Part shown: positions 1-39,161 of the stretch, piece after piece
Layout: every line of letters begins with the position of its first letter
How positions within the stretch are numbered: position 1 is the first letter of the stretch
Source: a virus
Taxonomy: Duplodnaviria; Heunggongvirae; Uroviricota; Caudoviricetes
DNA: 39,161 nucleotides
Strand: one strand, 5' to 3'
IMG/VR virus record: IMGVR_UViG_2706794670_000014
Translations under genes and position numbers: made by a program
The notes under the pieces: model-generated
Databases searched by the model: none
What the model was told of the DNA's origin: nothing
Seen by the model: the letters and a program-made list of their open reading frames with translations, nothing else

Positions 1-459
1 TTATTCAGTCGGCAGTGCTACGCGCCAGGGGAGCAGTTCGCCGACCCGGTTTATCGGCCAGTCGGCTATGACGTCAAGGACATAGCGGAGGTAGCTTTCT
101 GGCTCCACTCCGTTCAGTTTGCACGTCCCGATCAGGCTGTACAGCAGCGCTCCCCGCTCTCCTCCATGATCCGAACCGAAGAACAGGTAGTTTTTGCGGC
201 CCAGACTGACCATCCGCAACGCATTTTCAGCGATGTTATTGTCCGCCTCAGCCCAGCCATCATCTGCATAGTACGTCAGCGCCGGCCACTGGTTCAGGGC
301 ATATGCGAACGCTTTCGCCAGTTCTGAGTGTCGCGACAGGGTTTTCATCTTTTCACGCAGCCAGCTTTCCAGGGATTTCAGCAGCGGTTTCGTTTTCAAC
401 TGACGTTCGGCAAGGCGCTGTTTCAGCAGGAAGATGTCGTCAGAAGAGATGTCGTTCAT
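1..459 (-). mobile_element. IS66-family transposase (TnpC-like) gene, 3' fragment only, N-terminally truncated
   Basis: The 152-aa translation ends in motifs typical of IS66 transposase C-termini (LNQWPAL, DNNIAENALR, LGRKNYLF, NRVGELLPW). The in-frame sequence upstream of 460 loses the resemblance and hits a stop at 520-522. Confidence 0.7.
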
Positions 460-564
460 AAGCCCGTATTTTACCGGGCTTATTCTGTGACAACCAGGAT
501 AAAGAGATTTACAGCATGGTCAGGGAGGTCAGCAGCCGCTTAGGCTGTCTATAGCGCGGCGATT

Positions 565-650
565 TTTTTGATACCGATTTGCATTTCATTTGATACCGCT
601 GAAAAACGCCGATACGCAACTTATTTGATACTAAATCGGCGCTTTTCTTT
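565..650. repeat. Prophage right-end region with three direct copies of a TTTGATACCG-type motif (putative transposase-binding sites R1-R3) and a terminator-like hairpin
   Basis: TTTGATACCG at 567-576 and 589-598, TTTGATACT at 624-632. Hairpin CGCCGAT (607-613) / ATCGGCG (635-641) followed by a T-rich run 642-650. The same motif occurs inverted at the other prophage end. Confidence 0.6.
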
Positions 651-677
651 TGAGTTTTAGAATGAGTTTTTAAGCGT

Positions 678-1415
678 TCATTCACTCTCTTTCAAACCAG
701 TTTTAACTGTTTGTGGTTTTGGGTAAGGCTGGACTTTGAATAGCTTTGTGTTAAGGCGTTTTCTGGCTCTCTTGTCCAGAAACCGGATGTAACGAAACTG
801 ACGGAATTTATGAACACTGGCTCTGTCGATATTAGCCCGCAGATGTTCACCTCGCTGTCCTCCTCGTTTGATTGCATTCTTGCAAATCTCGTGATACCAC
901 TCGCCATCAAGTTCATAGAATGTTGTTTCATGACTGCCTACATAATCAAAATTGCTTGCCTGGTACACGACACCAAGACAGCCACAACGCTCATCTGCAA
1001 ACGACTGAACCCACTGCACCTGCGGATAAAGTTGTCTGATTAGTTTGAGCGCGTAACTGATTGCCCTTGATTCGGAGTTTCTCGGCATACAGTCATGCAG
1101 CCATAACCGGTTAAGCTCCATATATTCGCGGTTCTGCGTGCCAGTTACGACGCGTGCACCATTGTTTGGATTAAGGGCATAACCCCATTGCATTACGCCA
1201 ACCAGCTCCCGTTCTGAAAATATGCCCAGATGAAGGTAGGAATTATTTACGAAACGATGGCTGTAATGTTTATTGACGACGACCAGCCGGGCCAGCCAGC
1301 AACTTATTGTCTCAACCCGTAACTCACGGGAGCCATAACCGACGATATTGTCGTTATAGTGAATAAGTTCAGGCGTGCTGATGATACGGGATGTAACTTG
1401 CTTTCTGTTCCCCAC
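678..1415 (-). CDS. mom: Mom-like DNA modification protein, assigned by position directly downstream of and overlapping com; start codon uncertain
   Basis: Long ORF 678..1610 in a different frame from com. Com's stop at 1369-1371 lies inside it, as in Mu where com overlaps the mom start. A GTG at 1415 preceded by AAGGAAA would give about 245 aa, close to the size I recall for Mu Mom. Confidence 0.55.
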
Positions 1416-1569
1416 GACAGGATTTCCTTGTGTATGTGGGGTGCTCTGTGGCGCTCTGAGATGTGATTTGATTGAGGGTTTTACAGCGCGGACATTTAAC
1501 TTCCAGATAACTGAAGCTGGCTCGTGCCAGTAGCTTGTTACAATGTCGGCACCGTATGTTTCGATACAT
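1369..1569 (-). CDS. com: Com-like zinc-finger translational activator of mom
   Basis: The translation from the ATG at 1569 contains [10 protein letters not shown]...EVKCPRCK, matching the Cys4 zinc-finger pattern of Mu Com. AGGAGG lies upstream. Confidence 0.75.
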
Positions 1570-1610
1570 GGCCGCATAACCTCCTGCTTTGTTGTTGATA
1601 TCTTTATCAC

Positions 1611-1705
1611 TCAATCGATCGACAAAAACGATCGATTTGATTTATTTAATTGATACAACAAATAACACGAAATGTCATTAGCGAAAATTTATGAGTTTGA
1701 TCACT
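1611..1705. promoter_or_regulatory. Putative Dam-methylation-sensitive control region upstream of com-mom (cluster of GATC sites in AT-rich DNA)
   Basis: GATC at 1617-1620, 1630-1633 and 1699-1702 within about 130 bp upstream of com. The Mu mom promoter is known to be controlled through clustered GATC sites. Confidence 0.4.
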
Positions 1706-1825
1706 AATTTTAAACGGTGCTGTAACGCATAAGTGCTGAATGATTGTACATTTGAATACCGCAAAGCAAACAAATCAACTAATTTATAGAAGTCAATTGG
1801 TTAATTGCCAGCGTAAGAGGCTGCT

Positions 1826-2119
1826 ATGGACAATCATGTAACGACGAGAAATCGAAAAATGATTGAAAATGCGGAAATCTATAATGATTATTTTTCCGAT
1901 TATTCAGATGCCTGCAAATACAGTTCGAGTGCGGGAGAGTTCATATGCTTCAACTTTTTTATTAAATCTTATGTTTTTCCTCCACAGCAAGAAGATGGAG
2001 GTGTGCCACCTCCTGAAATCACTTTGCACCGTATAGCCTCCGTCTCAATGATGGAGCAACAGGCTAATGAGCTGTATAGCATTCTGGGAACGATTCTACA
2101 AAAGCGTGAATCGGACTAA
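1826..2119 (+). CDS. Hypothetical 97-aa protein in an AT-rich region, oriented opposite to the lytic genes
   Basis: ATG at 1826 with AAGAGG six nt upstream. No similarity recognised. It diverges from com across an AT-rich spacer. Confidence 0.45.
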   Translation: MDNHVTTRNRKMIENAEIYNDYFSDYSDACKYSSSAGEFICFNFFIKSYVFPPQQEDGGVPPPEITLHRIASVSMMEQQANELYSILGTILQKRESD

Positions 2120-2286
2120 TGATACCGGTTCATTTGCCTGCCCGGATGGGGAAGCAGGATTGACTGCTCCATAAGCAGCTATATTTCTGAATACGAAATA
2201 CTATCCAGCGATTACATATGGCTGGATAGCGGCAAAGATGTTTTCATTAGTGTCAAACCGGCAGAGGACACCACCGGTTTGTATTG

Positions 2287-2541
2287 TTACATCATGGTAC
2301 TGTCAGTTCCGGGCTGAGCCGGGTCTGGTTGCTCTGGCTGCGCGTCGGTTTTCGGCTCATTATCAGCATCACTGGCCGCAACTGCTGGCCCAATAAGTTT
2401 TGCCAGCACTTCATCAACGTAAGTGTCGATTTGTGCCTCAAAATCCTTGCGGACCTGCGCTTTCAGCAACTTATTTACTTCACCGGAATACAGTGCCTGT
2501 TTTACCAGGTCTTCAGTGACGGTGCCTTTAATTTCTGGCAT
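2287..2541 (-). CDS. Hypothetical 84-aa protein with an acidic, Pro-rich C-terminus
   Basis: ATG at 2541 preceded by AAGGAGG at ideal spacing. Lies downstream of the esterase-like gene. Confidence 0.55.
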   Translation of the reverse strand: MPEIKGTVTEDLVKQALYSGEVNKLLKAQVRKDFEAQIDTYVDEVLAKLIGPAVAASDADNEPKTDAQPEQPDPAQPGTDSTMM

Positions 2542-2576
2542 GTATATCCTCCTTATGCGGGAATAAAGCCCTGCAA

Positions 2577-2759
2577 TCAGGGCTGGGTCGGGTCTTTTGG
2601 GAGCGGAGTTACCTGCGCTGTTTTACTGAGTTTTTCAGCTGCTGCGTCCTCAATTTTGCGGCGAACATAATTTCTGATGGCCTTATAACCACCACTCACC
2701 AGATATAACGCACATACTGCCGTGCAGAAATACAATAAAATAAGCTGTAAAAATGTCAT
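2577..2759 (-). CDS. Hypothetical 60-aa small membrane protein (one N-terminal transmembrane helix)
   Basis: ATG at 2759 preceded by GGGAGGG. Hydrophobic stretch FLQLILLYFCTAVCALYLV followed by a basic tail. The ORF track begins it at an upstream TTG. Confidence 0.5.
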   Translation of the reverse strand: MTFLQLILLYFCTAVCALYLVSGGYKAIRNYVRRKIEDAAAEKLSKTAQVTPLPKDPTQP

Positions 2760-2855
2760 TATCCCTCCCAATTATTGACATGGTGTTGACACCGGTAATA
2801 TCTGTTAGGTAAAAAGGTGCACTGCATTTTTTGCTTTGGATATAACGATCTTTTT

Positions 2856-2897
2856 GCCGCCGGTTTCTTGTTTTCCCTTACCGGCGGCATTTTTTTA
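2856..2897 (+). terminator. Rho-independent terminator-like hairpin with T-run on the plus strand
   Basis: GCCGCCGGT (2856-2864) / ACCGGCGGC (2880-2888) with a 15-nt loop, followed by ATTTTTTTA. The T-run is on the plus strand only. Confidence 0.55.
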
Positions 2898-2903
2898 TCC
2901 TGC

Positions 2904-4958
2904 TTACGCGTTATTCACTTCCACCACGATACTGTCAATCAGTACCGGGTAAGTCGCATTTTTAGTGATATCGGTCACGCGCAACTTGTCTGCCGTAAAC
3001 GTGCCGACCGGAGACTGCGACAGCATGAATGGTGTCCCGTCCTTACCATCAATGACCGGCGTCACCTCAATACTGTTGTTACCGGCAAAACGGAAGCCCA
3101 GCGTATGCCATTCGTTATTAAATGCGCCGAATGACCCCAGCTTCGTGTTCTGCGCCGTGTTTCCTTTGTGATACATCACGTTAAGGTCTGTGGCATCGCT
3201 CTGTACGTAGAACGATGCCAGCAGGTTATGACCGGCATTTCCTTCCAGAGTAACCCCTTGCGGCAGGGCAGAAACCGGCCAGTACAGCGCCAGTGCGTAC
3301 TGATTAGCCGTAAGCGCGCCATCGAGTTTAAAACGACAACTGACAAGACCACCTTTACCCAGCAGGTCCGCACCATTACCAGCATCATGCTCAAGGTACC
3401 AGGGGGCTCTTCCTGTTTCCTTGGTCAGTTTCATTGCCTTACCCCCGCTGGCTCCGGCATCATCCACGATTTGAGCCTTGCCACCTCCGGCAGCCCAACC
3501 CTGTGGTGTCAACCGTCCTTCAGACTCAGATGCCCGGTAAGCAAATAGCGTACTCATCGTCGTGGTGTCTGCGGGTGGCGTGGACGGTTTTGATGGTGTA
3601 TCAGGTGACGGCTTCTCATCCGGTGGTGTCACGGTCTGCCCACGCATCAGTTCAGCCGTGCGCCCTGCATGGAGCATAATAGCTGAGGCCAGACGGTCTG
3701 AAATGACGCCCCTGCGTGCCCATGAGCTGAAATGGCTGTCACGCTGTGTCGAAACAAAACTGCCCTGGGTTCGGGATGCTGCACCGTAATACCCGACAGC
3801 CACAATATCCGGGTCTTCCGCCGGAGCATTCGTTGGCGTGCTCTGTCCATTCTCATCCGTCAGGAACGGTACAAAGAAAATTTTCTGTGCTTCCTTGCCT
3901 TTGTAGCCACCGTATACTGCCTCATATTTATCGGTGCCAGCGTTTTTCCAGTAATACGTGGTATCACCGCAAATCCACGGCACCGTGGTGGCATTTCCAC
4001 TCACGCACTGCGCAGCAAGCGGAGCCAGGTCAGTTCTGAACTGCTGAACCATGGCCGTGAATAAACTATTATGCTGCTGGCTTCCTGAGGCAAGGTCTGC
4101 CTCTCCCTGCATCCAGACCACAGCCAGAAGTTTGTTTTTCGGGTTTTTCGCCAGCGCGACTTTGGTGCGGCTTACCAGGTCCTGATACAGAGGTTTACCG
4201 GCCCCCCAGCGTGAAGAATCAGCGGAAGCACCGCTGGCCTCACTGAATGAGCCGTCGGCTCCAGTGGTGAATGCTGACCCGCCACGACAACAGGGCACCA
4301 GAAGTATCCCGGCATTCTGTGGGATATAGGGAAGCAGTTTTTTGGCAATATGCAACCCCTGACCGACAGTCCCGTACTGGCCTTTTGCCAGATCAGCTTT
4401 CGGGTGGTTTATCCCGCTCATATCCTGAACATCATGCAGGCAGTGGTCTGCCGGAATGATGTCGTTGTATGTACACGACGTACCGTTGGGCGTTACCGTA
4501 CTGCGGCGTGCCAGTTGCTTAATGCGTGGGTCCGGGCGGTCAAACGAATCCGGTAACGGCAGCCCCTCGCCGTAGGCCATGCCATTTGACTGACCCGCGA
4601 GAATGACAACAAAGTAATATTCCGGCTCTGAACTGCTGCCATTCGTGCTACCGGAAGGCCCGGCGTTATCCGGTGCATTCCAGTCGGAGGGCGTGAGCGT
4701 TCCGGCCACGTCAGATGTGATTGGAATGATGCCAGTCACGCCTGAACTGGTGATTTCTGCACTGGGATTACCGGATACCGGCATTACCCATAATGGCTCT
4801 TTCGTGCTGAAGCGGATCACGCAGTCTGCGAAGGTGATCCCCCCTTTATTACCCGAAGGGCGGAAAGGGCTTTCAATAAATGCCACCGTGCCACCGGCAA
4901 CCTTGACTGAAAACTCTCCGGGCATGGCGGAGAGCATTTTCCACTTGGAGTCTGACAT
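2904..4958 (-). CDS. 684-aa protein with a sialate O-acetylesterase (SASA / SGNH hydrolase) domain, resembling prophage NanS-p-type esterases; likely cargo
   Basis: Conserved blocks VVILAGQSNGMAYGEG and VVWMQGEADLA match the catalytic-serine and second signature blocks of the SASA family. Long N- and C-terminal extensions. Sits between gin and com-mom, where Mu has no gene. Confidence 0.65.
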   Translation of the reverse strand: MSDSKWKMLSAMPGEFSVKVAGGTVAFIESPFRPSGNKGGITFADCVIRFSTKEPLWVMPVSGNPSAEITSSGVTGIIPITSDVAGTLTPSDWNAPDNAGPSGSTNGSSSEPEYYFVVILAGQSNGMAYGEGLPLPDSFDRPDPRIKQLARRSTVTPNGTSCTYNDIIPADHCLHDVQDMSGINHPKADLAKGQYGTVGQGLHIAKKLLPYIPQNAGILLVPCCRGGSAFTTGADGSFSEASGASADSSRWGAGKPLYQDLVSRTKVALAKNPKNKLLAVVWMQGEADLASGSQQHNSLFTAMVQQFRTDLAPLAAQCVSGNATTVPWICGDTTYYWKNAGTDKYEAVYGGYKGKEAQKIFFVPFLTDENGQSTPTNAPAEDPDIVAVGYYGAASRTQGSFVSTQRDSHFSSWARRGVISDRLASAIMLHAGRTAELMRGQTVTPPDEKPSPDTPSKPSTPPADTTTMSTLFAYRASESEGRLTPQGWAAGGGKAQIVDDAGASGGKAMKLTKETGRAPWYLEHDAGNGADLLGKGGLVSCRFKLDGALTANQYALALYWPVSALPQGVTLEGNAGHNLLASFYVQSDATDLNVMYHKGNTAQNTKLGSFGAFNNEWHTLGFRFAGNNSIEVTPVIDGKDGTPFMLSQSPVGTFTADKLRVTDITKNATYPVLIDSIVVEVNNA

Positions 4959-5032
4959 CGTCTTTTCTGCCTGTTTCTGAATTAAACAGAGTCAGAATAG
5001 CGACCGCTGAAAAATATGTGTTTTGCGGAAAT

Positions 5033-5063
5033 TCAAAAAAGCGTCACGGTACTTTTGGTGACG
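5033..5063 (-). terminator. Rho-independent terminator at the 3' end of gin
   Basis: On the minus strand: stem CGTCAC / GTGACG with a 10-nt loop, followed by CTTTTTTG. Confidence 0.55.
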
Positions 5064-5616
5064 GAGCTGGTGAGGCAGGAAAATAACGATAAAGGGTGGA
5101 AAGGCCAATATCAAATATCAGTGCGATTTGTTTACGGGACTCGCCATTAGCCAGCAAACGGGCGATTTGCTCCCGCTCTTTCTCTGTCAGTTTCTGAGGT
5201 CTGCCGCCATGACGCCCCTGAGCACGGGCAGCAGCAAGACCCGCGCGTGTACGTTCAATAATGAGTTCCCGCTCCATTTCCGCCAGCGCGCCCATTATAT
5301 GGAAAAAGAAACGTCCCATGGGAGTGGATGTATCAATATTGTCCGTAATGCTGCGGAAGTTAACGCCGCGTTGCCGGAGTTCTTCTGTTAAAAGGACAAG
5401 GTGCTGCATACTGCGTCCAAGGCGATCCAGTTTCCAGACCAGCAGGGTATCCCCTGGCCGGAGTCGCTTTAATGCGCGTTTAAGTCCGGGACGCTCCCTT
5501 GTCTTACCGCTTATTCTGTCTTCGAAAAACAGCTCACATCCTGCACATTCCAGCGCATTTCTTTGTAGCGCCGTATTCTGGTCATTTGTTGACACCCTGA
5601 TATACCCAATCAGCAT
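5044..5616 (-). CDS. gin: Serine DNA invertase of the Gin/Hin/Pin family
   Basis: N-terminus MLIGYIRVSTNDQ with the catalytic serine context, resolvase-like core and a C-terminal HTH. Adjacent to the tail-fibre invertible segment. Confidence 0.9.
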   Translation of the reverse strand: MLIGYIRVSTNDQNTALQRNALECAGCELFFEDRISGKTRERPGLKRALKRLRPGDTLLVWKLDRLGRSMQHLVLLTEELRQRGVNFRSITDNIDTSTPMGRFFFHIMGALAEMERELIIERTRAGLAAARAQGRHGGRPQKLTEKEREQIARLLANGESRKQIALIFDIGLSTLYRYFPASPAPSPKVP

Positions 5617-5652
5617 ACGATTTCCTTATTATAAAAAGCCGGAATTGTCGCA

Positions 5653-6045
5653 TGAGGAATAAAACAGAGTTAATCCTGGCTTTCCTGAAAACCTCGGTTT
5701 ACGGGAAACGGTAAACAGGGCGGCGAATGCTCTGCCATCGGACGGCACCGCCGTTGCCGCGAATAGACTCGCCACCCCAAGAAATATTAATGGGGTTCCC
5801 TTTGACGGGACGCAGGACATAAACATCACTTCTGGTATAACACAGCAGGATGCGGATTCCCGATATATCCAGGATATCAGGCTGGGAGCAGAGAACAGGC
5901 AGGTAATGTACGGTGGGGCATATTACTCTGCGTACGGTAATGTTATGGCAGGCCTGCAGATTGACAGTAAAGTTGATGCTTCAAACGATTTTATAGCATT
6001 CAGACCCCTGCAAAAATTAGTCGGAGGTACATGGATTACGGTATC
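5653..6045 (+). CDS. Startless alternative tail-fibre C-terminal cassette (S'v-like), expressed only after inversion
   Basis: Open frame from the stop at 5650-5652 to TAA at 6043-6045 with no start codon near its 5' end. It encodes tail-fibre-like motifs (ANRLATPRNINGVPFDGTQDINITSG) and begins at the gix site. Confidence 0.6.
5672..5697. other. gix/hix-like recombination site (crossover site for the invertase)
   Basis: TTCCTGAAAACC-TC-GGTTTACGGGAA: two 12-bp inverted half-sites around a 2-bp core, very similar to the gix/hix consensus. Located at the start of the startless fibre cassette next to gin. Confidence 0.7.
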
Positions 6046-6106
6046 TCAGTTATAAATAGTCAGTAAATAATATATTTTAAAACAGATTTATTTCCAGGAG
6101 GATTTT

Positions 6107-6628
6107 ATGGAACTAAAAAATATAACCCGTTATTATCCTGAAAATATGCCATATGGTAATAATGTTCAGTATTTCCAGAGTGAAGATGGTAAGGATTTCT
6201 ACGAATCCCTGCCATTATTCACCAAAAAATATAAACTTTGCATAACACCTGACAGCGGCGTTATCTGCTCAATATCACAGGACGCCTCGGCGCTGTATCC
6301 TGCGGGGTTTTCTGTGGTTGAGGTCGATGAACTCCCTGAAGGCACGGATATTTCAGGAAACTGGAAGTTTGATAATGGCATAATCTCCCGTATTCCGGTT
6401 AACTACGCAAGAAAACTGGAAGCAATGCGCCAGTCATATCTTAATCAGGCATATGAAAAAATTAATGACTGGAGAACGGAGCTACAACTGGGCACCATCA
6501 GCGATGAAGACAGAGCAGCACTTACCCAATGGATGGCATACATCAGTCAGGTGAAGAAAATGGAACTACCCGCCATTAAAACAGAAGCTGAATTTAACGC
6601 CATTAAATGGCCTGAGCAGCCACAGTAA
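6107..6628 (+). CDS. Tail fibre assembly protein (Mu U / lambda Tfa family), on the alternate strand (U'-like)
   Basis: AGGAGG RBS. C-terminus ...LTQWMAYISQV...IKWPEQPQ matches the conserved Tfa C-terminal pattern. Directly follows the S'v cassette. Confidence 0.8.
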   Translation: MELKNITRYYPENMPYGNNVQYFQSEDGKDFYESLPLFTKKYKLCITPDSGVICSISQDASALYPAGFSVVEVDELPEGTDISGNWKFDNGIISRIPVNYARKLEAMRQSYLNQAYEKINDWRTELQLGTISDEDRAALTQWMAYISQVKKMELPAIKTEAEFNAIKWPEQPQ

Positions 6629-6631
6629 TAA

Positions 6632-6651
6632 AGAAGGCCGGAAGGCCTTCT
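6632..6651. terminator. Perfect hairpin between the convergent tail-fibre and tfa genes (putative terminator)
   Basis: AGAAGGCC-GGAA-GGCCTTCT: 8-bp perfect stem between stops at 6626-6628 and 6660-6662. Confidence 0.45.
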
Positions 6652-6659
6652 GAATATCA

Positions 6660-7535
6660 TTATATACTTGCAGCCGTCACCCATGCTCCATTTAACAGAT
6701 ACTGCAACGGCCGGTAATACACGCCGCCGACGTTATCTGCCGTATTCTTACCGACATCCTGTACTTTAATTCCGGTAAGAACATTGCCGCCCCCCAGATT
6801 CAGATCCCAGCTTTCCCATGTTCCGGGCATATGTGCGGTCACCGACCCCAGTCTTATGGCGGTTACTGTTCCTGATGAGATAGTGNNNNNNNNNNNNNNN
6901 NNNNNNNNNNNNNNNNNNNNNNNNNNNNNNNNNNNNNNNNNNNNNNNNNNNNNNNNNNNNNNNNNNNNNNNNNNNNNNNNNNNNNNNNNNNNNNNNNNNN
7001 NNNNNNNNNNNNNNNNNNNNNNNNNNNNNNNNNNNNNNNNNNNNNNNNNNNNNNNNNNNNNNNNNNNNNNNNNNNNNNNNNNNNNNNNNNNNNNNNNNNN
7101 NNNNNNNNNNNNNNNNNNNNNNNNNNNNNNNNNNNCGGCGAGATTCTGATCCTTCGCCAGGGCATTAACGTCAGCGGGACCAAGACTGTTTTTTGTGGCA
7201 AGCGTCCCCAGACCAAGATAACCACGGGCCAGACGCTGGGCCTCCGCACCGGCATCAGCAATTTCTTTCAGGTTATTTTTCCGGGAAAAGGCATTCGCAG
7301 CGATAATGGCTTTAATGGACAGCGTAAGCTGGTTTAACTGCGCCTTATCCGGCTGAATACTGGCTTCAGCCAGAATATTCAGCAGTTCGGCCTGGAGAAT
7401 ATTCAGCCAGTCCTGACCAATCCAGCTGATACCTTTTTGTCCGTCACCTTCGGTAAACCAGGTGGTGGTATTACTCTGCGCCGGTGCCAGCGCAGGCATA
7501 TTCGCCACGCCGGAATTATTATCAACATGAAACAT
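6660..7535 (-). CDS. Tail fibre protein (Mu S-like, constant plus currently joined variable part); middle masked by N
   Basis: Position after the baseplate genes. C-terminal segment resembles fibre receptor-binding tips. N-run 6886-7135 lies inside the gene. Confidence 0.65.
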   Translation of the reverse strand: MFHVDNNSGVANMPALAPAQSNTTTWFTEGDGQKGISWIGQDWLNILQAELLNILAEASIQPDKAQLNQLTLSIKAIIAANAFSRKNNLKEIADAGAEAQRLARGYLGLGTLATKNSLGPADVNALAKDQNLAXXXXXXXXXXXXXXXXXXXXXXXXXXXXXXXXXXXXXXXXXXXXXXXXXXXXXXXXXXXXXXXXXXXXXXXXXXXXXXXXXXXXTISSGTVTAIRLGSVTAHMPGTWESWDLNLGGGNVLTGIKVQDVGKNTADNVGGVYYRPLQYLLNGAWVTAASI

Positions 7536-8095
7536 TAAATAGTCTCCTCTTCATGGCTGTTTGCATAAACGTAAATAAACGTCTGCCATGCAGGCTTATA
7601 ACGGTTCAGAATACATTCCAGCGCACCGCCTTCATAAATACGCAGCGGCGTGAGAATATCATCCAGCACATTCATATTCCGGTAGCCGGTTTCACTGTTA
7701 ATCGTGACAATACTGACCCACTGCGAATCCGGTGAGGGCTGAATGTCAATCTGATAACCAAACTCCGCCGCAAACCGGATATAAAATTCACGGTTCAGCG
7801 AGGGCTTCATCCGGTATTTATTTCCGGCATAACGCTGTCGCTCCGTGAGGGTGGCTCCGGCCATATCACACTCGGGAAGCCCGAGATAACGCTCCCAGTC
7901 TTCCAGCAGCAGGCGCGACGTGTCAGGGAAACGCTCGGCAAGCAGCTGTTTACCCGTCCAGGATACACGCGCTGTCGAATGACTGAGGCCCAGACATAAT
8001 GATGCCAGTACGGATGACGGACGCTTGTCCCATGCCAGCCCGTCAGGCAGTAACTGCAACAGGGCGCGCTGATGCGGGGTCAGGGTTACAGCCAT
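7535..8095 (-). CDS. Tail protein (Mu gp48-like, DUF2313-type)
   Basis: Size and position between the baseplate J-like gene and the tail fibre. Confidence 0.55.
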   Translation of the reverse strand: MAVTLTPHQRALLQLLPDGLAWDKRPSSVLASLCLGLSHSTARVSWTGKQLLAERFPDTSRLLLEDWERYLGLPECDMAGATLTERQRYAGNKYRMKPSLNREFYIRFAAEFGYQIDIQPSPDSQWVSIVTINSETGYRNMNVLDDILTPLRIYEGGALECILNRYKPAWQTFIYVYANSHEEETI

Positions 8096-9172
8096 GTGAT
8101 TTCTCCTACCGTCAGCAGCTCACTGTCTCCCGCCTGAACTGACGTCAGCGGACTGCGCACTTCAAAATCCTCCAGATTTTTCACCCCTGCCACCGCCCGC
8201 CAGAAAGACGACGGCAGAACCAGACCGCCGGGCCGGGATTCGTTATACAACAGGTCGGTCAGCGCCTGTTTTACGGCCGCCTGATTCTCCGGTGTTTTCG
8301 GGATGATCCTGATGCTGAAGGGCACCGGCTTATTGGTCAGTTTAAACACGGTCACCGTCGGCCCCAGAGGCTGTCCGACAGGCTGGCCGGTCGCCGGATC
8401 ATCATGACTGCGGATATAATCCGCCACCCGCTGAACATCACCGTCACCGGGGAAAATATCCGGGTTATTATCCTGAACAAACGTTACCCCCACGCTGCCC
8501 GCCTGCGGCCATTCCGGGCGGCACCATGCCCGCGTCACGCCCGGCACTTCACGCGCCCAGCGTTCAAANNNNNNNNNNNNNNNNNNNNNNNNNNNNNNNN
8601 NNNNNNNNNNNNNNNNNNNNNNNNNNNNNNNNNNNNNNNNNNNNNNNNNNNNNNNNNNNNNNNNNNNNNNNNNNNNNNNNNNNNNNNNNNNNNNNNNNNN
8701 NNNNNNNNNNNNNNNNNNNNNNNNNNNNNNNNNNNNNNNNNNNNNNNNNNNNNNNNNNNNNNNNNNNNNNNNNNNNNNNNNNNNNNNNNNNNNNNNNNNN
8801 NNNNNNNNNNNNNNNNNNGGTGATACGGTAAACCACGCCATCACTTCGCTGGAGAAGCACACCTTCCTTGATCCCCGCATCCGTGGTCAGCATCAGCTGA
8901 ACCGGCCCGTCCCCCCGAGAGGCAGGCTTACGCATGACGCCCCAGAATGCACAGTGTTTCAGCAGTTCGGCTTCATCGGCTTCGGTCGGGATGATCTGAC
9001 GCGCAATCCAGGCCAGATGCTCATGCTCCTGAGCAGATAACCCTGCCTGAGCGTAAGCAATGGCATTCAGGGTGGTTTCATTCACACCCGGCTGCGAGCC
9101 GGGCAGGCGCTGGCTGATATCCTGCTGTGTCTGCGTGATTAACTGTGCCAGCGGTAAAGGCTGATAAGGCAT
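8086..9172 (-). CDS. Baseplate J-like protein (Mu gp47-like); middle masked by N
   Basis: The N- and C-terminal ORF pieces flank the N-run 8569-8818. Both resemble Baseplate_J family proteins. Confidence 0.6.
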
Positions 9173-9609
9173 TACTCCCCCTTAAGATCAGCATAAAAAA
9201 TCATGGGCCTCACTGAACCATCAGGCAGGGTTATGCGCACCGAAAGCGCCAGCCGCGCGTGTCCCACACGTTCTGCATGACAGACCACGGATGACGCCAC
9301 GCCATCCTGACTGAGCCAGCCCAGCGCCTCATCCGCGTAAGCACGGGCACGGCTTATCACCGAGGCCAGCGTTTTTTCCCGGCTGAGAAGCCACAGACGG
9401 GAGCCAATGGGGCGCGGGCGAAAACTGTCTCCCCACCATCCCCGGCGGTCGCGCGTACCGTCAGGGATTTCATCCGATGCCAGCGCCCGGCGGTCAGTAA
9501 ACAGCGAAATCAGAACGGCCGTCAGCAGACTGTCATCCGTCAGCAAGTCGGCACCGTTCAGTTGCAGCGAACCGCACCCCTGATCCCATACAATTGCAAT
9601 ATCAGCCAT
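9172..9609 (-). CDS. Baseplate protein (Mu gp46-like)
   Basis: Internal start MADIAIVWDQ... overlaps the end of the upstream gene. Position in the baseplate cluster. Confidence 0.5.
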   Translation of the reverse strand: MADIAIVWDQGCGSLQLNGADLLTDDSLLTAVLISLFTDRRALASDEIPDGTRDRRGWWGDSFRPRPIGSRLWLLSREKTLASVISRARAYADEALGWLSQDGVASSVVCHAERVGHARLALSVRITLPDGSVRPMIFYADLKGE

Positions 9610-10216
9610 TCTCCGGCGCTCCTGTCTTACTGCCTTTGCCGTTATCCTGATGCACATGGCCGGAATAGGTGATCCCGGCAATAACGGCATCAGACATCGT
9701 GAACAGCCCGTCTGATTTACCTGTACCATCAAGCACGAAATTACCCTTAACATGCAGGTTTTTATCCACCGTCACATTGCCCGTAAAGGTGGCCTCCGGC
9801 GTATCCACCCGCATCCCCTCATCGGCGTAAATCTCCAGCATTTTGCATGTCACAATAATGCGACCATCCTTTGTTAACCGTATCCGGTGCCCCTCATGGT
9901 GATACACCCCCGTATCTCCGGCTGTGAGTCCGGTCGGGCGGCTGCGCCGGTCTTCCACCACAAGCACCACAGTCTGATCCCGCTGTCCGCCCAGACAGGC
10001 AAAAAAGGTTTCCGCACCCGGCAGGGGAACGCTGATCTGCCCGTACTGCTGGGGACGCTCCACATCATCAAAGGTTTCGCCGTCCATGCCGGTGAGCTGC
10101 ACATTCTGCATTTTCAGTTCGTCATGTGTGCCGGTCAGAACGCCCCGGCCAAACAACAGGCGAATACCGCGCGTTACCGGGGCAATCAGGCGGCTGAACA
10201 CTTCATCATTCATCAA
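9602..10216 (-). CDS. Baseplate assembly protein V-like / spike (Mu gp45-like)
   Basis: About 200 aa with a Gly-rich C-terminal region, in the syntenic position. Confidence 0.6.
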   Translation of the reverse strand: MMNDEVFSRLIAPVTRGIRLLFGRGVLTGTHDELKMQNVQLTGMDGETFDDVERPQQYGQISVPLPGAETFFACLGGQRDQTVVLVVEDRRSRPTGLTAGDTGVYHHEGHRIRLTKDGRIIVTCKMLEIYADEGMRVDTPEATFTGNVTVDKNLHVKGNFVLDGTGKSDGLFTMSDAVIAGITYSGHVHQDNGKGSKTGAPENG

Positions 10217-11330
10217 AGCTGATCCCCTGTTTTTTCATCTGCTGGCGAATAAAGGCATCAACATCGTCACCGGAACCACCCCGGCCCTTACTGTCCGGCT
10301 CTGCCGGAACGATAAAGCCGTCACGCGGTGCCAGTACCAGCCGGGTGACTTCCCCGTTATGTTCATCAAGTAAAAACTCCACCTGACAGACCAGCAGTTC
10401 AGTCTGTTCTATACCGAAACGCAGGGCTGAAACACCGGTCAGCAGATTGACATCCCATAACCGGCCATCATCCCGGAACCAGCCACGCACGGTGGCAGAA
10501 AACCGTTCTGAACGGGCAATCGCACGGCGCATTTCACGCAGGGCACGCTGCCGTGCACCGGTGGTGTCTGTCTGTTGATCGGCGAGGATGATTTTCGACC
10601 GGTAGCGGCCGATCTGCTCATCACTGATGACGCCCACAGGTGCTGCCAGACGGGCGGCGGATTCGCTGTCTCCCCGTTTGCCACCACCGCGCCCGTGTCC
10701 CCGGACACGGTATTCGCTGTATCGTCCTCGCCAGTCCGTGTTGTAATCGGCATCAAGCAGGTTATCTCCCAGCACCAGTCTGTCCGTCTGCTGGCTTCCT
10801 GCCTGGGTGAACACCAGATCGCCGTCAGCATTACTGGTCACCAGCACCCCGCGATGCCGGGCAGCACGGGTCAGCGCATCCGCCACGGTTTCTGAGTTTT
10901 CCAGCGTAAAAGAGCTGAAGGGGCGTGCAGCCGTGTCGTCGTTAACCTGCCAGCGCACGGCTATCCCGAAGGGCGCACATAAATCTGCGGCAATCTGTGC
11001 CAGCGTCCGGTTGCGCCACTGGCTGCCGGGATGGATGGCGGCACAGTCCACCAGGTCGCCGGTTTTATCCCGACCGCTGATGCTGATCTGATGACGGGTT
11101 GCACTGATCCGCTGACTGACCTGATCCAGCCAGCCACTGATGACCGTCTGCCCGTTAATTCTGAGCGTCAGGGACTGACCGGTTCGCAGGGCTGAGGGGA
11201 TGCGCTCACCGGGCAGCATCAGCCCCAGTTCAAACGACCCGGCCAGATGCTCCAGCGAGCGACGGACGCTGACCGTCAGCCAGCCGGAAAAAATACTGCC
11301 ACCGATATACAGTTCAATCCTGCTGCTCAC
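10206..11330 (-). CDS. Baseplate hub, late control gene D-like (Mu gp44 / P-like)
   Basis: 374 aa in the syntenic position after the DNA circularisation protein. Confidence 0.65.
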   Translation of the reverse strand: MSSRIELYIGGSIFSGWLTVSVRRSLEHLAGSFELGLMLPGERIPSALRTGQSLTLRINGQTVISGWLDQVSQRISATRHQISISGRDKTGDLVDCAAIHPGSQWRNRTLAQIAADLCAPFGIAVRWQVNDDTAARPFSSFTLENSETVADALTRAARHRGVLVTSNADGDLVFTQAGSQQTDRLVLGDNLLDADYNTDWRGRYSEYRVRGHGRGGGKRGDSESAARLAAPVGVISDEQIGRYRSKIILADQQTDTTGARQRALREMRRAIARSERFSATVRGWFRDDGRLWDVNLLTGVSALRFGIEQTELLVCQVEFLLDEHNGEVTRLVLAPRDGFIVPAEPDSKGRGGSGDDVDAFIRQQMKKQGISFDE

Positions 11331-12672
11331 TGATCACCTCCACGCTGCGGCCACCCGGAACAAAAACCGGATCGGGGATATTGTTTCTGCGGACAAAATA
11401 CTGCCAGCGACTGCTGTTGCCGGTGGCACGGTACAGCGTGACCAGTGCCGGTTCGGTGGTGCGAACCATGACCTGAAAAGCACCGGGAAGATGCACGCTC
11501 CGTGTGGTTAAATCTTCTGTCAGCGCAAGCCCTGCATCACGTAATGCAAGGGCAGTCCCGGTATAGCCCTGTGCGGACAGATCCAGCACCTGTTGTTCCA
11601 TGGCATCGCTCAAATCCCGGTTGATACGCTGCACATCAGCAGAACTTTCCAGCCAGGCCAGTCCGCCCGAACGGTCAGTATCCTGAACGTGCGTCGTATT
11701 CTGCCGGATGACCTGATCCAGCAGTTTTCCGAGCGTCTGTGCCTGCGACACCAGGGTTGCACTCTGCATCACGCTCCGCAGCAGACGGATATTTTTCTGT
11801 GCCGCAGGCGTCAGGCCAATCAGGCGCTGTGGATCATCCTGTTCGCTGAGGGTGTAACGCAGGGAGGAAAGTGTGCGGTACAGCTGCGGCATGGCCTGCT
11901 CTGCCATGCTGTCACGGTTTGTGGTCAGGCTGCCGGACGGCGTTCCGGCTTTTCCGGTCAGAGACAGGGAAGGATCGCCGGGCAGCCCGGTCAGCACGGC
12001 AAACATTCCGGCCAGCGATTCAGCCATGCGACGGGGCGCATTAATCAGGGCGGCGGCATTGCCTTTCAGGGCAGTAAAACTGGCCGTAAAGGCACTGATA
12101 TCCTGCACAATCCCCATCCCCGAAACGGCATTCTCCAGTGCATCAATCTTATCGCTGATGGTGTCGGTCATGGCCTGTACATCATGCAGACCGTCTGAAA
12201 TCACCGTCCAGCCGTCTGAAAGCGTGTTAAACAGCTGATTCATTGCTGAGCCGCTTTTCTGCTCCAGCGCAGCTGCCGTATCTTCTGCCACCGCAGGGGC
12301 GGTATCGTCACTGGCGGGGATCACGTTGATCGTGAACTCAACCGTTCCCTGCTCGCTGGCGTTATAACGGCTTTCAAAGCTGTTTATCAGCACGTTTAAC
12401 GTGCCGTAATCCGGGTGCATCAGTTCACCGGCACCGGGTGCACGCAGCGCATCACGCAGGCGGCTTCGCTGTGTCTGAAGATCGTCTCCGGTCACCAGAA
12501 CCGTGAATGTGAACTCCGGGAGTTTTGGCCCCAGATCATCCGCACCGCCGCTTTCACGCAGTGGGTATTCACGGCGCACAATGTTACGTCCGCCCCGTTC
12601 CCGCTGCTCCTGATAAACCAGGAACGGTACGCCACGAAAGGAGCCACGCCCCGGCGTGTCAGTAGAGGCCAT
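11314..12672 (-). CDS. DNA circularisation protein N-like (Mu gp43-like)
   Basis: N-terminal SFRGVPFLV motif and position directly after the tape measure gene. Confidence 0.6.
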   Translation of the reverse strand: MASTDTPGRGSFRGVPFLVYQEQRERGGRNIVRREYPLRESGGADDLGPKLPEFTFTVLVTGDDLQTQRSRLRDALRAPGAGELMHPDYGTLNVLINSFESRYNASEQGTVEFTINVIPASDDTAPAVAEDTAAALEQKSGSAMNQLFNTLSDGWTVISDGLHDVQAMTDTISDKIDALENAVSGMGIVQDISAFTASFTALKGNAAALINAPRRMAESLAGMFAVLTGLPGDPSLSLTGKAGTPSGSLTTNRDSMAEQAMPQLYRTLSSLRYTLSEQDDPQRLIGLTPAAQKNIRLLRSVMQSATLVSQAQTLGKLLDQVIRQNTTHVQDTDRSGGLAWLESSADVQRINRDLSDAMEQQVLDLSAQGYTGTALALRDAGLALTEDLTTRSVHLPGAFQVMVRTTEPALVTLYRATGNSSRWQYFVRRNNIPDPVFVPGGRSVEVISEQQD

Positions 12673-12752
12673 AGTTCCCTCCGTTCCAGACGTTCACATC
12701 CAGGCCATGCTGTGCGGTATCATCCACATCAATACTGCGCGCCCGCCAGCCT

Positions 12753-14714
12753 TCAGGGGCAACAAGCTCCACCCGNNNNNNNNNNNNNNNNNNNNNNNNN
12801 NNNNNNNNNNNNNNNNNNNNNNNNNNNNNNNNNNNNNNNNNNNNNNNNNNNNNNNNNNNNNNNNNNNNNNNNNNNNNNNNNNNNNNNNNNNNNNNNNNNN
12901 NNNNNNNNNNNNNNNNNNNNNNNNNNNNNNNNNNNNNNNNNNNNNNNNNNNNNNNNNNNNNNNNNNNNNNNNNNNNNNNNNNNNNNNNNNNNNNNNNNNN
13001 NNNNNNNNNNNNNNNNNNNNNNNNNACCGGCCCACAGGGCACCACCACCCAGCCGACCGGCACCACGGAACAGCCCGGCAAAACGCCCCAGCCCCATGCG
13101 GTTTCCGGCCGCCGTTAGCAGACCACCGGCACGGCTCATCATACGACCGAAGAAGCCCTGTTTACCGGCACTCTCCGCCAGTTGCTCACCGGCAGTCACG
13201 ACGGTCGTGACACCCCGTCCACGTCCGGGGCCGCGTTTTTTACGGCCGCGCACGGTTTTGCCGTCACCGCTGACCACCACATCCCCGCCACCTGAGGCCA
13301 GGCCACCCGCAGGCCAATTGGTGACCAGCACGGGCTGAACGGCAGCCGGATTTACCCCGGTAAGGAAATTCAGGAACCGGCCAGCGCGTCCGGGCTGCGT
13401 TCCCGGTACAGTGGTCTGCGGTTTGCGGAAGGGCGACGTCAGCACGGAGGTCATCGCCATGCCATAGCGTAAGGGGGTTGCGCCGAGACGTAATGCCCCC
13501 GTCCCCGCAAACCTGAGCACCTTCAGCGCACGGGAGGCGAGATACATATACATCAGGTACTTTGCGGCGGTCTGCGCACCCTGACCAATGCGATCCAGCG
13601 CATCGCCATAACCGGCGTCGCGCAGTGCCTGAAGCGTTTCCCTGACTTTCTGAATGACCCGGTAAAAGCCGGTCGCAGCGTCTCTGGCATACTCAAATCC
13701 CTGATTCAGGGCTGAGGCCGTCTGTGTGGCCAGCTTATCCTGTAAGCCGCTTTTCTGTGCCGCATCAGCATAATCCAGAAAGCCTTTCAGGCTCTTTTTC
13801 AGGCTGTCAAACGGTCCCTTTGCCATCACCTCGCGGGCAAATCCGTCCCAGACATCGCCCATCATGGACGTCATTCCCGTCCAGGAATTCATGGCGTTTT
13901 TCTGGGCACCTTTTGCCTGTTCGGCCATCACCTGAAATAACAGGCGAATGCTGTCCGGTCCCAGTTTTCCTTTCTCGCCTTTCTCACGGATGATCTTCTG
14001 GTTTACACCCAGCTTATCGGCCAGCAACTGGTAAACGTTAATCCCGTATCCGGTCAGAATATTGGCGTCCGCTGCCTGGATACTCTGGCGGGCAAACATC
14101 TGTTTGAGTTGCAGGGACGCACCCTGTGCATCTGACAGTGACCAGCCGTGATAGCCGCCCTGATCCTGAAGCATGGTAATAAAGCGACGGGCTTCCCTGT
14201 CACTCATACCGAACCCGCGACTGGAGGCGTATTCCTGCATAACCCCCGCCAGCCCCCAGGTGGTGTCTTTGGCGTTCTGTACCGCCCAGGCTTTCACTGC
14301 TTCCGTTTTTGCCGTATCGCCATGATTAATGGCGTTGAGACGCAGAATATAGTTCTCCATCTCTGCGGCCGGGCGGATAAAGGCTTTATTAAACCCGTAG
14401 ACCGCAGCCCCTCCCGCCAGCATCCCGTAAAGGTTGCTTATCCGCCCGATGGTGCCGGTAATGCTGCCCTGAAGGCGGTCAAAATCTGACGTCACCGTGC
14501 GGATACTGCCACGAACACCGGCAAGCGTTCGCTGCATACGGGAGCCGACAAGTTCTGTCTCCTGACCGGCACGACGTGCTGCATTTCCAAGACCACCCAG
14601 CCCCGTCCTGCCGGAACGGGAGAATGCCCCCAGCTCCTGTGACCACTGGCGGGATTTGGCAGAAATATTGCCGAGTAAATCGACAATCAGGGAGGCTTTC
14701 AGGTTTTTTGCCAT
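12753..14714 (-). CDS. Tail tape measure protein; C-terminal part masked by N
   Basis: Long Gly/Ala-rich ORF between the tail tube and baseplate genes. ATG at 14714. Confidence 0.7.
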   Translation of the reverse strand: MAKNLKASLIVDLLGNISAKSRQWSQELGAFSRSGRTGLGGLGNAARRAGQETELVGSRMQRTLAGVRGSIRTVTSDFDRLQGSITGTIGRISNLYGMLAGGAAVYGFNKAFIRPAAEMENYILRLNAINHGDTAKTEAVKAWAVQNAKDTTWGLAGVMQEYASSRGFGMSDREARRFITMLQDQGGYHGWSLSDAQGASLQLKQMFARQSIQAADANILTGYGINVYQLLADKLGVNQKIIREKGEKGKLGPDSIRLLFQVMAEQAKGAQKNAMNSWTGMTSMMGDVWDGFAREVMAKGPFDSLKKSLKGFLDYADAAQKSGLQDKLATQTASALNQGFEYARDAATGFYRVIQKVRETLQALRDAGYGDALDRIGQGAQTAAKYLMYMYLASRALKVLRFAGTGALRLGATPLRYGMAMTSVLTSPFRKPQTTVPGTQPGRAGRFLNFLTGVNPAAVQPVLVTNWPAGGLASGGGDVVVSGDGKTVRGRKKRGPGRGRGVTTVVTAGEQLAESAGKQGFFGRMMSRAGGLLTAAGNRMGLGRFAGLFRGAGRLGGGALWAGXXXXXXXXXXXXXXXXXXXXXXXXXXXXXXXXXXXXXXXXXXXXXXXXXXXXXXXXXXXXXXXXXXXXXXXXXXXXXXXXXXXXGGACCP

Positions 14715-14841
14715 GGGTTACTGCTTCGTTCTGAGAATTTTTTCGGTCTGTCGGCAGTGCCGGTAAAGCTGCGATAAGGGGAGGTTAAGCGCCCACTCCG
14801 GGCCGCTTTTTGTCACCATCCCCAGCACAATTGCGGCTTCT

Positions 14842-15318
14842 TCAATCTGATCCCGGCACTGCATCTGGTCGCCCCCGTTCAGCGACCAGCTTTCCGGCCA
14901 TCGCGGAATCAAGCAGGCTTACTGCCGCCATCAGTCGGGAGAGATCGCGCTCGCTGAGCTGTCCTATCTGACGCGGAGACAATGGCCCCTCAATCTGGCC
15001 GACAGCGGCAATCTGACGGCGCAGCAGCGCAATGCCGCGCAGTGCCGGTGAGGCCACAAGAACCGGACCGTTTCGGGTTTCCATAAGACGCTCGGCCTCG
15101 CTCTCCGCATCAATGCTGTCTTTTGCCGTCAGTTCGCGGAAGGTGACGCGGTATTCACGGGATTCCCCGAACGGCAGACCGTCGAGCAGATCCACATAGC
15201 CGTTCGCCAGTTGTTCAGCCAGCCCGGCGGTGCGGGGATCGCCGTCTTCAAGTGCATCCCGGATAGCCTCCATCACGGCCTCGTCAGAAACCGCCGTTTT
15301 TTTCTTACGTGTGCTCAT
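14842..15318 (-). CDS. Tail assembly chaperone-like protein (Mu gp41-like)
   Basis: Position between the tail tube and tape measure genes. AGGAAAAA RBS. An overlapping +1-frame ORF (14718..14912) reaches the tape measure start. Confidence 0.5.
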   Translation of the reverse strand: MSTRKKKTAVSDEAVMEAIRDALEDGDPRTAGLAEQLANGYVDLLDGLPFGESREYRVTFRELTAKDSIDAESEAERLMETRNGPVLVASPALRGIALLRRQIAAVGQIEGPLSPRQIGQLSERDLSRLMAAVSLLDSAMAGKLVAERGRPDAVPGSD

Positions 15319-15332
15319 TACATTTTTCCTGA

Positions 15333-15698
15333 TTACTGGACACGGGTACTGGTGGCGCTGGCGAACTTCGCGGAGATATCACCACCACCGTCAAGCGAGG
15401 CCGGTTCACTGCTCCAGGCCTTCGTCATCATGTGGACTTCACCGGTATCGGCCACGAACTCAATCGTGACCGCAGTCCAGGTGTTGATTTCATCGGCAGC
15501 CGGTGAACCTTCTCCGCCCGCCGGGAATTTACAGTCCAGCGTCGCCTCACGGGGTTTCTCGCGATAGCCGTAAACTTTCGCGCCTTTCACCACTTCACGC
15601 TCAAAGCCGGACGGGGAGAACGTGGCCCCCTCAAGGGTGTCGTACTCCTGCCCGTTCACACGGATGGTGGCCGTGCCCTGATACTGTTTTCCGCTCAT
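15333..15698 (-). CDS. Tail tube protein (Mu M-like)
   Basis: 121 aa directly after the sheath gene. GAGGTAAGG RBS. Confidence 0.7.
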   Translation of the reverse strand: MSGKQYQGTATIRVNGQEYDTLEGATFSPSGFEREVVKGAKVYGYREKPREATLDCKFPAGGEGSPAADEINTWTAVTIEFVADTGEVHMMTKAWSSEPASLDGGGDISAKFASATSTRVQ

Positions 15699-15706
15699 GC
15701 CTTACC

Positions 15707-17098
15707 TCACAAAATGAAACGGATCTGCGCGGCCATGAAGCGGAACTGGTTAACCAGATCCGGTGTACACATCACATCCAGACGGTTACGGTCTTTTGTG
15801 TTGCGCTCCACGAGCAGATTCTTTTTAAAGGTGTCCAGATTTTCGACCAGTCCCAGATCCACCCATTCTTCCCCCAGCGAAATTAACTGAAGTTTCATGA
15901 TCTCCGGTGTCACGATATTCTGACCGGCACGAACGGGCGTCCCGTCATCAGCCAGTTTATGGCGCGGAAAACGCTGCGTGATAAAGGTGCGCAGGGAATA
16001 ACGCAGATATGACAGGGTGTAGATGGTTTCCACATCCAGATAGCTGGGATCGATTTCGCCGTATGCATTCTGACGGTACATCGTCACCTGACGTTCAATC
16101 TGCACCACATCCGCGGCCGCGACGGTCACCGTGGACATGCCGGTATAAAGCAGGCTGTTTCGCTCTTCCCGCGTCAGACGATCCGGTGCTTCAGGTGCCA
16201 TACGGGCAGGCAGCGCCAGTGTCTGTAATGGTCGGGCCGGATCCGTTGACAGGGAGGGCGCACAGACCGCACAAATGGAGGCAGCCCAGACATAATCCGG
16301 CTCTGGTGCTTTAGGAATAGAAGTGCAGGTAAACAGGAAGTCATTACGGGATTCACCAAAACTGGTTGCCGTACCGAAGGTGCCGGTATGCGCCATCCAG
16401 ACCATACCGTCCGACATTTTTACCGGTCCCCAGCGTTTCAGCAGTTCATCCGCCAGAATTTTGAGATTTGCCGCATCCTTATAGGGCATGACGATGTAGT
16501 TGTACTGACGATTCCCCATCCCTGAGACGCTACGGGTGATATCGGGGTTTGTTGCCTTCTGTGTTGGCGCGACGAGCTCCAGCGTAAGACCGGCCGGTGT
16601 AGTTTCACCGTCATAATAGTTCACCCGTAAATCATGAGCTGAGCATTCACCGATAAAGCGGGCGTTAACCCCCATGCTGCCTTTAAGTCCTTCAGCATTA
16701 TCACCACTGACTTCAGCTGCGATAGCAGTGAATGGCGCATCAGTGTCAGCGTTAATGACCTTAGCCAGCTCTTCCACAAGCTCTTTACCTTTTTTCCCCT
16801 TACTGACGGGCAGGAGGTAACGGCGACCGCCGATGTAAACACTTAACACCCCGTCTGCCAATGCTGTTCCAATGATATTCATCACGCATGCCCTGGACTG
16901 ACCTGTTCCAGCCCCCTGTGCAATGGCATATAACTCTGTGTCAGGGTTAATGGCGATAAATTCCTCTACCATCAGTGCAATCATGGAACCTCGCCCCCAG
17001 AGTTCTCTTGCTTGTGAAGCTCGGGTAATACGTACTGGTACATCAAGCTGACCGCGCCCCTGAATGGTAGTGTCTTTCATTGCAGCCTGACCAAACAA
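15707..17098 (-). CDS. Contractile tail sheath protein (Mu L-like); N-terminus lies in a masked block
   Basis: 463 visible residues with sheath-like composition, followed by the tube gene. N-run 17129-17378 hides the true start. Confidence 0.8.
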   Translation of the reverse strand: MFGQAAMKDTTIQGRGQLDVPVRITRASQARELWGRGSMIALMVEEFIAINPDTELYAIAQGAGTGQSRACVMNIIGTALADGVLSVYIGGRRYLLPVSKGKKGKELVEELAKVINADTDAPFTAIAAEVSGDNAEGLKGSMGVNARFIGECSAHDLRVNYYDGETTPAGLTLELVAPTQKATNPDITRSVSGMGNRQYNYIVMPYKDAANLKILADELLKRWGPVKMSDGMVWMAHTGTFGTATSFGESRNDFLFTCTSIPKAPEPDYVWAASICAVCAPSLSTDPARPLQTLALPARMAPEAPDRLTREERNSLLYTGMSTVTVAAADVVQIERQVTMYRQNAYGEIDPSYLDVETIYTLSYLRYSLRTFITQRFPRHKLADDGTPVRAGQNIVTPEIMKLQLISLGEEWVDLGLVENLDTFKKNLLVERNTKDRNRLDVMCTPDLVNQFRFMAAQIRFIL

Positions 17099-17128
17099 CA
17101 GTACCGCCTGACGCTGTGGTGGAGTGCC

Positions 17129-17417
17129 NNNNNNNNNNNNNNNNNNNNNNNNNNNNNNNNNNNNNNNNNNNNNNNNNNNNNNNNNNNNNNNNNNNNNNNN
17201 NNNNNNNNNNNNNNNNNNNNNNNNNNNNNNNNNNNNNNNNNNNNNNNNNNNNNNNNNNNNNNNNNNNNNNNNNNNNNNNNNNNNNNNNNNNNNNNNNNNN
17301 NNNNNNNNNNNNNNNNNNNNNNNNNNNNNNNNNNNNNNNNNNNNNNNNNNNNNNNNNNNNNNNNNNNNNNNNNNNNNNCAGGCATCCCGGCGCAGGTTTA
17401 ATAAAAATGGTTGTCAT
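17129..17417 (-). CDS. 5' end of a gene with a strong RBS (either the sheath N-terminus or a separate small gp38-like gene); body masked
   Basis: ATG at 17417 with GAGGAA upstream. Its frame differs from the sheath ORF across the N-run, so continuity cannot be decided. Confidence 0.3.
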
Positions 17418-17420
17418 CTG

Positions 17421-17984
17421 TTATTCCTCTGACAGTCCGGCGTTTTCACCGGCGGCAGTTGCACCAGGCAGACGGATGTGTGCCTTAAATTCCGGCGTGC
17501 CTTCCGGTTCGGTAAAGGTTTCGTAATGGCGCAGGAAATCATCCAGCGAGCTGATATCCGTCAGCGGGTCGATCATTTCCTCGCATGAGAAATACAGGGC
17601 GTACATCACGGCACCGCTGCCTGCCTGCGTTTCGGTGTAACCGTTGACCGCCTTTTCAAAGTAAAGCGGTGAGGTTTTTTCTGCTCTGAAGCCGTCCAGC
17701 ACGGTAATCAGGCGGGCCACAATCTGATAAAGCCCGGGACGGCTGACCTCACGGCCATTGAGCATGTCGCCGATGACGTAGAACACCCAGTGACTGACCA
17801 GACGCCCACGGGTACGCCCTTCACCGGCACCCAGCCAGGCAACATAGATAGCCGGGGCGTTAATCAGCATGGTGCGCAGTACGCTGTCGCTCCAGTCGCC
17901 GGGATGTGTGTCAACAGACACCAGTTCATTCCCGAAATACTCACGGATACGGGCGATGTACGCCTGCTCGGTTTCCGTAATCAT
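17421..17984 (-). CDS. Mu gp37-like protein (DUF1834-type)
   Basis: 187 aa in the syntenic position between the head and tail gene blocks. Confidence 0.5.
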   Translation of the reverse strand: MITETEQAYIARIREYFGNELVSVDTHPGDWSDSVLRTMLINAPAIYVAWLGAGEGRTRGRLVSHWVFYVIGDMLNGREVSRPGLYQIVARLITVLDGFRAEKTSPLYFEKAVNGYTETQAGSGAVMYALYFSCEEMIDPLTDISSLDDFLRHYETFTEPEGTPEFKAHIRLPGATAAGENAGLSEE

Positions 17985-18682
17985 ATAAAGCCCTTCTGGT
18001 TGCGCCCGAACACCGCCGCATCAGACTGCACCTGCGGTAAATCCCCGGATTCAGGGGCCGCACCGTCTGTATCCACGCCGACCGGCACGTTACCGTTCAT
18101 GACATCTTTCAGCCAGGCCAGCGCCTCACGGTAACGGTCACGCGCCTGATCGGATGCCCGCTGATCGCACAGGTAATAAAAGGCAATCGTGCAGCAATGC
18201 TGAACAAGGACCGCCGGAACCACCGCCAGCGGCAGCGTGTAACGGGAAGACAGATAGCTGTCGATAAGGGCAGACGCGTCCGTCAGTGCCCGGTTCAGCT
18301 TGCGCGTGTCCGGTTCATCCGAACGGGGCACGGCCAGTAATGGCCTGAGCAAATCCTCGCGGTAACGTGCCCGCATATCGGTTTCGGTGGNNNNNNNNNN
18401 NNNNNNNNNNNNNNNNNNNNNNNNNNNNNNNNNNNNNNNNNNNNNNNNNNNNNNNNNNNNNNNNNNNNNNNNNNNNNNNNNNNNNNNNNNNNNNNNNNNN
18501 NNNNNNNNNNNNNNNNNNNNNNNNNNNNNNNNNNNNNNNNNNNNNNNNNNNNNNNNNNNNNNNNNNNNNNNNNNNNNNNNNNNNNNNNNNNNNNNNNNNN
18601 NNNNNNNNNNNNNNNNNNNNNNNNNNNNNNNNNNNNNNNNNNNNNCAGGAACCCCGCACGACGAAAATGCGTACGACTGCAA
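17981..18682 (-). CDS. Mu gp36-like protein (DUF1320-type); N-terminus masked
   Basis: The C-terminal 130 aa are visible. N-run 18391-18645 covers the start. Confidence 0.45.
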   Translation of the reverse strand: MQSYAFSSCGVPXXXXXXXXXXXXXXXXXXXXXXXXXXXXXXXXXXXXXXXXXXXXXXXXXXXXXXXXXXXXXXXXXXXXXXXXXXXXXXXXXXXXXXTETDMRARYREDLLRPLLAVPRSDEPDTRKLNRALTDASALIDSYLSSRYTLPLAVVPAVLVQHCCTIAFYYLCDQRASDQARDRYREALAWLKDVMNGNVPVGVDTDGAAPESGDLPQVQSDAAVFGRNQKGFI

Positions 18683-18771
18683 CGCACTTCTGCCAGTACC
18701 GTGACAGGACTGTCACCACTGACCTGAAGGCCTGAATCATCTGTTGCTGCCACAGTGTGATGTTCATTCAT
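18391..18771 (-). CDS. Small gene starting 44 nt after the capsid gene; body masked
   Basis: ATG at 18771 with GGAGGG upstream. Only 42 codons are visible before the N-run. Confidence 0.3.
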
Positions 18772-18814
18772 ATTTGCCCTCCGCAGGGGCCGGGCCGTAA
18801 GCCCGGCTCACCGT

Positions 18815-19762
18815 TTACAGATAATCCGCGACAACCAGCTCCAGCTTGCCCTTCATCTCGTTAGAGACTGTGGCGTTACCGTCTGCGAACAGCTCGCGCT
18901 CCAGCAGCTGCACCGCCTGTTTTTCCAGCGAGGTGGGGACAACAATATGGGTGGGTTTGATGCCGAGTTTGCGGCCACCGTCAGCCTTAAAGTCACGCAT
19001 GGCTGACCAGCCGTGCCACAGCGCATCCAGCGTCAGCGGTGACTGCATCATGTAGGCCATCTGCCAGAAGCCGTAGCCCACATTGCGACGGGCGGAAGCA
19101 CCGAACACAAACTCGTTATCAGTAAACGCACGGCCTTCATCGACTTTTGTCTGGGCAACCAGTTCGGCTTTGCGGCGATCCTGATAAATCAGCGGTTTTA
19201 CCGCGCGGGAGCAGTCAAGCAGATACCAGGCCGGGCCGCTGTAATCCGCCTGTGCACCGACAGAGCCGGTTTTTGCCACAAACATATTGCTGACCATCTG
19301 TGCATCACCGGAGCCATCCACTTTGGGGTAAACAGGGTGTTCGGTATCAAAGAAGTTCTGGCCGTCATAGCAGGCCGCATTCAGACCATCACGCAGTGCA
19401 GCAAAGACCAGTTCATCCGGTTGTGCCGCAGCGGCACGACCCATTTCCTGGAATAACGGGGAGTAGATGCCGAGATTGTCGTCTTCAAAGTCATCGCGGC
19501 TAATGGCAACGGTGCCTTCAAAGGTTTTGTTCACGATGGCGTAGCCATAGGCTTTCATCTTCTCGATGACGCGGGAGCCGATCCACTCACGGAACTGCGG
19601 GAACTGCCCCAGCCAGCCGTAGGTGTTGGATTTCGAGGTGGACGGCACGGTCATCGCAATTTTCTGGTACTGCGACGGAGCCATGGACATCCCGGCCTGA
19701 AAATCAGAACGGTAGCCCGTCATCAGGGCGGTGATCATCGCCGGTGTAATCGGGGTAGGCAT
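18815..19762 (-). CDS. Major capsid protein (Mu T-like)
   Basis: 315 aa. Its start overlaps the stop of the protease/scaffold gene (TAATG). Syntenic with Mu T. Confidence 0.8.
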   Translation of the reverse strand: MPTPITPAMITALMTGYRSDFQAGMSMAPSQYQKIAMTVPSTSKSNTYGWLGQFPQFREWIGSRVIEKMKAYGYAIVNKTFEGTVAISRDDFEDDNLGIYSPLFQEMGRAAAAQPDELVFAALRDGLNAACYDGQNFFDTEHPVYPKVDGSGDAQMVSNMFVAKTGSVGAQADYSGPAWYLLDCSRAVKPLIYQDRRKAELVAQTKVDEGRAFTDNEFVFGASARRNVGYGFWQMAYMMQSPLTLDALWHGWSAMRDFKADGGRKLGIKPTHIVVPTSLEKQAVQLLERELFADGNATVSNEMKGKLELVVADYL

Positions 19763-20895
19763 TATTGCATTTCCTCTTTCATTTTCAGGAACTCGGCTTC
19801 GGTTTTACCCAACAGACGTGCGGCGGCGATATCTTCAGCCGACAGCACAGCGGTGGCGGTCTTTTTATCCGGCACGGTTACGGTGTCGGTCTGAAGAGTG
19901 GTCAGAGCCGCAACCGGCTGGCGGGCGTCAAGCTGTGCAGAAAGTGCCGCGACGCCAATCTGTTGTCCGAGTCCTTCCATGTATCCGCGTTCGCTTTTGA
20001 AAATGCGTCCTTCGGACTCGGCCTTATCCAGCAACTGCTCCAGCGTGGTGCTGCCGTGTTGTGCCGACAGCGCGGCATATTCGGTACGCAGGGCGTTATA
20101 CGTCTCAACGGGCACATATTTCGTCAGATCAATAGTGCCGCCAGTTGGTGTGCCTTTTGCGGTTTCCAGTTCTGCCGACAGGCTGGCAACCTGCGTTTTC
20201 AGGGTGTCGTGCGCATCCGCACGGGTTTTGATCCCGGTAAGGGCAGACAGCGCCGCCGTGCCCAGTTCCGGTGTAAATTCGTCACCGTCAGCCACGGTCA
20301 GACCGAGCGCCGTCAGCAACTGGCGTAATTGCTCATTCATGGGGGATTGCTCCTGAGAAGGGGAAACGACATAGAGATCATCAGCACTGAGTGCCGCGAC
20401 AGGGTTCATACCCGTAATACCCGGATCATTCGTCAGGGAAGCCATGCGCAACAGGTAGGGTTCCCCGGTGTCAGCGAAATAATGCATATATGCAGACAGA
20501 TAGGCATATTCACGGTCATCAATATGTTTTTGTGCCTGTGGTGTCCATTCAGGTTTAATGAAAATCCCCTGACCCTCACGCCATTCGATGTTTTCCGGCT
20601 TAACCCATCCTGCAGCAATAGCCTTGAATCCGTTTTTCTGCGCATTCACGGAGTGATGGTCATAATCAATCAGTAACGGCTGATGCAGGGCGGAAAGCCC
20701 GGCTTTCATCCGGTTACAGGCGGATTCGTTAATCAGCCAGCCTTCAGTCGGTTTTTCCGGGCGACCGTCACGGGCCTTTACCCGACCGGCTGGCAGTAAC
20801 TGACACCATCCGTCGCCGGATGCAGTCAGCGAAGCTGAAAGCACGGCTAAACCGGAGGGGCGATTTGCGTCTTTTGGGTGATTTTCTGTCTTCAT
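19762..20895 (-). CDS. Prohead protease and scaffold protein (Mu I-like)
   Basis: 377 aa with an Ala/Leu-rich helical C-terminal half, between the G-like gene and the capsid gene. Confidence 0.7.
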   Translation of the reverse strand: MKTENHPKDANRPSGLAVLSASLTASGDGWCQLLPAGRVKARDGRPEKPTEGWLINESACNRMKAGLSALHQPLLIDYDHHSVNAQKNGFKAIAAGWVKPENIEWREGQGIFIKPEWTPQAQKHIDDREYAYLSAYMHYFADTGEPYLLRMASLTNDPGITGMNPVAALSADDLYVVSPSQEQSPMNEQLRQLLTALGLTVADGDEFTPELGTAALSALTGIKTRADAHDTLKTQVASLSAELETAKGTPTGGTIDLTKYVPVETYNALRTEYAALSAQHGSTTLEQLLDKAESEGRIFKSERGYMEGLGQQIGVAALSAQLDARQPVAALTTLQTDTVTVPDKKTATAVLSAEDIAAARLLGKTEAEFLKMKEEMQ

Positions 20896-21072
20896 ACCGG
20901 CAGCATAAGCCGGGTATTTTTGGGGCTGGTTTTGCGGGACTTCAGAAAGTGCTGACAGGGGGGGAATGAGAAAGGCGCTTCACGCAGATTTTAAAGCCCG
21001 TTAAATACAGGTTAGAAAATCACGACACGCGCCTGAAGGGGGTAAGGTAATACGTTTGCATACCTTAAACCA

Positions 21073-21546
21073 TTACGGCGTTTCTGTGGCCTTTTTAAAG
21101 CGTTTTCTGATTTCGTCCATGATCTCCTGTTCTGCCACCTGATCAAAGCCCATATACGGACGTGCGCCAATGGCCGCCGGTCCCGGTGGCATACCAGGCA
21201 GGCCACCCCACTGATGAATGGCTGCATAAGGTTCATTTGATCCAATCAGCGCCCAGGTATCGCCATAATCCGTGGTCAGGCGGCGGGCCAGATCGCCGTT
21301 CAGCGTCAGGATTTTGCCGGGCGTGTATCCCTTACGGGTACGCCACTCACGGTAAGGATCTGACCAGTCATGCCAGCGTTCACCATCCGGCTCTTTTTCC
21401 TGCTCAAACGCCATTTCTGACGATGACAGAAGACTCGCCGCCACACTGCGGGCCAGGTCTTTTCCGCCGCCCACAAACTGAAGCCGGGCAAACACTCGCT
21501 GGAGACGCGTAACGTCAACAACGACAGCTGCATCAATGGATGACAT
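21073..21546 (-). CDS. Virion morphogenesis protein (Mu G-like)
   Basis: 157 aa directly after the F-like head morphogenesis gene. Confidence 0.6.
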   Translation of the reverse strand: MSSIDAAVVVDVTRLQRVFARLQFVGGGKDLARSVAASLLSSSEMAFEQEKEPDGERWHDWSDPYREWRTRKGYTPGKILTLNGDLARRLTTDYGDTWALIGSNEPYAAIHQWGGLPGMPPGPAAIGARPYMGFDQVAEQEIMDEIRKRFKKATETP

Positions 21547-21667
21547 ATTGCCTCCGCATAAAGGATGAATATAAAATAAACAGGCGGTCAGTGTACGCTT
21601 AACTGGTAAAGTCGGTGCCTGCCTCCGGGTGGATCATGTATGCGGGTTCGACCCCCGCCACTGACCG

Positions 21668-22999
21668 TTAATCAATTTGTCCTTCCAGCACCTCAAGCAT
21701 TCCGCCCCGGATATCCGATTTCAGCTTATCCATATTGATAACCCGGTAAGCATTCACAATCACATCCAGTTTGTCGGGCTGACGTTTCAGACTGTACGGT
21801 GCATTAACGGCAATCTGCACACTGCCATCCTGATTTTCCACGATATACATCAGATTGTTGTGCCGTTTGTCCCACAGTACCGCTTTTGGCCTTGCCAGCA
21901 TTGCCGGTAAGCGCCCGAAGTCCTCCGGCGTCAGAGCGATGCCGTCATTCTGATGTTTCACACTGTCCGCATGGAGCACATTTTTACCGCTCATCGCCAG
22001 CAGGCGGGCCGGTGGCGTTCCCGTCCGGCTTTCCACTGCCTGCGCAATGCTTTCAGTCATAAAGCCCAGCGTGCGGATATCGTTACCACCTCGCCGGGTC
22101 TGCATGATGTTTTTTGCCCAGATGCGGAACGCCAGCTGCCGCTCCGGGCTGTTGTTCATCTCCTGAACCACCATTTCCCGTAACGCCGGGCTTTTCACCT
22201 CGATCAGTTTGCGGATCAGCGCCTGGTCTGTGCCGAACGCTGCCGAGCCGGGGTTATATGACCAGCCCACATCCGGTGTCATGGTTCTGGCGCCATCTGA
22301 ATATGTGGTCACCGGCATTTCTCTGACTTCTCCGGTCTGTTTATCCACGCCAGCCTCAACATTGCGGGTGGAGAGATGATCCTCACCGGATGAAACGGAT
22401 AACCCCATTGCATCCAGACGGGCCTGAGACAATGGCCGCACACGGCAGCGGCAGTTCCAGCCATTGGGCGNNNNNNNNNNNNNNNNNNNNNNNNNNNNNN
22501 NNNNNNNNNNNNNNNNNNNNNNNNNNNNNNNNNNNNNNNNNNNNNNNNNNNNNNNNNNNNNNNNNNNNNNNNNNNNNNNNNNNNNNNNNNNNNNNNNNNN
22601 NNNNNNNNNNNNNNNNNNNNNNNNNNNNNNNNNNNNNNNNNNNNNNNNNNNNNNNNNNNNNNNNNNNNNNNNNNNNNNNNNNNNNNNNNNNNNNNNNNNN
22701 NNNNNNNNNNNNNNNNNNNNCTGCTTTCCCCACCATCCCAGCTTTTGCAGGCGTGGCGTCAGTGTGCGGATAAATTCTTTCTGTGAAATCCCCTCATCAA
22801 TGGCCCGCTGCACTTCGGCCTGTAATGTGGTTACCACATCCAGCCGTGCCGTTTTTGCTGCCGTGAATGAGCGGGCATGAACATCCGCGTCTGTTTCGAA
22901 CCAGTTCCAGCTGATATGCGCCCCTTTGGCGCGGAAGTATGCCACCGTCTCTTTTGAGGGAAGCGTGGCGGCATAACCTAAATCAATCCCCTGAGCCAT
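21668..22999 (-). CDS. Head morphogenesis protein (Mu F / SPP1 gp7 family); middle masked
   Basis: NGWNCRCR motif typical of this family. Position after the portal gene. Confidence 0.75.
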   Translation of the reverse strand: MAQGIDLGYAATLPSKETVAYFRAKGAHISWNWFETDADVHARSFTAAKTARLDVVTTLQAEVQRAIDEGISQKEFIRTLTPRLQKLGWWGKQXXXXXXXXXXXXXXXXXXXXXXXXXXXXXXXXXXXXXXXXXXXXXXXXXXXXXXXXXXXXXXXXXXXXXXXXXXXXXXXXXXXXPNGWNCRCRVRPLSQARLDAMGLSVSSGEDHLSTRNVEAGVDKQTGEVREMPVTTYSDGARTMTPDVGWSYNPGSAAFGTDQALIRKLIEVKSPALREMVVQEMNNSPERQLAFRIWAKNIMQTRRGGNDIRTLGFMTESIAQAVESRTGTPPARLLAMSGKNVLHADSVKHQNDGIALTPEDFGRLPAMLARPKAVLWDKRHNNLMYIVENQDGSVQIAVNAPYSLKRQPDKLDVIVNAYRVINMDKLKSDIRGGMLEVLEGQID

Positions 23000-24556
23000 C
23001 CAGCATCCCCTTCATTTCCGCAGCAAACATGGCATCACTGAGCAGCGTCATCAGGCGGGAATCATCCATTTCACGGTAAAGGGCAGGCAGGTCTGCCAGT
23101 GCCTCCGCCAGCCCCCGCGTTCTGATGACATCAATGACCGGCTCCAGCACCGGATCGATGGCCTCCTGTAAGCGGCGGGCAGGCACCGCGTCCCCCATGT
23201 CGTCCAGTTCATCACGCGGCGTGTTTTTCGCTTCCGGCAGTCGGGCTGAAAGCGCCGTCTGTTCTGTCTTTTCCTGTTTTTCCGGTAGCGTTTCCCTGTC
23301 AGGCATGGCCGGTTCATTACTGCTCTGACGGACACGGAATATGGCTTCACCGGGCGTGGGCTGTGGAATACCGGTCTGATCCCGTACCCAGGGATCAGGA
23401 ATATCCATCCCCGCACTGAGTTGCATCACCGCACTGGCTATTTTGGTGATATCCCCCGGTTCTTTGGTCTGGAAACAGATACGCGGCAGGCGACGGATAT
23501 CAATGGCGTGGGCGGTGTTCAGGGCATACAGCGGATACACCAGATCGCGGTTCAGGGTTGCAGCCAGCTGGCGTAAATCAGAATCCCTGATTTCCCGGCG
23601 CACCTCGTTATGCACCTCACCCAGCGAGCGCGCGCCTTTGTCTCCGGCTTCTGTGGTCAGCGTGCCGCCGANNNNNNNNNNNNNNNNNNNNNNNNNNNNN
23701 NNNNNNNNNNNNNNNNNNNNNNNNNNNNNNNNNNNNNNNNNNNNNNNNNNNNNNNNNNNNNNNNNNNNNNNNNNNNNNNNNNNNNNNNNNNNNNNNNNNN
23801 NNNNNNNNNNNNNNNNNNNNNNNNNNNNNNNNNNNNNNNNNNNNNNNNNNNNNNNNNNNNNNNNNNNNNNNNNNNNNNNNNNNNNNNNNNNNNNNNNNNN
23901 NNNNNNNNNNNNNNNNNNNNNGGCCAGATAAGCGTTCTGACAAGCCCCGTCGCACCACCGTAGCCGGTGCGTGAACGCGACTGATGCACTATCCAGCCAA
24001 AGGGCTGAAACGCCACCCCGGCATGGCTGCCGTCACGCAGCCGCAGTTCGCTCAAATCATCCGGGTTAAGGCAGAAATGCCCGCTGTCACGCCAGCGGAT
24101 GGCGCGGATGATGTGCATTTTACCGAGCATCCCGTGCTCAATTTCCATGCAGGAATAGCCCTTCAGGATGGCATCCGTGGCGTCAAACAGCATGGCATCA
24201 AACCAGTCTGCGGAATGCAGATATTCGTCGAGCATTTCCGCGTCCTTTTTCTCATTCGCGCTGGCGTTCGGTGGCGGCTCAATACTCCATGGCACCCCCT
24301 GAATGGCAAGACGTCGCTTGCCCAGCTCCGCAAAAAGGTGGGTGTCCTTTTCTTCAATATCAGCGGCCAGATCGGACTGGGCAATCAGATCGCCACGTTC
24401 AGCCCCGCGAAGGCACTGCGCCGCCCGGTTCGGGGTGATACCCGAAGCCGGATGTTCAATATAACGGCTGGCAATCTGCGGAATATCCAGCGCGGCACTC
24501 TGCATCTCCGGGTCAAAGGAGAAAGGTTTTCCGTCAGTATCAATGATGCGTCCCAC
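22983..24556 (-). CDS. Portal protein (Mu gp29-like); middle masked, frame across the mask not resolved
   Basis: N- and C-terminal portal-like pieces are both open into the N-run 23672-23921. Combined length of about 524 aa matches Mu portal size. Confidence 0.65.
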
Positions 24557-26223
24557 TACCAGCCCCCCCGATCAAATTCATGATATGCCTCATCGTCATC
24601 ACGATAACCGCCCTCCATTGCCCGCGACCGCTCCTGTAGCGCCTGACAGGCTGATTCATCCAGGATGAAGCCCTCCATGTATGACGCCCGGTTTGCCATA
24701 CAGAGCGCCACGGCAAAATCACCATGGCGGCGGGCGTTCGCAGCCGTTGCGTTCTGGTCCTTCGTGCGCCCCTTGTCGATTTGCGGGATACCATTCACTA
24801 CCTTCACATGGCGCAAATCATCAAGCGTGGTCTGATGGCGGGCGACGAGGATATTCTGATCTTCAAACTCGGCTTTCAGTTTTGGCATCCACTCGCCGTA
24901 CCACTTCGGCGACAACATCACGCAGTCGATGATGTCCGGGCCAAAGGCCAGCAGTGCGGCCTCTGCCAGATAGCCGCCGTTACCGGTGGCGTCGAACGCC
25001 GCACCGACCAGCGCCGGAACGCGGGTCAGGATGTACATCATCACCTGTTCCTGCTGGGCATACGGCAGGTTGCGCAGCTCCACGCGAAACACCTCGCGCT
25101 TTGCCAGGGATTCGGTGATTTCCAGCAGCACAAAGCAGGACAGGTCACCGGTGCGGGCAAAGTCTTCCCCGAAGCTGAAGCGGGAACGGGGATTTAATTT
25201 CTCTAAAAGCGGTTTTAAATGTTCTTCACACCAGGTTAAAACTTCCGATTCACGCAGCCATGCGGCACGGCTGATGAAGTTGTCCGGGGCTTCAAACGTC
25301 AGAATCGGGATGTCGCGGATCATCGCCATTTCAATAAGCGCGTGGGGGATATAGGCACCGCCGGATTTTTTCGGGATACAGCCGTATTCCTCGTCGGCAT
25401 CCTCACGGGTCGGGGCGTTTTTGTAGAGATCATCACGCCATTTCTGCTCGCTTTCCGGTGACCATTCCTGATCGGTGACGTAACAGATACGACGGTACAG
25501 CCCGTCCGCAATGGCATCATCCAGGGTTATGCGGTGGACGCTGTAATCCTTGCGCCCCTCGCGGGCTTCCTGAATGTACTGATTAAACAGATTATCGACG
25601 CCGTTATGCGTGGAGATAATACGCACGCGCGCGCCCCACATAGTGAGCGCCATTGCCGCCTTGAGAAGCTCATCCAGTGACTCGTGGAACGCGGCTTCAT
25701 CAATCACCACATCCCCCTGAAGGCCGCGCAGGTTTGACGGACGGGAAGACAATGCCTGAATTTTGAATCCACTGTTCGGAAAGCGGATCATGTAGGTCAA
25801 AATTTCTTCTTTTTTATCCCGATCCCAGAATGTCTGCTCATACACATCAGCATCTGCCAGCTGGTTAAAGGCACGGGAGAACAGCGCGCAGGCAGAAATA
25901 TATTCCAGCGCCATCTCCTGCTTTGATCCCACATAAAACACATTGCGGCCACCACGACGCTTCGGTTTTGCAGCAGTAATGACGTTACGCCCGGCTTCCG
26001 CCCAGGTAAGACCGGTGCGGCGGGATTTCTCCGCGATGCAGACCTGACTTTCATCTGCAAACCAGCGGGCCTGATAATCCAGAAACACCGGCATATCACC
26101 GGGCAAATCAAGGCTGTCCGGCACATCCACGCCCAGCAGGGCTTTTTCACCTGACAGATCAATTTTGCGGGGAGGCGTCATTTGCATCAGTGAAGGCGAC
26201 GTTTCTCTGGCTTTGTTCATCAT
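24556..26223 (-). CDS. Terminase large subunit
   Basis: 555 aa with ATPase and nuclease-like regions, located upstream of the portal gene. ATG ATG start. Confidence 0.85.
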   Translation of the reverse strand: MMNKARETSPSLMQMTPPRKIDLSGEKALLGVDVPDSLDLPGDMPVFLDYQARWFADESQVCIAEKSRRTGLTWAEAGRNVITAAKPKRRGGRNVFYVGSKQEMALEYISACALFSRAFNQLADADVYEQTFWDRDKKEEILTYMIRFPNSGFKIQALSSRPSNLRGLQGDVVIDEAAFHESLDELLKAAMALTMWGARVRIISTHNGVDNLFNQYIQEAREGRKDYSVHRITLDDAIADGLYRRICYVTDQEWSPESEQKWRDDLYKNAPTREDADEEYGCIPKKSGGAYIPHALIEMAMIRDIPILTFEAPDNFISRAAWLRESEVLTWCEEHLKPLLEKLNPRSRFSFGEDFARTGDLSCFVLLEITESLAKREVFRVELRNLPYAQQEQVMMYILTRVPALVGAAFDATGNGGYLAEAALLAFGPDIIDCVMLSPKWYGEWMPKLKAEFEDQNILVARHQTTLDDLRHVKVVNGIPQIDKGRTKDQNATAANARRHGDFAVALCMANRASYMEGFILDESACQALQERSRAMEGGYRDDDEAYHEFDRGGW

Positions 26224-26468
26224 GCTTTACCTGTCAGAATGCTTTTGATTCGGGACTCAAGCTCTTCAGTCATCACGTCCACGCCGCTCAACTCATCAGT
26301 GGCAGCCTCTGCCAGCAGCGAATGCAGTTGTTCCAGGGATATTTCCCCGGCAATGCTGAGTTCAGTCAACTCACGACATACCTTTATGGTTTCAGGAGGT
26401 AACTGTGTTGCAAGACTGAATGCTTTCTGATGGGCACTGCTCATCAGTGAGCGGTTATCTGTTGCCAT
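26220..26468 (-). CDS. 82-aa protein paralogous to the C-terminal tail of the terminase small subunit
   Basis: Strong AGGAGGTG RBS. C-terminus ATDELSGVDVMTEELESRIKSILTGKA parallels the TerS C-terminus VTDELRGVDGMSEQIEFRIRQMLLGKA. Confidence 0.55.
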   Translation of the reverse strand: MATDNRSLMSSAHQKAFSLATQLPPETIKVCRELTELSIAGEISLEQLHSLLAEAATDELSGVDVMTEELESRIKSILTGKA

Positions 26469-26478
26469 GATTCACCTC

Positions 26479-27060
26479 CTACGCCTTACCCAGCAGCATC
26501 TGCCTGATACGGAATTCGATCTGCTCGCTCATGCCATCCACGCCGCGCAACTCATCGGTGACCGCATTCGCCATCTCTTCAGCAAATGCGGCCCGGATTT
26601 CTTTTTCACGCTTAATGCTGCGCTCGGCGGCACTTTCTGCACGCTGTGCCGACAGGAGGATGTCCTTAATAAGGCGCATATCCACATCGCTGTCGCTGTT
26701 CAGGGATTCGGTGGCGGCACGCAGACGGCGGTACATCAGGGCACGGGACATCTCCAGAATCAGTGCCGTGGTTTCACCGGTCGGCTTATCCCCCAGTTCG
26801 GCCATCATGGCTTTTGTCTGCTCGCGTAAATCACGCAGATTACGGGCAATCAGCTCATTACGGGAGGCTTCCCGGCTGATGGCCGCCGGTGAGAGCTGCT
26901 GCTCTTCCGGCAGACCTGCTTCACGGATCAGACGGTTGATTTCCTCGCGGATCTGGACCTGCGTCAGACGTTTTTCACGCAGCATTTCCAGCAGCGGCTT
27001 ACGGATGCTGTCGGGGAGCAAATCCACCTTGCGTACACGGCCACGCGCTGGCTTATCCAT
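26479..27060 (-). CDS. Terminase small subunit (Mu gp27-like)
   Basis: 193 aa, basic N-terminus and helical body, immediately upstream of the large subunit region. Confidence 0.65.
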   Translation of the reverse strand: MDKPARGRVRKVDLLPDSIRKPLLEMLREKRLTQVQIREEINRLIREAGLPEEQQLSPAAISREASRNELIARNLRDLREQTKAMMAELGDKPTGETTALILEMSRALMYRRLRAATESLNSDSDVDMRLIKDILLSAQRAESAAERSIKREKEIRAAFAEEMANAVTDELRGVDGMSEQIEFRIRQMLLGKA

Positions 27061-27062
27061 CG

Positions 27063-27353
27063 TTACCCCCTTGCGCGTGGTTTCTTCACACCCGGAACGG
27101 TGGCGCGGCCTTCCGCCACATCCTGACCCCGGCCGGTCAGTTCAGCGATGAAATAACCGTTAACAAGCGTGCGCTTACGCACCAGTCCCTGCTCGGCAAG
27201 CCAGGCAATGTGGGTATGAACGGTGTCGCGGGACACGCGGTGACCGTAATCATCCAGGCAGTCCTGAAGCACGGATTCGCCCAGTTCGCCGTTGTAATCC
27301 GCCAGCGACCGCAGAATGACAAGACGCTGATCTTCAGTAATGAAATCACTCAT
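27063..27353 (-). CDS. Hypothetical 96-aa protein (Mu gp26-like by position), possibly winged-helix
   Basis: ATG at 27353. No motif recognised with confidence. Confidence 0.4.
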   Translation of the reverse strand: MSDFITEDQRLVILRSLADYNGELGESVLQDCLDDYGHRVSRDTVHTHIAWLAEQGLVRKRTLVNGYFIAELTGRGQDVAEGRATVPGVKKPRARG

Positions 27354-27657
27354 TGTGTTTTTTCCTTACAGCCTGCTCCAGCAGCAGTTCGTTCTGATGG
27401 GAGACGGATTTCAGGGTGGCATTGGTGGCCTTAAGCTCACCGCGCAGGGTGGTGATTTCGATATTGAGTCTGTTCACCTCCTGCTGCGTGGGCAGGCCGG
27501 AAATCCGGCTCTCCACCCGCTCAACCCGGTCGGAGAGTTTTTCAAAGGCCTCGCGGGGGACAAAGGTTTTGCGCATCAGCGCCATGAAGATCCCCCCGGC
27601 TGTGGCCGTTGCCGACAGGATCGGCACGACATAATCTTTAACGATGCTGACCCACAT
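27346..27657 (-). CDS. Membrane protein with one transmembrane helix and a coiled coil (Mu gp25-like)
   Basis: Hydrophobic segment VVPILSATATAGGIFMAL followed by heptad-like sequence. Lies in the lysis-proximal region. Confidence 0.45.
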   Translation of the reverse strand: MWVSIVKDYVVPILSATATAGGIFMALMRKTFVPREAFEKLSDRVERVESRISGLPTQQEVNRLNIEITTLRGELKATNATLKSVSHQNELLLEQAVRKKHNE

Positions 27658-27865
27658 GACCGGCCTCCATGATGTTCTGGCAGTTCACACAACGGATGGC
27701 ATCCGGCACGGCAACCAGACGGGCAGCCGGAATGTCACCCCCGCAGTCCGCGCATACACGCCTGCCCGGTGTCTCCGCCACCCGGCGCTTACGTGTCAGC
27801 CGGTCACAAAGGGCGCGTTCTGTTGCACGCTCCATGACTGCCTGAGCACAATCTGAATCATCCAT
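27638..27865 (-). CDS. TraR/DksA-family C4-type zinc-finger protein (75 aa)
   Basis: ATG at 27865. Contains CADCGGDIP...RCVNC, the four-cysteine pattern of the TraR/DksA C4 finger. Confidence 0.65.
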   Translation of the reverse strand: MDDSDCAQAVMERATERALCDRLTRKRRVAETPGRRVCADCGGDIPAARLVAVPDAIRCVNCQNIMEAGHVGQHR

Positions 27866-27875
27866 ACCTTTTTCC

Positions 27876-28433
27876 TTACTTCGTCTTTCCTGCCGGAACA
27901 GCAGTCGNNNNNNNNNNNNNNNNNNNNNNNNNNNNNNNNNNNNNNNNNNNNNNNNNNNNNNNNNNNNNNNNNNNNNNNNNNNNNNNNNNNNNNNNNNNNN
28001 NNNNNNNNNNNNNNNNNNNNNNNNNNNNNNNNNNNNNNNNNNNNNNNNNNNNNNNNNNNNNNNNNNNNNNNNNNNNNNNNNNNNNNNNNNNNNNNNNNNN
28101 NNNNNNNNNNNNNNNNNNNNNNNNNNNNNNNNNNNNNNNNNNNNNNNNNNNNNNNNNNNNNNNNNNNNNNNNNNNNNNNNGCACCGTTGCCAGTGACCGG
28201 CGGACAATGCTCTGCTGTTCCTCGCTGTGCTGCATGTTCTGCTGTTTTTCATTCGTGGCCGCCTTGCTGATTTGTGAAATGAGTTGCAGGGTGCGTTGCT
28301 GGTTTGCCAGCACCAGACGGGCTTCGTCCCGTTCACGCACAAGCACATGATTATTGTCCTCAAGGCGCTGCGTCTTCTGGTGCATTCCCCATACCACGGC
28401 AGCCAGCACGCTCATCACCCCCAGCGCCGCCAT
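27876..28433 (-). CDS. i-spanin-like protein (Rz-like); C-terminal part masked
   Basis: ATG at 28433 with GGAGG upstream. N-terminal transmembrane helix AALGVMSVLAAVVWG followed by a coiled-coil-like sequence, downstream of the endolysin. Confidence 0.45.
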   Translation of the reverse strand: MAALGVMSVLAAVVWGMHQKTQRLEDNNHVLVRERDEARLVLANQQRTLQLISQISKAATNEKQQNMQHSEEQQSIVRRSLATVXXXXXXXXXXXXXXXXXXXXXXXXXXXXXXXXXXXXXXXXXXXXXXXXXXXXXXXXXXXXXXXXXXXXXXXXXXXXXXXXXXXXXXXXXXXXTAVPAGKTK

Positions 28434-28545
28434 ACAGCCTCCGGCAATCAGGGCCGGTAAGGGATTGTTCACCGCAGACACAGCACACCCCGCAGCAGCA
28501 CAACGGCACACAGCAGCGCAATCATGAGCGGTCGCCAGAAGCGGT

Positions 28546-29046
28546 TCAGACTTTCGGCAAATCGTAACGACATAACCATTCATCCGCCGAACGGCGGGCC
28601 TCAAGACCGGGGAGTTTTACCCCCTTTGAATAAATCCAGCGGATATACTGCTTACAGGACGCGGGCATCTGCCCGGCATTGATAAGGCGCAGGAGCGTGG
28701 AGTTGCGAAAGTTCGTTTCACCGGCCCAGAAAATCCAGGAGGCCAGCGCCACCGTCTGACCACGGGTAAGCGGCACCTGAACATGACGATCGATAGCCGC
28801 AAAGGCCCATTTCATGTCCTTTTCCAGCAGCTCCAGACACTCTTCATCAGTTTTTGTCATCCCCGGTTTCACATCCGGGCCGGTATGGCCGTAACAGATG
28901 GTGGGGGTGCCGGTGGGATCAATGTACGTGGTGTTTTCTTTCCCTTCCCAGTAGCCGGTGTAGTGCGTGGCAATGGTGAACGTCCCGGCTCCGGCCAGAA
29001 CAAGGGCAATCAGCTTTTTACGCAGGGGTGCGGGGAGTTTTGGCAT
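28546..29046 (-). CDS. SAR endolysin (lysozyme with an N-terminal signal-arrest-release domain)
   Basis: N-terminal hydrophobic LIALVLAGAGTFTIA followed by a lysozyme-like catalytic region (YIDPTGTPTICYGHT). Confidence 0.8.
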   Translation of the reverse strand: MPKLPAPLRKKLIALVLAGAGTFTIATHYTGYWEGKENTTYIDPTGTPTICYGHTGPDVKPGMTKTDEECLELLEKDMKWAFAAIDRHVQVPLTRGQTVALASWIFWAGETNFRNSTLLRLINAGQMPASCKQYIRWIYSKGVKLPGLEARRSADEWLCRYDLPKV

Positions 29047-29527
29047 TGTTACGCTGTCTCATGGTGTTCTCTGAGTCAGCGTAACCGTGAGGAAAAGGGG
29101 GCAGGANNNNNNNNNNNNNNNNNNNNNNNNNNNNNNNNNNNNNNNNNNNNNNNNNNNNNNNNNNNNNNNNNNNNNNNNNNNNNNNNNNNNNNNNNNNNNN
29201 NNNNNNNNNNNNNNNNNNNNNNNNNNNNNNNNNNNNNNNNNNNNNNNNNNNNNNNNNNNNNNNNNNNNNNNNNNNNNNNNNNNNNNNNNNNNNNNNNNNN
29301 NNNNNNNNNNNNNNNNNNNNNNNNNNNNNNNNNNNNNNNNNNNNNNNNNNNNNNNNAGCAGGTTCAATCCCCTGACGGTGCAGTTCAGCACTGATCACAT
29401 CAACCAGGTCCCGCAGCGTGCCGGGCCAGTTCTTTTTCAGCTCATCATCAGGAATATCATCCAGACGGTCAATCAGCGCGTGCAGCTGTTCGCTGTCACC
29501 AAACATGCTCATCTGTGTTTCAGCCAT
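29018..29527 (-). CDS. Mor/C-family transcription activator (N-terminus visible, remainder masked; true stop unresolved)
   Basis: The N-terminal 57 aa resemble the Mor N-terminal dimerisation region. N-run 29107-29356 covers the rest, so the ORF-track end is not reliable. Confidence 0.5.
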   Translation of the reverse strand: MAETQMSMFGDSEQLHALIDRLDDIPDDELKKNWPGTLRDLVDVISAELHRQGIEPAXXXXXXXXXXXXXXXXXXXXXXXXXXXXXXXXXXXXXXXXXXXXXXXXXXXXXXXXXXXXXXXXXXXXXXXXXXXXXXXXXXXXLPPFPHGYADSENTMRQRNNAKTPRTPA

Positions 29528-29597
29528 ACCCGCCTCCGGTCATCATTACACAGGGCAAGTTTAAAATAAAAATCCCGCGCTGTGGCGGGATTTGGGG

Positions 29598-30110
29598 TTA
29601 ACGGGGGAATGATTTTTCATACAGCCTGCAAACACGCTCATAACTCATCACTGCACGTTCCGACATATCCAGGGCTGCCAGCATTTTGCGGCGGTGCCAG
29701 CGTTTGAGACGCTCCAGCACATCAGAGGCCAGCGCGGGTTGTTGCTCCAGCCACTGCCAGTTAGCCACACCTTCGCCGTCGTTCTGCGCGGCCGTCTGCG
29801 ATTTCACCCAGCGGTTAAGGGCCGTTTCCCCGCCATCAGAGATAAATCCCTGCCGGTGCATCACTTTCCAGATGGCGCGAATTTTGGCGGTCACCGTACC
29901 CGGTTTTAAGGCCCGGTTAACCGGCTTCTGACGCACTTTAAAACCGCGTTTTTTGAAAACATCCAGCACGCGGGATAACTCACCGGGTGACATATCACGG
30001 CAACTGGATTTGCCGGTGGCTGCCAGCAGCGCGGATGTATAGGTATCATGGTCAAGCTGTAGATCGCGTTTTGCGACATGTATTAAGGTAATCAGGGAAG
30101 CGCGATTCAT
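29598..30110 (-). CDS. GemA-like early protein (Mu gp16-like)
   Basis: 170 aa immediately upstream of the Mor-like gene, as gemA is in Mu. Confidence 0.5.
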   Translation of the reverse strand: MNRASLITLIHVAKRDLQLDHDTYTSALLAATGKSSCRDMSPGELSRVLDVFKKRGFKVRQKPVNRALKPGTVTAKIRAIWKVMHRQGFISDGGETALNRWVKSQTAAQNDGEGVANWQWLEQQPALASDVLERLKRWHRRKMLAALDMSERAVMSYERVCRLYEKSFPR

Positions 30111-30122
30111 TATCGTGGCTCC

Positions 30123-30152
30123 ATAAAAAATGGGCGGTGTTACCGCACCGCC
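30123..30152 (-). terminator. Rho-independent terminator on the minus strand, 13 nt upstream of the gemA-like start
   Basis: Stem GGCGGTG / CACCGCC with a 6-nt loop, followed on the minus strand by TTTTTTAT. Confidence 0.5.
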
Positions 30153-30180
30153 ATGTCAATTAACATAAAAGGAAAAATCT

Positions 30181-30420
30181 ATGTCAGATATAAAAAATGC
30201 ACTTGATGTTGCCGCATTCACAATGGCTGGAAATCTTATGGTAACCCTGTTCGATAAGGGGCTGATTTCCCGTGAGGAGGCAATACATATTATCAATCTC
30301 GCTCAAAAAAACTCTACCCCGGAAAATGCAGAAGATATCCAGGATGGCTCATATATTAATACCGACTGGCATTTCGACAATCTCCGGGCCTGTATGGGGA
30401 TTACCGCTGAAAAAGATTAA
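30181..30420 (+). CDS. Hypothetical 79-aa protein in the AT-rich cassette, oriented opposite to the early operon
   Basis: ATG at 30181 with AAGGAAAAA RBS and an upstream TAACAT -10-like hexamer. Its 3' end overlaps the convergent 95-aa gene by 20 bp. Confidence 0.5.
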   Translation: MSDIKNALDVAAFTMAGNLMVTLFDKGLISREEAIHIINLAQKNSTPENAEDIQDGSYINTDWHFDNLRACMGITAEKD

Positions 30421-30688
30421 AAATTTTTGCATAATGTTCAGATGTAAGAATTGCTGAACCATCAACACCGAGCCTACGGCGAACGTATTCCTCGCGGGCT
30501 ATTTTATTATCCAGAGATACAGCATCCTTAATCAGGTTAATCTCCCGCTCCATTATCAAAAGGGCTTCTCTGGCTGCAAGATTTTCTTTTATCGCATATT
30601 CGATAATGTCCCGCATACGTTCAAGCATGCCGATTTTAGCCAGTTCTTCGTCGATAGATTTAGGCGCAAATTTGATTTCTTTTTCCAT
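30401..30688 (-). CDS. Hypothetical 95-aa helical protein in the AT-rich cassette
   Basis: ATG at 30688 lies one nt after the TAA of the upstream zinc-ribbon ORF, suggesting translational coupling. The ORF track starts it 15 nt earlier. Confidence 0.5.
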   Translation of the reverse strand: MEKEIKFAPKSIDEELAKIGMLERMRDIIEYAIKENLAAREALLIMEREINLIKDAVSLDNKIAREEYVRRRLGVDGSAILTSEHYAKIFNLFQR

Positions 30689-30689
30689 A

Positions 30690-30833
30690 TTATTCATCCT
30701 CACAATTTATACATGCAGTGTCGTCGCCCATATCGCAGTGGTTACATTTTATCTCACCACAATGTGGGCACTCTTTCAGATACTCCGGGTCCTCATTTCC
30801 ACAGGTGGGACATTCAACAATTTGCTCATCCAT
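30690..30833 (-). CDS. 47-aa double zinc-ribbon protein with eight cysteines (absent from the ORF track because it is under 60 aa)
   Basis: Translation MDEQIVECPTCGNEDPEYLKECPHCGEIKCNHCDMGDDTACINCEDE has four CxxC pairs. Its start overlaps the stop of the upstream 110-aa gene. Confidence 0.45.
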   Translation of the reverse strand: MDEQIVECPTCGNEDPEYLKECPHCGEIKCNHCDMGDDTACINCEDE

Positions 30834-31158
30834 TATGTATCCCCTGTAATTCCGGCAAGGCCGAAAGATGGCACCAGTGCGTCACCTGTCCGTCCTCATC
30901 TTCAAGGCAGGCTCCGGTTTCTTCATCAATAAAAAAGCCTTCATACCCCATATGGCCGATGCGCAGTTCCTGTTGGTCACCATACTGAACAATCAGCACG
31001 ACAGCCTCCATATCAGGCGGAAATGCGTCATCCAGTGAATGCCAGGGATAACCGCGCAAATCCCCGAAATAAACGCCGGTCAGCGTTCCGCCACAGAGCG
31101 GCATTCCGGCGGCACACACAAGAGGTTCATCTGATTCAACAAATAAGGTCGTTATCAT
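30826..31158 (-). CDS. Hypothetical 110-aa acidic protein
   Basis: ATG at 31158 overlaps the stop of the upstream gene (ATGA). Confidence 0.45.
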   Translation of the reverse strand: MITTLFVESDEPLVCAAGMPLCGGTLTGVYFGDLRGYPWHSLDDAFPPDMEAVVLIVQYGDQQELRIGHMGYEGFFIDEETGACLEDEDGQVTHWCHLSALPELQGIHNG

Positions 31159-31706
31159 GGCGTTAACTCCCGTAATACAGCGTCCTCGGCAGTCCGGCGA
31201 CGGTAATAAACTGCGTGAGCAGAATGTTCAGATATTCCAAACTTTTCGCCAATTTCCCGGAATGACAGACGGCGTGGGTAATCGGAATCACGCAGCTCAC
31301 GTATAAGACGTACATCATCATCAGATATGCGCGTGCCGGGGCGTAACTCTCCGCACTTTGTTAATCCAGCACCAATCATTCCTGCCCGACATCTGACAGA
31401 ATCTTTATTACGTCCGAGATATTCTCCCATTTGCTGGCAGGTCATTGTTCTGGCATTTTTTCGAATAAACTTATCTTCATCAGGTGTAAATCTTGGGTGT
31501 TTATATTTCAGTAACTCCGGGTATGAACTGCGCAATACACCAGTCCGGTTATATACAGCCCAGACAGTTCTTTTTATTCTGGCAGCAATATCCTTAACCG
31601 GGGTGGATGAATAAAGCGCAATCAGCAGCGCATCTTCTTCAGGTGTCCACGGACGGACATGAGCGGGGGCGCGACCTTTTAGTCCCATGGGTTGTAATTT
31701 CATCAT
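31155..31706 (-). CDS. DNA-binding protein with three tandem HTH-like repeats; the C-terminal repeat resembles the Mor/C-family HTH
   Basis: Repeats RPWTPEEDALLIALY..., PRFTPDEDKFIRKNA..., TRISDDDVRLIRELR...LSFREIGEKFGISEHSAHAVYYRRR. Confidence 0.5.
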   Translation of the reverse strand: MMKLQPMGLKGRAPAHVRPWTPEEDALLIALYSSTPVKDIAARIKRTVWAVYNRTGVLRSSYPELLKYKHPRFTPDEDKFIRKNARTMTCQQMGEYLGRNKDSVRCRAGMIGAGLTKCGELRPGTRISDDDVRLIRELRDSDYPRRLSFREIGEKFGISEHSAHAVYYRRRTAEDAVLRELTP

Positions 31707-31709
31707 GCA

Positions 31710-32225
31710 TCACCCCCTGACTCGCTTTTCAGCAGCATAAAACTCATCAGACAGTATTTCGGTCATTTTCTGTTTTGCGGGTTTTACGCCGCACTGAAGG
31801 TAAATCACATCGTCAACGCAGAACCACTTCACAGGGCCAAACAGGATTGCCGAGAAATCAATACCCAACCAGAACAACAGCGCATCGGTTCTGGCATACG
31901 TGACGGGCGAATATTCACGCCACAGACTGTTCAGTTCATCAGAGGCAACACGCAGGGTTTTAGGGATACGTGATGTGCGCGGTGTGCAGCTCCAGCCATT
32001 CGACGCAGTCGGTTTTCGCCATAAGTCGCGATGAAAAGGATATTTGTCCTCCGTAAAACGCAGTCCCTTAAAGTAAAATCCACTGATACCGGATACAAAT
32101 ACCGACCGGCACGCAACATTCAGCACGGCCTCAAGGCGTTTTGCCTCATCCTTAACTTTCTGGCAGTCCTGCTGGTATTTTTGCCACGCAGCCAGCGCGG
32201 AAGGGTTTGATGTTTTAAAGAACAT
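31710..32225 (-). CDS. Hypothetical early protein (171 aa)
   Basis: ORF in the early operon. No motif recognised. Confidence 0.4.
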   Translation of the reverse strand: MFFKTSNPSALAAWQKYQQDCQKVKDEAKRLEAVLNVACRSVFVSGISGFYFKGLRFTEDKYPFHRDLWRKPTASNGWSCTPRTSRIPKTLRVASDELNSLWREYSPVTYARTDALLFWLGIDFSAILFGPVKWFCVDDVIYLQCGVKPAKQKMTEILSDEFYAAEKRVRG

Positions 32226-32758
32226 TACGCCACCTCCGCAGATATCCCGGCAGGCGCTGCTGTCCGGTCAACAATCAGGTAGCGCAGAACATGTTCAGTG
32301 ATATTCCAGCCGCTTAAACCGCAGATAATGACGCCCAGGCGTATGTCGATATACGCCATCACAAACTGGGGCACGCCTTCTTTCATGGCCTGCTCATCAA
32401 CTTCAGCCACCACATAAACGGTTTCACAGGTCAGAACGCCCTGAGCAAATTCCCACGCCATCGACGGAATATCATGCCCCTCAATCCATGGCAGGGATTT
32501 TCTGAAGCCGCACCACTGAACATCATCAGCCGCAGATTCCTGGCTGCATTTGCGACGAACCGGCTGCACCGGGCGGGGACGCGGAATATCATAAAAACCG
32601 TTACATTCCGTCAGCACGCCTGCATCAACCGCATCACGCAGAAAATAAACCATGGAGGATGGCGGCATATTCATTTTTTCAGCCAGTACACCGCAGGTCA
32701 GGCGGCCATAAATACACAGCCAGTTTTTAACCCCTTCAAGCACTTTTGCATCAATCAT
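32225..32758 (-). CDS. Hypothetical early protein (177 aa)
   Basis: ORF in the early operon. No motif recognised. Confidence 0.4.
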   Translation of the reverse strand: MIDAKVLEGVKNWLCIYGRLTCGVLAEKMNMPPSSMVYFLRDAVDAGVLTECNGFYDIPRPRPVQPVRRKCSQESAADDVQWCGFRKSLPWIEGHDIPSMAWEFAQGVLTCETVYVVAEVDEQAMKEGVPQFVMAYIDIRLGVIICGLSGWNITEHVLRYLIVDRTAAPAGISAEVA

Positions 32759-32903
32759 GATTTATTTCCCCACCACATTATTAATGACGATATAAACGTA
32801 TTTCATATTTCTTAACCCTTATTTTCTGTTTTCAGGCGCAAGCAGTCCCCTGACGCGAGCGCCATAATTAAAATGAAGTGATATTTAATTGATTAATGCG
32901 GTG

Positions 32904-33434
32904 TTATTTATTCAGTCCGGCGTCCTGTTCAAAAGGCTCGACATAAAAACTTTCAGCGCCTTTATTCACCTTGATACCGGCAATGCCTTTCACAGCATCC
33001 GGCTCCGCCAGGACGGCTTCCTTGTTCACTTCCTCTTTCGTGCGGATGAAACGCTCAAGCCCCATACGGCGCAGCATTTCAATCACACCTTCCACATCAC
33101 GGCTGACGCTGCATGATGGCGTTCCCAGCCGCCATGACACCGTTCCGGTGGTCAGATTGGCTGTTTTGGTTTTGCCGCCGTTCGTCAGCTCATCACGGTT
33201 GGTTTTGCACCAGTCCTGAATCCCTTTAAAAAGCACTTTGATTTGCTTTTTAAGATTTTCAATCTGCGGCGTATAACGGGCGGTGATTTCTGCCACTTCG
33301 TCATTCATCGCCGTTTCCAGGCGCAGCGCCTCTCGCTGAATATCTCCCAGGGTGCGGATATCACGGCTGACTTCTTCCCGGGTCTGCGGTGCCGCCTCGG
33401 CTGCGGCCTTTAATTTTGTAACGCGTTTAGCCAT
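32904..33434 (-). CDS. gam: Gam-like host-nuclease inhibitor (Ku-like DNA end-binding protein)
   Basis: Strong resemblance to Mu Gam along its length, including ...NRDELTNGGKTKTANLTTGTVSWR...RFIRTKEEVNKEA... Confidence 0.8.
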   Translation of the reverse strand: MAKRVTKLKAAAEAAPQTREEVSRDIRTLGDIQREALRLETAMNDEVAEITARYTPQIENLKKQIKVLFKGIQDWCKTNRDELTNGGKTKTANLTTGTVSWRLGTPSCSVSRDVEGVIEMLRRMGLERFIRTKEEVNKEAVLAEPDAVKGIAGIKVNKGAESFYVEPFEQDAGLNK

Positions 33435-33445
33435 TTTGTTTTTCC

Positions 33446-33739
33446 TTATTGCAGTGTGCCTGATGCTTTATGCACGCGGTGGCGTTTAATGATGGCATCC
33501 GCTCCAAAAGACTGTGCAGATGCCTGAAATTCCGCTGAGAGAAACTGAATAATTGCAGGACTGTGATACTGGAGAATACTTGCATAAACGTCACAGAGTG
33601 ACGTCGGCCTGTTATCCGTATCACGTTCTGTTTTCACATCCACTCCAATCTTTTCATGCACTTCAACACAGTCATTGCCTGCCAACTTTTCGTCATGCGA
33701 AACATGATTAAATTCAAAAATAACGCGTACTTTGCTCAT
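33446..33739 (-). CDS. Small early protein, paralogue A (97 aa from the MSKVRVIFEF start)
   Basis: ATG at 33739 with an AGGGG RBS, five nt after the stop of paralogue B. Shares the MSKV(V)R(I)IFE N-terminus with the upstream gene. Confidence 0.45.
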   Translation of the reverse strand: MSKVRVIFEFNHVSHDEKLAGNDCVEVHEKIGVDVKTERDTDNRPTSLCDVYASILQYHSPAIIQFLSAEFQASAQSFGADAIIKRHRVHKASGTLQ

Positions 33740-33743
33740 GGAA

Positions 33744-34016
33744 TTACCCCTGTTGATTAAATTCATTACCGTTAATAACCCCGGAAGCCATGCCTCTGTC
33801 TTTCATGAATGCACTGGCTTTCATTGCCACAAACTCTGCGAAGTTTCTGCTTTCTGCCAGCATAACCACCCCAAAAATCATGGCGGGTCCATTATCTTTC
33901 TTCTTTATTCCGGTTGAACGTATATCCAGACTTACCCCTCTGTGCGTGCTGCCATCAGAGTTTTTGCAGATAACATCTTCCTTGTATTCGAAAATAATGC
34001 GTACGACTTTACTCAT
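33744..34016 (-). CDS. Small early protein, paralogue B (90 aa)
   Basis: N-terminus MSKVVRIIFEY parallels the downstream paralogue. Confidence 0.45.
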   Translation of the reverse strand: MSKVVRIIFEYKEDVICKNSDGSTHRGVSLDIRSTGIKKKDNGPAMIFGVVMLAESRNFAEFVAMKASAFMKDRGMASGVINGNEFNQQG

Positions 34017-34294
34017 CCTCTGGTCCTCGTTCTGTTTGGATAACTGACCCGGCGTCTAACCTCACGGCAGAACCGAATCATGGCATTAAAGGCTTCTTCC
34101 TCCGTCACCGCTTCCGGTATCCCCGGAACCAGTAACTGCTCCTGTTCATCACGTCCATGACGCGCCATAACCTCAATCACATGCCGTACCGTGGCAGGCT
34201 TTCCGGCAACTATCGGCAATGCACCTTCCGGCAGGACGTAACCAAACTCAATAAGACCACTCGACCACGCCCATGCAATGAGATTTTTTTTCAC
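34013..34294 (-). CDS. Hypothetical early protein (93 aa)
   Basis: ORF in the early operon. Overlaps its neighbours by a few nt. Confidence 0.4.
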   Translation of the reverse strand: MKKNLIAWAWSSGLIEFGYVLPEGALPIVAGKPATVRHVIEVMARHGRDEQEQLLVPGIPEAVTEEEAFNAMIRFCREVRRRVSYPNRTRTRG

Positions 34295-34295
34295 C

Positions 34296-34562
34296 TCACA
34301 CCTCCCAGTAAACCGTGCAGCCGCTGATGCGGGTGGCCTTCACACGGCGGCGCAGGCCGTTGGTCTGTATGGTGATTTCAATTTCACCGGTTCCCTGCAC
34401 GTTGCCTACCGGCGGCGTGGTTTTCAGTGCAAAACGTTGCGGATAGCGCTTACTGCGTTCCAGTACCGCACCGGCAAGTTCGGTCAGACGGCGCGCGCTG
34501 TTCAGGGAGTCGAATAAATTCATTTTGTTACCGCAGGATTGCATATTCATATAACACCTCAT
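34296..34562 (-). CDS. Hypothetical early protein (about 80-88 aa, start ambiguous)
   Basis: Several closely spaced ATGs after the upstream stop. A GAGGTG RBS favours the second. Confidence 0.35.
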   Translation of the reverse strand: MRCYMNMQSCGNKMNLFDSLNSARRLTELAGAVLERSKRYPQRFALKTTPPVGNVQGTGEIEITIQTNGLRRRVKATRISGCTVYWEV

Positions 34563-34784
34563 TTAGCTGACTTGTTTCGCACCAACAGAACGGCATATTC
34601 CGCTGTAAACTTCTGTCGCACCTTCGCGATCAAGTCCGGCAGATATCACCATTCGTGTGCGGTCATTAAATTCAAAAAGTAAATCGCCACATTCTTTATT
34701 TTCGGCCAGTGAAATCACCTTCACGTTATCGAAATTAACCAGGTAAAAGCGTCCGTAAATATCAGGAATATTAAATACCGCCAT
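34563..34784 (-). CDS. Kil-like small early protein, assigned by position directly after B
   Basis: 73 aa from the ATG at 34784, which follows the B stop after two nt. Size and position match Mu kil; the sequence identity is not verified. Confidence 0.35.
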   Translation of the reverse strand: MAVFNIPDIYGRFYLVNFDNVKVISLAENKECGDLLFEFNDRTRMVISAGLDREGATEVYSGICRSVGAKQVS

Positions 34785-34786
34785 AA

Positions 34787-35719
34787 TCACACCTGTGAGA
34801 GTAATTCAGGGTTGGTATAAACCTCTTTAAAGGCCGCATTAATATGTTTTTCTGTCAGCGCCGCGCCTTCACCGCTGGCGGTGAGCCACGCCTGGTTAAG
34901 CGTATGTGTCAGAACGCGTAACGCTCCCGGCTTTTCAGCGATAGCCTGCATGACGGCCAGCTCGGCCTCACCACTGATCCCCCACGCCATGGCAATGGCC
35001 AGCACATCCGCCTTTTTGGCCTTGCGAAGTTGTTTTGTACGGGCAAGACGGCTGAACAGGCGCGATAAATCATCAAAGGCGCGGCGTCCACCTTTAAACA
35101 ATCCGCGCGGGTTACCAATAAGCACCATCCCGATCCCCGTGGCGTCCTGAATTGCCCGGAGTTGCTCCAGACCGTCAATACCAAGATGATCCGCCTCATC
35201 CACAATCACCAGTCCACGCGTTCCCATCAGGCGACGGCGGATGGCGCGGGATAATGCCCCTTTGTTCGCGCGGGTGTAATCAATCCCCAGCGCATCGGCC
35301 AGCTCCAGCAGACACTCCGTGACGCTGGAGTGCGCGGGTGACAGGGTGATCATCCAGGTGTTTGGTTGCTCCTGGCAGTAATTACGGGCAGTGGCCGTTT
35401 TACCCACACCCGGTACGCCCACAATAACGTTAATACAGCCCATCAGGCGAACCGCCTGAAACAGTGCGCGCAGCTCCTGGACTGTCTGAGTTTCCACAAA
35501 CTGCGGCGGTTCCGGCAGTGCGCTTTGTTTATTCCAGTTCTCATACCAGGAGCGCAGGGAAGCAGCCACAGCAGCGTTATCGCCTTTATATTTTCCCTTA
35601 CGGAAAGCCGATAATGTGCCGTCGGAAATTCCCGCCTCTCTGGCGATGGCATACTGCGTCAGTACGCCGCCATCAATAAGTTCATCAATGGTCTTGATTA
35701 CATCGTTAATATCGGTCAT
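34787..35719 (-). CDS. B: Mu B-like ATP-dependent target DNA activator
   Basis: Shares LPEPPQFVETQTV, the Walker A motif GVGKT, VIVDEADHLG and QKPGALR with Mu B. ATG at 35719 with GAGGTG RBS; the ORF track starts at an upstream GTG. Confidence 0.85.
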   Translation of the reverse strand: MTDINDVIKTIDELIDGGVLTQYAIAREAGISDGTLSAFRKGKYKGDNAAVAASLRSWYENWNKQSALPEPPQFVETQTVQELRALFQAVRLMGCINVIVGVPGVGKTATARNYCQEQPNTWMITLSPAHSSVTECLLELADALGIDYTRANKGALSRAIRRRLMGTRGLVIVDEADHLGIDGLEQLRAIQDATGIGMVLIGNPRGLFKGGRRAFDDLSRLFSRLARTKQLRKAKKADVLAIAMAWGISGEAELAVMQAIAEKPGALRVLTHTLNQAWLTASGEGAALTEKHINAAFKEVYTNPELLSQV

Positions 35720-35801
35720 ATTATTCACCTCGCTTGAGACAGCATTCTCCGAGACTGAAACCTCAAATAACCTGAGTCACCCCTCGGGTTATTTTTTTAT
35801 T

Positions 35802-37889
35802 TCAGGCCAGCGGATCACTTTCTTTTAATTTCGCTTCGAGCAGTTGCAATCCCCGCTGGAAATTACGCTCGTATTCTTCATCAGGTTCATCGTCAGCGAC
35901 CGGTTGCTGAACGGTCACCGTATTACCCACAGGGCGGTATATGTTTTCCAGCCAGGGCTCCTGCGGCTTGTGCTCCAGCACGTTGACAACCTCATCCTCG
36001 GCATCACGGATTTTTTCCTCTGCGCGTTTACGCATGCCTTTAAGGCGCTGCTGCTGTTTGTAGTATTCCGCGCTGACAGGGAAGGCTTCGCGTTTATTGC
36101 CGTCCCATACCGCCTCGCAAATCACGCTGCCATCCGGGCGGCGCACGGTAATTCGTTCGGCATCATGAATGTCATAGCTGATAAGTACCTTACGGCCATG
36201 CTCGTCACGCAGCTCGGGCGCGTAGTAAATATTATTCAGCCAGCGTATTTCACAGCGTCTTACAGGGCGCTCCACCATCGGCCGGAACATATCCCGCAGT
36301 TCAACATCGGACAGCCATTCAATTTCCGTGTCCTCTTCCGCCAGGCGTTTTTTTCTGAACTCCGCCGGGCTGTAATGTTTACCGTTCGGCTTCATGGGTA
36401 ATTCATCGTGCGGCCGGTTGTTGTACCACTCAACACCGTCACGAATGGCATCAATCAGTTCAGACCAGGACGGTAAATCACGCATCGCTGACTGCTGCCG
36501 GGCGTTCAGCCGTTTGCCCTGTTGCAGGGCACTGAATGCCGAGCGTAAATCGCGGTTGGTTTTACGTAACGTCTCGCGATCTGCTCCTTTCCCGAAATAG
36601 GTGCGGTATTTACGGGCTATGCGCATCGGTAATGTGCGGTTAAGCCGTTCGATAATGCCCCGTCCCTGCGGATTACCGGCAATCCCTGTCGGGTGATTAA
36701 TCCCCAGTCGTGGCAGTATCCCCACAATCTCCTTATCCAGGACGTCGGCGGTTTCCCCGGAGCCATTATCCGAGTAATACAGAAACGGTTTGCCATGATG
36801 GCGAATACCGTGCTGTATGGCACCGGCTACGGCGAAAACATTTTCAGCCAGGTCAAGGCTCCAGCCCACCACAAAGCGCGTGCCACCGTCGATAACAAAG
36901 GTCACTTCCGGTGCGAATGGCCGCCCGTGAACCGGGTGCGCGCATTTCAGCTTCATGCCGTGACCGTCACCAATCCAGACATAATTCACCGGCATTCTGG
37001 ACCAGTCGCGGCGCGTGAATCCCTCAAGCTGACGGTATTCACTGCCAGTTACCCGGCCTTTTTGTTTCACCACTTCCGGCAGTTTCTTCATTGCGCGGCG
37101 AATGGTGTCATAAGAGGGCATGATATCGAGCATATAAGGCTCATCAGCGTGCCGGTGCTGCCATTCAGCAACAAAATCCTCGTAAGCCTCGGTCATTGGT
37201 CGGCCGTTTGACTGGCGATACTGCGCCAGAAATTCGGGCAGCCAGTTAATATCTTCGGCTTTTATTTCCTGGCGTTTACCCGGTGCCAGTAAAAGCAGGC
37301 GTTCAGCGGCGTTCTGTGCCTTGTTAAAGGCCGCAATCCAGCGTTTCAGCGTGATTTCACTCAACGCGCGGCTGTTTCCCTTTTTGGCGTTCGCCGTCTC
37401 AACCATTGCCACAATGCGCTCGTCCAGTTGTGATCGTGCCAGGCTGTTAACGAGGAACCGGATAGCTTTAGCGCAGCTGAAACCGGGTTGTTGCGTGAAT
37501 TTCAGCACCTCACTGACGATCGCAATGCGTGCGTCTGCCACCTGGCGCTGGTTTTCAGTCAGGGCATTGAGGCGTTCGACCATCAGTTGTGGTGATCCGC
37601 GATATGCCTCCACCGCATCAACCACGGCAGACGAGCGTCTGGCCTTTGTCACCACCGGAGCCGGTGATTCATCGGCTTTTTGCGTCATCAGTTGCAGGGC
37701 ATAACGTTCGCGTAATGCCTGCTGTGTCACTTCAGGTAAACAGTCAATGCTGTATTCAAAACCTTTAGCGCCTTTCTTGCGGCGTCTGCTGGTTTCGCTG
37801 GTTGCATACTTCCTGATTGAATAGCGAACGCCTTGCTCCGTTCCCGGCATCCCCGGTAATCCAACCAGTTCTTTAACTGAAGCAAACAT
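35802..37889 (-). CDS. A: Mu A-like DDE transposase
   Basis: 695 aa with an N-terminal winged-helix-like region, a DDE core of Mu-transposase type and an acidic C-terminus. Followed by B. Confidence 0.9.
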   Translation of the reverse strand: MFASVKELVGLPGMPGTEQGVRYSIRKYATSETSRRRKKGAKGFEYSIDCLPEVTQQALRERYALQLMTQKADESPAPVVTKARRSSAVVDAVEAYRGSPQLMVERLNALTENQRQVADARIAIVSEVLKFTQQPGFSCAKAIRFLVNSLARSQLDERIVAMVETANAKKGNSRALSEITLKRWIAAFNKAQNAAERLLLLAPGKRQEIKAEDINWLPEFLAQYRQSNGRPMTEAYEDFVAEWQHRHADEPYMLDIMPSYDTIRRAMKKLPEVVKQKGRVTGSEYRQLEGFTRRDWSRMPVNYVWIGDGHGMKLKCAHPVHGRPFAPEVTFVIDGGTRFVVGWSLDLAENVFAVAGAIQHGIRHHGKPFLYYSDNGSGETADVLDKEIVGILPRLGINHPTGIAGNPQGRGIIERLNRTLPMRIARKYRTYFGKGADRETLRKTNRDLRSAFSALQQGKRLNARQQSAMRDLPSWSELIDAIRDGVEWYNNRPHDELPMKPNGKHYSPAEFRKKRLAEEDTEIEWLSDVELRDMFRPMVERPVRRCEIRWLNNIYYAPELRDEHGRKVLISYDIHDAERITVRRPDGSVICEAVWDGNKREAFPVSAEYYKQQQRLKGMRKRAEEKIRDAEDEVVNVLEHKPQEPWLENIYRPVGNTVTVQQPVADDEPDEEYERNFQRGLQLLEAKLKESDPLA

Positions 37890-37891
37890 AA

Positions 37892-38122
37892 TTACGCGAC
37901 CTTACGAATGTAGCGGCTGGGCCAAATCTCCTCGGGCGGCACCCCCAGGCATTCCGCGATAATCCCCTCATACTTGGGAACATGGCGGTATACCGCGTTG
38001 TACAGATTGTTCTGACCCACGCCAGCTTTACGGGCCAGCGCCCTCATGCTTCCTTCTCTGGCTCTGACTTCCCCCAAAATTCTTTGAGGATGCCAATCAG
38101 GCTTAACTTCATTTCTCGCCAT
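37892..38122 (-). CDS. ner: Ner-like DNA-binding regulator
   Basis: 76 aa resembling Mu Ner, including the C-terminal ...IWPSRY. First gene of the lytic operon, divergent from the repressor. Confidence 0.8.
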   Translation of the reverse strand: MARNEVKPDWHPQRILGEVRAREGSMRALARKAGVGQNNLYNAVYRHVPKYEGIIAECLGVPPEEIWPSRYIRKVA

Positions 38123-38307
38123 GATTCATCTATCCTAAAAAGTTACGAAATTTGATAACTAAACTTAGTTATCAAGTTTGATATAAGTATTGATCCACTT
38201 CTGCTTCATGTAAAGCAAAAAAAACATCTTTCTTTTGTCTATTGTGGATCAATGGTTGCTGACAACACTAAAAGTTAATAATTTCAAATTGATAGGAAGA
38301 AAAGAAA
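38123..38307. promoter_or_regulatory. Divergent operator/promoter region between ner and the repressor gene
   Basis: AT-rich. Near-perfect 20-bp palindrome GATAACTAAACTTAGTTATC, and an inverted repeat ATTGATCCAC ... GTGGATCAAT about 40 bp apart, each arm containing GATC. Confidence 0.6.
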
Positions 38308-38853
38308 ATGAACAAGCAAACAACAACATCTCTTTCTTTTCCTGGTGGTAGAAAAGAAAGCATTGCTGAGCGTCTGAAAAGGCTGATTGGCTCCCGCAGC
38401 GTCAGAGCTGCAGCAAGAGATTGGGGGCTTTCATTTTCAACACTAAACAATTATCTGTCTCGTGGCACTGAGCCATCCTTAAGTGTCGCCCTTCAGATTG
38501 CGTCTATCGAAGGAGTAAGTGTTGAGTGGCTATGTGGATTCAGTGATGCATCACAAGTGAATCGGTGTGAGATCAAGGAAAATCAAGATGAAAGCAAGAA
38601 GATAATTATGACGATTATCAGCGCACTTGATGAAAAAGACTTAGAGCAGCTATCGAAAAATTTGGTTCTGAATGGAGCCAAGTACTTAGCTCGGTTGTTA
38701 GAGCCTGAAAATCAAGATCTAATCCGCTTAGAAGGAAGGAAAAGAATAGCTGCATTACAGCTTGAAGGTATGTCTGACGAACGCGTCAGAGAGATTTTGG
38801 AAGAAACTGAGAGAAGTCGCAAATCTAACGCGGTAGAACCAAAAGCGGGTTAA
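38308..38853 (+). CDS. Prophage repressor with a CI-type N-terminal HTH
   Basis: Divergent from ner-A-B. N-terminal HTH region (SIAERLKRL...GLSFSTLNNYLSRG...LQIASIEGVSVEWL). Confidence 0.7.
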   Translation: MNKQTTTSLSFPGGRKESIAERLKRLIGSRSVRAAARDWGLSFSTLNNYLSRGTEPSLSVALQIASIEGVSVEWLCGFSDASQVNRCEIKENQDESKKIIMTIISALDEKDLEQLSKNLVLNGAKYLARLLEPENQDLIRLEGRKRIAALQLEGMSDERVREILEETERSRKSNAVEPKAG

Positions 38854-38875
38854 TAGCATTAGCCCGCATTTTGCA
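38841..38875 (+). terminator. Rho-independent terminator of the repressor gene
   Basis: A-tract, stem GCGGG / CCCGC with the stop codon in the loop, then ATTTTG. Confidence 0.55.
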
Positions 38876-38925
38876 CTATATCGAGTATTTCGCATTGTTT
38901 GGAACGCCTTAAAAGACTAAAACCA

Positions 38926-39095
38926 CAGTATCAAATGAGTTGCCGATTTTATAATAAATGACTAATTATTGCACAATCGGTATCAAATAGACCTTATCCG
39001 CACATCTAGCCATCACCTGTTTTATTTCAGTATCTTACAGGTGATTTCACCTCCTTTCACTAAACCCCTTGTCGGTATCAAATGATTCACCTGGT
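38926..39095. repeat. Prophage left-end region with three copies of the CGGTATCAAAT motif (putative transposase-binding sites L1-L3, inverted relative to the right end) and an 8-bp-stem hairpin
   Basis: CAGTATCAAATGAG 38926-38939, ATCGGTATCAAATAG 38977-38990 and GTCGGTATCAAATGATTCAC 39071-39090. Hairpin TCACCTGT (39013-39020) / ACAGGTGA (39037-39044). Confidence 0.6.
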
Positions 39096-39161
39096 TATAT
39101 GTCGCCAGTCGATACCTTCCAGCAGCATCGCCAGCTGCGCCTGTGTAAGGAACACTTTGCC

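Follow-up and report, generated by a model that had tools for sequence, protein, structure and literature searches.

The com-mom locus described here raises the question of where translation of mom begins and how that start is controlled. It lies in a 39,161-nt viral DNA record (Caudoviricetes; IMGVR_UViG_2706794670_000014), the whole of which is referred to below as the window, and its Mom reading frame is open back beyond the start of com, offering more than one possible start codon. The original prediction held that com (1369..1569) and the Mom-frame ORF overlap in different frames, that the Mom frame is open back to 1610, and that mom probably starts at a GTG at 1415 within the 3' part of com, as in Mu. 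Here, these points were followed up by gene and protein comparisons, by the variation found among close and distant relatives, and by RNA folding. The coordinates of the features are collected in Table 1.

Table 1. Positions of the genes, translation signals, and RNA elements of the com-mom locus in the window
Feature	Position	Strand	Remarks
GATC palindrome	1613..1637	minus	AATCGATCG-N7-CGATCGATT; upstream of com; two GATC sites; from an inverted-repeat scan
com Shine-Dalgarno sequence, AGGAGG	1585..1580	minus	10 nt before ATG 1569; kept in 16/17 close haplotypes
ATG in mom frame (rejected start)	1577..1575	minus	2 nt after AGGAGG 1585..1580; present in 17/17 close haplotypes
com CDS	ATG 1569 to stop 1371..1369	minus	66 aa; ORF list, Pfam, and RefSeq WP_014334043.1 at the same coordinates
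Putative Com-binding hairpin, Mu register	1454..1441	minus	directly 5' of the TIS; 6-nt loop CACAGA
Pairs of the putative Com-binding hairpin	G1454-C1441, C1453/A1442 (mismatch), G1452-C1443, C1451-G1444 (closing C-G)	minus
Translation-inhibition stem-loop (TIS)	1410..1441	minus	6-bp stem CCCCAC(1441..1436)/GUGGGG(1415..1410); GTG in 3' arm
TIS outer pairs	C1441-G1410, C1440-G1411, C1439-G1412, C1438-G1413, A1437-U1414, C1436-G1415	minus
TIS inner helix	1431-1429 and 1427-1426 with 1421-1417	minus	MFE fold
mom Shine-Dalgarno sequence, AAGGA	1429..1425	minus	9 nt upstream of GTG; in TIS loop
mom start codon, GTG	1415..1413	minus	preceded by CAAGGAAATCCTGTC; invariant in 17/17 close haplotypes
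mom CDS	1415..678 (stop 680..678)	minus	GTG start, 245 aa; RefSeq WP_000528246.1 at exactly these coordinates
Prophage end	near 550		adjoins IS66-family (ISEc8) transposase fragment at 1..459

The window is a Mu-like Escherichia coli prophage in which com-mom is read on the minus strand at the prophage right end. Positions 560-1900 are 100% identical to E. coli DLI.5a (NZ_CP103972.1), the coding sequences of that RefSeq prophage (WP_014334043.1, Com; WP_000528246.1, Mom) showing no difference, and related copies of the element were present in 233 of 5426 complete E. coli genomes. When phage records were searched by blastn, Mu, D108, SfMu, and Yersinia Mu-like phages matched at ~71% identity from position 1366 (com stop) downstream, and the "inserted Mu-like phage" regions of Stx phages gave a 92.6% match. 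With Mu, no DNA similarity was detectable upstream of the com stop, the blastn match beginning at 1366, and unlike in Mu, no gin invertase gene lies upstream of com. A gene resembling that of the late activator C, partly masked by N, was located at 29018..29527. With Mu C and Mor as tblastn queries, the match was limited to the first 50 residues of a C homologue, because a run of N interrupts the gene.

The identity of both genes was clear. Com matched Pfam PF10122 (Zn_ribbon_Com; E = 7.5e-13) and is a CCCC zinc ribbon (Cys7, Cys10, Cys27, and Cys30) with a CxxC...CxxC spacing identical to that of Mu Com, with which it aligns (MKSIRCKNCNKLL...). It is 66 aa long compared with 62 aa in Mu, the C-terminal tail being different, and phmmer found no match to window Com among PDB sequences. 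The name given to Com by PGAP is "DNA-binding transcriptional regulator", whereas the Mu literature describes an RNA-binding translational activator (PMC6483171). Viral contigs were also scanned with a degenerate DNA pattern for the KCPRCK motif of Com. Mom was present at only 6 of the 120 loci returned, and most of these repeated loci of the comparative set described below.

The Mom-frame ORF, bounded upstream by a TGA at 1613..1611, extends over 310 codons from 1610 to its stop at 680..678. Its residues 96-298 covered all of Pfam Mom PF25680 (profile positions 1-202 of 202; E = 1.6e-77), and ORF residues 70-298 aligned with chain residues 4-232 of the Mu Mom structure 8BV8 (E = 5.7e-123). 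By tblastn, Mom is ~78% identical to Mu Mom, and it is longer by 2 residues at the N-terminus and 12 at the C-terminus. The position of Mu Ser124, which is mutated in 8BV8 (S124A; PRNSEARAISY), is Ser in the window, and the region of Mu residues ~175-209, an HTH-like insertion required for activity, aligns without gaps. Mu Mom is a GNAT-fold enzyme that hypermodifies adenine in double-stranded DNA using Gly-tRNA(Gly) (PMC13219725). By analogy, the window protein is a GNAT-fold adenine-modifying enzyme of the Mom family PF25680, a family of adenine aminoacyl/carbamoylmethyl transferases, and its biochemical activity would be that of Mu Mom. The mom frame is +1 relative to com, a mom codon beginning at com codon position 2, and the end of the com stop codon (1369) lies 47 nt downstream of GTG 1415. 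The overlap in different frames and the frame open to 1610 were thus as originally predicted, with Pfam matches on both ORFs.

Between 1610 and 1300, the only canonical starts in the mom frame are GTG 1610, ATG 1577, and GTG 1415. GTG 1610 was discarded, as it has no Shine-Dalgarno (SD) sequence, directly follows the TGA, and is upstream of com. Five independent lines of evidence leave GTG 1415 as the only credible start of mom. On the identical sequence, the RefSeq/PGAP annotation places com at 1569..1369 and mom at 1415..678, as it also does on a 95%-identical relative. The GTG preceded by CAAGGAAATCCTGTC, expected to give about 245 aa, gives exactly that length and is the start chosen by RefSeq.

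The close set, 17 unique haplotypes of the window's own lineage, was informative in two ways. In 14 of the 17, a TAA in the mom frame at 1499..1497 stands between ATG 1577 and GTG 1415. It originates from a com Val codon, which is GTA in these haplotypes, GTT in the window, and GTC in one relative; these are synonymous for Com, whereas in the mom frame they read as Leu, Ser, or stop. In addition, the variable sites followed the com frame upstream of the GTG. In the com-only stretch 1569..1416, 7/9 fell at com third positions, which are mom second positions, and there is accordingly no mom-frame coding constraint in 1569..1416. The proportion at mom third positions was 4/7 in the com-mom overlap and 61/83 in the mom-only part.

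Similar results were obtained with more distant relatives. A comparative set of ~100 related loci was fetched with the Mom protein, and in these loci the mom frame upstream of the homologous Val-Gly was unconstrained. An in-frame stop precedes the Val-Gly start by 1 codon in locus L069 and by 4 codons in L009. The homologous GTG-GGN (Val-Gly) start was found in Mu, Edwardsiella (L006), Scandinavium (L009), and other lineages, and other relatives have an ATG or TTG no more than a few codons away from that position ("EMKRAHTSRIL", "IMKHINTSRIL", "LMAQKLSR", and "MTMKKLSYKNASR"). The Mom frame is thus free of coding constraint upstream of 1415, where relatives have stops in frame and base changes keep to the frame of com.

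When the window is aligned with Mu Mom and Com, the Mu GUG start falls within two residues of the window GTG 1415. The structure agrees: in 8BV8 (232 residues), residue 4 corresponds to ORF residue 70, and the chain therefore begins no more than two residues from the GTG. In the literature, Mu Mom has 231 aa, matching the GTG (Val) of "IVGKEK", and the Mu mom GUG start sits in the TIS stem (PMC6483171). As a separate observation, in the Mu RefSeq record NC_000929 the mom CDS is given an upstream ATG as its start (241 aa), which is inconsistent with the 231-aa literature; that CDS is ~10 codons too long relative to the protein of the biochemical and structural literature.

The sequence around the GTG was then considered as RNA. 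The window reads GAGCGCC-ACA-GAGCA-CCCCAC-ATACACAAGGAAATCCTGTC-GTGGGG, and Mu reads GAAUGCC-UGC-GAGCA-UCCCAC-GGAGAAACAUU-GUGGGA. In both, the start is GUG-GGN and belongs to the 3' arm of a CCCAC/GUGGG stem whose loop holds the SD, and GGAG or AGGA occurs in the same loop in all aligned lineages. The hairpin of the window has an MFE of -12.6 kcal/mol (z = -2.3), and that of Mu has -9.5 kcal/mol (z = -3.4). Longer regions fold unremarkably (68 nt, z = -1.2; 63 nt, z = -1.4), and only the isolated hairpins stand out. The two hairpins differ in the outer pair, which is C-G in the window versus U-A in Mu, and in the loop, which is 20 nt in the window versus 11 nt in Mu. The longer loop contains an extra inner helix that pairs the GG of the SD with CC; in the MFE fold, G1427 and G1426 pair with C1421 and C1420.

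The original prediction proposed RNA folding around 1400-1440 to look for a stem-loop sequestering the GTG. Folding gave such a structure at about 1410..1441, a 6-bp stem that has the start codon in its 3' arm and encloses the SD in its loop; the Com hairpin lies outside the proposed range, slightly upstream at 1441..1454. The wider expectation of a Mu-like arrangement also held, with the com-mom overlap, the GTG in a hairpin, and the SD in its loop all found as in Mu.

Conservation of the two hairpins was assessed in a structure alignment of 14 distinct sequences covering the TIS and the Com hairpin, the control being the same alignment with the 3' partners slid. Over both hairpins, 96% of the pair cells were paired, compared with 23-60% with slid partners, and for the TIS the figure was 100%. 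The outermost TIS pair covaries (C-G in nine sequences, U-A in four, and U-G in one). The other five pairs are essentially unvarying, four being invariant and one changing on one side only; one variant has a C-to-U change opposite the G of GUG that keeps a wobble pair. Support for these five pairs is therefore conservation and not covariation, because they essentially never vary. The invariant TIS sites include synonymous com positions (Pro CCC, Gly GGG, and Cys TGT), which points to constraint at the RNA level. RNAalifold returned the same 6-bp TIS together with the inner two pairs of the Com hairpin.

The CCCAC-N8-30-GTGGG palindrome alone was not accepted as evidence, as it has 1 match in the window against 1.1 expected by chance. 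What lies far beyond chance is the conserved position of overlap, start codon, and hairpin across more than 10 divergent com-mom lineages. When positions 500-2400 were scanned against Rfam (E <= 1), the sole match, to IS102, was insignificant, and there is no curated family for the element.

The second hairpin is the putative site of Com. The Com hairpin of the window aligns with that of Mu (GAAUGCCUGCGAGCAUCCCAC), and both lie directly 5' of the TIS, a C-G pair closing a 6-nt loop that ends in GA in each case. The core motif of Com obtained by SELEX is GAG(N)2CC; it comes as a bipartite pair, and the closing C-G is invariant (PMC6483171). The window has two perfect copies, GAGCGCC at 1456..1450 and GAGCACC at 1446..1440, whereas Mu has GAAUGCC and GAGCAUC. 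The structure itself is weak: the isolated 19-nt segment folds at -1.7 kcal/mol in a shifted register, and the window lineage carries the C/A mismatch at 1453/1442, where the near-identical relative L028 has U-A. All four pairs show two-sided changes among the 14 sequences (A-U/G-C/G-U, U-A/C-G, G-C/A-U, and C-G/U-A). Some of these compensatory changes alter residues of the Com tail (Ala/His to Thr/Cys), and the RNA site therefore appears to outweigh the protein there. The tail is reported to be disordered and not needed for RNA binding (PMC6483171).

The two hairpins meet at one base. Two partners are available to C1441 (alignment column 25): with G1454 it can form the outer pair of the Com hairpin, and with G1410 that of the TIS. 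The three positions G1454/C1441/G1410 covary in the 14 sequences so that both pairs are always possible, as A/U/A or G/C/G and as the intermediates G/U/A and A/U/G. Such a pattern might reflect a one-base competition in which Com locks C1441 into its own hairpin and thereby starts to unzip the TIS; with few independent changes behind it, we regard this as a tentative and rather doubtful suggestion. It was not found stated in the accessible literature on Com.

Taken together, the locus is very probably a Mu-type com-mom late operon in which mom is translated from GTG 1415 and is blocked by a hairpin until Com binds, with Com binding and Com dependence carried over from experiments on Mu. As far as sequence can tell, the features that define translational control in the Mu com-mom module are all present. 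Late transcription would give a com-mom mRNA, and com would be translated from its own strong SD (AGGAGG) and ATG 1569. In the free mRNA, the GTG would be in the 6-bp stem and AAGGA would be held in the inner helix of the loop, so that ribosomes could not initiate mom. Binding of Com to the small hairpin at 1454..1441 would destabilise the inhibitory stem and expose the SD and the GTG. Mom would then be made only late in infection, and in the Mu Mom literature such late-only synthesis limits the toxicity of Mom.

Other explanations differ from this one either in the start codon or in what opens the hairpin. If mom started at ATG 1577, Mom would have 299 aa and overlap com almost completely; such a start would use the com AGGAGG, and Mom would therefore be independent of Com. 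The mom frame is indeed open from 1610 in the window and the ATG is present in every close haplotype, and the open frame in the window haplotype leaves room for a minor extended product. However, the synonymous TAA cuts this ATG off from mom in 14/17 close haplotypes, of the variable sites in 1569..1416, 7/9 are second positions of the mom frame, in Mu and other lineages the frame is closed shortly before the Val-Gly start, and RefSeq does not use this ATG. Furthermore, when com was resampled synonymously, a mom frame open across it had a probability of 0.04-0.08; the frame open back to 1610 in the window haplotype is no more than chance allows. A 2-nt spacing between SD and ATG is also too short for initiation in E. 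coli. This start, which the original prediction already considered the less likely one, is thus highly improbable.

It is also conceivable that mom starts at GTG 1415 but is coupled to com in cis, com ribosomes melting the hairpin while Com binding is minor or dispensable in the window lineage. Since com codons span the whole hairpin and com reaches 47 nt beyond the GTG, ribosomes translating com have to open the stem, and the Com hairpin is weak, with its C/A mismatch. Against such coupling, Com has an intact zinc ribbon, the features that it recognises are kept (the C-G closing pair, the loop GA, and two GAG(N)2CC motifs), and compensatory changes in the Com hairpin occur at amino-acid-changing com sites, which argues for selection on the RNA site. 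Com of Mu is also said to act in trans, as Wulczyn, Bolker and Kahmann reportedly found in 1989. We consider translation driven mainly in cis unlikely, although less so than the upstream ATG; as a mere addition to Com action, ribosomes passing through the stem may contribute. Just as improbable as that ATG is the view that com-mom is a decaying remnant of a defective prophage with a functionally meaningless start site. The prophage does adjoin an IS66-family fragment, and the spacer of the Mu-type promoter upstream of com is much shorter than in Mu. However, both ORFs are intact, Mom has kept ~78% identity to Mu Mom and the Ser at the residue mutated in the S124A form, the element is found in 233/5426 complete E. 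coli genomes, and the 61/83 mom variable sites at third codon positions indicate purifying selection. The Com-controlled start at GTG 1415 remains the preferred reading.

The overlap is also maintained across relatives. Wherever a recognisable com overlaps mom, the end of com lies 25-55 nt downstream of the aligned mom start and the relative frame is always the same; the lineages concerned include Mu, Edwardsiella, Scandinavium, Symbiopectobacterium, Neptunomonas, Endobugula, Parathalassolituus, and several viral contigs. The window and Mu have an identical gene order and a +1-frame overlap of 47 nt and 50 nt, respectively, and share the CCCC zinc ribbon in Com, the ~78% identical Mom, and a GATC palindrome upstream. 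In distant com-mom pairs of unrelated sequence (L007, L010, L011, L068, and L012), the mom SD and/or start again lies in a hairpin (z = -2.1 to -4.7).

Homologues of Mom without com offer a comparison from the same family. In L013, L014, and L070-L103 (e.g., Yersinia, Serratia, and Sphingomonas), at 66-70% identity, no com zinc-ribbon ORF was found upstream of mom. The N-terminus of these proteins lies a few to ~10 codons upstream of the conserved SR motif, and the genes have ATG or TTG starts behind an ordinary GGAG, without the CCCAC/GTGGG hairpin. The com-less homologues presumably lack translational control of the Com type.

Upstream of com, the region of the GATC palindrome was aligned with Mu, L049, L052, and L069. 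By analogy, we infer that the palindrome is the counterpart of the Dam/OxyR-controlled GATC cluster of Mu. It contains two GATC sites compared with three in Mu, and the spacer from the cluster to the com SD is much shorter than in Mu. A scan for sigma-70 promoters upstream of com on the minus strand gave no candidate.

The com-mom result is correct but not new, because the GTG start is already annotated in RefSeq. That start (GTG, 245 aa) is confirmed for a widespread E. coli Mu-like prophage, which matters little beyond annotation. Only the potential sharing of C1441 between the two helices, with the covariation that accompanies it, is mildly new. The literature was found to support the two-hairpin model of how Com acts by probing and mutagenesis in Mu alone, and the compensatory changes seen here provide support for it at the sequence level. 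In addition, the distant com-mom pairs keep the principle of a start site in a hairpin with unrelated sequences.

At its right end the prophage adjoins a transposase fragment of ISEc8, with the junction near 550, and is apparently located within an ISEc8 element. In E. coli DLI.5a, which carries an otherwise identical copy, the flank is ypdB; the insertion site of the prophage in the window is therefore different. Neither the gin invertase nor the invertible G segment is present upstream of com in the window. Their place is taken by an 86-aa ORF, DUF826 and DUF1378 proteins and a 684-aa protein; this last one probably serves as an esterase-bearing tail fibre or spike.

Features of the window and hairpin segments of distant com-mom pairs (in coordinates of each locus; examples)
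Feature	Position	Strand	Remarks
IS66-family (ISEc8) transposase, C-terminal fragment	1..549	-	Pfam DDE_Tnp_IS66 and IS66_C
Perfect palindrome AATCGATCG-N7-CGATCGATT	1613..1637	-	kept in com-mom upstream region 1570..1664
86-aa ORF	1859..2119	+	opposite strand to com; no Pfam match
DUF826 protein	2287..2541	-	
DUF1378 protein	2577..2771	-	
684-aa protein	2904..4958	-	sialate O-acetylesterase (SASA) domain and DUF6645
C-like gene, ORF	29018..29527	-	N-terminus similar to Mu late activator C
mom SD/start hairpin, L007	1130..1200		predicted fold
mom SD/start hairpin, L011	1125..1200		predicted fold
mom SD/start hairpin, L012	1135..1210		predicted fold

For the regulation of com-mom, the promoter architecture may be different from that of Pmom, the Mu mom promoter. 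The upstream palindrome contains two GATC sites, whereas Mu has three, and the distance from the GATC palindrome to the com SD is much longer in Mu. The C-binding sequence of Mu (ATTAT-N6-ATAAC) could not be recognised in 1570..1664, and a scan of the minus strand upstream of com gave no sigma-70-like promoter. The resemblance of O157-type relatives to the window ends at about 1664. The C-like gene matches Mu C at its N-terminus (38% identity over 50 aa), and its ORF is broken by a run of N (masked sequence, ~29100..29370). Directly downstream lies an ORF (28546..29046), a putative endolysin gene, in the position held by the endolysin after C in Mu.

The two Mom proteins differ at the C-terminus: Mu Mom ends in KVQPYPK, whereas the window Mom runs 12 residues further (678..716, minus strand), an extension kept across the close E. 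coli lineage. In the Mu RefSeq record (NC_000929.1; 828..1553 in locus L001, taken from it), mom is annotated from an upstream ATG, giving 241 aa. This looks inconsistent with the literature and the crystal structure 8BV8, in which a GUG-started Mom of 231-232 residues is used.

The CCCAC/GTGGG stem sequence was absent from distant com-mom pairs (L007, L011, L012 and similar), yet their mom SD and/or start codon was folded into stronger hairpins, with predicted energies between -20 and -29 kcal/mol (segment length 71-81 nt) and z down to -4.7. The regulatory principle of a start held within a hairpin appears to be conserved through differing sequences.

Follow-up and report, generated by a model that had tools for sequence, protein, structure and literature searches.

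A conserved GATC-N9-GATC pair upstream of com-mom and an adjacent exchangeable cargo slot in a Mu-like prophage of Escherichia coli

The analyzed stretch of DNA, hereafter the window, has a length of 39,161 bp and carries an E. coli Mu-like prophage in reverse reading direction. The left flank is host DNA; positions 1–459 encode a C-terminal fragment of an IS66 transposase, from the 3′ end of its gene. The right end of the prophage lies at about position 550; it begins with TATAGCGCGGCG and is common to prophages found at different chromosomal insertion sites. Three TTTGATAC repeats were observed near this end, at 563–640, and are probably transposase-binding sites. Going inward, the genes are arranged in the order mom, com, the region with the GATC sites and a 97-aa ORF, the DUF826-DUF1378-NanS-p module, a Gin-type invertase, tail genes, transposase A, and an HTH gene; the late genes and the transposase are encoded on the minus strand. 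The coordinates of the features are listed in Table 1. The module between com and the Gin invertase (2287–4958, minus strand) comprises DUF826, DUF1378, and a NanS-p-like sialate O-acetylesterase (SASA and DUF6645, 684 aa), a combination of genes that lambdoid and Stx phages typically have in their late region. The com gene is preceded by a Shine-Dalgarno sequence (GGAGG, 1580–1584), and the N-terminus of Com can be aligned, over 14 residues, with Mu Com (MKSIRCKNCNKLL). A single Mor/C-like gene was found in the window, between gemA (29598–30110) and a lysozyme gene (28549–29046), whereas Mu has separate Mor and C; the Pfam search with its product gave no match. The Rfam scan of positions 1–6000 revealed no RNA family.

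Table 1. Features of the com-mom region, the cargo slot, and related loci. Positions refer to the window unless a locus is named.
Feature	Position	Strand	Evidence
mom, DNA adenine modification enzyme, 245 aa	678–1415	-	Pfam Mom, 7.4e-78; PHROG Mom-like, 2.6e-83; PGAP CDS in an identical locus (L001)
com, zinc-ribbon translational activator of mom, 66 aa	1369–1569	-	Pfam Zn_ribbon_Com, 6.5e-13; PGAP, identical locus
Conserved com-proximal regulatory block	1570–1678	-	Common to all cargo variants of the E. coli Mu-like family
Perfect 9-bp inverted repeat with the GATC-N9-GATC pair	1613–1637	.	Inverted-repeat search; lineage comparison
Exchangeable cargo cassette between com and DUF826 (AT-rich upstream region, 97-aa gene, downstream hairpins)	about 1679–2252	+	blastn flank mapping, four alleles
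Third GATC, within the cargo cassette	1699–1702	.	Allele alignment
Ribosome-binding site AAGAGG, 5 nt before ATG 1826	1815–1820	+	GAGAGG in the CI5 allele
97-aa acidic protein gene, solitary "A" member of an Enterobacterales prophage family	1826–2119	+	
Hairpin with a 12-bp stem, downstream of the ORF and inside the cassette	2201–2229	+	Inverted-repeat search; centroid RNA fold, region z = -2.8
Hairpin between the convergent ORF and DUF826	2254–2281	.	In the ~35-bp flank common to all cargo variants; inverted-repeat search, RNA fold
DUF826 gene, right-hand neighbor of the cargo slot	2287–2541	-	Pfam DUF826, 6.4e-16
Gin-type invertase	5047–5616	-	
Mor/C-like activator gene	29021–29527	-	38% identity to Mu C residues 2–51, E 1e-7
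Transposase A	35805–37889	-	
HTH repressor-like gene	38308–38850	+	
A-B-C loci of the same layout	L012 6001–6951; L007 6001–6931; L015, L021, L105, L106		

The interval between com and the ORF comprises 256 bp and is AT-rich, as had been predicted, with a G+C content of 30–37% versus about 50% elsewhere. Three GATC sites (1617–1620, 1630–1633, and 1699–1702) begin 51, 64, and 133 nt before the com ATG; the positions are those of the original prediction, whereas its statement that all three fall within about 90 bp upstream of com does not hold for the farthest site. GATC is rarer in the window than expected (110 observed vs. 146), and clusters of three GATCs in ≤90 bp were observed twice against a mean of 2.9 under random placement of the 110 sites, so that the bare count of three GATCs in 90 bp is not beyond chance. 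The other such triple, 42 bp long (11085–11126), is located within a coding region. The sites at 1617 and 1630 form the only GATC pair with 13-bp spacing in the window; a pair of this spacing occurred by chance in 26% of the random-placement trials. The significance of the GATC sites comes solely from comparison: the pair 1617/1630 is conserved across Mu-like phages.

The lineage comparison was based on 80 mom loci from IMG/VR, in 46 of which com was located. The GATC-N9-GATC pair was present just upstream of com in 12 of the 13 lineage representatives, each time as the sole such pair of the locus. Across eight diverged lineages, with a Mom identity to the window of 78–81% or less and with diverged flanks, the eight GATC columns were 100% conserved, compared with a mean majority of 59% for the other columns. 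The 9-nt spacer was different in every one of these lineages, and the outer bases of the palindrome varied among them (tGATCa, cGATCa, and aGATCa). Invariant GATCs combined with a free spacer point to selection on the Dam target of the pair itself and not on a longer protein-specific palindrome. In the window, the pair is embedded in the perfect inverted repeat AATCGATCG-N7-CGATCGATT, which is proposed here as a candidate Dam-sensitive half site of the OxyR type. The 15-mer of the pair matched the OxyR half-site consensus ATAGnTnnnAnCTAT at 7 of 10 positions, equal to Mu and within the top 0.15% of the window 15-mers; a second half site was weak (6/10 by eye).

The third site behaves differently from the pair. 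The GATC at 1699 occurs in the window and in CI5 only, and AATC is found at this place in M18 and in 2012EL-2448. Alleles of the M18 and O157 types lack the site; it is confined to the lineage with the 97-aa gene and lies beyond the shared block adjoining com. Many other lineages do have a third GATC, 18–19 or 31 nt further upstream of the pair, which is missing in the family of the window; the offset of site 1699 is 69 bp. The site at 1699 is probably incidental. An equation of the three GATCs with region I of Mu was rejected since this site is non-conserved, 69 bp off, and placed inside a swappable cassette. The Dam-dependent control of com-mom put forward in the original prediction therefore keeps its support for 1617/1630, by homology to GATC 2/3 of Mu and by the invariance in eight lineages, and loses it for 1699.

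The alleles also delimit the regulatory region. Identity among the window, M18, CI5, and 2012EL-2448 is 84–92% over the 109 bp next to the com ATG, with divergence thereafter, and the megablast homology to 233 E. coli genomes ends near 1664. Judging from this conservation, the com-mom promoter must lie within the com-proximal block (Table 1). Together with the last ~35 bp before DUF826, these 109 bp make up the shared flanks of a slot whose content is exchanged as a cassette. Among 5426 complete E. coli genomes, this com-mom type was detected in 233 and the 97-aa cassette in 18, always on the chromosome; the cassette had no match in plasmids or in deposited phages. The protein encoded in the slot of M18 (4069–4596 of locus L003) has 175 aa, a zinc ribbon at the N-terminus, and one transmembrane helix; its C-terminal domain matches phrog_13160, a PHROG of unknown function, its zinc-ribbon matches are sub-threshold, and no match was found in PADLOC. 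In O157-type strains, the slot content is degenerate. The 97-aa gene is cargo in a swap slot and not a dedicated mom regulator. Two hairpins follow it. The one inside the cassette is possibly a transcript end or a stabilizer, and the other, CAAACCGG-N12-CCGGTTTG, situated in the common flank, is likely a bidirectional terminator.

The ORF was confirmed to have the good ribosome-binding site ascribed to it, and this site is conserved as GAGAGG in the CI5 allele. PGAP places the start at ATG 1859, giving 86 aa; this start was rejected, since the CI5 allele has Thr at that codon and lacks the internal Met, and the 97-aa start of the original prediction is preferred on this ground and on that of the conserved ribosome-binding site. 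The CI5 allele shows 81.6% nucleotide and 79% protein identity to the window ORF, with a dN/dS of 0.36 overall and 0.25 for residues 13–90. The ORF is intact in all nine IMG/VR viral contigs carrying the gene, and intact and identical in most carriers; frameshifted or truncated copies were found in some genomes (P0011–P0013). Copies of the prophage with this gene occupy many different places in the chromosome, a sign of active phages. By these substitution and conservation patterns, the 97-aa ORF is a genuine, selected gene. Its description as a gene in the repressor direction at a prophage end also proved correct: the ORF is on the plus strand like the HTH gene, opposite to the transposase and late genes, and about 1.3 kb from the right end. 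The lack of resemblance to Mu genes was borne out as well: neither Mu nor any other deposited Mu-type phage has a relative. A consensus scan for a sigma-70-like promoter of the ORF found only hexamers lying over the start codon and not conserved in CI5, and manual inspection around the GATC pair gave no convincing divergent promoter of the momP2 kind; because no promoter was identified, the claim that the AT-rich region drives the ORF is unproven. No mention of WP_000571916 was found in the literature.

The 97-aa protein had no match in Pfam, PHROGs, NCBIfam, or PADLOC (PADLOC-DB 2.0). An exhaustive HMMER search of 1.84 billion representatives yielded one distant relative, and profile searches yielded 34 homologue clusters, all from Enterobacterales, all unnamed, and with 23–31% identity. 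The AlphaFold model, built from a 15-sequence alignment (pLDDT 74.8), contains a disordered N-terminus (1–22), three long strands (26–34, 37–50, and 64–76), and a C-terminal helix (77–96); a first AF2 model from six near-identical sequences (pLDDT 62) was discarded. This β3-α topology was compared with the known COMM domain and PC4-like folds, which combine a β-sheet with a helix. Foldseek with the model gave no annotated match, and the structure search of BFVD gave one unnamed match of 93 aa. The protein is acidic (pI 4.7, net charge −6), which argues against simple nucleic-acid binding. The product is a small, acidic, probably oligomeric protein of predicted β3-α fold.

Every distant homologue examined is the first gene (A) of a three-gene cassette, A-B-C, encoding proteins of 97–107, 80–95, and 123–131 aa, respectively. 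B is acidic with a C-terminal D-x-W-L/I-M motif, and C has a GRNKFSDD...HCLWHYH motif; the impression given by its sequence pattern is that C may have a RelE/ParE-like toxin fold. The cassette is located directly downstream of a lambdoid CI repressor gene in Yersinia and Pantoea, which is the rex position, and at prophage ends beside tail-fibre/invertase genes in Klebsiella, Raoultella, Enterobacter, and E. coli; it also adjoins an Mrr-type nuclease gene (Mrr_cat) within the tail module of a myovirus. In some Klebsiella loci, A-B-C has retron reverse transcriptase and HNH genes in its vicinity. The searches of A-B-C against Pfam, NCBIfam, and PADLOC gave no match, PHROGs of unknown function were the sole matches for B and C, and the PDB searches with profiles of A and C gave no match. 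The Klebsiella A protein detects the ORF in the window by tblastn (E 1.5e-7), and no similarity to B or C was found anywhere in the window, where the ORF is followed by 167 nt of hairpin-rich non-coding DNA; remnants of B or C downstream of the ORF, also considered, were rejected on this result. The window copy is, on its homology, a solitary, long-diverged A. Since its partners B and C are missing from the window, inferences made for the cassette may not transfer to the 97-aa protein. A-B-C itself is a candidate for an undescribed prophage conflict system. What emerges is a small protein family that has no name, along with a conserved cassette of three genes in classic lysogeny-gene positions; current defense catalogues lack this cassette, which makes it a reasonable choice for experimental screens.

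Among Mu-like phages (L049–L052, L054, and Mu), the mom promoter comes in two architectures. In the Mu type, the GATC pair lies 76–91 nt before com with a C-box-like dyad between them; in the short type, the pair lies 51–67 nt before com and directly adjoins a −10 hexamer. Loci L049–L051 have the short layout, as in the window, with good −10 hexamers (TATACT and TATAGT) 7–9 nt after the pair; a conserved hairpin was also observed in their com leader. The −10 candidate of the window (GATAAA/TAAAGA) is a poor one and lacks conservation across the E. coli alleles, whose sequence just downstream of the pair varies, and the consensus promoter scan of the com-to-ORF interval found no minus-strand promoter. 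The search for TTAT-N6-ATAA, the C box of Mu, gave a single occurrence in the window, at 2553, and none in the com-ORF region. No other copies of the conserved block upstream of the pair, or of CGATCG-N7-CGATCG, were found in the window when activator sites were searched for.

The explanation that we regard, on the whole, as reasonably probable combines a Dam-sensitive operator at com-mom with a separate adjacent cargo slot holding an accessory gene. Homology with Mu mom and the analogous case of P22 gtr suggest that the un- or hemimethylated pair would be bound by a host protein, keeping com-mom off. This protein would most likely be OxyR, given the half-site match of 7/10. Full Dam methylation would exclude the repressor, upon which a late activator could turn com-mom on, and the product of the Mor/C-like gene is the candidate for such an activator, if the operon depends on one. 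With only about 10 nt between the pair and the best −10-like hexamer downstream of it, the pair would occupy roughly −21 to −37 relative to the presumed start, over the core promoter. Repression would then proceed by direct promoter occlusion, unlike in Mu, where it acts upstream of the C box.

It is unlikely that AATCGATCG-N7-CGATCGATT is instead the operator of a dimeric phage regulator, either a Mor/C-like activator or a repressor, with the GATCs being a by-product of the palindrome and having no role for Dam or OxyR. A perfect 9-bp dyad, its overlap in the short architecture with the −35 region, where an activator or repressor site is expected, and the lack of a Mu-type C box elsewhere in the region would all suit such an operator; however, only the GATC tetranucleotides are invariant, while the outer bases and the spacer vary, which fits a Dam target better, the window has one copy of the dyad where several would be expected for a late activator, and the equivalent sites of Mu are documented targets of Dam and OxyR (PMC3378877). 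Far less credible still is the combination of a decaying, functionless remnant of a complete cassette with a chance cluster of three GATCs. The raw GATC cluster is indeed not significant, B and C are missing, some ORF alleles are frameshifted, and the O157-type slot is degenerate, but the dN/dS of 0.25 in the core of the protein, the intact and identical ORF in most carriers, and the lack of any B or C remnants speak against decay, and the conservation of the GATC pair far beyond its flanks speaks against chance.

As for the function of the 97-aa gene, it has its own ribosome-binding site and cassette-borne hairpins and is oriented opposite to all lytic genes. It would be expressed in the lysogen. 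The original prediction of a lysogenic-conversion or exclusion function agrees with the slot and its alternative cargo, with the rarity of the cassette (18/5426), and with the cI and prophage-end positions of the relatives; the setting is thereby upheld, and the function itself is suggested by context only. The most likely role would be that of a moron-type accessory in phage-host or phage-phage conflict (exclusion, defense, or counter-defense), with the protein probably acting by protein or nucleic-acid binding rather than by catalysis. A counter-defense decoy, which binds or titrates the partners of A-B-C systems resident in the host so that the phage escapes, is a decidedly unlikely version. 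All family members apart from the solitary copies in Mu phages have B and C linked to them, the protein is small and acidic with a predicted dimerization-type fold, and it is an established theme that phages carry orphan copies of system components which act as inhibitors; on the other side, A-B-C has no PADLOC or Pfam match to indicate its function, the A proteins of the cassette share only 23–31% identity with the 97-aa protein, and the gene is remote from the early region, with an orientation leading away from the lytic operons. The protein is very unlikely to be a divergent local regulator of com-mom, PC4/Pur-alpha-like, acting on the shared intergenic region or on mom mRNA: more than 90% of the related prophages have the com-mom block without the 97-aa gene or with unrelated cargo, the net charge of −6 is atypical for nucleic-acid binders, and homologues are present in phages without com-mom. 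Returning to the accessory role, a more specific and rather doubtful proposal is that the slot is a dedicated hotspot of conflict genes in E. coli Mu-like phages and that the 97-aa protein is a neofunctionalized A-B-C orphan, either a decoy/inhibitor or a stand-alone exclusion factor, whose expression might be inverse to that of mom through competition of divergent promoters, as with momP2 in Mu.

For Mu-like phages as a group, a single GATC-N9-GATC, and not the three sites of Mu, appears to form the invariant core of the mom methylation switch, and this core is seen in at least two promoter geometries. It supplies a simple sequence rule to spot control of the Dam/OxyR type in phage genomes. 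To specialists these findings are unsurprising, and they resolve no long-standing question.

The 97-aa gene resembles lambda rexAB and other morons in its orientation opposite to the lytic genes, its AT-richness, its own ribosome-binding site and probable terminator, and its variable presence, and distant homologues of its product occupy the rex position directly downstream of cI; the difference is that the protein has no sequence or fold similarity to RexA/B or to catalogued exclusion and defense proteins. On the side of the switch, the P22 gtr promoter has GATC pairs at −110/−97 and −46/−33, each 13 bp apart and inside 15-bp half sites for an OxyR dimer, and methylation of these GATCs abolishes OxyR binding (PMC2909390). 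The window pair shares the 13-bp spacing and, like the promoter-proximal gtr pair at −46/−33, would lie over the promoter, at about −37/−24. Two pairs and three half sites bring about phase variation of gtr, whereas the window has one pair with no evident second, and its target is a late lytic operon.

Mu provides the closest comparison. In this phage, Dam and OxyR control the transcription of mom, for which the activator C is required (PMC3378877); C binds a 16-bp dyad centered at −43.5, between the GATC sites and the −10, with a 19-bp T-rich spacer (PMC2582627). The GATCs of Mu (AF083977) are found 109, 91, and 78 nt before com, the first of them inside gin, which ends 94 nt before com. The window repeat aligns with AATCGATCG-N7-AGATCGATT of Mu, i.e., with GATC 2/3, sharing the flanks AATCGATCG...GATCGATT and the 13-bp spacing; the com-mom operon follows immediately downstream in the window too, and the window has a candidate activator of the Mor/C family (38% to the N-terminus of Mu C, without a Pfam match). 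GATC 1 of Mu, 18 bp upstream, has no counterpart in the window, where GTATC is found instead after an insertion of 6–7 nt. The window pair, at 51/64 nt from the com ATG versus 78/91 in Mu, is 27 nt closer to the gene, and the TTAT-N6-ATAA C box, the ACCACA −35, and the T6 run of Mu are missing. In Mu-type phages, gin adjoins the promoter and there is no slot, whereas the cargo slot and the nanS-p/DUF1378/DUF826 module are interposed in the window. On this layout, the window promoter is one of different geometry and not a copy of that of Mu, a putative minimal variant of the known mom methylation switch, and its pair offers a natural system for asking how two Dam sites suffice.

What the first reader, a model, noticed from the sequence alone, without database searches (positions are those of the whole stretch)
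2287..2771. Pair of small genes with strong ribosome-binding sites downstream of the esterase gene
A 60-aa single-pass membrane protein (RBS GGGAGGG) and an 84-aa protein with an acidic, Pro-rich tail (RBS AAGGAGG) follow the esterase gene on the minus strand. Both have near-consensus Shine-Dalgarno sequences, so they are probably translated. Neither matches a Mu gene I know. They could be an export or accessory pair for the esterase, or an independent small-protein module.
Basis: inference. Interest (0 to 1): 0.5.

Follow-up and report, generated by a model that had tools for sequence, protein, structure and literature searches.

The report
Two small genes trailing a phage esterase
The two small reading frames are real, conserved phage genes from two catalogued families of unknown function (DUF1378, a tiny membrane protein, and DUF826, a small acidic helical protein); they nearly always sit behind a NanS-p sialic-acid esterase gene, here in a Mu-like prophage, and nobody has tested what they do.

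Summary
Window 2577-2759(-) encodes a 60-aa Pfam DUF1378 protein (E 9e-32). Window 2287-2541(-) encodes an 84-aa DUF826 protein (E 6e-16).

Both are under purifying selection (dN/dS about 0.1-0.5) and are intact in all 35 related loci inspected. RefSeq already annotates them, so the families are known but uncharacterised.

With the upstream NanS-p-type esterase they form a block: esterase, DUF1378, DUF826, hairpin. The same block occurs in lambdoid Stx prophages, between stx/tRNA genes and the holin, and in Mu-like prophages, between gin and com/mom.

In the phage collection, 347 records carry the esterase, 309 carry DUF1378 and 307 carry DUF826. About 11% of esterase phages lack the pair (phage 434, the EPEC PasA/PasC loci), so it is dispensable.

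A short DUF826 subfamily sits beside a different putative glycan-enzyme cassette in two gene orders.

My best reading, at low confidence, is a membrane-tethered accessory pair of phage glycan-enzyme cassettes. A dedicated export function has no support.

In passing, a PasC-like antisense sRNA candidate lies between the esterase and DUF1378.

The parts
2577..2759 (-). CDS of a 60-aa DUF1378 family protein (stop codon included). It has an N-terminal transmembrane helix, a basic cytoplasmic helix and a short Pro-rich tail.
   Evidence: Pfam PF07125 at E 9.4e-32 and PHROG 494. AlphaFold2 gives a single helix over residues 2-49. dN/dS is 0.09-0.30. RefSeq annotates the identical CDS as WP_000143468.1.
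2763..2769 (-). Shine-Dalgarno sequence GGGAGGG of the DUF1378 gene, three nt before the ATG.
   Evidence: Read directly from the sequence. SD-like purine runs occupy the same place in 10 diverged loci.
2287..2541 (-). CDS of an 84-aa DUF826 family protein. It has a conserved N-terminal two-helix domain (about residues 1-52) and an acidic, Pro-rich disordered tail ending in MM.
   Evidence: Pfam PF05696 at E 6.4e-16 and PHROG 311. AlphaFold2 gives helices 10-17 and 20-50 with block-mean pLDDT 81-96 over residues 11-50; residues 55-84 are below 50 except position 72. dN/dS is 0.14-0.54. RefSeq annotates the identical CDS as WP_001114100.1.
2548..2554 (-). Shine-Dalgarno sequence AAGGAGG of the DUF826 gene, six nt before the ATG.
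   Evidence: Read directly from the sequence.
2904..4958 (-). First gene of the block: a 684-aa NanS-p-type sialate O-acetylesterase. It has a lineage-specific N-terminal domain of about 100 aa, an SGNH/SASA catalytic domain and a C-terminal DUF6645 lectin-like domain.
   Evidence: Pfam SASA and DUF6645. PDB 3PT5 NanS at E 2e-117 and 6YP6 NanS-p at E 7e-98. Residues 98-684 are about 89-91% identical to lambdoid prophage esterases.
2254..2281 (-). Hairpin (CAAACCGG, 12-nt loop, CCGGTTTG) directly after the DUF826 stop codon. It probably marks the end of the three-gene unit and faces the convergent plus-strand ORF 1826-2119.
   Evidence: Read from the sequence. The same position in Mu-like locus L024 has a hairpin with a different, still complementary stem (AAACCGACAG/CTGTCGGTTT) followed by GATTTTC. 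That it terminates transcription is an inference.
2786..2898 (+). Candidate antisense small RNA in the esterase-DUF1378 spacer. It has a -35 TTGACA (2786-2791), an 18-nt spacer, a -10-like TAAAAA (2810-2815), and a strong intrinsic terminator (10-bp GC stem 2855-2889, then U7 at 2891-2897) that ends 7 nt from the esterase stop codon.
   Evidence: The 83-nt stretch 2816-2898(+) folds at -25.6 kcal/mol, z = -4.1. The A-run plus hairpin and the TTGAC-N17/18-TA(A/G)AAA motif recur in 9 diverged loci with different but complementary stems. The architecture and position match the experimentally detected sRNAs PasC and PasA of EPEC (PMC8550237 Table S6). Rfam gives only a weak Esr41 hit (E 0.53). Expression was not tested.

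Best explanation
Shown:
- Both ORFs are genuine protein-coding phage genes.
- The 60-aa product is a DUF1378 protein. It forms one long helix whose first ~24 residues span the inner membrane. Only one or two residues lie outside. A conserved basic helix (GGYK.IRNY.R.KID.AA.EK) and a short variable tail lie in the cytoplasm.
- The 84-aa product is a DUF826 protein. It is soluble and acidic, with a conserved ~50-residue two-helix domain and a variable, disordered, acidic Pro-rich tail ending in two hydrophobic residues.
- They are the two distal genes of a three-gene block (NanS-p-type esterase, DUF1378, DUF826, hairpin). This block is conserved as a unit in lambdoid Stx-type prophages and in Mu-like prophages.

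Inferred:
- The three genes are co-transcribed, because the only terminator between them points the other way.
- The two small proteins act as a pair. DUF1378 holds DUF826 at the cytoplasmic face of the inner membrane.
- The pair is a dispensable accessory of phage-borne glycan-modifying enzyme cassettes. It may govern where or when the signal-less enzyme is held or handed over late in infection.
- It is not an export machine and not part of catalysis.
For: The genes are real:
- Pfam and PHROG memberships, dN/dS below 1, and conserved SD sites and start codons.

Fold and topology:
- Hydropathy and charge; AlphaFold2 models.

The block is a unit:
- The order esterase, DUF1378, DUF826 is the same in all 35 loci that hold the pair. 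Lambdoid copies sit next to two different holin families, PF04971 and PF16080. Mu-like copies sit between gin and com/mom at many chromosomal insertion sites.
- No sense-strand terminator separates the genes. A hairpin follows DUF826.

Co-occurrence:
- DUF1378 is found in 309 phage records and DUF826 in 307, with near-identical organism breakdown. Both counts fit inside the 347 esterase records.
- The same holin family occurs without the pair in most of the E. coli genome records sampled (34 of 60 rows match only the holin part of the query).

The two proteins behave as a pair:
- Their variable tails change together. In L014- and L038-type loci both tails become long and Ser/Thr/Ala-rich.

The link is to enzyme cassettes rather than to lysis genes:
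- A short DUF826 subfamily (PHROG 311, E 9e-26) sits next to a different putative glycan-enzyme cassette. That cassette holds an MptE-like protein that PHROG 4603 labels 'alpha-2,3-sialyltransferase', a 287-aa protein and a methyltransferase.
- This subfamily occurs in two different gene orders. In one it directly follows Rz. In the other it lies five genes (about 2.7 kb) downstream of Rz.
- In the Mu-like window the pair lies about 26 kb from the lysozyme gene.
Against: - No experiment or structure bears on either family.
- About 11% of esterase-carrying phage records, including the classical phage 434, lack the pair. The esterase therefore does not need it.
- The esterase body does not co-vary with the pair. 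The window's esterase residues 98-684 are about 89-91% identical to those of loci L018-L023, yet DUF1378 is only 58% identical and DUF826 about 39%. That argues against a tight, specific protein contact.
- Linkage could simply reflect neighbours moving together within a hot spot for accessory genes.
- DUF1378 was seen only in the esterase context. The enzyme-cassette argument therefore rests on DUF826 alone and on few independent loci.
- The PHROG label 'sialyltransferase' is an annotation, not a tested function, and the Pfam MptE-like hit is below its cut-off.
- Interaction between the two small proteins was not tested. A multimer prediction was not possible with these tools.
Confidence: 0.4

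Rival explanations
1. Lysis accessory, working like a holin/antiholin pair. DUF1378 would be a small membrane-active protein with a charged cytoplasmic C-terminus. DUF826 would be its cytoplasmic regulator, in the manner of T4 RIII. Together they would tune membrane depolarisation, and so the release of SAR endolysins and the timing of lysis and of toxin or esterase release.
For: - DUF1378 meets the generic sequence criteria for holins: small, one transmembrane helix, a highly charged C-terminus and late-operon position.
- In all lambdoid loci the pair lies immediately upstream of the holin gene.
- A short DUF826 homologue directly follows Rz/Rz1 in Salmonella-type prophages, and Fels-1 holds a remnant at that position.
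- The lambdoid hosts of the pair and this Mu-like phage all carry PF00959 lysozymes. The window's lysozyme has a hydrophobic, SAR-like N-terminus.
- An antisense sRNA promoter at the esterase/DUF1378 boundary would fit silencing of a harmful membrane protein in lysogens.
Against: - In the window the pair is about 26 kb from the lysozyme gene and has no holin beside it.
- Phage 434 and many prophages carry the same pinholin and SAR endolysin without the pair.
- The pair accompanies two unrelated holin families.
- In L049 the DUF826 homologue lies five genes away from the lysis genes but next to the enzyme cassette.
- Neither protein matched a holin or antiholin family in the Pfam scan.
Confidence: 0.2
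2. Independent accessory genes that merely ride next to the esterase. The conserved transmembrane helix of DUF1378 would bind a host membrane protein. The benefit could be exclusion of superinfecting phages, interference with a defence system, or a change in host physiology, with DUF826 as cofactor.
For: - The transmembrane segment has many invariant polar and aromatic residues (L9 Y10 F11 T13 V15 L18 Y19 L20 S22 G23 G24 Y25). This is typical of a specific helix-helix contact rather than a passive anchor.
- The tails are fast-evolving.
- The esterase body recombines independently of the pair.
- In strain VR50 the pair is intact while the esterase is frameshifted.
- The Q-to-S interval of lambdoid phages and the gin-to-mom interval of Mu-like phages are both places where accessory genes accumulate.
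Against: - No full-length pair without an adjacent esterase was found in 35 loci.
- Phage-record counts for the pair fit as a subset of the esterase counts.
- No convincing hit to a known defence or anti-defence family; the only PADLOC match is a weak one to PbeC for DUF826 (E 0.0076, 12.9 bits).
- In lambdoid phages the genes lie in the late operon, with no sense-strand promoter detected in front of them. Expression in the lysogen, which exclusion would need, is therefore doubtful.
Confidence: 0.2
3. DUF1378 is a small membrane toxin of the type I toxin-antitoxin kind, kept silent by the antisense sRNA encoded just upstream. DUF826 would be a bystander or modulator.
For: - DUF1378 is a 60-aa hydrophobic protein.
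- A conserved antisense promoter-like motif and a strong terminator lie in its mRNA leader.
- Positional counterparts of that antisense RNA, PasA and PasC, are real Hfq-bound sRNAs (PMC8550237).
Against: - The predicted sRNA would pair 50-140 nt upstream of the start codon and does not cover the ribosome-binding site.
- PasA and PasC exist at loci that have no DUF1378 gene, and they act in trans on many targets (PMC8550237).
- Some Mu-like loci (L024, L028) have the pair but no such hairpin.
- DUF1378 always comes with DUF826 and with a long polycistronic context, unlike typical type I loci.
Confidence: 0.07
4. The two ORFs are chance open frames or non-coding spacer.
For: Short ORFs are frequent in this window.
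Against: - Pfam and PHROG hits with E values down to 1e-32.
- dN/dS well below 1 at saturating synonymous divergence.
- Conserved starts and SD sites.
- Hundreds of intact homologues.
Confidence: 0.01

Closest known systems
DUF1378 (PF07125, PHROG 494) and DUF826 (PF05696, PHROG 311) genes between nanS-p and the holin gene S of Stx phages such as 933W, Sakai Sp5 and phi24B relatives
   Same: They belong to the same two protein families, in the same order directly behind a NanS-p-type esterase, with the same spacer features (A-run plus hairpin). Function is equally unknown. The literature only mentions that such DUF ORFs exist there (PMC10462455).
   Different: - The backbone here is a Mu-like transposable prophage. 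The block lies between gin and com/mom and ends in a hairpin instead of running into a holin gene.
- The proteins are diverged. DUF1378 is 53% identical to the 933W copy and 58-68% to other lambdoid copies. DUF826 is about 40% identical and is not found by tblastn at E 1e-3.
- The esterase has a different N-terminal domain.
Holin/antiholin and co-antiholin systems (phage 21 S21 68/71; T4 T, RI and the small cytoplasmic RIII)
   Same: A small bitopic membrane protein with a charged cytoplasmic end is paired with a small helical cytoplasmic protein. Both are expressed late and, in lambdoid relatives, lie next to the lysis genes. The comparison with RIII rests on my own knowledge.
   Different: There is no sequence or fold match. 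In this window the pair is not next to an endolysin. Phages with the same lysis genes work without the pair. Hole formation or lysis inhibition has not been tested.
Colicin operons (colicin, immunity protein, lysis/release lipoprotein)
   Same: A large signal-less enzyme gene is followed by a small acidic helical protein gene and a small membrane protein gene. This rests on my own knowledge.
   Different: DUF1378 has no lipobox or signal peptide. DUF826 does not co-vary with the esterase as immunity proteins do with their colicins. The gene order differs.
PasA/PasC prophage sRNAs of EPEC (EcOnc51/52 in EHEC)
   Same: This concerns the spacer, not the proteins. These are antisense-oriented sRNA genes whose terminators abut the esterase stop codon or lie about 150 nt beyond it, with a TTGACA -35 box in the same relative place.
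   Different: There is no significant sequence similarity outside the terminator architecture. PasA and PasC loci lack DUF1378 and DUF826. Expression of the window's candidate is untested.

Membership tests
Pfam DUF1378 (PF07125) | Profile score above the gathering threshold (25 bits) over the whole ~59-residue model | tested here: met
   109.4 bits, E 9.4e-32, residues 1-58 on model positions 1-58 of 59. Also PHROG 494 at E 1.3e-32.
Pfam DUF826 (PF05696) | Profile score above the gathering threshold (25 bits) | tested here: met
   58.7 bits, E 6.4e-16, residues 1-57 on model positions 1-58 of 75. Also PHROG 311 at E 4.9e-28.
NanS-p esterase cassette of Stx/lambdoid prophages | Esterase with SASA catalytic domain and NanS-p C-terminal domain directly upstream of the pair | tested here: met
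   Pfam SASA and DUF6645. PDB 3PT5 at E 2e-117 and 6YP6 at E 7e-98.
NanS-p esterase cassette of Stx/lambdoid prophages | N-terminal DUF1737 capsid-binding domain on the esterase, and a position between Q/stx and the holin | tested here: not met
   The first 110 residues have no Pfam hit, and the full-length scan found only SASA and DUF6645. Mu-like copies share a different conserved N-terminal module. The backbone is Mu-like, and the block lies between gin and com/mom.
Holins (functional class) | Small protein with at least one transmembrane helix and a highly charged hydrophilic C-terminus | tested here: met
   60 aa, transmembrane helix at 3-24, 8 K/R and 4 D/E in residues 26-60, helix 2-49.
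Holins (functional class) | Gene adjacent to the endolysin gene | tested here: not met
   The window's lysozyme gene is at 28546-29046, about 26 kb away. In lambdoid relatives a canonical holin gene lies between the pair and the lysozyme.
Holins (functional class) | Lethal membrane lesion on expression; releases or activates endolysin | not testable with these tools
   Needs expression experiments.
Type I toxin-antitoxin loci | Small hydrophobic toxin ORF together with a cis-encoded antisense RNA that pairs with the toxin mRNA | tested here: inconclusive
   The ORF fits. An antisense promoter-like motif and a terminator lie in the leader. The predicted RNA does not cover the RBS. Similar sRNAs exist without the ORF. 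Toxicity is untested.
Secreted or lipoprotein release factors (colicin lysis-protein type) | Signal peptide with a positively charged n-region, or a lipobox L-(A/S)-(G/A)-C | tested here: not met
   The N-terminus is MTF followed directly by the hydrophobic stretch. The residues before C12 and C16 (LYF, TAV) do not fit a lipobox (sequence).
Known anti-phage defence systems (PADLOC) | Profile match to a defence protein family | tested here: not met
   No hit for DUF1378. DUF826 has only a 12.9-bit match to PbeC (E 0.0076).
PasA/PasC or Esr41 sRNA families (for the spacer) | Sequence or covariance-model match at family threshold | tested here: not met
   Esr41 scores 22 bits against a gathering score of 102, E 0.53. 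No blastn match to PasA or PasC. Only position, orientation, promoter boxes and terminator architecture agree.

The most novel reading that the evidence does not exclude
DUF826 proteins, together with DUF1378 in the esterase lineage, would be a dedicated small-subunit class for phage-borne sialic-acid or glycan-modifying enzyme cassettes. They would hold or release the enzyme at the inner membrane late in infection. In Stx phages the pair would then co-determine when and how NanS-p, and with it Shiga toxin, leaves the cell. In lysogens a PasC-like cis-antisense sRNA would keep the pair silent.
Probability: 0.12. Interest if true: 0.6.

Novelty: already known. Interest (0 to 1): 0.3.

Why it matters
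These two genes sit between the Shiga toxin genes and the lysis genes in more than 300 sequenced Stx phages, and in many Mu-like prophages of E. coli. No function has been assigned to either family.

If they modulate the esterase, which in phi24B is a capsid decoration, or the timing of lysis, they would bear on toxin and enzyme release and on how these phages deal with mucus glycans.

As it stands, the finding adds three things to two catalogued but uncharacterised families:
- a context, the Mu-like backbone;
- co-occurrence figures;
- a recurrent link of DUF826 to putative glycan-enzyme cassettes.

Tried and rejected
- **Remote homology for DUF826.** An HMM search of 1.84 billion representatives found only 55 clusters, all DUF826 itself. 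It gave no link to a characterised family.
- **Structure.** The AlphaFold2 models are simple helices. Foldseek against PDB and viral models gave nothing below E 4. PDB sequence searches gave nothing.
- **Pseudo-complex prediction.** I tried to use a natural frameshift fusion (P0148) as a stand-in for a DUF1378-DUF826 complex. I dropped it because MAFFT stacked the DUF1378 sequences onto the DUF826 half.
- **Literature.** Only one paper mentions the two DUFs, in a single sentence. A search by locus tags returned unrelated papers.
- **Esr41 identity of the spacer.** Rejected. The score is far below threshold, and Esr41 is encoded in SpLE1, not at this position.
- **Sense-strand promoter in front of DUF1378.** The conserved boxes read much better on the antisense strand. 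The scan tool found no sense-strand promoter in the spacer upstream of the ATG; its only minus-strand hit near here (2759-2732) starts at the ATG itself.
- **Esterase immunity or inhibitor role for DUF826.** Judged unlikely because the esterase body and DUF826 do not co-vary.
- **Similarity of the esterase N-terminal domain to other proteins of this prophage.** None found.
- **NCBIfam and PADLOC.** No informative hits.
Full report
**1. The observation**

The minus strand carries two short ORFs directly behind a 684-aa ORF (2904-4958).
- The first runs 2577-2759 (ATG start, 60 aa). GGGAGGG lies three nt before the ATG.
- The second runs 2287-2541 (84 aa). AAGGAGG lies six nt before the ATG.
- The finding's end coordinate of 2771 corresponds to an upstream TTG. 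All homologues begin at MTF, so the ATG at 2759 is the start.

- The 60-aa protein has an uncharged first 25 residues (Kyte-Doolittle 2.27 over residues 3-21) and then 6 K/R in the next 20. This is a single-pass membrane protein with the N-terminus out.
- The 84-aa protein has pI 4.2 and a tail with 7 D/E and 5 P in 32 residues.

**2. They are real genes of known families**

- The 60-aa protein matches Pfam DUF1378 (109 bits, E 9e-32) and PHROG 494.
- The 84-aa protein matches Pfam DUF826 (58.7 bits, E 6e-16) and PHROG 311. Both PHROGs are listed as 'unknown function'.
- The stretch 2200-2960 is 100% identical in 14 complete E. coli genomes, where RefSeq annotates exactly these CDSs.
- Against diverged homologues, dN/dS is 0.09-0.30 for DUF1378 and 0.14-0.54 for DUF826 at high synonymous divergence.
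- SD-like sequences and start codons are conserved.
- Both families are small and confined to Escherichia, Shigella and Citrobacter prophages. A Salmonella branch is inferred from a Fels-1 remnant. A profile search of 1.84 billion representative proteins returned only 55 DUF826 clusters.

**3. Anatomy of the proteins**

- DUF1378 is predicted as one continuous helix over residues 2-49.
- Its membrane part carries many invariant residues (L9 Y10 F11 T13 V15 L18 Y19 L20 S22 G23 G24 Y25). A conserved basic segment follows (R29, I36, A40, E42, K43), then a variable tail.
- DUF826 has helices 10-17 and 20-50 at block-mean pLDDT 81-96 over residues 11-50. Its tail (residues 55-84) scores below 50 apart from one position.
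- Only the N-terminal ~52 residues of DUF826 are conserved. The tail varies from absent to more than 100 residues. In the main subfamily it is acidic and Pro-rich and usually ends in two hydrophobic residues (MM, LL, ML).
- In L014- and L038-type loci both proteins' tails become long and Ser/Thr/Ala-rich together.
- Neither protein has a solved or structurally similar relative.

**4. Context in the window**

The window is a Mu-like prophage read on the minus strand. It holds:
- Mu transposase (35802-37889), GemA and a lysozyme (28546-29046);
- tail genes, a Gin-type invertase (5044-5616) and Com/Mom (678-1614);
- an IS66 fragment at 1-459.

The 684-aa protein is a NanS-p-type sialate O-acetylesterase. 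Its catalytic domain matches NanS (PDB 3PT5, E 2e-117). Its C-terminal domain matches NanS-p (6YP6, E 7e-98).

The block of esterase, DUF1378 and DUF826 lies between gin and com/mom, where phage Mu has nothing (own knowledge). A hairpin follows at 2254-2281, facing a convergent plus-strand ORF. Mu-like locus L024 has a hairpin with a different complementary stem at the same place.

The only terminator between the esterase and DUF1378 points the other way. I therefore infer that the three genes are co-transcribed.

**5. Related loci**

- The same order of esterase, DUF1378 and DUF826 is found in lambdoid Stx-type prophages. There it lies between the stx or tRNA genes and the holin gene, next to two different holin families.
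- It is also found in many Mu-like prophages inserted at different chromosomal sites.
- The 933W record merges part of this region into one 148-aa ORF. This looks like an old annotation artefact.
- In all 35 loci that hold the pair, both small genes are intact and follow an esterase (and the calls above). In strain VR50 the esterase is frameshifted while the pair is intact.
- In the phage collection, 347 records carry the esterase catalytic domain, 309 carry DUF1378 and 307 carry DUF826, with near-identical organism breakdown.
- So the two small genes co-occur almost one to one. The counts fit the pair being a subset of the esterase phages, about 89% of them.

The remaining esterase loci have a non-coding spacer of about 70-450 nt instead of the pair. 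These are phage 434, EPEC E2348/69 PP2 and PP5, E. albertii and Escherichia sp.. The pair is therefore dispensable for the esterase and for lysis. The P21-type holin occurs without the pair in most of the genome records sampled (34 of 60 rows).

The block is mosaic. The window's esterase residues 98-684 are about 89-91% identical to lambdoid esterases of L018-L023, yet DUF1378 is 58% identical and DUF826 about 39%.

**6. A wider link for DUF826**

A short-tailed DUF826 subfamily (PHROG 311, E 9e-26) occurs in Salmonella-type lambdoid prophages without an esterase or DUF1378.
- In L044-L047 it directly follows Rz/Rz1. It precedes an MptE-like protein (PHROG 4603, annotated 'alpha-2,3-sialyltransferase'), a 287-aa protein, a methyltransferase and a PHROG 'minor tail' protein.
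- In L049 the same enzyme cassette (55% identical MptE-like protein) comes first. DUF826 follows the methyltransferase, five genes away from Rz.
- One further short contig has a DUF826 gene convergent with a family-25 glycosyltransferase gene.
- Fels-1 keeps a truncated remnant after Rz.

The neighbour that stays constant is therefore a putative glycan-modifying enzyme set rather than the lysis genes. The sample is small, and the enzyme labels are annotations.

**7. What is known from the literature**

- The two DUFs are mentioned once, as ORFs seen between nanS-p and S (PMC10462455).
- NanS-p of phi24B (gp84) was recently reported to be a capsid-decorating protein. It is anchored through its N-terminal DUF1737 domain and processed after release (bioRxiv 10.64898/2026.04.10.717836).
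- The window's esterase lacks DUF1737. It has a different N-terminal module of about 95 residues that all Mu-like copies share. By analogy this could be a docking module for a Mu-like virion, but that is an inference.

**8. How it most likely works**

- Shown: there are two translated-looking, selected genes. One encodes a bitopic membrane helix and the other a soluble acidic helical protein. They are co-inherited almost perfectly with each other and with a NanS-p-type esterase, in two phage backbones.
- Inferred: the three genes are co-transcribed and the two proteins act as a pair, with DUF1378 tethering DUF826 at the inner face of the membrane. The pair is a non-essential accessory of phage glycan-enzyme cassettes. 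I put about 0.4 on this general reading and much less on any specific step.

Rivals:
- A lysis-timing pair working like a holin and antiholin (0.2). The generic holin-like features of DUF1378 and the position next to lysis genes favour it. The Mu-like context, phage 434 and L049 count against it.
- An independent accessory pair acting on a host membrane target (0.2).
- A type I toxin-like ORF under antisense control (0.07).
- Chance ORFs (0.01).

A dedicated export apparatus for the esterase has no support.

**9. By-product: an antisense sRNA candidate**

On the plus strand, antisense to the genes, the spacer between the esterase and DUF1378 carries three elements:
- TTGACA at 2786-2791;
- TAAAAA at 2810-2815, 18 nt further on;
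- a 10-bp GC stem followed by U7 (2855-2897) that ends 7 nt from the esterase stop codon.

The 83-nt stretch folds with z = -4.1. The A-run plus hairpin and the TTGAC-N17/18-TA(A/G)AAA boxes recur in nine diverged loci with different but complementary stems.

Position, orientation and architecture match PasC and PasA. These are Hfq-dependent sRNAs detected in EPEC between the esterase and holin genes (PMC8550237 Table S6; bioRxiv 10.64898/2026.05.13.724894). Sequence similarity is absent, and Rfam gives only a sub-threshold Esr41 hit.

**10. Verdict**

They belong to catalogued families that have never been characterised, and the exact proteins are already in RefSeq. The feature is therefore already known as an object, with its function open.

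Interest is modest. What is new is the Mu-like context, the co-occurrence figures, the recurrent DUF826 link to putative glycan enzymes, and the PasC-like antisense candidate.

Noticed in passing
window 2786-2898 (+): A candidate antisense small RNA lies in the esterase-DUF1378 spacer. It has TTGACA, an 18-nt spacer, TAAAAA, and a strong terminator (10-bp GC stem plus U7) abutting the esterase stop codon. Position and architecture match the EPEC sRNAs PasC and PasA, without sequence similarity. Rfam gives only a weak Esr41 hit (E 0.53).
   Followed up: partly
window 4629-4958 (-), esterase residues 1-110: The esterase lacks the DUF1737 domain, which anchors phi24B NanS-p to the capsid. Instead it has a ~95-residue N-terminal module with no Pfam hit, shared by all Mu-like copies (L004, L024-L028). 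It may be a docking module for Mu-like virions.
   Followed up: partly
L044-L047 and L049 (Salmonella-type lambdoid prophages): A late-region cassette holds an MptE-like protein (PHROG 4603, labelled 'alpha-2,3-sialyltransferase'), a 287-aa protein (PHROG 6804) and a methyltransferase. In L046 a PHROG 'minor tail' protein follows these. The cassette lies between the spanin and terminase genes and comes with a short DUF826 gene in two different orders. It might modify glycans or virion proteins. Its function is unknown.
   Followed up: partly
window 1826-2119 (+): A 97-aa ORF lies convergent to the esterase block, between DUF826 and com. RefSeq annotates an 86-aa hypothetical protein here (WP_000571916.1). 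It has no Pfam, PHROG, PADLOC or NCBIfam hit.
   Followed up: partly
window 678-1614 (-): These are Com/Mom homologues (Pfam Mom, E 1.6e-77). The Mom frame is open from a GTG at 1610 (310 aa) and overlaps the Com-like ORF 1369-1614. RefSeq marks com as frameshifted in a genome that is identical over window 2200-2960.
   Followed up: no
window 1-459 (-): The C-terminal part of an IS66-family transposase lies just beyond the Mom end of the prophage. In strain JE86-ST05, whose esterase-DUF1378-DUF826 stretch is identical, the flank is ybfB/rhsC instead. The window therefore appears to come from a different insertion site or a rearranged copy.
   Followed up: no
L002, L003, L005, L014, L018 (lambdoid loci), about 200 nt upstream of the esterase gene: The sRNA STnc100 (related to PasD) lies upstream of the esterase in all five lambdoid loci that had Rfam hits. 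AsxR or AgvB lies beside it in two of them. An E-value search of window 1500-5700 returned none of these. The sequence shared between the Mu-like and lambdoid backbones therefore starts inside the esterase gene, after the N-terminal domain.
   Followed up: partly
L003 (phage 933W, NC_000924 25307-25753): The reference annotation has one 148-aa 'hypothetical protein' (ST933Wp43). It begins inside the DUF1378 gene in another frame and ends at the DUF826 stop. The DUF1378 gene itself is not annotated. Gene callers produce similar 138-aa forms in other loci.
   Followed up: partly
L039 (E. coli VR50): The esterase gene is frameshifted, while DUF1378 and DUF826 behind it remain intact.
   Followed up: no

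Follow-up and report, generated by a model that had tools for sequence, protein, structure and literature searches.

A NanS-p-type esterase in a Mu-like prophage

Phage Mu carries no gene between gin, which ends at position 35673, and com, which starts at 35768 (a gap of 94 nt), and the same junction is empty in one Mu/D108-type E. coli prophage. What, then, is the 684-residue protein encoded at this position in a Mu-like prophage, and what might it do for its phage? The prophage was analyzed as a 39,161-nt stretch of viral DNA (IMG/VR record IMGVR_UViG_2706794670_000014), hereafter the window. The initial annotation had described the gene as an esterase lying between gin and com-mom and had proposed a comparison with Mu-like prophages that lack it. 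This placement was borne out, and both Mu and the Mu/D108-type prophage are indeed devoid of the esterase.

Domain organization and active site

The open reading frame occupies positions 2904..4958 on the minus strand (stop codon included), starts with ATG and encodes a protein of 684 residues, as first annotated. Both motifs quoted at that stage are present: LAGQSNGMAYGEG spans residues 120–132 (window 4563–4601), and VVWMQGEADLA spans residues 280–290 (window 4089–4121). Pfam assigns SASA (PF03629) to residues 117–312 (E 1.5e-13; 51.3 bits against a cut-off of 24.8) and DUF6645 (PF20350) to residues 533–650 (E 7e-68). Among solved structures, residues 110–428 match E. coli NanS/YjhS (PDB: 3pt5) with ~70% identity (E 1.8e-117), and residues 469–683 match the lectin-like C-terminal domain of NanS-p (PDB: 6yp6) with ~75% identity (E 7e-98). 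Chance is excluded by a wide margin as the source of these sequence matches, which confirm the proposed assignment to the SASA/SGNH sialate O-acetylesterases of the NanS-p type.

The protein shows an architecture that we term class A, in which an N-terminal domain (N-dom) is followed by a SASA esterase and a DUF6645 lectin-like domain. N-dom comprises residues 1 to ~80 (4719..4958, minus strand, as are all features of this gene); it is predicted to be all-beta, was delimited by AlphaFold2 (AF2) modeling and conservation, and takes the place of DUF1737. Linker 1 (residues ~81–110; 4629..4718) is rich in Ser, Gly and Pro, appears disordered according to AF2 (pLDDT <50 for residues 83–105) and, in an alignment of homologues (alignment A1), contains the recombination breakpoint described below. 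It leads into the SGNH type II esterase domain (residues ~111–430; 3669..4628), delimited by the match to 3pt5. A Pro/Ser/Thr-rich linker 2, recognized from the alignment and the sequence (residues ~431–468; 3555..3668), connects this domain to the C-terminal lectin-like jelly-roll domain (residues 469–684; 2907..3554), defined by 6yp6 and Pfam. A full-length AF2 model, built from a 14-sequence alignment, reached a pLDDT of only 30 and was discarded; the domain assignments therefore rest on the matches to solved structures.

Gln123 and Ser124 (codons at 4587–4592) and His409 (codon at 3732–3734) map onto Gln18, Ser19 and His301 of NanS in 3pt5 (residue numbering from PMC9063846), and all three are invariant in 14 homologues (alignment A1). 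The protein thus displays the features of SGNH type II enzymes, namely the block I nucleophile Ser within GQSN, the Gln oxyanion residue and the block V His. The initial annotation had anticipated a Ser/His/Asp triad. Its Ser and His are retained, together with Gln123, but the Asp has no counterpart in NanS itself, which uses Ser and His with a Gln oxyanion residue and without a catalytic Asp (PMC9063846). The Pfam search and the alignment with NanS-p suggested at the outset gave family matches as well as conserved active-site residues. The suggested search for a secretion signal detected neither a signal peptide nor a transmembrane segment in the esterase, the Kyte-Doolittle maximum over 15 residues being 1.08.

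At least 13 complete E. coli genomes encode a copy with 100% identity, under the annotation 'DUF6645 domain-containing protein', and dN/dS for the esterase domain is 0.07–0.08. By comparison with its homologues, the gene appears to encode an intact and presumably active NanS-p-type esterase under selective maintenance.

A distinct N-terminal domain replaces DUF1737

Residues 1–115 gave no Pfam match at E values up to 10 and none in the PDB or PHROG. DUF1737 (PF08410), a hallmark of NanS-p, is absent from the window protein; in precomputed domain assignments, PF08410 occurs in the proteins that we term class B and not in class A. AF2 predicts six strands for the core of N-dom with a pLDDT of 86–91, and a fold search with this model returned only weak, cupin-like matches. 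The DUF1737 fold consists of a helix and three strands (bioRxiv 10.64898/2026.04.10.717836). The predicted fold of N-dom is thus all-beta and unlike that of DUF1737.

Classes A and B differ only upstream of ~residue 105 (alignment A1). N-dom is 98.6% identical within class A, with a dN/dS of 0.01–0.05, while the enzyme body is ~86% identical within class A, as it is between classes A and B. The closest DUF1737-bearing NanS-p proteins reach identities of 92.8% in the esterase and 95.4% in the lectin domain, and in alignment A1 the recombination breakpoint with lambdoid nanS-p falls in linker 1. As judged from these alignments, the enzyme body (residues ~111–684) recombines freely with the resident lambdoid nanS-p alleles of E. 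coli. By the same reckoning, N-dom, a module of ~75 residues unrelated to DUF1737, replaces that domain and is specific to prophages of the Mu-like or myovirus type.

In Salmonella Mu-like prophages and in IMG/VR contigs, N-dom is found in diverged fusions with an esterase, encoded immediately behind the genes for tail fibre and invertase. Relatives of N-dom also exist as free-standing proteins of 77–80 residues, including some in Salmonella, although what links them to N-dom is an hhalign probability no higher than 77%, together with the shared position. Given these free-standing forms, N-dom does not have to act as a covalent anchor. A scan of genome contigs with a Salmonella fragment (P0126) gave no confirmed match. 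N-dom may be viewed as a small new domain family, free-standing Salmonella members included, found beside the variable glycan-binding genes that end tail-fibre clusters.

Genomic context and transcription

The upstream neighbour is a gin-type DNA invertase gene (5044..5616, minus strand; Pfam Resolvase and HTH_7), separated from the esterase ATG by 85 nt. On the other side, the com-mom operon (678..1614, minus strand; Pfam Zn_ribbon_Com and Mom, the latter with E 1.6e-77) marks the downstream edge of an extra segment of ~3.4 kb; RefSeq places com at 1369–1569 and mom at 678–1415 in an identical sequence. The esterase is not the lone gene that had been supposed. Instead, it opens a trio that continues with a DUF1378 gene (2577..2759, minus strand; Pfam E 1e-31, also a RefSeq CDS in the identical sequence) and a DUF826 gene (2287..2541, minus strand; Pfam E 6e-16). 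The DUF1378 product is small and has one transmembrane segment (Kyte-Doolittle 19-residue maximum 2.27).

The initial annotation had further proposed a transcription unit of its own, bounded by terminators. Our analysis does not support this, as a consensus scan found no terminator in the gin–esterase gap and none past the esterase on the coding strand, where the co-oriented DUF1378 and DUF826 genes follow. A GC-rich hairpin can be read at 2856..2888, 16 nt past the esterase stop, with the arms GCCGCCGG and CCGGCGGC separated by a 17-nt loop, but its T-run lies solely on the plus-strand side, opposite to the coding strand, and the terminator scan did not call it on either strand. Scans for sigma-70 promoters and terminators gave counts no higher than those in shuffled sequences, with no own-strand site flanking the esterase gene, and aligning the upstream regions of four loci revealed no convincing conserved promoter. 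A search for the Mu C-protein box (TTATN6ATAA) gave a single match, misplaced and no better than chance, and is uninformative.

The order esterase, DUF1378, DUF826 recurs in a lambdoid late region, where it is preceded by Q and tRNAs and followed by the holin gene, and the same order is found in Stx phages (PMC10462455). DNA homology with the lambdoid copies extends from ~residue 120 of the esterase (near window 4597) into DUF1378. By gene order and homology, the three genes form one module common to lambdoid and Stx late regions. The location typical of NanS-p genes, past Q/stx and ahead of the holin gene, is not found in the window; the companions DUF1378 and DUF826 are kept.

A fixed feature of the Sp18-type lineage

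The window prophage carries a MuA-type gene (annotated as 'Mu transposase C-terminal domain-containing protein'), gin, com, mom and a tail-fibre assembly gene, as in Mu-like transposable prophages, and its insertion sites vary among genomes, including sites within bcsA and sorM. It is co-linear with Sp18 of E. coli O157:H7 Sakai and belongs to the same prophage lineage, with a MuA identity of 95.7%. The layout matches from ECs_4992 to ECs_4998, and the Sp18 esterase, ECs_4993 (annotated 'hypothetical protein'), shares both the domain architecture and the order invertase, esterase, DUF1378, DUF826, com, mom. The Sp18-type esterase is ~66% identical to the window protein overall and 59–62% identical in N-dom. 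At the DNA level, the gin–esterase region is ~70% identical between the two prophages, compared with 76% in the tail module and 88–92% in the head module.

Among 5426 complete E. coli genomes, the Sp18-type N-dom was found in 205 and the window-type N-dom in 32, so that ~4% carry an N-dom-bearing esterase; the Sp18-type MuA, at ≥90% identity, was found in ~234 records. These counts are sums over separate searches that were not intersected. The esterase thus occurs in essentially every Sp18-type Mu-like prophage and is therefore a fixed feature of the lineage, not a sporadic moron, which departs from its original description as cargo.

Work on NanS-p esterases treats them as EHEC factors associated with fitness and virulence, and their census has so far been limited to the copies in lambdoid phages. 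In the literature, we found no paper tying a NanS-p or sialate esterase to Mu-like phages, Sp18 or ECs4993, although Rangel 2016, Saile 2016 and Feuerbaum 2018 might do so. The Mu-like lineage that includes Sp18 holds a further NanS-p allele that has apparently been overlooked.

Comparison with known esterases

The NanS-p proteins of Stx phages likewise combine a SASA/SGNH esterase with DUF6645, and their genes are likewise followed by DUF1378 and DUF826. The window protein is ~65% identical to 933W- and phi24B-type copies (tblastn) and 89–91% identical to other lambdoid alleles over residues ~108–684. Lambdoid NanS-p carries DUF1737 and is encoded between Q/stx and the lysis cassette, whereas the window gene carries N-dom and lies at the gin–com junction of a Mu-like myovirus prophage. 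NanS-p activity towards Neu5,9Ac2 and towards the O-acetyl groups of mucin has been shown for the EDL933 and O104:H4 alleles only (reviewed in PMC8065619).

Chromosomal NanS (YjhS, PDB: 3PT5) shares ~70% identity in the catalytic domain, the residues equivalent to Gln18, Ser19 and His301, and the SGNH type II arrangement without Asp. In contrast to the window protein, it is a single-domain enzyme of ~326 residues (337 in the 3PT5 chain) that belongs to the nan regulon, is not phage-borne, and lacks both N-dom and the lectin domain.

A similar pairing of activities is known from animal viruses. The HEF protein of influenza C virus and the HE proteins of betacoronaviruses and toroviruses are virus-encoded proteins in which an SGNH sialate-O-acetylesterase is joined to a jelly-roll lectin domain. 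These haemagglutinin-esterases bind and then destroy receptors bearing 9-O-acetylated sialic acid, a functional analogy to the window protein. HE proteins are, however, membrane-anchored envelope glycoproteins, and their sequence kinship with the window protein is limited to the SGNH superfamily.

Proposed role and alternative explanations

Taken together, we consider it probable that the window encodes an intact, maintained NanS-p-type esterase, the first gene of a trio fixed at the gin–com junction of Sp18-type prophages, with N-dom in place of DUF1737. By analogy with characterized homologues, the enzyme would remove 9-O-acetyl groups from Neu5,9Ac2 and from mucin sialoglycans, which could then be used by sialidases and the Nan pathway. 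Because the esterase has no signal peptide, it would meet its substrate through phage-induced lysis or on the phage particle.

The initial annotation had considered the protein probably not to belong to the virion. This view cannot be taken as established, since the phi24B homologue (gp84) is a capsid-decorating protein whose N-terminal DUF1737 binds the hexon centres (bioRxiv 10.64898/2026.04.10.717836), and this anchor is replaced here by a conserved, lineage-specific domain. The window protein itself lacks the domain through which gp84 binds hexons, and our literature search turned up no enzymatic, expression or virion-proteome data for it or for ECs_4993. Nor is the esterase gene part of the Mu structural operons, being located downstream of gin. 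The N-terminal module is the sole systematic difference from the lambdoid alleles, and in phi24B that module is the capsid anchor. The swap hints that the same enzyme has been fitted to different phage particles. We tentatively propose, at somewhat less than even chances, that N-dom serves this phage as DUF1737 serves phi24B, oligomerizing the enzyme, attaching it to the virion, or both.

A bolder and rather doubtful extension would make N-dom an unrecognized virion-attachment or adaptor module of Mu-like and myovirus-type phages, with esterase–lectin bodies as interchangeable payloads on morphotype-specific anchors, DUF1737 for phi24B-type capsids and N-dom for Mu-like virions. If so, these enzymes would, like the viral haemagglutinin-esterases, primarily be a particle device that binds and clears 9-O-acetylated sialoglycans in mucus, and lysogen nutrition would not be their main purpose. 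One enzyme body with two N-terminal modules in two unrelated virion architectures offers a natural experiment for distinguishing these two functions.

An explanation that we rate about as plausible as the proposed anchoring role is that the gene is purely lysogenic-conversion cargo, encoding a soluble cytoplasmic esterase that is freed only by lysis, benefits the lysogen population by making 9-O-acetylated sialic acids accessible and has no role on the particle; N-dom would then be a fusion leftover or an aid to folding or oligomerization. The lack of a signal peptide agrees with this, as does the location at the extreme right end, beside the accessory gin and com-mom genes and a variable slot, as is usual for morons. 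Mu and the Mu/D108-type prophage manage without the gene, the terminator-free 85-nt gap past gin permits low-level read-through in lysogens, and NanS-p alleles confer an advantage on lysogens growing on Neu5,9Ac2 (reviewed in PMC8065619). However, N-dom is the best-conserved part of the protein (98.6%, dN/dS 0.01–0.05) while the body is mosaic, which is unexpected of a leftover. The N-terminal module also tracks the phage type (DUF1737 in lambdoid, N-dom in Mu-like phages), the gene is fixed across essentially the whole Sp18-type lineage, and in phi24B the homologous protein is structural.

Esterase tailspikes such as gp63.1 of phage G7C de-O-acetylate surface polysaccharide during adsorption. 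It is conceivable, though improbable, that the window protein acts similarly, with N-dom docking on the fibre cluster or the baseplate of the contractile tail while the esterase de-O-acetylates O-antigen, capsule or polysialic acid. The N-dom gene or fusion does lie right behind tail-fibre and tail-fibre-assembly genes in Salmonella and in IMG/VR relatives, and in its divergence from Sp18 the gin–esterase region resembles the tail module more closely than the head module. One free-standing N-dom cluster bears the UniRef name 'Host specificity protein', but this is an unverified database label. Against a tail enzyme, the catalytic and lectin domains are 85–95% identical to NanS-p proteins acting on host sialic acids and mucin, and a single body is shared by podovirus, siphovirus and Mu-like prophages across hosts of many different O-antigens. 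The protein also lacks a trimeric-fibre signature, and the fold searches matched no known tail adaptor.

Finally, we rejected as highly implausible the notion of a decaying nanS-p fragment left by illegitimate recombination with its function lost, which the uninformative RefSeq names ('DUF6645 domain-containing protein', 'hypothetical protein') and the degraded state of some surrounding prophage copies (JKHS016 is rich in pseudogenes) might suggest, because many genomes share an identical, full-length frame of 684 residues, the active site is invariant at every residue, dN/dS is 0.01–0.08, and the architecture is kept in both E. coli and Salmonella.

An intact NanS-p-type esterase

We confirmed the esterase open reading frame proposed in the initial annotation at 2904-4958 on the minus strand (ATG start, 684 codons), including both signature motifs, LAGQSNGMAYGEG at residues 120-132 and VVWMQGEADLA at residues 280-290. 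Its assignment to the SASA/SGNH family, NanS-p type, was borne out by Pfam matches to SASA (residues 117-312; 51 bits, cut-off 24.8) and DUF6645 (residues 533-650; E 7e-68). Among solved structures, residues 110-428 match E. coli NanS/YjhS (3pt5; E 1.8e-117, ~70% identity), and residues 469-683 match the crystallised NanS-p C-terminal domain (6yp6; E 7e-98, ~75% identity).

Catalysis by NanS involves Ser19 and His301, with Gln18 in the oxyanion hole and no catalytic Asp (PMC9063846). In the alignment to 3pt5 these correspond to Ser124, His409 and Gln123 of the window esterase, all three invariant in a 14-sequence alignment of homologues; the catalytic residues, which the initial annotation had given as Ser/His/Asp, are thus present as Ser and His with the oxyanion Gln. 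The check for a secretion signal that the annotation proposed found neither a signal peptide nor a transmembrane segment in the esterase. Judged from its sequence, the gene is intact and under selection, and its product is a NanS-p-type esterase bearing a lectin-like domain. Characterised NanS-p homologues remove 9-O-acetyl groups both from Neu5,9Ac2 and from the sialoglycans of mucin (reviewed in PMC8065619). By inference from these homologues, the window enzyme would act on the same substrates, which it would reach after lysis or on the particle.

A distinct N-terminal domain replaces DUF1737

The homologue search revealed two classes of esterase. Class B (~647 aa), with DUF1737, SASA and DUF6645, corresponds to canonical NanS-p of lambdoid phages. 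Class A (678-691 aa), which includes the window protein, lacks DUF1737 and carries in its place a predicted all-beta domain (N-dom, residues 1 to ~80). The two classes are collinear from approximately residue 105 and unrelated upstream of it, and residues 1-115 of the window protein have no match in Pfam, PDB or PHROGs. Within class A, identity is 98.6% (minimum 96.4%) in the N-terminal region (residues 12-95), 85.7% in the esterase domain and 86.2% in the lectin-like domain; between classes A and B, both the esterase and lectin-like domains are ~86% identical, whereas the N-terminal regions are unrelated. The enzyme body is therefore swapped with the pool of lambdoid alleles, and N-dom stays constant. 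Against two diverged alleles, dN/dS was 0.01-0.05 for N-dom and 0.07-0.08 for the esterase. The class A allele of E. coli STEC299 from marmot (L021, 694-2826) encodes 710 aa rather than 684 aa, and its N-dom differs at only one residue despite a dS of ~0.4.

A set of 1.84 billion representative proteins, searched exhaustively, yielded one distant relative of N-dom, a Salmonella protein truncated by a contig end, in which the same N-dom and esterase start follow the invertase of another Mu-like prophage. One IMG/VR contig encodes a 784-aa N-dom-esterase-lectin protein, with tail-fibre and tail-fibre-assembly genes directly before it and com after. In another IMG/VR locus (L005), a 78-aa N-dom frame (1264-1500) and a 703-aa esterase-lectin frame (1516-3627) are in frame with each other, with one stop codon and 15 nt in between. 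Since the same 77-78-aa protein occurs in several Salmonella assemblies, this split is not a one-off error.

A profile search further revealed a family of free-standing 77-80-aa proteins in Salmonella enterica prophages (L010-L016). Their genes, in myovirus-type prophages, always lie just after a tail-fibre/assembly/invertase cluster and just before a variable gene, encoding either an ILEI-domain protein, with DUF1353, or a 332-aa unknown protein, with a DUF4376 chaperone-like gene. Profile-profile comparison with N-dom (hhalign probability 77%, E 2e-5) moderately supports homology. One cluster of these free-standing proteins bears the UniRef name 'Host specificity protein'.

The esterase module is fixed at the gin-com junction

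The window contains an E. coli Mu-like prophage (roughly 550-39100) co-linear with Sp18 of O157:H7 Sakai. A gin-type invertase (5044-5616, minus strand) lies upstream of the esterase gene; downstream are DUF1378 (2577-2759, minus strand), DUF826 (2287-2541) and, beyond a plus-strand frame at the downstream end of this ~3.4-kb extra segment, com and then mom. Phage Mu has no gene between gin and com, only 94 nt, and the gap is 82 nt in the Mu/D108-type prophage of strain WS1933D. The esterase therefore occupies a junction at which Mu has no gene, as the initial annotation had noted. The genes are arranged identically in Sakai Sp18 (ECs_4992 invertase, ECs_4993, ECs_4994, ECs_4995, com, mom), its 679-aa esterase homologue ECs_4993 being annotated 'hypothetical protein'.

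Among 5426 complete E. coli genomes, the Sp18-type Mu transposase had any match in 248 genomes and matched at least 90% in identity in ~234 records; the 5' end of the esterase gene was found in 205 genomes (Sp18 type) and 32 genomes (window type). Compared as sums of separate, non-intersected lists, the esterase counts agree approximately with the size of the lineage. The module is fixed at the gin-com junction of Sp18-type Mu-like prophages and is not sporadic cargo.

The chromosomal site differs between strains, several copies are sometimes present, and two plasmids also gave matches, as expected of a transposable phage. On the 166-kb plasmid NZ_CP074995.1 (strain 8479), the Sp18-type MuA gene is accompanied by the esterase 5' end, so this plasmid carries an esterase-bearing Mu-like prophage; the 136-kb plasmid NZ_CP012497.1 has only a partial, Mu/D108-type MuA match (80.7% identity).

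The NanS-p family itself is already known. What appears to be previously undescribed is the Mu-like variant in which the N-terminal module is exchanged, together with its fixation in a widespread prophage lineage: a literature search, with incomplete coverage of subscription journals, found no paper tying NanS-p to Mu-like phages, Sp18 or ECs4993.

A three-gene module common to Mu-like and lambdoid phages

A lambdoid prophage shows the order Q, tRNAs, SASA esterase, DUF1378, DUF826, holin and lysozyme, and in Stx2a phages nanS-p is separated from the holin gene S by the DUF826 and DUF1378 genes (PMC10462455). At the nucleotide level, the window is homologous to lambdoid copies from near esterase residue 120 into DUF1378. 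Matching gene order and homology thus indicate that the esterase is not a lone gene but part of a three-gene module common to both phage types. DUF1378, which always accompanies the esterase in both, is predicted to span the membrane once, through a strongly hydrophobic segment (Kyte-Doolittle mean of 2.27 over 19 residues); conceivably it helps to direct the signal-less esterase to the membrane or to release it.

The initial annotation, whose observation was confirmed and whose interpretation was partly supported, had also placed the esterase in its own terminator-bounded transcription unit; this claim found no support. On the coding strand, consensus scans picked up neither a promoter nor a terminator next to the gene, and total counts were no higher than in shuffled sequences. 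The 85-nt gap between gin and the ATG lacks a hairpin, and at the GC hairpin 16 nt past the stop (2856-2888) the coding strand continues with A residues, the T-run lying on the opposite strand. A C-box pattern yielded no informative site, and the upstream regions of four loci revealed no clear shared promoter. The gene may be expressed by read-through from gin or from a promoter of its own.

Possible roles of the N-terminal domain

Virions of phage phi24B are reported to contain abundant gp84, a homologue of NanS-p that is proteolytically processed after release; its N-terminal DUF1737 (residues 1-54) forms a hexamer bound at capsid hexon centres (bioRxiv 10.64898/2026.04.10.717836, 2026 preprint). 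The Mu-like lineage has thus replaced exactly the domain through which the enzyme is bound to one particular capsid. We infer that a phage-type-specific, strongly constrained N-terminus joined to a horizontally exchanged enzymatic body follows the pattern of virion-attached fibres, spikes and decoration proteins. By this analogy, N-dom would oligomerise the esterase or dock it on the Mu-like virion, a role we propose tentatively. Against docking, the esterase gene lies outside the structural operons and N-dom proteins also occur free-standing; nor does any structural neighbour suggest an anchor function. That the enzyme is instead pure cargo benefiting the lysogen is an equally serious possibility. 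We consider it improbable that it is a tail-associated enzyme targeting bacterial surface polysaccharide. A decaying remnant is contradicted by the conservation data and deserves almost no credence.

Additional features of the prophage

The plus-strand frame between DUF826 and com (1826-2119; RefSeq CDS 1859-2119) has no Pfam or PHROG match, and Sp18 carries an unrelated 154-aa gene, ECs_4996, at the same position, indicating a variable accessory slot. Just beyond the right end of the prophage (~550) lies a 3' fragment of an IS66-family transposase (DDE_Tnp_IS66 and IS66_C; 1-459, minus strand), so the prophage is inserted within or beside an IS66 element. Nine runs of ~250 N (6886-7135, 8569-8818, 12776-13025, 17129-17378, 18391-18645, 22471-22720, 23672-23921, 27908-28180 and 29107-29356) hide stretches of the structural genes, some of the invertible tail-fibre segment among them, and appear as X runs in the frames that cross them. 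E. coli S1-CAM-01-A (NZ_CP145714.1) carries the same prophage in bcsA, with a 99.5% identical esterase trio and without the gin invertase. Downstream of com, mom is replaced by a putative 350-aa DNA cytosine-5 methyltransferase, so judged from sequence alone, in the Mu-like phage that Stx phage LC727881 carries as an insertion (L008, 9420-10472) and in an IMG/VR Mu-like contig (L004, 11785-12837).

Follow-up and report, generated by a model that had tools for sequence, protein, structure and literature searches.

The analysed stretch of viral DNA (39,161 nt, hereafter referred to as the window) carries a Gin-type invertible segment of approximately 1.3 kb in a Mu-like (Sp18-type) Escherichia coli prophage. 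The type of switch is known; judged from the sequence, its use of one chaperone gene for two fibre tips departs from the arrangement in Mu, which has one per tip. We consider it somewhat probable that a single generalist tail fibre assembly protein (Tfa) serves both tips and that its gene would be transcribed independently of the late tail operon. The original prediction of such a segment with a single chaperone gene was confirmed as an observation, and its interpretation was supported. The features of the region were as follows.

5044 to 5616, minus strand: Gin-family serine DNA invertase, 190 aa (Pfam Resolvase 1.6e-51, HTH_7 4.9e-15)
5682 to 5707, plus strand: Gin-proximal gix-like crossover site, 26 bp, TTCCTGAAAACC-TC-GGTTTACGGGAA, central TC at 5694-5695
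5687 to 5835: left arm of the inverted repeat, 86 nt at 93% (5687-5772) and 50 nt at 84% (5786-5835)
5696 to 6055, plus strand: silent startless alternative tip (Sv', B1), 119 codons from crossover to stop, frame open from 5663
6056 to 6106, plus strand: AT-rich 51-nt spacer with AGGAGG, upstream of tfa; spacers of relatives non-homologous
6107 to 6628, plus strand: sole tail fibre assembly (chaperone) gene tfa, 173 aa (Pfam Caudo_TAP 4.8e-19), AGGAGG 7 nt upstream
6632 to 6651, minus strand: GC-rich hairpin between the two convergent stop codons, terminator-like AGAAGGCCTTCCGGCCTTCT then TTATTACTGT, T-run on the fibre-gene strand
6660 to 7535, minus strand: expressed short tail fibre gene S, convergent with tfa; 291 codons as masked, 293 aa in unmasked relatives
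6886 to 7135: masked block; in relatives with identical flanks, 256 nt of S coding sequence with the partner site and the right repeat arm
7535 to 8095, minus strand: baseplate wedge protein (Mu gp48/YmfQ family), annotated from an identical relative; gene order as in Mu

The invertase was 74% identical to Mu Gin over 184 aa, and its N terminus (MLIGYIRVSTNDQ) aligned to the start of Mu Gin. Its domain order, an N-terminal resolvase catalytic domain followed by a C-terminal HTH, matches that of Gin, Hin, Cin, and Pin. In Din switches, a Fis-dependent recombinational enhancer lies inside the 5' part of the invertase gene; the first 200 nt of the present gene were 73-78% identical to Mu gin. Together with inverted sites sharing a central dinucleotide and an in-frame fusion of the fibre parts, this enzyme bore out the assignment to the Gin type.

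A gix-like site had been placed at 5672-5697; the site was present, but the coordinates were off by 10 nt, the true position being 5682-5707. Its 19-nt core occurred once in the window when up to three mismatches were allowed, and had matches in 0 of 100 dinucleotide-preserving shuffles. Compared with Mu gix (TTATCCAAAACC-TC-GGTTTACAGGAA), 5 of 26 positions differed. A search of an unmasked relative (L001) with Mu gix as query, allowing up to three mismatches, gave no match because the two sites carry 4 and 5 differences from it.

The visible sequence from 4900 to 8100 was 100% identical in 5 complete E. coli genomes and at least 80% covered in 17 genomes. In the relatives, the stretch that is masked in the window contains an inverted partner site, TTCCCGTAAACC-GA-CGTTATCGATAA (8100-8125 in L001), so that two inverted 26-bp sites share the central TC, the partner being read in relatives with identical flanks. 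The inner half-site is also common to both. The corresponding position in the window would be about 6993-7024, and is only approximate since the masks are not length-preserving (250 N stand for 256 nt at 6886-7135 and for 246 nt at the next masked block). Judging from relatives identical to the flanks, the partner site is presumably present in the masked block of the window, which is expected to read TTCCCGTAAACCGACGTTATCGATAA inside the fibre gene. The suggestion that the partner lies within the fibre gene, in the N-run at 6886-7135, thus agrees with the genomes that are identical to the visible flanks.

An inverted repeat heads into the segment from both sites, and its left arm encodes the common start of the tips (GLRETVNRAANALPSDGTAVAANRLA..INGVPFDGTQDI). 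The repeat search was done on unmasked L001, where the arms lie at 6788-6873/8035-8120 and 6887-6936/7972-8021 (window position = L001 position - 1101). In another relative (L031) and in E. coli O157:H7 Sakai, the central dinucleotide was TT instead of TC at both sites, that is, a matched change.

In the fibre encoded by S, about 177 aa of constant sequence precede the current tip Sv (A1), and no chaperone gene lies downstream; the window thus shows the orientation that expresses the A tip, the one lacking a chaperone. Over its N-terminal 191-198 aa, the fibre aligned to Mu S (PDB 5yvq_A, E 9e-46). The baseplate wedge gene lies immediately upstream of S and marks the end of the late tail operon reading into the switch. 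As had been described from the sequence, the startless tip cassette is followed by tfa, both on the plus strand and convergent with the expressed fibre gene. Upon inversion, the constant 5' part of the fibre gene fuses in frame to the alternative 3' part, as in the Mu G segment. In silico inversion joined B1 in frame to the constant part, giving a 296-aa fibre that is an intact annotated CDS (WP_032184567) in strain NCCP 13983. The 293-aa and 296-aa fibres are each annotated as intact CDSs, in different genomes. The two tips (about 116-119 aa) are homologous to each other, with only 35-50% identity among tips.

The computed inverted configuration gave a single full-length match at 99.7-99.9% identity in 4 complete genomes, indicating that the segment flips in nature. 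Between strains FORC_029 and NCCP 13983, the flanks were collinear and the 1.35-kb middle was inverted, with ends within the repeat. Although their genome sizes lie 1 bp apart, treatment of these two strains as one clone was rejected, as their flanks were only 99.5% identical; the pair therefore represents a clean pairwise inversion rather than proof of flipping within a clone. Further, both orientations were found among IMG/VR relatives, of which at least 11 contigs end inside the repeat.

The product of tfa scored 69.2 bits against PF02413 (Caudo_TAP; cut-off 22.1) and matched Mu Tfa U (PDB 5yvq_B, E 4.2e-16). Its dN/dS was 0.10-0.25 in the informative pairs among 20 alleles. A tblastn search with Tfa, Mu U, and U' identified one tfa locus in the whole 39-kb window, and the same search recovered canonical two-tfa Mu-type loci (L002, L005) as a control. 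A second tfa hidden in masked DNA was excluded, since identical relatives have fibre coding sequence in this block and a mask of 250 nt is too short for a 520-nt gene. The claim of a single tfa, with none in the masked sequence, was accordingly upheld. Comparison with related prophages gave the same count, one tfa in every relative of the lineage including Sp18. Across the lineage, one tfa per locus accompanied three A-tip variants (A1, A1b, and A2), three B-tip types, and two Tfa types; tfa was always co-oriented with the B tip and convergent with the A tip. The Mu-type two-cassette architecture, with one tfa per orientation, was absent from the window and from the lineage relatives, and no description of a single-chaperone design was found in the literature.

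The Gin-type invertase recombines the inverted 26-bp sites, one adjoining its own gene and one in the fibre gene, and the late tail operon therefore reads the constant part of about 177 aa fused to either of the two homologous tips. In the mechanism that we propose, the one Tfa would act as a generalist chaperone for the A and B tips. Transcription of tfa would not depend on the late operon but would begin either within the silent B cassette or upstream of that cassette, and Tfa would therefore be made in either orientation of the segment; in the B orientation, tfa would additionally be read within the late operon.

Tfa looks like a generalist because its N-terminal part is conserved while the tips are only 35-50% identical, and because Tfa types and tip types were found in free combination. 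The N-terminal residues (about 85) were highly conserved; residues 1-60 were 72% identical between the two Tfa types and more conserved between them than the C-terminal half. In addition, this fibre-binding half did not track the B-tip type. The latter observation bears on another reading, which has a small but real chance of being right: the A tip may fold without a phage chaperone and tfa may serve the B tip only, inversion then toggling between a chaperone-assisted (perhaps Tfa-capped) and a bare fibre. No relative has tfa downstream of the A tip, and the A-tip gene ends at a hairpin whose T-run lies on the fibre strand, as this reading would expect; a chaperone dedicated to the B tip would nevertheless be at odds with a fibre-binding half that ignores the B-tip type. 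Homologues of the A1 tip occur at the ends of Mu/SfMu S', P1 S, and P2 H (45-52% identity of the A tip to those of SfMu S', P1 S, and P2 H), and a tfa gene follows each of the homologues Mu S', P1 S, and P2 H, which also argues against chaperone-independent folding. This homology places the A tip in a class of tips that rely on a chaperone in Mu, P1, and P2. Moreover, an A-like tip in a Citrobacter braakii prophage is directly followed by tfa.

The A tip showed a dN/dS of 0.06-0.11 at a dS of 0.8-2, from which it is judged to be under strong purifying selection and hence functional. This result disfavours what we regard as the least probable reading, namely that the A orientation is OFF or of low infectivity, the fibre misfolding without Tfa and only B being productive. 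Gene order alone would suggest such a state, since in the A orientation tfa runs antisense to the late operon, but the A-tip protein is strongly conserved while synonymous sites are saturated. In addition, A was the commoner orientation among assemblies, and deletion derivatives were fixed in the A orientation and not in B. The same conservation makes it very unlikely that particles of the A orientation use Tfa supplied in trans by other prophages of the same cell. Tfa proteins of different phages can replace one another, and related prophages occurred in multiple copies in several host genomes (as many as 8 matching places in a genome), both of which would permit such a supply; a phage dependent on it, however, would not be expected to keep its A tip at a dN/dS of about 0.1 across many backgrounds, and this phage's own tfa is transcribed and has a conserved fibre-binding half.

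The deletion derivatives are locked forms that lack the invertase and the B tip and retain tfa convergent with the A-tip fibre gene. They were found in 6 of 5426 complete genomes and in 7 IMG/VR loci, with locked prophages of the CI5 and M1 types as examples. In all of these loci tfa was intact and the A tip was its only possible client, which again speaks against chaperone-independent folding of the A tip. On the other hand, locked forms are rare (6/5426 genomes), and their tfa could be a young remnant. Intactness of tfa in the locked forms was rejected as proof of selection: their Tfa alleles were no closer to each other than to those of invertible forms, and since they are not monophyletic, intactness may be due to recombination and not to selection acting on the locked forms. 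At the deletion junction, 3 promoter-like matches were found versus 2.3 ± 1.6 in shuffles, i.e., no excess; the promoter-like site at this junction reads ATGATA-17-TATAAT.

With respect to transcription of tfa, the original prediction of its own AGGAGG was correct (7 nt upstream), while the promoter proposed in the AT-rich upstream region did not appear as a sigma-70 consensus and was supported indirectly, by the spacers and by array data from Sakai. On the tfa strand of the window, the interval from the invertase gene to tfa contained no sigma-70 match reaching 9 of 12 positions, and the same interval of the O157-type locus contained no sigma-70 consensus on that strand; the lack of a consensus promoter favours the reading in which Tfa serves the B tip only. 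No convincing shared motif emerged from a search of the three non-homologous types of tfa spacer. The Mu Pmom C-site (TTATGCCCCAATAA) was unusable as a probe because the Pmom region of this lineage does not conserve it. The spacer upstream of tfa was 51-125 nt in every single-tfa relative, in contrast to 2 nt between Mu S and U, and one spacer type was far more conserved than the four-fold sites of tfa.

In a Sakai array series, ECs4990 (tfa) and ECs4991 (the silent B cassette) rose together approximately 5-fold upon entry into stationary phase (PMC2241611, Table 2 and Additional file 2), while ECs4986 fell, ECs4989 barely moved, and ECs4993 was flat (PMC2241611). These data, which come from one study of a relative 85% identical, whose reference assembly is in the A orientation and whose assayed culture may have mixed both orientations, show that tfa and the silent cassette are co-regulated in Sakai apart from the tail operon. 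Transcription of tfa in a strain with reference orientation A also weighs against a chaperone-independent A tip. As a broader interpretation, which we hold only tentatively and regard as rather doubtful, the switch might toggle between a fibre made with and one made without chaperone, virion Tfa being phase-variable, or tfa might be an autonomous growth-phase- or late-regulated unit feeding both fibres. In Mu, according to a passage in PMC11915804 citing North and Davidson 2021, the chaperone remains on the tip, where it binds the host surface.

The lineage was present in about 4% of complete E. coli genomes (236-238 of 5426), including O157:H7 Sakai. Invertible fibre segments are a textbook case of phage host-range bet-hedging, and in the layout usually described every tip comes with a chaperone of its own. 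Should a single Tfa fold several tips sharing 35-50% identity, the system would show what Tfa actually recognises and would serve as a small natural scaffold on which receptor-binding tips could be engineered for myophages and tailocins. Chaperone specificity becomes directly testable here, as one phage supplies both the Tfa and the two tips.

The region resembles Mu in gene order (gp47, gp48, S, invertible segment, invertase, then com and mom in both), in the central TC and inner half-site of the crossover sites, in the constant fibre part (59% identity to Mu S over 109 aa), and in the conserved junction peptide GL.ETVN.A. In contrast to the Mu G segment, which is about 3 kb and contains Sv-U and U'-S'v with a chaperone for each tip (PMC11915804), the segment here is about 1.3 kb with one tfa. 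The fibre is 504 aa in Mu and 293-296 aa here, the gap from tip to tfa is 2 nt in Mu and 51 nt here, and genes for SASA/DUF6645, DUF1378, and DUF826 are additionally located between the invertase and com.

The same architecture occurs in Sp18 of O157:H7 Sakai (ECs_4989 to ECs_4992), which has a chaperone-less A-tip fibre, a convergent tfa, a partial B tip, and an invertase in a region about 85% identical in DNA to that of the window. It differs in its tips (about 47-58% identical), in its Tfa (61% identical to that of the window), and in the central dinucleotide (TT versus TC here). The invertible region of Sp18 was already noted in 2009, without discussion of the single chaperone, in a study that also found Sp18 DNA to be packaged and particles to be present (Asadulghani et al., PMC2669165).

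A scan of GTDB species with the fibre protein gave 8 loci only, among which the Mu-like prophage of C. braakii (L006/L059) was alone informative. Its constant fibre part was 74% identical, it encodes a Gin-type invertase, and a single tfa (229 aa) lies on the side of the alternative cassette, while the gene of the expressed fibre (472 aa) is closed by a hairpin and is not followed by tfa. It differs in its long fibre, in that the A-like tip is the tfa-linked one, in a further collagen-like fibre gene with a tfa-like match beyond the invertase, and in having three gix-like sites, which makes a multi-cassette arrangement likely. The P1 C (Cin), P7 C, and e14 P (Pin) segments are likewise serine-invertase switches of fibre C-termini; the B tip was 36% identical to P7 Sv' over 97% of its length, and the A tip 52% identical to a P1 fibre. 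In these three segments, paired tip-plus-tfa cassettes are located on both sides.

The window is a Mu-like prophage, in which the region between positions 2900 and 9200 was arranged as follows.

Gene layout of the window, positions 2900-9200
2904-4958, minus strand: SASA-esterase/DUF6645 gene (684 aa)
5044-5616, minus strand: serine invertase gene (190 aa)
5682-5707: gix-like (Gin crossover) site (26 bp)
stop codon at 6055, plus strand: startless fibre-tip frame
between the startless tip frame and tfa: AT-rich spacer (51 nt) with AGGAGG
6107-6628, plus strand: tail fibre assembly (chaperone) gene, tfa (173 aa)
6632-6651: GC hairpin
6660-7535, minus strand: fibre gene (291 codons), convergent with tfa, with a 250-N mask inside
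right of the fibre gene: baseplate genes of the Mu gp48, gp47 and gp46 types

Two domains were assigned to the 684-aa protein: SASA carbohydrate/sialate O-acetylesterase (1.5e-13) and, at the C terminus, DUF6645 (7.4e-68). It showed 53% to 100% identity among relatives and may act as a NanS-p-like esterase or as one associated with the virion. Its gene lies between the invertase gene and com/mom, annotated further left in the closest relative, whereas Mu has nothing at that place. One antisense frame of tfa had no stop over 67 codons in this Tfa type and over 130 in the O157 type, which may be a codon-bias effect.

The gix-like site exists, but the original prediction had placed it 10 nt too far left (5672-5697); the rest of that description was accurate. 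Its 26 bp include a 19-nt core that occurred once in the window and in none of 100 shuffles. The visible part of 4900-8100 matched five complete Escherichia coli genomes at 100%, and 17 genomes covered at least 80% of it. In JE86-ST05 (L001), whose switch region is identical to the visible part, the masked stretch corresponded to 256 nt of fibre coding sequence and a second mask to 246 nt. Since 250 N stand for each of these (6886-7135 and 8569-8818, respectively), the masks are not length-preserving, and beyond a mask, on its right side, coordinates are displaced relative to the real genome. The com, DNA circularisation protein and tape measure genes of L001 are annotated as frameshifted, and this prophage copy may be defective.

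Read from this relative, the masked block contained TTCCCGTAAACC-GA-CGTTATCGATAA, the inverted partner that had been expected there; its reverse complement has the same central TC and inner half-site GGTTTACGGGAA as the visible site. The visible site and its partner differ from Mu gix at 5/26 and 4/26 positions, respectively. Extending inward from both sites is an inverted repeat in two parts, 86 nt (93%) and 50 nt (84%), which encodes the common start of both tips. The block is too small to hold a second tfa, and none was present.

In silico inversion of the 1,315-bp segment delimited by the central dinucleotides brought the constant part in frame with the silent cassette, giving a 296-aa fibre. 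A 2.3-kb query of this inverted arrangement was matched in a single piece at 99.7-99.9% in the complete genomes of DLI.5a, TOE17, NCCP 13983 and FORC_043, and at 95.5% in a fifth genome; in genomes with the orientation of the window, only the inverted middle of the query (59%) was matched. The annotation of NCCP 13983 lists the fused fibre as an intact CDS with tfa downstream. When this genome was aligned with FORC_029, the flanks were collinear and 1.35 kb in the middle were inverted, and at both ends the overlap corresponded to the inverted repeat. The segment is thus invertible, as had been proposed, both orientations being present among 77 IMG/VR loci and complete genomes. Among the 77 loci, at least 11 contigs terminate between fibre residues 169 and 224, that is, within the inverted repeat, as assemblers do at mixed orientations. 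Further, L031 and Sakai (L093, about 4200-4225) have TT at both crossover sites, where all other loci have TC, a matched change expected only if the sites recombine with each other.

Searches by tblastn with five Tfa queries (this Tfa, O157 Tfa, Citrobacter braakii Tfa, Mu U and Mu U') identified one tfa in the window, in agreement with the prediction, and one in each locus of the short-fibre lineage; as a positive control, the search found both tfa genes of Mu and of a canonical Mu-type prophage (L002, L005). The layout was invariant: tip class A, the currently expressed tip of the window (A1), is convergent with tfa, and tip B, the silent startless alternative (B1), lies upstream of tfa and co-oriented. 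Three A-tip variants (A1, A1b, A2), three B-tip types (B1-B3) and two Tfa types, 61% identical to each other, were combined as mosaics, Tfa and tip types recombining freely; tip B was more variable than tip class A. The invertible switch with its single-tfa architecture is close to certain.

We propose that Tfa would act as a generalist, one chaperone for both tips. The chaperone-less A tip is not a relic, since its variable part showed dN/dS of 0.06-0.11 at dS of 0.8 to above 2 and its alleles were all open except that of L021, a prophage whose invertase is broken too. The homology between the two tips of the window (34% identity, E 4e-15) reaches their last residue, and both match tips of P2 H-type and P1/P7 S-type fibres. 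In P2, G comes after H, and P2 H-type, P1/P7 S-type and Mu-type fibres require their own Tfa. Where annotation was visible, tfa follows such tips (Mu S-U, Mu S'-U' and C. braakii). The A tip additionally matches the S' fibre of SfMu, whose fibre protein ORF49 is >95% identical to Mu S' (PMC4406740). An A tip that does without a chaperone seems unlikely.

In locked derivatives, one common deletion has removed the B cassette together with the greater part of the invertase gene, and an intact tfa is kept, permanently convergent with an A-tip fibre. Such forms were found in 7 IMG/VR loci (L019, L020, L022-L026; tip A1 or A2) and 6 complete E. coli genomes (CI5, M1, M3, M18, JE86-ST02 and S1-CAM-01-A). 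As the B cassette is deleted, the A tip is the only possible Tfa client in them, although the lack of monophyly among the locked alleles weakens the argument from the kept tfa. Provision of Tfa by other prophages is considered very doubtful. That the A orientation is simply unproductive is hardly probable, being hard to square with both selection on A tips and locked forms fixed in A. Where the ends of the deletion meet, about 120 nt before tfa, there is a promoter-like site, ATGATA-17-TATAAT (10/12).

The first ~85 residues of Tfa were highly conserved, whereas the tips are only 35-50% identical; residues 1-60 were 72% identical even between the two Tfa types, above the more divergent C-terminal half. 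The N-terminal part is said, in work by North et al. of 2019, to be the fibre-binding domain in the Mu complex. In every single-tfa locus, 51-125 nt with their own Shine-Dalgarno sequence separate the B stop codon from tfa, in contrast to 2 nt before tfa in Mu. Within one spacer type, 0-18% of positions differed between loci, versus 5-72% at four-fold sites of tfa, and the last 44 nt were nearly invariant. In L020 (5936-5986), and with the same spacer in L019 and L022-L028, the spacer of some alleles opens an in-frame 17-codon hydrophobic extension (MAIVLFLFLSLIHMVMF). The conservation nevertheless looks non-coding, since L040 and L050 have ATA in place of the upstream ATG. No consensus sigma-70 promoter was found on the tfa strand in the window or in the O157 type, and no motif was common to the tfa spacers.

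Expression was available from 70-mer oligo arrays on O157 Sakai (Bergholz et al., 2007; PMC2241611), a relative 85% identical to the window, for which the orientation mix of the culture is not given.

Log2 expression indices in O157 Sakai, 3 h to 5.5 h (PMC2241611)
ECs4990, tfa: -1.08 to +1.31
ECs4991, silent B cassette: -0.93 to +1.06
ECs4989, fibre: -0.45 to +0.17
ECs4986, baseplate: +1.52 to -0.44
ECs4993, SASA/DUF6645: -0.35 to -0.43 (essentially flat)

ECs4990 and ECs4991, which appear together in Table 2 of that study, rose unlike their neighbours; tfa and the silent cassette thus respond like a single transcription unit, apart from the tail operon. ECs4961, homologous to Mu late activator C, stood at -0.84 at 4.6 h and at +1.11 at 5 h, rising one time point before them, and the unit may depend on C or on stationary phase; other late genes (ECs4967, ECs4986) fell in the same list (PMC2241611 Additional file 2). 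As the product of such a separate unit, Tfa would be made in either orientation of the segment. We lean slightly towards this full model, a generalist Tfa produced independently of segment orientation; the lack of a consensus promoter and of a spacer motif, the limits of the array data and the status of the A tip as a putative Tfa client keep the preference modest.

Its invertase, sites, gene order and fibre N-terminus place the switch among the Gin-type switches, as a near relative of the Mu G segment. Inversion has been demonstrated by sequencing in a Mu prophage of EPEC (PMC4272514) and in a canonical Mu-type prophage (PMC9881135). Neither the single-chaperone design nor the locked derivatives were found described in full-text literature searches; the invertible region of Sp18 was already recorded in 2009, with genes "distinct from those of Mu" (PMC2669165). 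Sakai Sp18 (ECs_4989-4992) has exactly the same layout as the window, with the A tip expressed. The more distant Mu-like prophage of C. braakii (L006/L059, 6001-11500) likewise has a single tfa (229 aa) on the alternative-cassette side; its fibre has 472 aa, gix-like sites occur three times, the expressed fibre is followed by a perfect 17-bp hairpin and, beyond the invertase, there are a collagen-like 320-aa fibre gene (GDKGDTG repeats) and a tfa-like match. The Mu G segment, in contrast, comprises by definition two tip-plus-chaperone cassettes, a layout from which the switch of the window departs.

Follow-up and report, generated by a model that had tools for sequence, protein, structure and literature searches.

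[quoted passage not shown]

The DNA analysed here, referred to below as the window, is a stretch of 39,161 nucleotides (IMG/VR record IMGVR_UViG_2706794670_000014) and is an Escherichia coli Mu-like prophage. On the basis of the open reading frame (ORF) list and of Pfam and PHROGs matches, the minus-strand genes follow the order tail sheath, tail tube, a gp41-like chaperone gene, an extension ORF and the tape measure protein (TMP) gene (Table 1), and the RefSeq name of the last, downstream gene is 'tape measure protein'. Relative to frame 0 of the chaperone gene, the second frame (+1, equivalent to -2) is open from just past a TAA at 14921-14919, has its first TTG at 14912 and runs to the TAA at 14720-14718. 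The ORF in this frame overlaps the final 77 nt of the chaperone gene, and 3 nt (CCC) lie between its stop codon and the tape-measure ATG at 14714. The original prediction had placed a +1-frame ORF overlapping the 3' end of the chaperone gene at 14718-14912, and these coordinates are exact, on the minus strand; the 'four nt' that it gave before the tape measure start correspond to the distance from 14718 to 14714, with 3 nt actually intervening. Within the overlap, no promoter or terminator was found.

Table 1. Coordinates of the genes and of the predicted recoding features in the window
Feature	Coordinates	Strand	Remarks
Tail sheath gene	15707-17098	-	
Tail tube protein gene	15333..15698	-	5' neighbour of the chaperone gene; Pfam Tail_tube PF10618, E 3.4e-30; phrog_185
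Chaperone gene, frame 0	14842..15318	-	Mu gp41 homologue, 158 aa; ATG 15318, TGA 14844-14842
Predicted shift site GAA CGG GGG CGA	14869..14880	-	12-mer same as in phage Mu
Core octamer GGGGGCGA	14876-14869	-	
Putative P-site codon GGG	14874-14872	-	
Putative A-site codon CGA	14871-14869	-	
Putative -2 re-pairing target GGG	14876-14874	-	
Extension, -2/+1 frame	14718..14873	-	51 codons, GGC 14873-14871 to Gln 14723-14721, then TAA 14720-14718
Predicted fusion CDS	complement(join(14872..15318, 14718..14873))	-	14873-14872 would be read twice
ATG in the extension frame	14862..14864	-	Candidate internal start, 6 nt after the G-run; non-conserved
Tape measure protein gene	12753..14714	-	3' neighbour, target of the chaperone; ATG 14714; Pfam TMP_3, E 2.8e-18; phrog_973, E 1e-161

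Nine masked runs of about 250 N each are present in the window (for example, 12776-13025 and 17129-17378). The length of an N run is not faithful to the underlying sequence: the corresponding stretches measure 253 nt and 320 nt in the near-identical genome of strain JE86-ST05. Since the N runs do not preserve length, ORFs that cross them, namely the 3' part of the TMP gene and the 5' part of the sheath gene, are unreliable. In fact, the actual sheath gene is 1503 nt long, and its start lies inside a masked run.

With 111.2 bits (cut-off 27; E 3.3e-32), the 158-aa chaperone is a member of the Pfam family Gp41_Mu (PF23746), and its PHROGs match is phrog_508 'tail assembly chaperone' (E 5e-45). 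It shows approximately 50% identity to Mu gp41 and is entered in RefSeq as 'phage tail assembly protein' (WP_000107489.1). Similarly, the 64-aa ORF in the extension frame matches phrog_12783 (E 9.6e-39), and its 51 codons 3' of the site align with the extension of the Mu fusion protein FS-gp41 at 52% identity and 83% positives (E 1e-21). Beyond the frame-0 stop, dN/dS is 0.06-0.43 in the extension frame and about 0.5-7 in the other two frames; twelve pairwise comparisons were made, and the range 0.06-0.43 comes from the ten pairs with unsaturated dS. The predicted -2 fusion comprises 149 + 51 = 200 aa with the junction ...LVAERG-GDQMQCR..., and when modelled it is colinear with Mu FS-gp41 (P0DJY4), with no gap at the junction (50% identity over 167 aa, E 8e-58). 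In the Pfam search, no family covering the extension was found, and among solved structures there was none related by sequence to the fusion.

An ORF of this size is by itself not beyond chance, as dozens of ORFs of 30-100 aa occur in this G+C-rich window; the core octamer, with 2 matches against 1.74 expected in the window, is also by itself at the chance rate. What places the feature above chance is conservation, that is, the phrog_12783 match, the frame-limited purifying selection and the presence of the motif in 80 of 82 loci (see below). Judged by this conservation, the extension ORF is a genuine coding sequence. Consequently, the earlier reading of the locus as a frameshift-extended tail assembly chaperone is borne out in its family (Gp41_Mu), in its Mu-homologous extension and in the amino-acid conservation of the +1-frame ORF among relatives (phrog_12783, dN/dS and identity to Mu as given above). 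The -1 frame, on the other hand, is open only from 14878 to the TGA at 14815-14813, 20 codons past the site, which leaves 99 nt up to the TMP gene; how far it continues beyond the frame-0 stop is unconserved among relatives and lies between 1 and 127 codons, or 1-32 when a single lineage is set aside. The statement that a -1 shift runs straight into a stop was thus too strong, in view of these 20 codons, but the frame is a dead end, as had been supposed.

The slip site was surveyed in 82 distinct gp41-family loci, which were taken from annotated phages (Mu, D108 and SfMu, plus Yersinia, Pasteurella, Klebsiella, Alteromonadaceae, Shewanella and Vibrio phages) and from IMG/VR loci collected with three different seeds. 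The candidate site that had been proposed, GGG CGA at 14874-14869, forms codons 149-150 of frame 0 here, and GGG CGA is present in frame 0 in 80 of the 82 loci, from Enterobacteria, Pasteurella, Vibrio, Shewanella and Alteromonadaceae. In these 80 loci it falls within the final 2-19 codons of frame 0, and every one of them (80/80) has, 3' of it, an ORF in the +1/-2 frame that is 45-52 codons long and stops at the start of the tape measure gene. CGA was also correctly described as rare, since 4% of the Arg codons are CGA in the 34 long ORFs of the window. The base directly 5' of GGG (nt -1) is G in 80/80 loci, and the counts at nt -2 are 71 G, 7 A and 2 C. The codon before GGG is CGG in 65 loci, AAG in 6, AGG in 5, TCG in 2, CAG in 1 and GGG in 1; its amino acid varies, it is untranslated in the extension frame, and neither overlapping protein accounts for the invariance of the nt -1 G. 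The overlap windows of the loci intersect only on the motif, at -8 to +8 around GGG, where the -8 bound is set by L037 and L102 and the +8 bound by L129 and L141. The latter two loci have the frame-0 stop directly after CGA (CGA TAA and CGA TAG), an overlap that could not be any tighter.

Four G only, with AAG, CAG or TCG before GGG, are found in ten of the 80 loci, L060-L065, L067, L100 and L101 being from such clades. There, the -2 re-pairing would have a first-position mismatch, so that the direction of the shift is less certain and +1 is possible in those clades, which would provide natural test cases for whether -2 and +1 vary within the gp41 family. Two loci depart from the motif. L130 (1340-1360) reads CGG GGG GAG, where CGA is missing and the G-run has six bases. 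In L093 (1540-1700), the same site is found minus one G, and a second G5-to-G4 loss occurs 60 nt downstream, so that homopolymer miscalls are most likely, rather than a natural hard-wired fusion.

Two kinds of additional stimulator were considered and rejected. A stimulatory RNA structure downstream of the site found no support, since the fold of the window sequence is no better than that of its shuffles (z +0.73) and RNAalifold gives 0 pairs 3' of the site across 24 diverse loci; an upstream Shine-Dalgarno (SD)-like stimulator was discarded because upstream conservation is limited to GA at -6/-5. A full-text search of the literature with the motif string returned only unrelated matches. The second in-frame copy of the octamer in the window lies in the tail sheath gene, at 16991-16998 on the minus strand (CTC TGG GGG CGA GGT). 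A -2/+1 shift at this copy would meet a stop once 4 codons had been read (GEVP*), and a few per cent of sheath translation could be lost in this way. The copy is unconserved in Mu, which has FGQG where WGRG is found here, and it is probably there by chance.

Comparison with the homologous region of Mu, to which the original prediction had pointed, is informative about the direction of the shift. The site reads CAA GAA CGG GGG CGA GTG in Mu and GCT GAA CGG GGG CGA CCA in the window, with 12 nt identical; GAACGGGGGCGA is identical in both, and the extensions that follow are homologous. Xu, Hendrix and Duda reportedly described the programmed -2 frameshift of phage Mu gp41 in 2004. The Mu GenBank record is annotated 'verified -2 translational frameshift in PMID 15469818', and Mu is cited as a natural prokaryotic case of -2 frameshifting, at approximately 2.2% (PMC5009743; PMC3498833; PMC2628397); the experimental basis of the Mu '-2' is known here via the GenBank note, UniProt and reviews. 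By exact-sequence look-up, the -2 Mu fusion (...QERG-GEWLRC..., 188 aa) is the same as UniProt P0DJY4 'FS-gp41' and GenBank UIW09302.1, including the extra Gly, and no deposit of a +1 fusion from Mu's own gp41 sequence was found by the same kind of look-up. The same protein cluster holds two 187-aa single-ORF fusions of the +1 type (P0002 and P0008), both from Logan assemblies; these assemblies have lost one G of the run, and the two ORFs are consequently fused directly. As a bare 10-mer, the Mu site gave 14% shifting in a purified translation system, in an assay that cannot separate -2 from +1 (bioRxiv 10.1101/2025.10.02.679949); the Mu 10-mer sequence is absent from the supplement of that paper. 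That the bare 10-mer shifts in a purified system fits the absence of a conserved downstream structure.

The survey also bears on direction. The invariant G at nt -1 favours -2, as it would be the middle base of the new P-site codon, whereas a +1 slip onto GGC has no use for that G. From these comparisons, the shift direction here is most likely -2, not +1, and we argue that -2 may be the ancestral mode across the gp41 family rather than an oddity of Mu. It had been claimed that +1 is the only route into the extension frame; in fact, a -2 shift reaches the identical frame. The placement of the Gly codon GGG in the P site with CGA in the A site stands, but the proposed forward slip onto GGC is probably wrong, in view of the -2 annotation of the Mu homologue and of the nt -1 G in 80/80 loci.

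Taken together, the locus is best read as a Mu-type programmed -2 ribosomal frameshift by which two tail assembly chaperones would be made from one gene, a reading to which we assign a probability of roughly 0.85. We infer that this prophage shifts like Mu and that two domains split the labour, with direction and efficiency carried over from Mu, whose protein is only 50% identical. Most ribosomes would reach the stop of the gp41-like ORF and release the 158-aa protein as the major product, and a small fraction, by homology, would shift. In these ribosomes, the peptidyl-tRNA-Gly would sit on GGG 14874-14872 in the P site, and the A site would hold the rare and presumably slowly decoded Arg codon CGA 14871-14869. 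CGA is read through a poor I:A wobble. Once the tRNA detaches, it may re-pair two bases upstream on GGG 14876-14874, a re-pairing made possible by the run of five G. The next A-site codon would then be GGC 14873-14871. In E. coli, GGC is decoded by an abundant Gly tRNA. Fifty further codons after GGC would be translated before the TAA at 14720-14718, just before the tape-measure start, giving the 200-aa fusion.

The functional part of the model is drawn from lambda, the source of the analogy being the published model of gpG/gpGT function (PMC5009743). By this analogy, the shared N-terminal part would coat the tape measure protein, and the extension, as the 'T-like' C-terminal domain of the predicted fusion, would recruit the tail tube protein, its presumed binding partner, and nucleate polymerisation of the tube around the tape measure; neither form of the chaperone is expected to stay in the virion. 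In the Mu virion structure paper, gp41 is not resolved, which is compatible with a role in assembly only.

Among the alternatives, a +1 frameshift survives best. The Gly-tRNA would slip from GGG to GGC while CGA waits in the A site, and a 199-aa fusion (...AERG-DQMQCR...) would result. This re-pairing is possible at the site and arrives in the same frame as -2, and sequence alone is compatible with it. A rare A-site codon is moreover a classic +1 stimulus (PMC10885494), +1 is used for this gene pair in some dsDNA phages (PMC5009743), reporter assays on the Mu 10-mer are blind to the difference between -2 and +1, and in the four-G loci the -2 and +1 re-pairings have one mismatch each. However, the Mu site, with the same 12-nt context, is recorded as a verified -2, the named Mu fusion proteins contain the extra Gly, and the nt -1 G of all 80 loci, which points to -2, occupies a position, synonymous or variable in amino acid, of which a +1 slip makes no use. 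A +1 shift at this site is thus considered improbable.

Another possibility is that no frameshift occurs: translation starting at ATG 14864, with the G-run as its Shine-Dalgarno sequence, would yield the extension as a protein of 48 aa in its own right. The G-run (14862-14876 region) does pair with the anti-SD at -8.6 kcal/mol with a 6-nt spacing, which is in the top 3.3% of local windows and exceeds the SD pairing at the starts of the gp41-like gene (-4.3) and of the TMP gene (-1.4), and gene callers have marked separate small ORFs here (D108 gene 41.5, E. coli M3 WP_001149937.1 and phrog_12783). Across the family, however, an ATG at this offset is present in only 22 of 80 loci, and any ATG, GTG or TTG within 4-22 nt in 37 of 80; the position is GCG in the closest relatives (90% identical), CTG in Mu and AAG in the Shewanella and Vibrio types. 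G GGG CGA is by contrast near-universal, and the fusion is documented in Mu. Since the internal start is unconserved, it cannot be the conserved route, and its being the sole source of the extension is more improbable still than a +1 shift. Alongside the preferred -2 frameshift, the ATG 14864 start may add a minor free extension peptide here. A bolder version of this idea, which we regard as doubtful, is that the G-run is doubly used, as the -2 slip site and as the SD for ATG 14864, so that chaperone, fusion and a free 48-aa peptide would all be made here and in 22/80 relatives; in an equally doubtful variant, the four-G clades or this site would yield a mix of -2 and +1 fusions differing by one Gly.

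The fusion could also be encoded by a minority of mRNAs if RNA polymerase added two G or dropped one in the G5 run. The site is a homopolymer, and G4 assemblies with a direct fusion exist (L093, P0002 and P0008), so the run is indel-prone at least in sequencing. Such transcriptional slippage is nevertheless very unlikely: the annotation of the Mu record is for a translational event, shifting at the bare 10-mer was obtained in a translation system, a polymerase model assigns no role to the invariant CGA, and five G are far below the length of known A/T slippage runs, programmed bacterial transcriptional slippage being known from A/T runs of 7-9 or more (review PMC5009743). Lastly, a chance ORF in G+C-rich sequence, with the 158-aa protein as the sole product, would agree with the many spurious ORFs of similar size in the window, the chance-rate octamer and the lack of a RefSeq annotation there, but it is effectively refuted, on comparative evidence, by the phrog_12783 match (E 1e-38), the purifying selection specific to the extension frame, the 45-52-codon extension ending at the TMP start in 80/80 loci and the homology to the Mu extension.

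Over the 801 nt surrounding the site, the window matches E. coli strains JE86-ST05 and 600029 at 100% identity, and of 5426 complete E. coli genomes, 228 have the region at an identity of at least 80%. This prophage's fusion is absent, in its -2 and +1 versions alike, from a 15-billion-protein collection. In the five RefSeq records inspected (including D108), the 127 nt from chaperone to TMP (here 14715-14841) are either empty or occupied by a stray 'hypothetical protein'; the E. coli M3 record has such a separate call in this stretch. In JE86-ST05, which is 99.98% identical over the unmasked positions 13026-17128, PGAP marks the TMP gene as a 'frameshifted' pseudogene of 2059 nt (L120:3687-5745), while the gene is intact, at 2058 nt, in strains 600029, HH35 and M3. 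The JE86-ST05 break falls within the stretch that is masked in the window (TMP region about 12656-14714). A TMP pseudogene in a genome of 99.98% identity implies that some copies of the prophage may be defective.

In general, this is a known mechanism in an unannotated Mu homologue, and it will be unsurprising to a specialist in recoding or phage assembly. Its practical value is for annotation, as predictors such as PRFect have no -2 model. That G GGG CGA is near-universal in Mu-like myophages of several gammaproteobacterial orders, with no conserved RNA structure, is modest evidence on the mechanism.

Among known systems, the arterivirus nsp2TF site (G GUU UUU) is likewise a natural programmed -2 shift and gives one more amino acid than +1 would (PMC5009743). 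It differs in that it is eukaryotic, shifts at approximately 20%, requires a protein complex that binds downstream and acts in trans, and has another slippery sequence, and there is no homology. A slip in the P site next to a slow A site, into the same relative frame, would be shared with Listeria phages and SPP1, in their tail or structural genes, and with E. coli prfB (RF2) (PMC3498833). Those +1 events are proven by protein sequencing, whereas the Mu homologue of the present site is -2; in addition, prfB has a stop codon in the A site and an upstream SD, whereas here no conserved upstream SD-like stimulator is seen.

In the lambda gpG/gpGT and P2 gpE/gpE+E' pairs, overlapping ORFs immediately 5' of the TMP gene give two chaperones that share an N-terminus and are made at a fixed ratio, an arrangement like the one here, and their presumed functions, TMP binding and recruitment of the tube protein, would be the same (PMC5009743). 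The Pfam family Phage_TAC_7 ('E, or 41 or 14') also gives a weak match here, of 23.6 bits, below the cut-off of 25. The mode of shifting is different, however, since in lambda and P2 the slippage is tandem, in the -1 direction, on an X XXY YYZ heptamer (lambda G GGA AAG), and the present site is predicted to use a single-tRNA -2 slip on a G run before a rare codon. The locus also falls outside the -1 definition of the lambda G/GT type, with the -1 frame a dead end and the conserved ORF in the other frame.

The closest counterpart is Mu gp41/FS-gp41 (P0DJY4; GenBank Mu_41 and Mu_56), which belongs to the same Pfam family Gp41_Mu and occupies the same place between tube and tape measure, here within a contractile-tail module. 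The site GAA CGG GGG CGA is identical in both, and the Mu extension has 51 codons, as here, and likewise stops beside the start of the TMP gene. Several differences exist: Mu gp41 lacks the N-terminal 32 aa of the present protein, frame 0 continues past the site for 8 sense codons here and for 6 in Mu, the overlap window is 77 nt here and 38 nt in Mu, and the in-frame ATG after the site is CTG in Mu. Every defining feature of the Mu gp41/FS-gp41 cassette that can be tested by sequence is found in this prophage, and the fusion protein is predicted to be made.

Follow-up and report, generated by a model that had tools for sequence, protein, structure and literature searches.

An 82-codon open reading frame, ORF82, separates the putative small terminase gene gp27 from the large terminase gene TerL in an E. 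coli Mu-like prophage. It probably arose at a recombination joint where these two genes meet, in one sub-lineage of such prophages. This joint left two diverged copies of the gp27 tail: one still ends gp27, and the other stands in frame behind a 51-codon segment, with the original stop/start overlap with TerL kept. The reading we adopt, in which we place about even confidence, is that ORF82 is a real, probably translated, dispensable and almost unconstrained product of the joint that couples ribosomes to TerL. All positions refer to the window, the whole 39,161-nt stretch of DNA that was analysed.

Table 1. Features of the gp27/TerL junction (positions in the window)
Feature	Position	Strand	Remarks
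gp27, putative small terminase subunit (Phage_Mu_Gp27 / DUF3486)	26479..27060	-	PF11985 E=3e-33, positions 1-173 of 173; phrog_426 'terminase small subunit'
gp27 C-terminal tail, residues 163-193, MANAVTDELRGVDGMSEQIEFRIRQMLLGKA	26482..26574	-	near-invariant gp27-family segment among members compared
gp27 stop TAG (26479-26481) and 10-nt spacer	26469..26481	-	together form the AGGAGGTG Shine-Dalgarno
ORF82	26220..26468	-	82 codons and TGA stop; full-length phrog_30922 member; RefSeq 'hypothetical protein'
ORF82 N-terminal 51 codons	26316..26468	-	unrelated to gp27; first ~40 residues common to the 67-aa variant P0012
Tail copy in ORF82, residues 52-82, LAEAATDELSGVDVMTEELESRIKSILTGKA	26223..26315	-	paralogous to the C-terminus of gp27; prediction gives a helix end, a loop and a terminal helix
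TerL, large terminase subunit	24556..26223	-	phrog_2, E=5e-43
Divergent cassette relative to ORF-less relatives	26160..26540	-	both flanks ~95% identical; includes the 259-nt extra segment

Genomic context and expression signals of ORF82

Our analysis confirmed the 82-aa frame that the original prediction had placed between the two terminase genes, together with the near-consensus ribosome-binding site claimed for it. The Shine-Dalgarno AGGAGGTG sits at 26473-26480, 4-5 nt 5' of the ATG, in upstream DNA that reads TAG-GAGGTGAATC-ATG, and the motif is kept in seven of eight IMG/VR loci, the eighth (L027) having no motif match and its frame being left unread. Depending on the allele, translation would start at ATG or GTG. 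The frame is packed tightly against its neighbors, with the 10-nt spacer to gp27 on one side and, on the other, a TGA stop that overlaps the TerL ATG (GCATGATGAAC). This TGATG overlap is kept across alleles, and the TerL start kept in all of them is the second ATG (26220), which shares one base with the ORF82 stop. The first ~20 codons of TerL are unusually variable, with a pN/pS of 0.6 over the first 50 codons versus 0.10 for the whole gene.

The 82-codon frame is open in 22 of 23 related loci (15/15 in one set and 7/8 in the other, L027 being the unread one) and is exactly 82 codons long in all 22 complete loci read. Because only 2.5% of mutations create a stop, a frame would stay open over ~54 variants by chance with P about 0.25, and the open frame on its own carries no significant weight as a sign of selection for coupling. 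Draft and metagenome data also contain frameshifted or truncated versions (P0010, P0011). No sigma-70-like promoter was detected in 25900-27400 and no terminator-like match flanks ORF82 on its own strand; ORF82 thus lacks the promoter and terminator of its own by which a moron is recognized, which would restrict its expression to late stages of the lytic cycle. In some genomes the ORF82-carrying phages are present in two to three copies, which makes ORF82 compatible with an active element.

The ORF82 tail is a diverged copy of the gp27 C-terminus

The original prediction had also proposed that the end of ORF82 parallels the C-terminus of the small subunit, and this similarity proved statistically well supported. 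BLASTP aligned gp27 residues 163-193 with ORF82 residues 52-82 without gaps (18/31 identical, 24/31 positive, E=3e-10), and the identities, TDEL-GVD-M-E--E-RI---L-GKA, are those originally listed. The Smith-Waterman score was 90; shuffled sequences averaged 25 (sd 4, maximum 46), with 0/2000 reaching 90. The AF2 model of gp27, which is of low confidence (pLDDT 64), places an N-terminal helix pair at residues 17-47, then helices of 22-44 residues, a loop at 172-178 and a terminal helix at 179-189, whereas ORF82 is modeled as four short helices (pLDDT 71.6); the helix-end/loop/helix arrangement is predicted alike in the two tails.

At the DNA level the ORF82 tail matches the gp27 tail of its own genome at 63/96 nt and that of ORF-less relatives at 75/96 nt. 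Synonymous divergence between the two tails of one genome is saturated (pS 0.66), and pS against the gp27 tail of the ORF-less relatives is 0.42. Judged from the sequences compared, the C-terminal 31 residues of gp27 hardly differ between E. coli and Vibrio, which makes them an obvious mutagenesis target in Mu packaging studies. ORF82 is homologous to the gp27 tail motif ELRG-DG-SE-LE-RI---LLGKA, yet the R, G, S and L are replaced in all of its alleles (R to S, G to V, S to T and L to T) at positions that do not vary among the four gp27 tails examined, from E. coli, Mu and Vibrio; one allele also carries an L to P change within the terminal helix. Despite heavy synonymous divergence, 14-15 of the 19 invariant gp27-tail positions are still present in the ORF82 tail. 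The long-term dN/dS between this tail and the ORF-less gp27 tail is 0.31, rising to ~0.6 once assigned to the ORF82 branch. The value of 0.31, taken with the positions kept, suggests that some constraint on the ORF82 tail is possible.

ORF82 is confined to a subset of E. coli Mu-like prophages

The ORF82 family (phrog_30922) occurs only in Mu-like prophages of E. coli. The profile of this family matches ORF82 at E=6.9e-52 (174.7 bits, residues 2-82 on positions 2-82 of 82), and gp27 residues 162-193 also match it (E=6e-8). ORF-specific DNA was detected in 25 of 230 complete E. coli genomes carrying this prophage type, and ORF82 is missing from ~90% of otherwise ~95%-identical prophages. Precisely the 259-nt segment is absent from the ORF-less genomes, where the end of gp27 falls on the TerL ATG. 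Lysogens with the long form include E. coli 102651 and JE86-ST05. Nor is ORF82 a conserved Mu gene, a possibility raised along with the original prediction: Mu has no gene in this slot, gp28 starting 7 nt after gp27, while the gp27 and TerL genes abut in a Vibrio Mu-like phage that has no ORF82, and no match to ORF82 turned up in searches of D108/SfMu and Salmonella relatives.

Among 1.84 billion representative proteins, an exhaustive search returned six matches at E<=0.001, four of them closely related to ORF82 or to its N-terminal part and two of them long repeat proteins matched over a short stretch only. A word-indexed protein search returned 11 matches, and those with a named source were all from E. 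coli; the 90% cluster by itself comprises 79 member sequences. Whole ORF82 gave no match to PF11985 at E<=1; the 31-residue tail alone aligns with gp27. Pfam, NCBIfam, PADLOC, PDB sequence and Foldseek-PDB searches returned no usable match to ORF82, and nothing marked it as a known defense or anti-defense protein, with PADLOC empty and the NCBIfam matches far below cut-offs. We rejected three IMG/VR matches (L033-L035; 41% identity, residues 34-81) as chance, as they fall within an unrelated protein of 492 aa encoded by a high-GC phage.

ORF82 probably arose at an old recombination joint

Compared with the ORF-less relatives, the cassette spans the 3' half of the gp27 tail, ORF82 and the start of TerL to about codon 20. 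The N-terminal 51 codons of ORF82 have a GC content of ~0.48-0.51 versus 0.57-0.59 in gp27. Residues 1-51 of ORF82 have no similarity to gp27 (1253/2000 shuffles score equally well), which led us to reject an origin of the N-terminus from the gp27 interior, and no second copy of this part was found in complete E. coli genomes or plasmids. The 67-aa variant P0012 occupies the same slot, with an N-terminus like that of ORF82, no tail, and then a 120-nt spacer. The two agree at 21/36 of the first 36 codons (57% over residues 1-56 by phmmer), the shared part being only residues ~12-36, with an uncorrected pN/pS of 0.42 for the N-terminal part. DNA unique to this variant was unmatched in complete E. 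coli genomes and phage records. The variant also shows that TerL is expressible behind a 120-nt spacer, and a weak AGGT motif belonging to TerL itself lies upstream of it, two observations that run counter to coupling.

Synonymous saturation between the tail copies points to an old recombination joint and not to a recent duplication. We considered an in-situ tandem duplication of the tail plus the first ~50 TerL codons, in which case ORF82 would be the N-terminus of TerL fused to the tail, and rejected it: the protein-level similarity was weak (score 37; reached by 0/2000 shuffles against TerL 1-80 and by 35/2000 against whole TerL), the DNA outside the tail carried no signal (global 209/2000, local 754/2000), and the saturation between the two tails opposes it as well. 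A recent deletion between repeats as the source of the ORF-less form was likewise set aside, as the three tails are 66-78% identical and their 93 nt give no direction. The gp27 tail of the ORF-less form itself looks chimeric, its 5' half being nearer the long-form gp27 tail and its 3' half nearer ORF82.

ORF82 evolves almost neutrally between two constrained genes

We assessed selection in 15 loci representing 10 alleles, with a transition/transversion correction applied. ORF82 carried 36 nonsynonymous and 18 synonymous variants, a small sample of 54 variants over 246 nt that yields an omega of ~0.88-0.9 (p=0.38 versus neutrality). The N-terminal part alone gave an omega of ~0.95 and the tail alone ~0.58 (p=0.2). 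The corresponding nonsynonymous to synonymous counts were 10:62 for gp27 (omega 0.07) and 39:119 for TerL (omega 0.14), and the gp27 tail held 2 nonsynonymous and 17 synonymous variants among alleles (omega ~0.05). ORF82 differed from gp27 (p=2e-9), as did tail from tail (p=0.009), by Fisher's exact test. Collectively, these data indicate that the evolution of ORF82 in the population is indistinguishable from neutral drift, with the proviso that a mixture of purifying and diversifying selection can also give an omega near 1.

Proposed translational coupling and competing explanations

ORF82 probably persists by preserving translational coupling to the next essential gene. Selection would mainly preserve an open frame from the strong Shine-Dalgarno to the TerL start, and ribosomes would be delivered to TerL by translational coupling, a step that we infer from the stop/start overlap only; in the ORF-less relatives the 3' end of gp27 would do the same job. 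The peptide sequence itself, tail copy included, would be left to drift, and whatever binding the tail retains for the partner of the gp27 tail, presumed to be TerL, would be weak and not required for phage propagation. The opposite extreme, that ORF82 is non-coding recombination filler, open by chance and giving no stable product, fits the near-neutral evolution, the chance probability of an open frame over ~54 variants and the disrupted versions P0010 and P0011. We nevertheless consider it very improbable given that a near-consensus AGGAGGTG is kept at the right spacing in the alleles checked, that the start is only ever ATG or GTG, that all complete loci read have the same length and that the stop stays on the TerL start.

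The original prediction went further and proposed that a free copy of the tail could modulate terminase assembly or packaging initiation. ORF82 would then be a free docking tail that binds TerL or the gp27 oligomer and, when packaging begins, tunes TerS:TerL assembly or competes with it, its amount held in fixed proportion to TerL by coupled translation. The tail is homologous to a near-invariant gp27 segment, shares its predicted fold and retains most of its invariant positions, with an omega below that of the N-terminal part; the strong ribosome-binding site, the stop/start overlap and the inclusion of the variable TerL N-terminus in the same cassette are also consistent with such a role. 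In lambda gpNu1 and P22 gp3, a short flexible C-terminal segment of TerS docks on the TerL N-terminus (PMC9611059), and contact of the gp27 tail with TerL is presumed by analogy with these two proteins, our search having found no structure of, or literature on the structure or function of, gp27/DUF3486. Set against this are the four invariant residues lost in every ORF82 allele, a tail omega that is not significantly below 1 and about tenfold above that of the gp27 tail, the absence of the gene from most prophages that are otherwise nearly identical, as well as from the further Mu-like phages examined, and a tail-less variant in the same slot. These features leave the step from tail copy to modulator unsupported, and we regard it as a possible but less likely reading, one that is doubtful overall.

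A stronger form of the docking idea, in which ORF82 is a stand-alone peptide whose tail still engages TerL or the gp27 ring and tunes the start of packaging, or acts as a decoy against a competing element or host sensor, would read the omega near 1 as diversifying selection; it is unlikely, and if true would be the first instance in which a phage controls its own terminase through a detached small-subunit tail. Alternatively, the functional part may be the N-terminal two-helix module, a small accessory protein (for example anti-defense or host-directed) engaged in an arms race, with the tail as an accidental appendage. Residues ~12-36 are common to ORF82 and the 67-aa variant, always in the same slot, the GC content is lower than in neighboring genes, and an omega near 1 with patchy presence is typical of fast-turnover accessory genes. 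However, this part is under no detectable constraint, either among alleles or against the 67-aa variant, it matches no Pfam, NCBIfam, PADLOC or PDB entry and no fold, and it lacks a promoter and terminator of its own, which renders this explanation quite unlikely, slightly more so than the stand-alone peptide.

A functional tail copy would pinpoint the element with which gp27, the Mu-type small terminase, binds its partner, and would provide a natural competitor peptide for dissecting TerS/TerL assembly in a transposable phage. On present evidence, ORF82 offers a clean, datable case of boundary recombination making an in-frame ORF from the end of an essential gene.

Comparison with known systems

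Homology to the Mu gp27 family (PF11985) covers the last 31 residues of ORF82, with a predicted helix end, a GVDGMS-type loop and a terminal helix ending LLGKA. Unlike members of that family, ORF82 has neither the N-terminal DNA-binding helix-turn-helix region nor the long central helices of the oligomerization core, has replaced four invariant residues and evolves about tenfold faster. The same gene family is already cataloged as phrog_30922, in an entry that carries no function and no remark on homology to the gp27 tail. The tails of lambda gpNu1 and P22 gp3 are likewise short C-terminal small-subunit segments, and it is this analogy that lies behind the docking idea (PMC9611059). They have no sequence relationship to ORF82, and no free-standing tail protein is described there.

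Small satellite-encoded proteins, SaPI Ppi and E. coli PICI Rpp, bind the small subunit of the helper phage and interfere with or redirect its terminase. ORF82 is comparable in concept, as a small helical protein that would act on terminase by binding, but Ppi and Rpp are not known to derive from a terminase tail, the phage itself carries ORF82 within its own late operon, and the searches made found no similarity between them. Partial gene duplications and ORFans also occur at the mosaic joints of temperate phage genomes. The gp27/TerL junction resembles such joints in its short divergent cassette between ~95%-identical flanks, its presence/absence polymorphism, its duplicated gene end, its three alternative contents in one slot and its lower GC. 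It departs from the usual mosaic joint in that the duplicated piece is in frame and carries a packaging-protein motif that is conserved and looks functional, and in that ORF82 keeps a stop/start overlap with the next essential gene.

The gp27 tail recurs in a separate small ORF

Late genes of this Mu-like E. coli prophage occupy the minus strand, with ORF82, an 82-codon ORF, between the genes for the putative small terminase subunit gp27 and the large terminase TerL. The original prediction, that ORF82 duplicates the C-terminal tail of gp27, was borne out. Using BLASTP, we observed an ungapped alignment of ORF82 residues 52-82 with gp27 residues 163-193 (18/31 identical, 24/31 positive, E=3e-10), and its statistical support was confirmed by shuffling: the score is 90, whereas 2000 shuffles average 25 and peak at 46, so that none comes near. 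The profile of phrog_30922, a family with no assigned function of which ORF82 is a full-length member, is also matched by gp27 residues 162-193 (E=6e-8). By the shuffle test, the first 51 residues of ORF82 bear no relationship to gp27. In AF2 models of modest confidence the common segment folds alike in ORF82 and gp27: a long helix ends, a loop of 7 residues follows (GVDGMS / GVDVMT), and a short helix closes the chain. Nor is ORF82 a conserved, unrelated Mu gene, as no such gene is present in Mu.

Among the gp27 family members compared, the C-terminal ~30 residues are nearly unchanged, reading ...ELRGVDGMSEQLESRIKGILLGKA in E. coli forms without ORF82 (ORF-less forms), ...ELRGQDGISEELEQRIRDVLLGKA in Mu and ...ELRGVDGMSEQLEDRIRGILLGKA in a Vibrio phage whose gp27 is only 42% identical overall. 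Such constancy marks the tail, at the level of sequence, as certainly important for gp27. The C-termini of lambda gpNu1 and P22 gp3 bind the TerL N-terminus (PMC9611059), and by analogy the gp27 tail may dock on TerL. Structure and literature searches returned no solved structure of, or paper on, the gp27 family.

Features of the gp27/TerL region and related loci
Feature	Coordinates	Strand	Remarks
Lysozyme, spanin genes, TraR/DksA-like protein		-	first in gene order around ORF82
DUF2730 protein	27346-27657	-	after TraR/DksA-like gene
gp26-like protein	27063-27353	-	directly upstream of gp27
gp27	26479-27060	-	PF11985 end to end, E=3e-33; phrog_426 'terminase small subunit'
ORF82	26220-26468	-	82 codons
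ORF82 residues 8-46	26316-26447	-	
TerL	24556-26223	-	555 aa; matches large-terminase PHROGs
TerL residues 1-39	26107-26223	-	
TerL first ~20 residues	26160-26223	-	variable in related loci
Portal, then Mu F		-	after TerL in gene order
Divergent stretch	~26160-26540		long versus ORF-less form
Masked N blocks	6886-7135, 8569-8818, 12776-13025, 17129-17378, 18391-18645, 22471-22720, 23672-23921, 27908-28180, 29107-29356		
P0012 slot	5001-5330 of L005		Logan SRR34397675 contig; also L006-L010
gp27 with internal TAG	4121-4702 of L003		E. coli 2015C-3121

Ten nucleotides separate the gp27 TAG from the ORF82 ATG (TAG plus spacer, AGGAGGTGAATC-ATG), and the ORF82 TGA overlaps the TerL start (GCATGATGAAC). 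The Shine-Dalgarno motif is kept across loci, with ATG or GTG as start codon, and the frame is open at 82 codons in 22/23 related loci; the remaining IMG/VR locus, L027, has no RBS motif match and its frame is unread. A search for an ORF82 promoter or terminator found none. The gp26-like protein belongs to phrog_436 ('VpaChn25_0724 family') with weak winged-helix matches (HTH_12, HTH_20, ArsR/HTH_5), and the corresponding protein of a Vibrio Mu-like phage carries an ArsR-type regulator annotation; because the position of its gene upstream of gp27 is kept from Mu to Vibrio, it might act in DNA recognition for packaging. Nine N-masked blocks of ~250 nt each (two are 255 and 273) break several genes in the window, including portal, spanin-region and Mor-region genes; 24556-27353 is free of them.

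Distribution and origin of ORF82

A word-indexed search of 5.8 billion proteins returned 11 matches to ORF82, six of them full-length and at least 79% identical, and every match with a named source is from E. coli. Exhaustive phmmer against 1.84 billion representatives gave six matches at E<=0.001, four being closely related to ORF82 or to its N-terminal part. The prophage type occurs in 230/5426 complete E. coli genomes, and only 25 of these 230 contain ORF82-specific DNA; ORF82 is dispensable for this prophage type. ORF-less genomes, O157, O145 and O111 strains among them, are missing precisely 259 nt, and their gp27 ends directly at the TerL ATG; the gap between gp27 and the following gp28 is 7 nt in Mu and 0 nt in the Vibrio phage. 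Some genomes carry the ORF82-bearing element in two or three copies, which is consistent with an active phage. Six contigs from metagenomes or read assemblies have instead a 67-aa ORF (P0012) between gp27 and TerL; it matches ORF82 over its first ~40 residues and has a different C-terminus without the gp27-like tail. Downstream of P0012 lie 120 nt of AT-rich non-coding spacer and then a TerL whose N-terminus also differs (MSKRTGEEKIKPDTGLIKLSPPRKI). Searches of complete E. coli genomes and phage records gave no match to P0012-specific DNA. Given these alternative contents, the gp27/TerL junction is a small hot spot of mosaicism that occurs in three states or more.

Among ORF-less prophages, gp27 of E. 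coli 2015C-3121 is interrupted by an internal TAG (EEQ*LSP) and listed as a pseudogene, which makes this copy probably defective; P0015, the common protein cluster of the ORF-less gp27 form, has 272 members and is intact. Close ORF-less relatives in LC727881.1 and LC727895.1 (L001) are inserted in Stx2c- and Stx1a-converting lambdoid phage genomes, a Mu-like phage nested within another prophage.

Long and ORF-less forms are ~95% identical on both flanks; their divergence is confined to a stretch that begins in the 3' half of the gp27 tail, spans ORF82 and stops near TerL codon 20. The ORF82 tail matches its own gp27 tail at 63/96 nt and that of ORF-less relatives at 75/96, and the long-form and ORF-less gp27 tails agree at 73/96. 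Synonymous sites are saturated between the two copies within one genome (pS 0.66), ruling out recent in-situ duplication of the tail, and pS is 0.42 between the ORF82 tail and the ORF-less gp27 tail; gene conversion between the two copies is absent. Most simply, two different Mu-like genomes would have undergone an old staggered recombination that fused a small downstream ORF, in frame, with the tail of another gp27, and the fused product would later have moved as a cassette via homologous exchange in the flanks. Tandem duplication of the tail plus the TerL 5' end was rejected, as a weak protein-level hint had no DNA support. ORF82 8-46 and TerL 1-39 show weak ungapped similarity (11/39 identical), a score reached by 0/2000 shuffles against TerL 1-80 and 35/2000 against whole TerL; at the DNA level we found only a common 9-mer, TCACTGATG, at nearly equal distance from each tail end. 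This similarity would fit an ancient tandem duplication; it is probably chance.

Selection and competing explanations

Selection was assessed in 15 loci with 10 distinct ORF82 alleles, correcting omega for transition bias at four-fold degenerate sites (kappa 4.8).

Variants and omega in ORF82, gp27 and TerL
Region	Nonsynonymous	Synonymous	Omega
ORF82 whole	36	18	~0.88 (p=0.38 vs neutrality)
ORF82 N-terminal part	26	12	~0.95
ORF82 tail	9	7	~0.58 (p=0.2)
gp27 whole	10	62	0.07
gp27 tail	2	17	0.05
TerL	39	119	0.14

ORF82 differs from gp27 (Fisher's exact test, p=2e-9), as do the two tails (p=0.009). Long-term dN/dS between the ORF82 tail and the ORF-less gp27 tail is 0.31, or roughly 0.6 on the ORF82 branch because gp27 contributes almost no replacements. 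Four residues that do not vary among the four gp27 tails compared are replaced in ORF82 (R to S, G to V, S to T and L to T), and the terminal helix of one allele has L to P. Just 2.5% of mutations would introduce a stop codon, so the open frame is not significant by itself. The first ~20 residues of TerL vary far more than the remainder (pN/pS of 0.6 over the first 50 codons vs 0.10 for the whole gene) and change along with the content of the upstream slot. In P22, TerS binds at the TerL N-terminus (PMC9611059), and the variability could reflect either co-variation with the tail or linkage alone.

We rank first, with about even confidence, that ORF82 is a by-product of the recombination joint, translated from a strong RBS, in which what is mainly kept would be the open frame ending on the TerL start codon, through translational coupling; the gp27 3' end gives an equivalent arrangement in ORF-less relatives. 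Second, and unlikely, is a mechanism of the kind in the original prediction: through its tail, ORF82 would modulate or compete with TerS:TerL assembly, or would assemble together with gp27. The survival in ORF82 of 14-15 of the 19 positions invariant in the gp27 tails compared favors this mechanism, which is possible but less well supported than the by-product reading. That ORF82 serves as a terminase-docking peptide or decoy encoded by the phage itself seems distinctly unlikely. A function in the N-terminal module common to ORF82 and the 67-aa variant, with the tail incidental, comes third and is improbable, and non-translation, against which the constant 82-codon length, kept Shine-Dalgarno motif and ATG or GTG start all argue, comes last as highly improbable. 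The feature is real and neat, and ordinary phage mosaicism most likely explains it.

Comparison with known systems

ORF82 had no family match in Pfam or above the cut-offs of NCBIfam, no defence-system match in PADLOC and no fold match. It is already catalogued in phrog_30922 and as RefSeq hypothetical proteins, in entries that do not mention the gp27-tail homology. It is no member of the gp27/TerS family, as whole-domain match, HTH region and helical core are absent and only a diverged copy of the C-terminal motif is present. We found no description of a stand-alone small-terminase tail protein in the literature. The satellite proteins Ppi and Rpp bind the TerS of the helper phage; unrelated in sequence to ORF82 and with a different partner, they are its nearest functional analogies.
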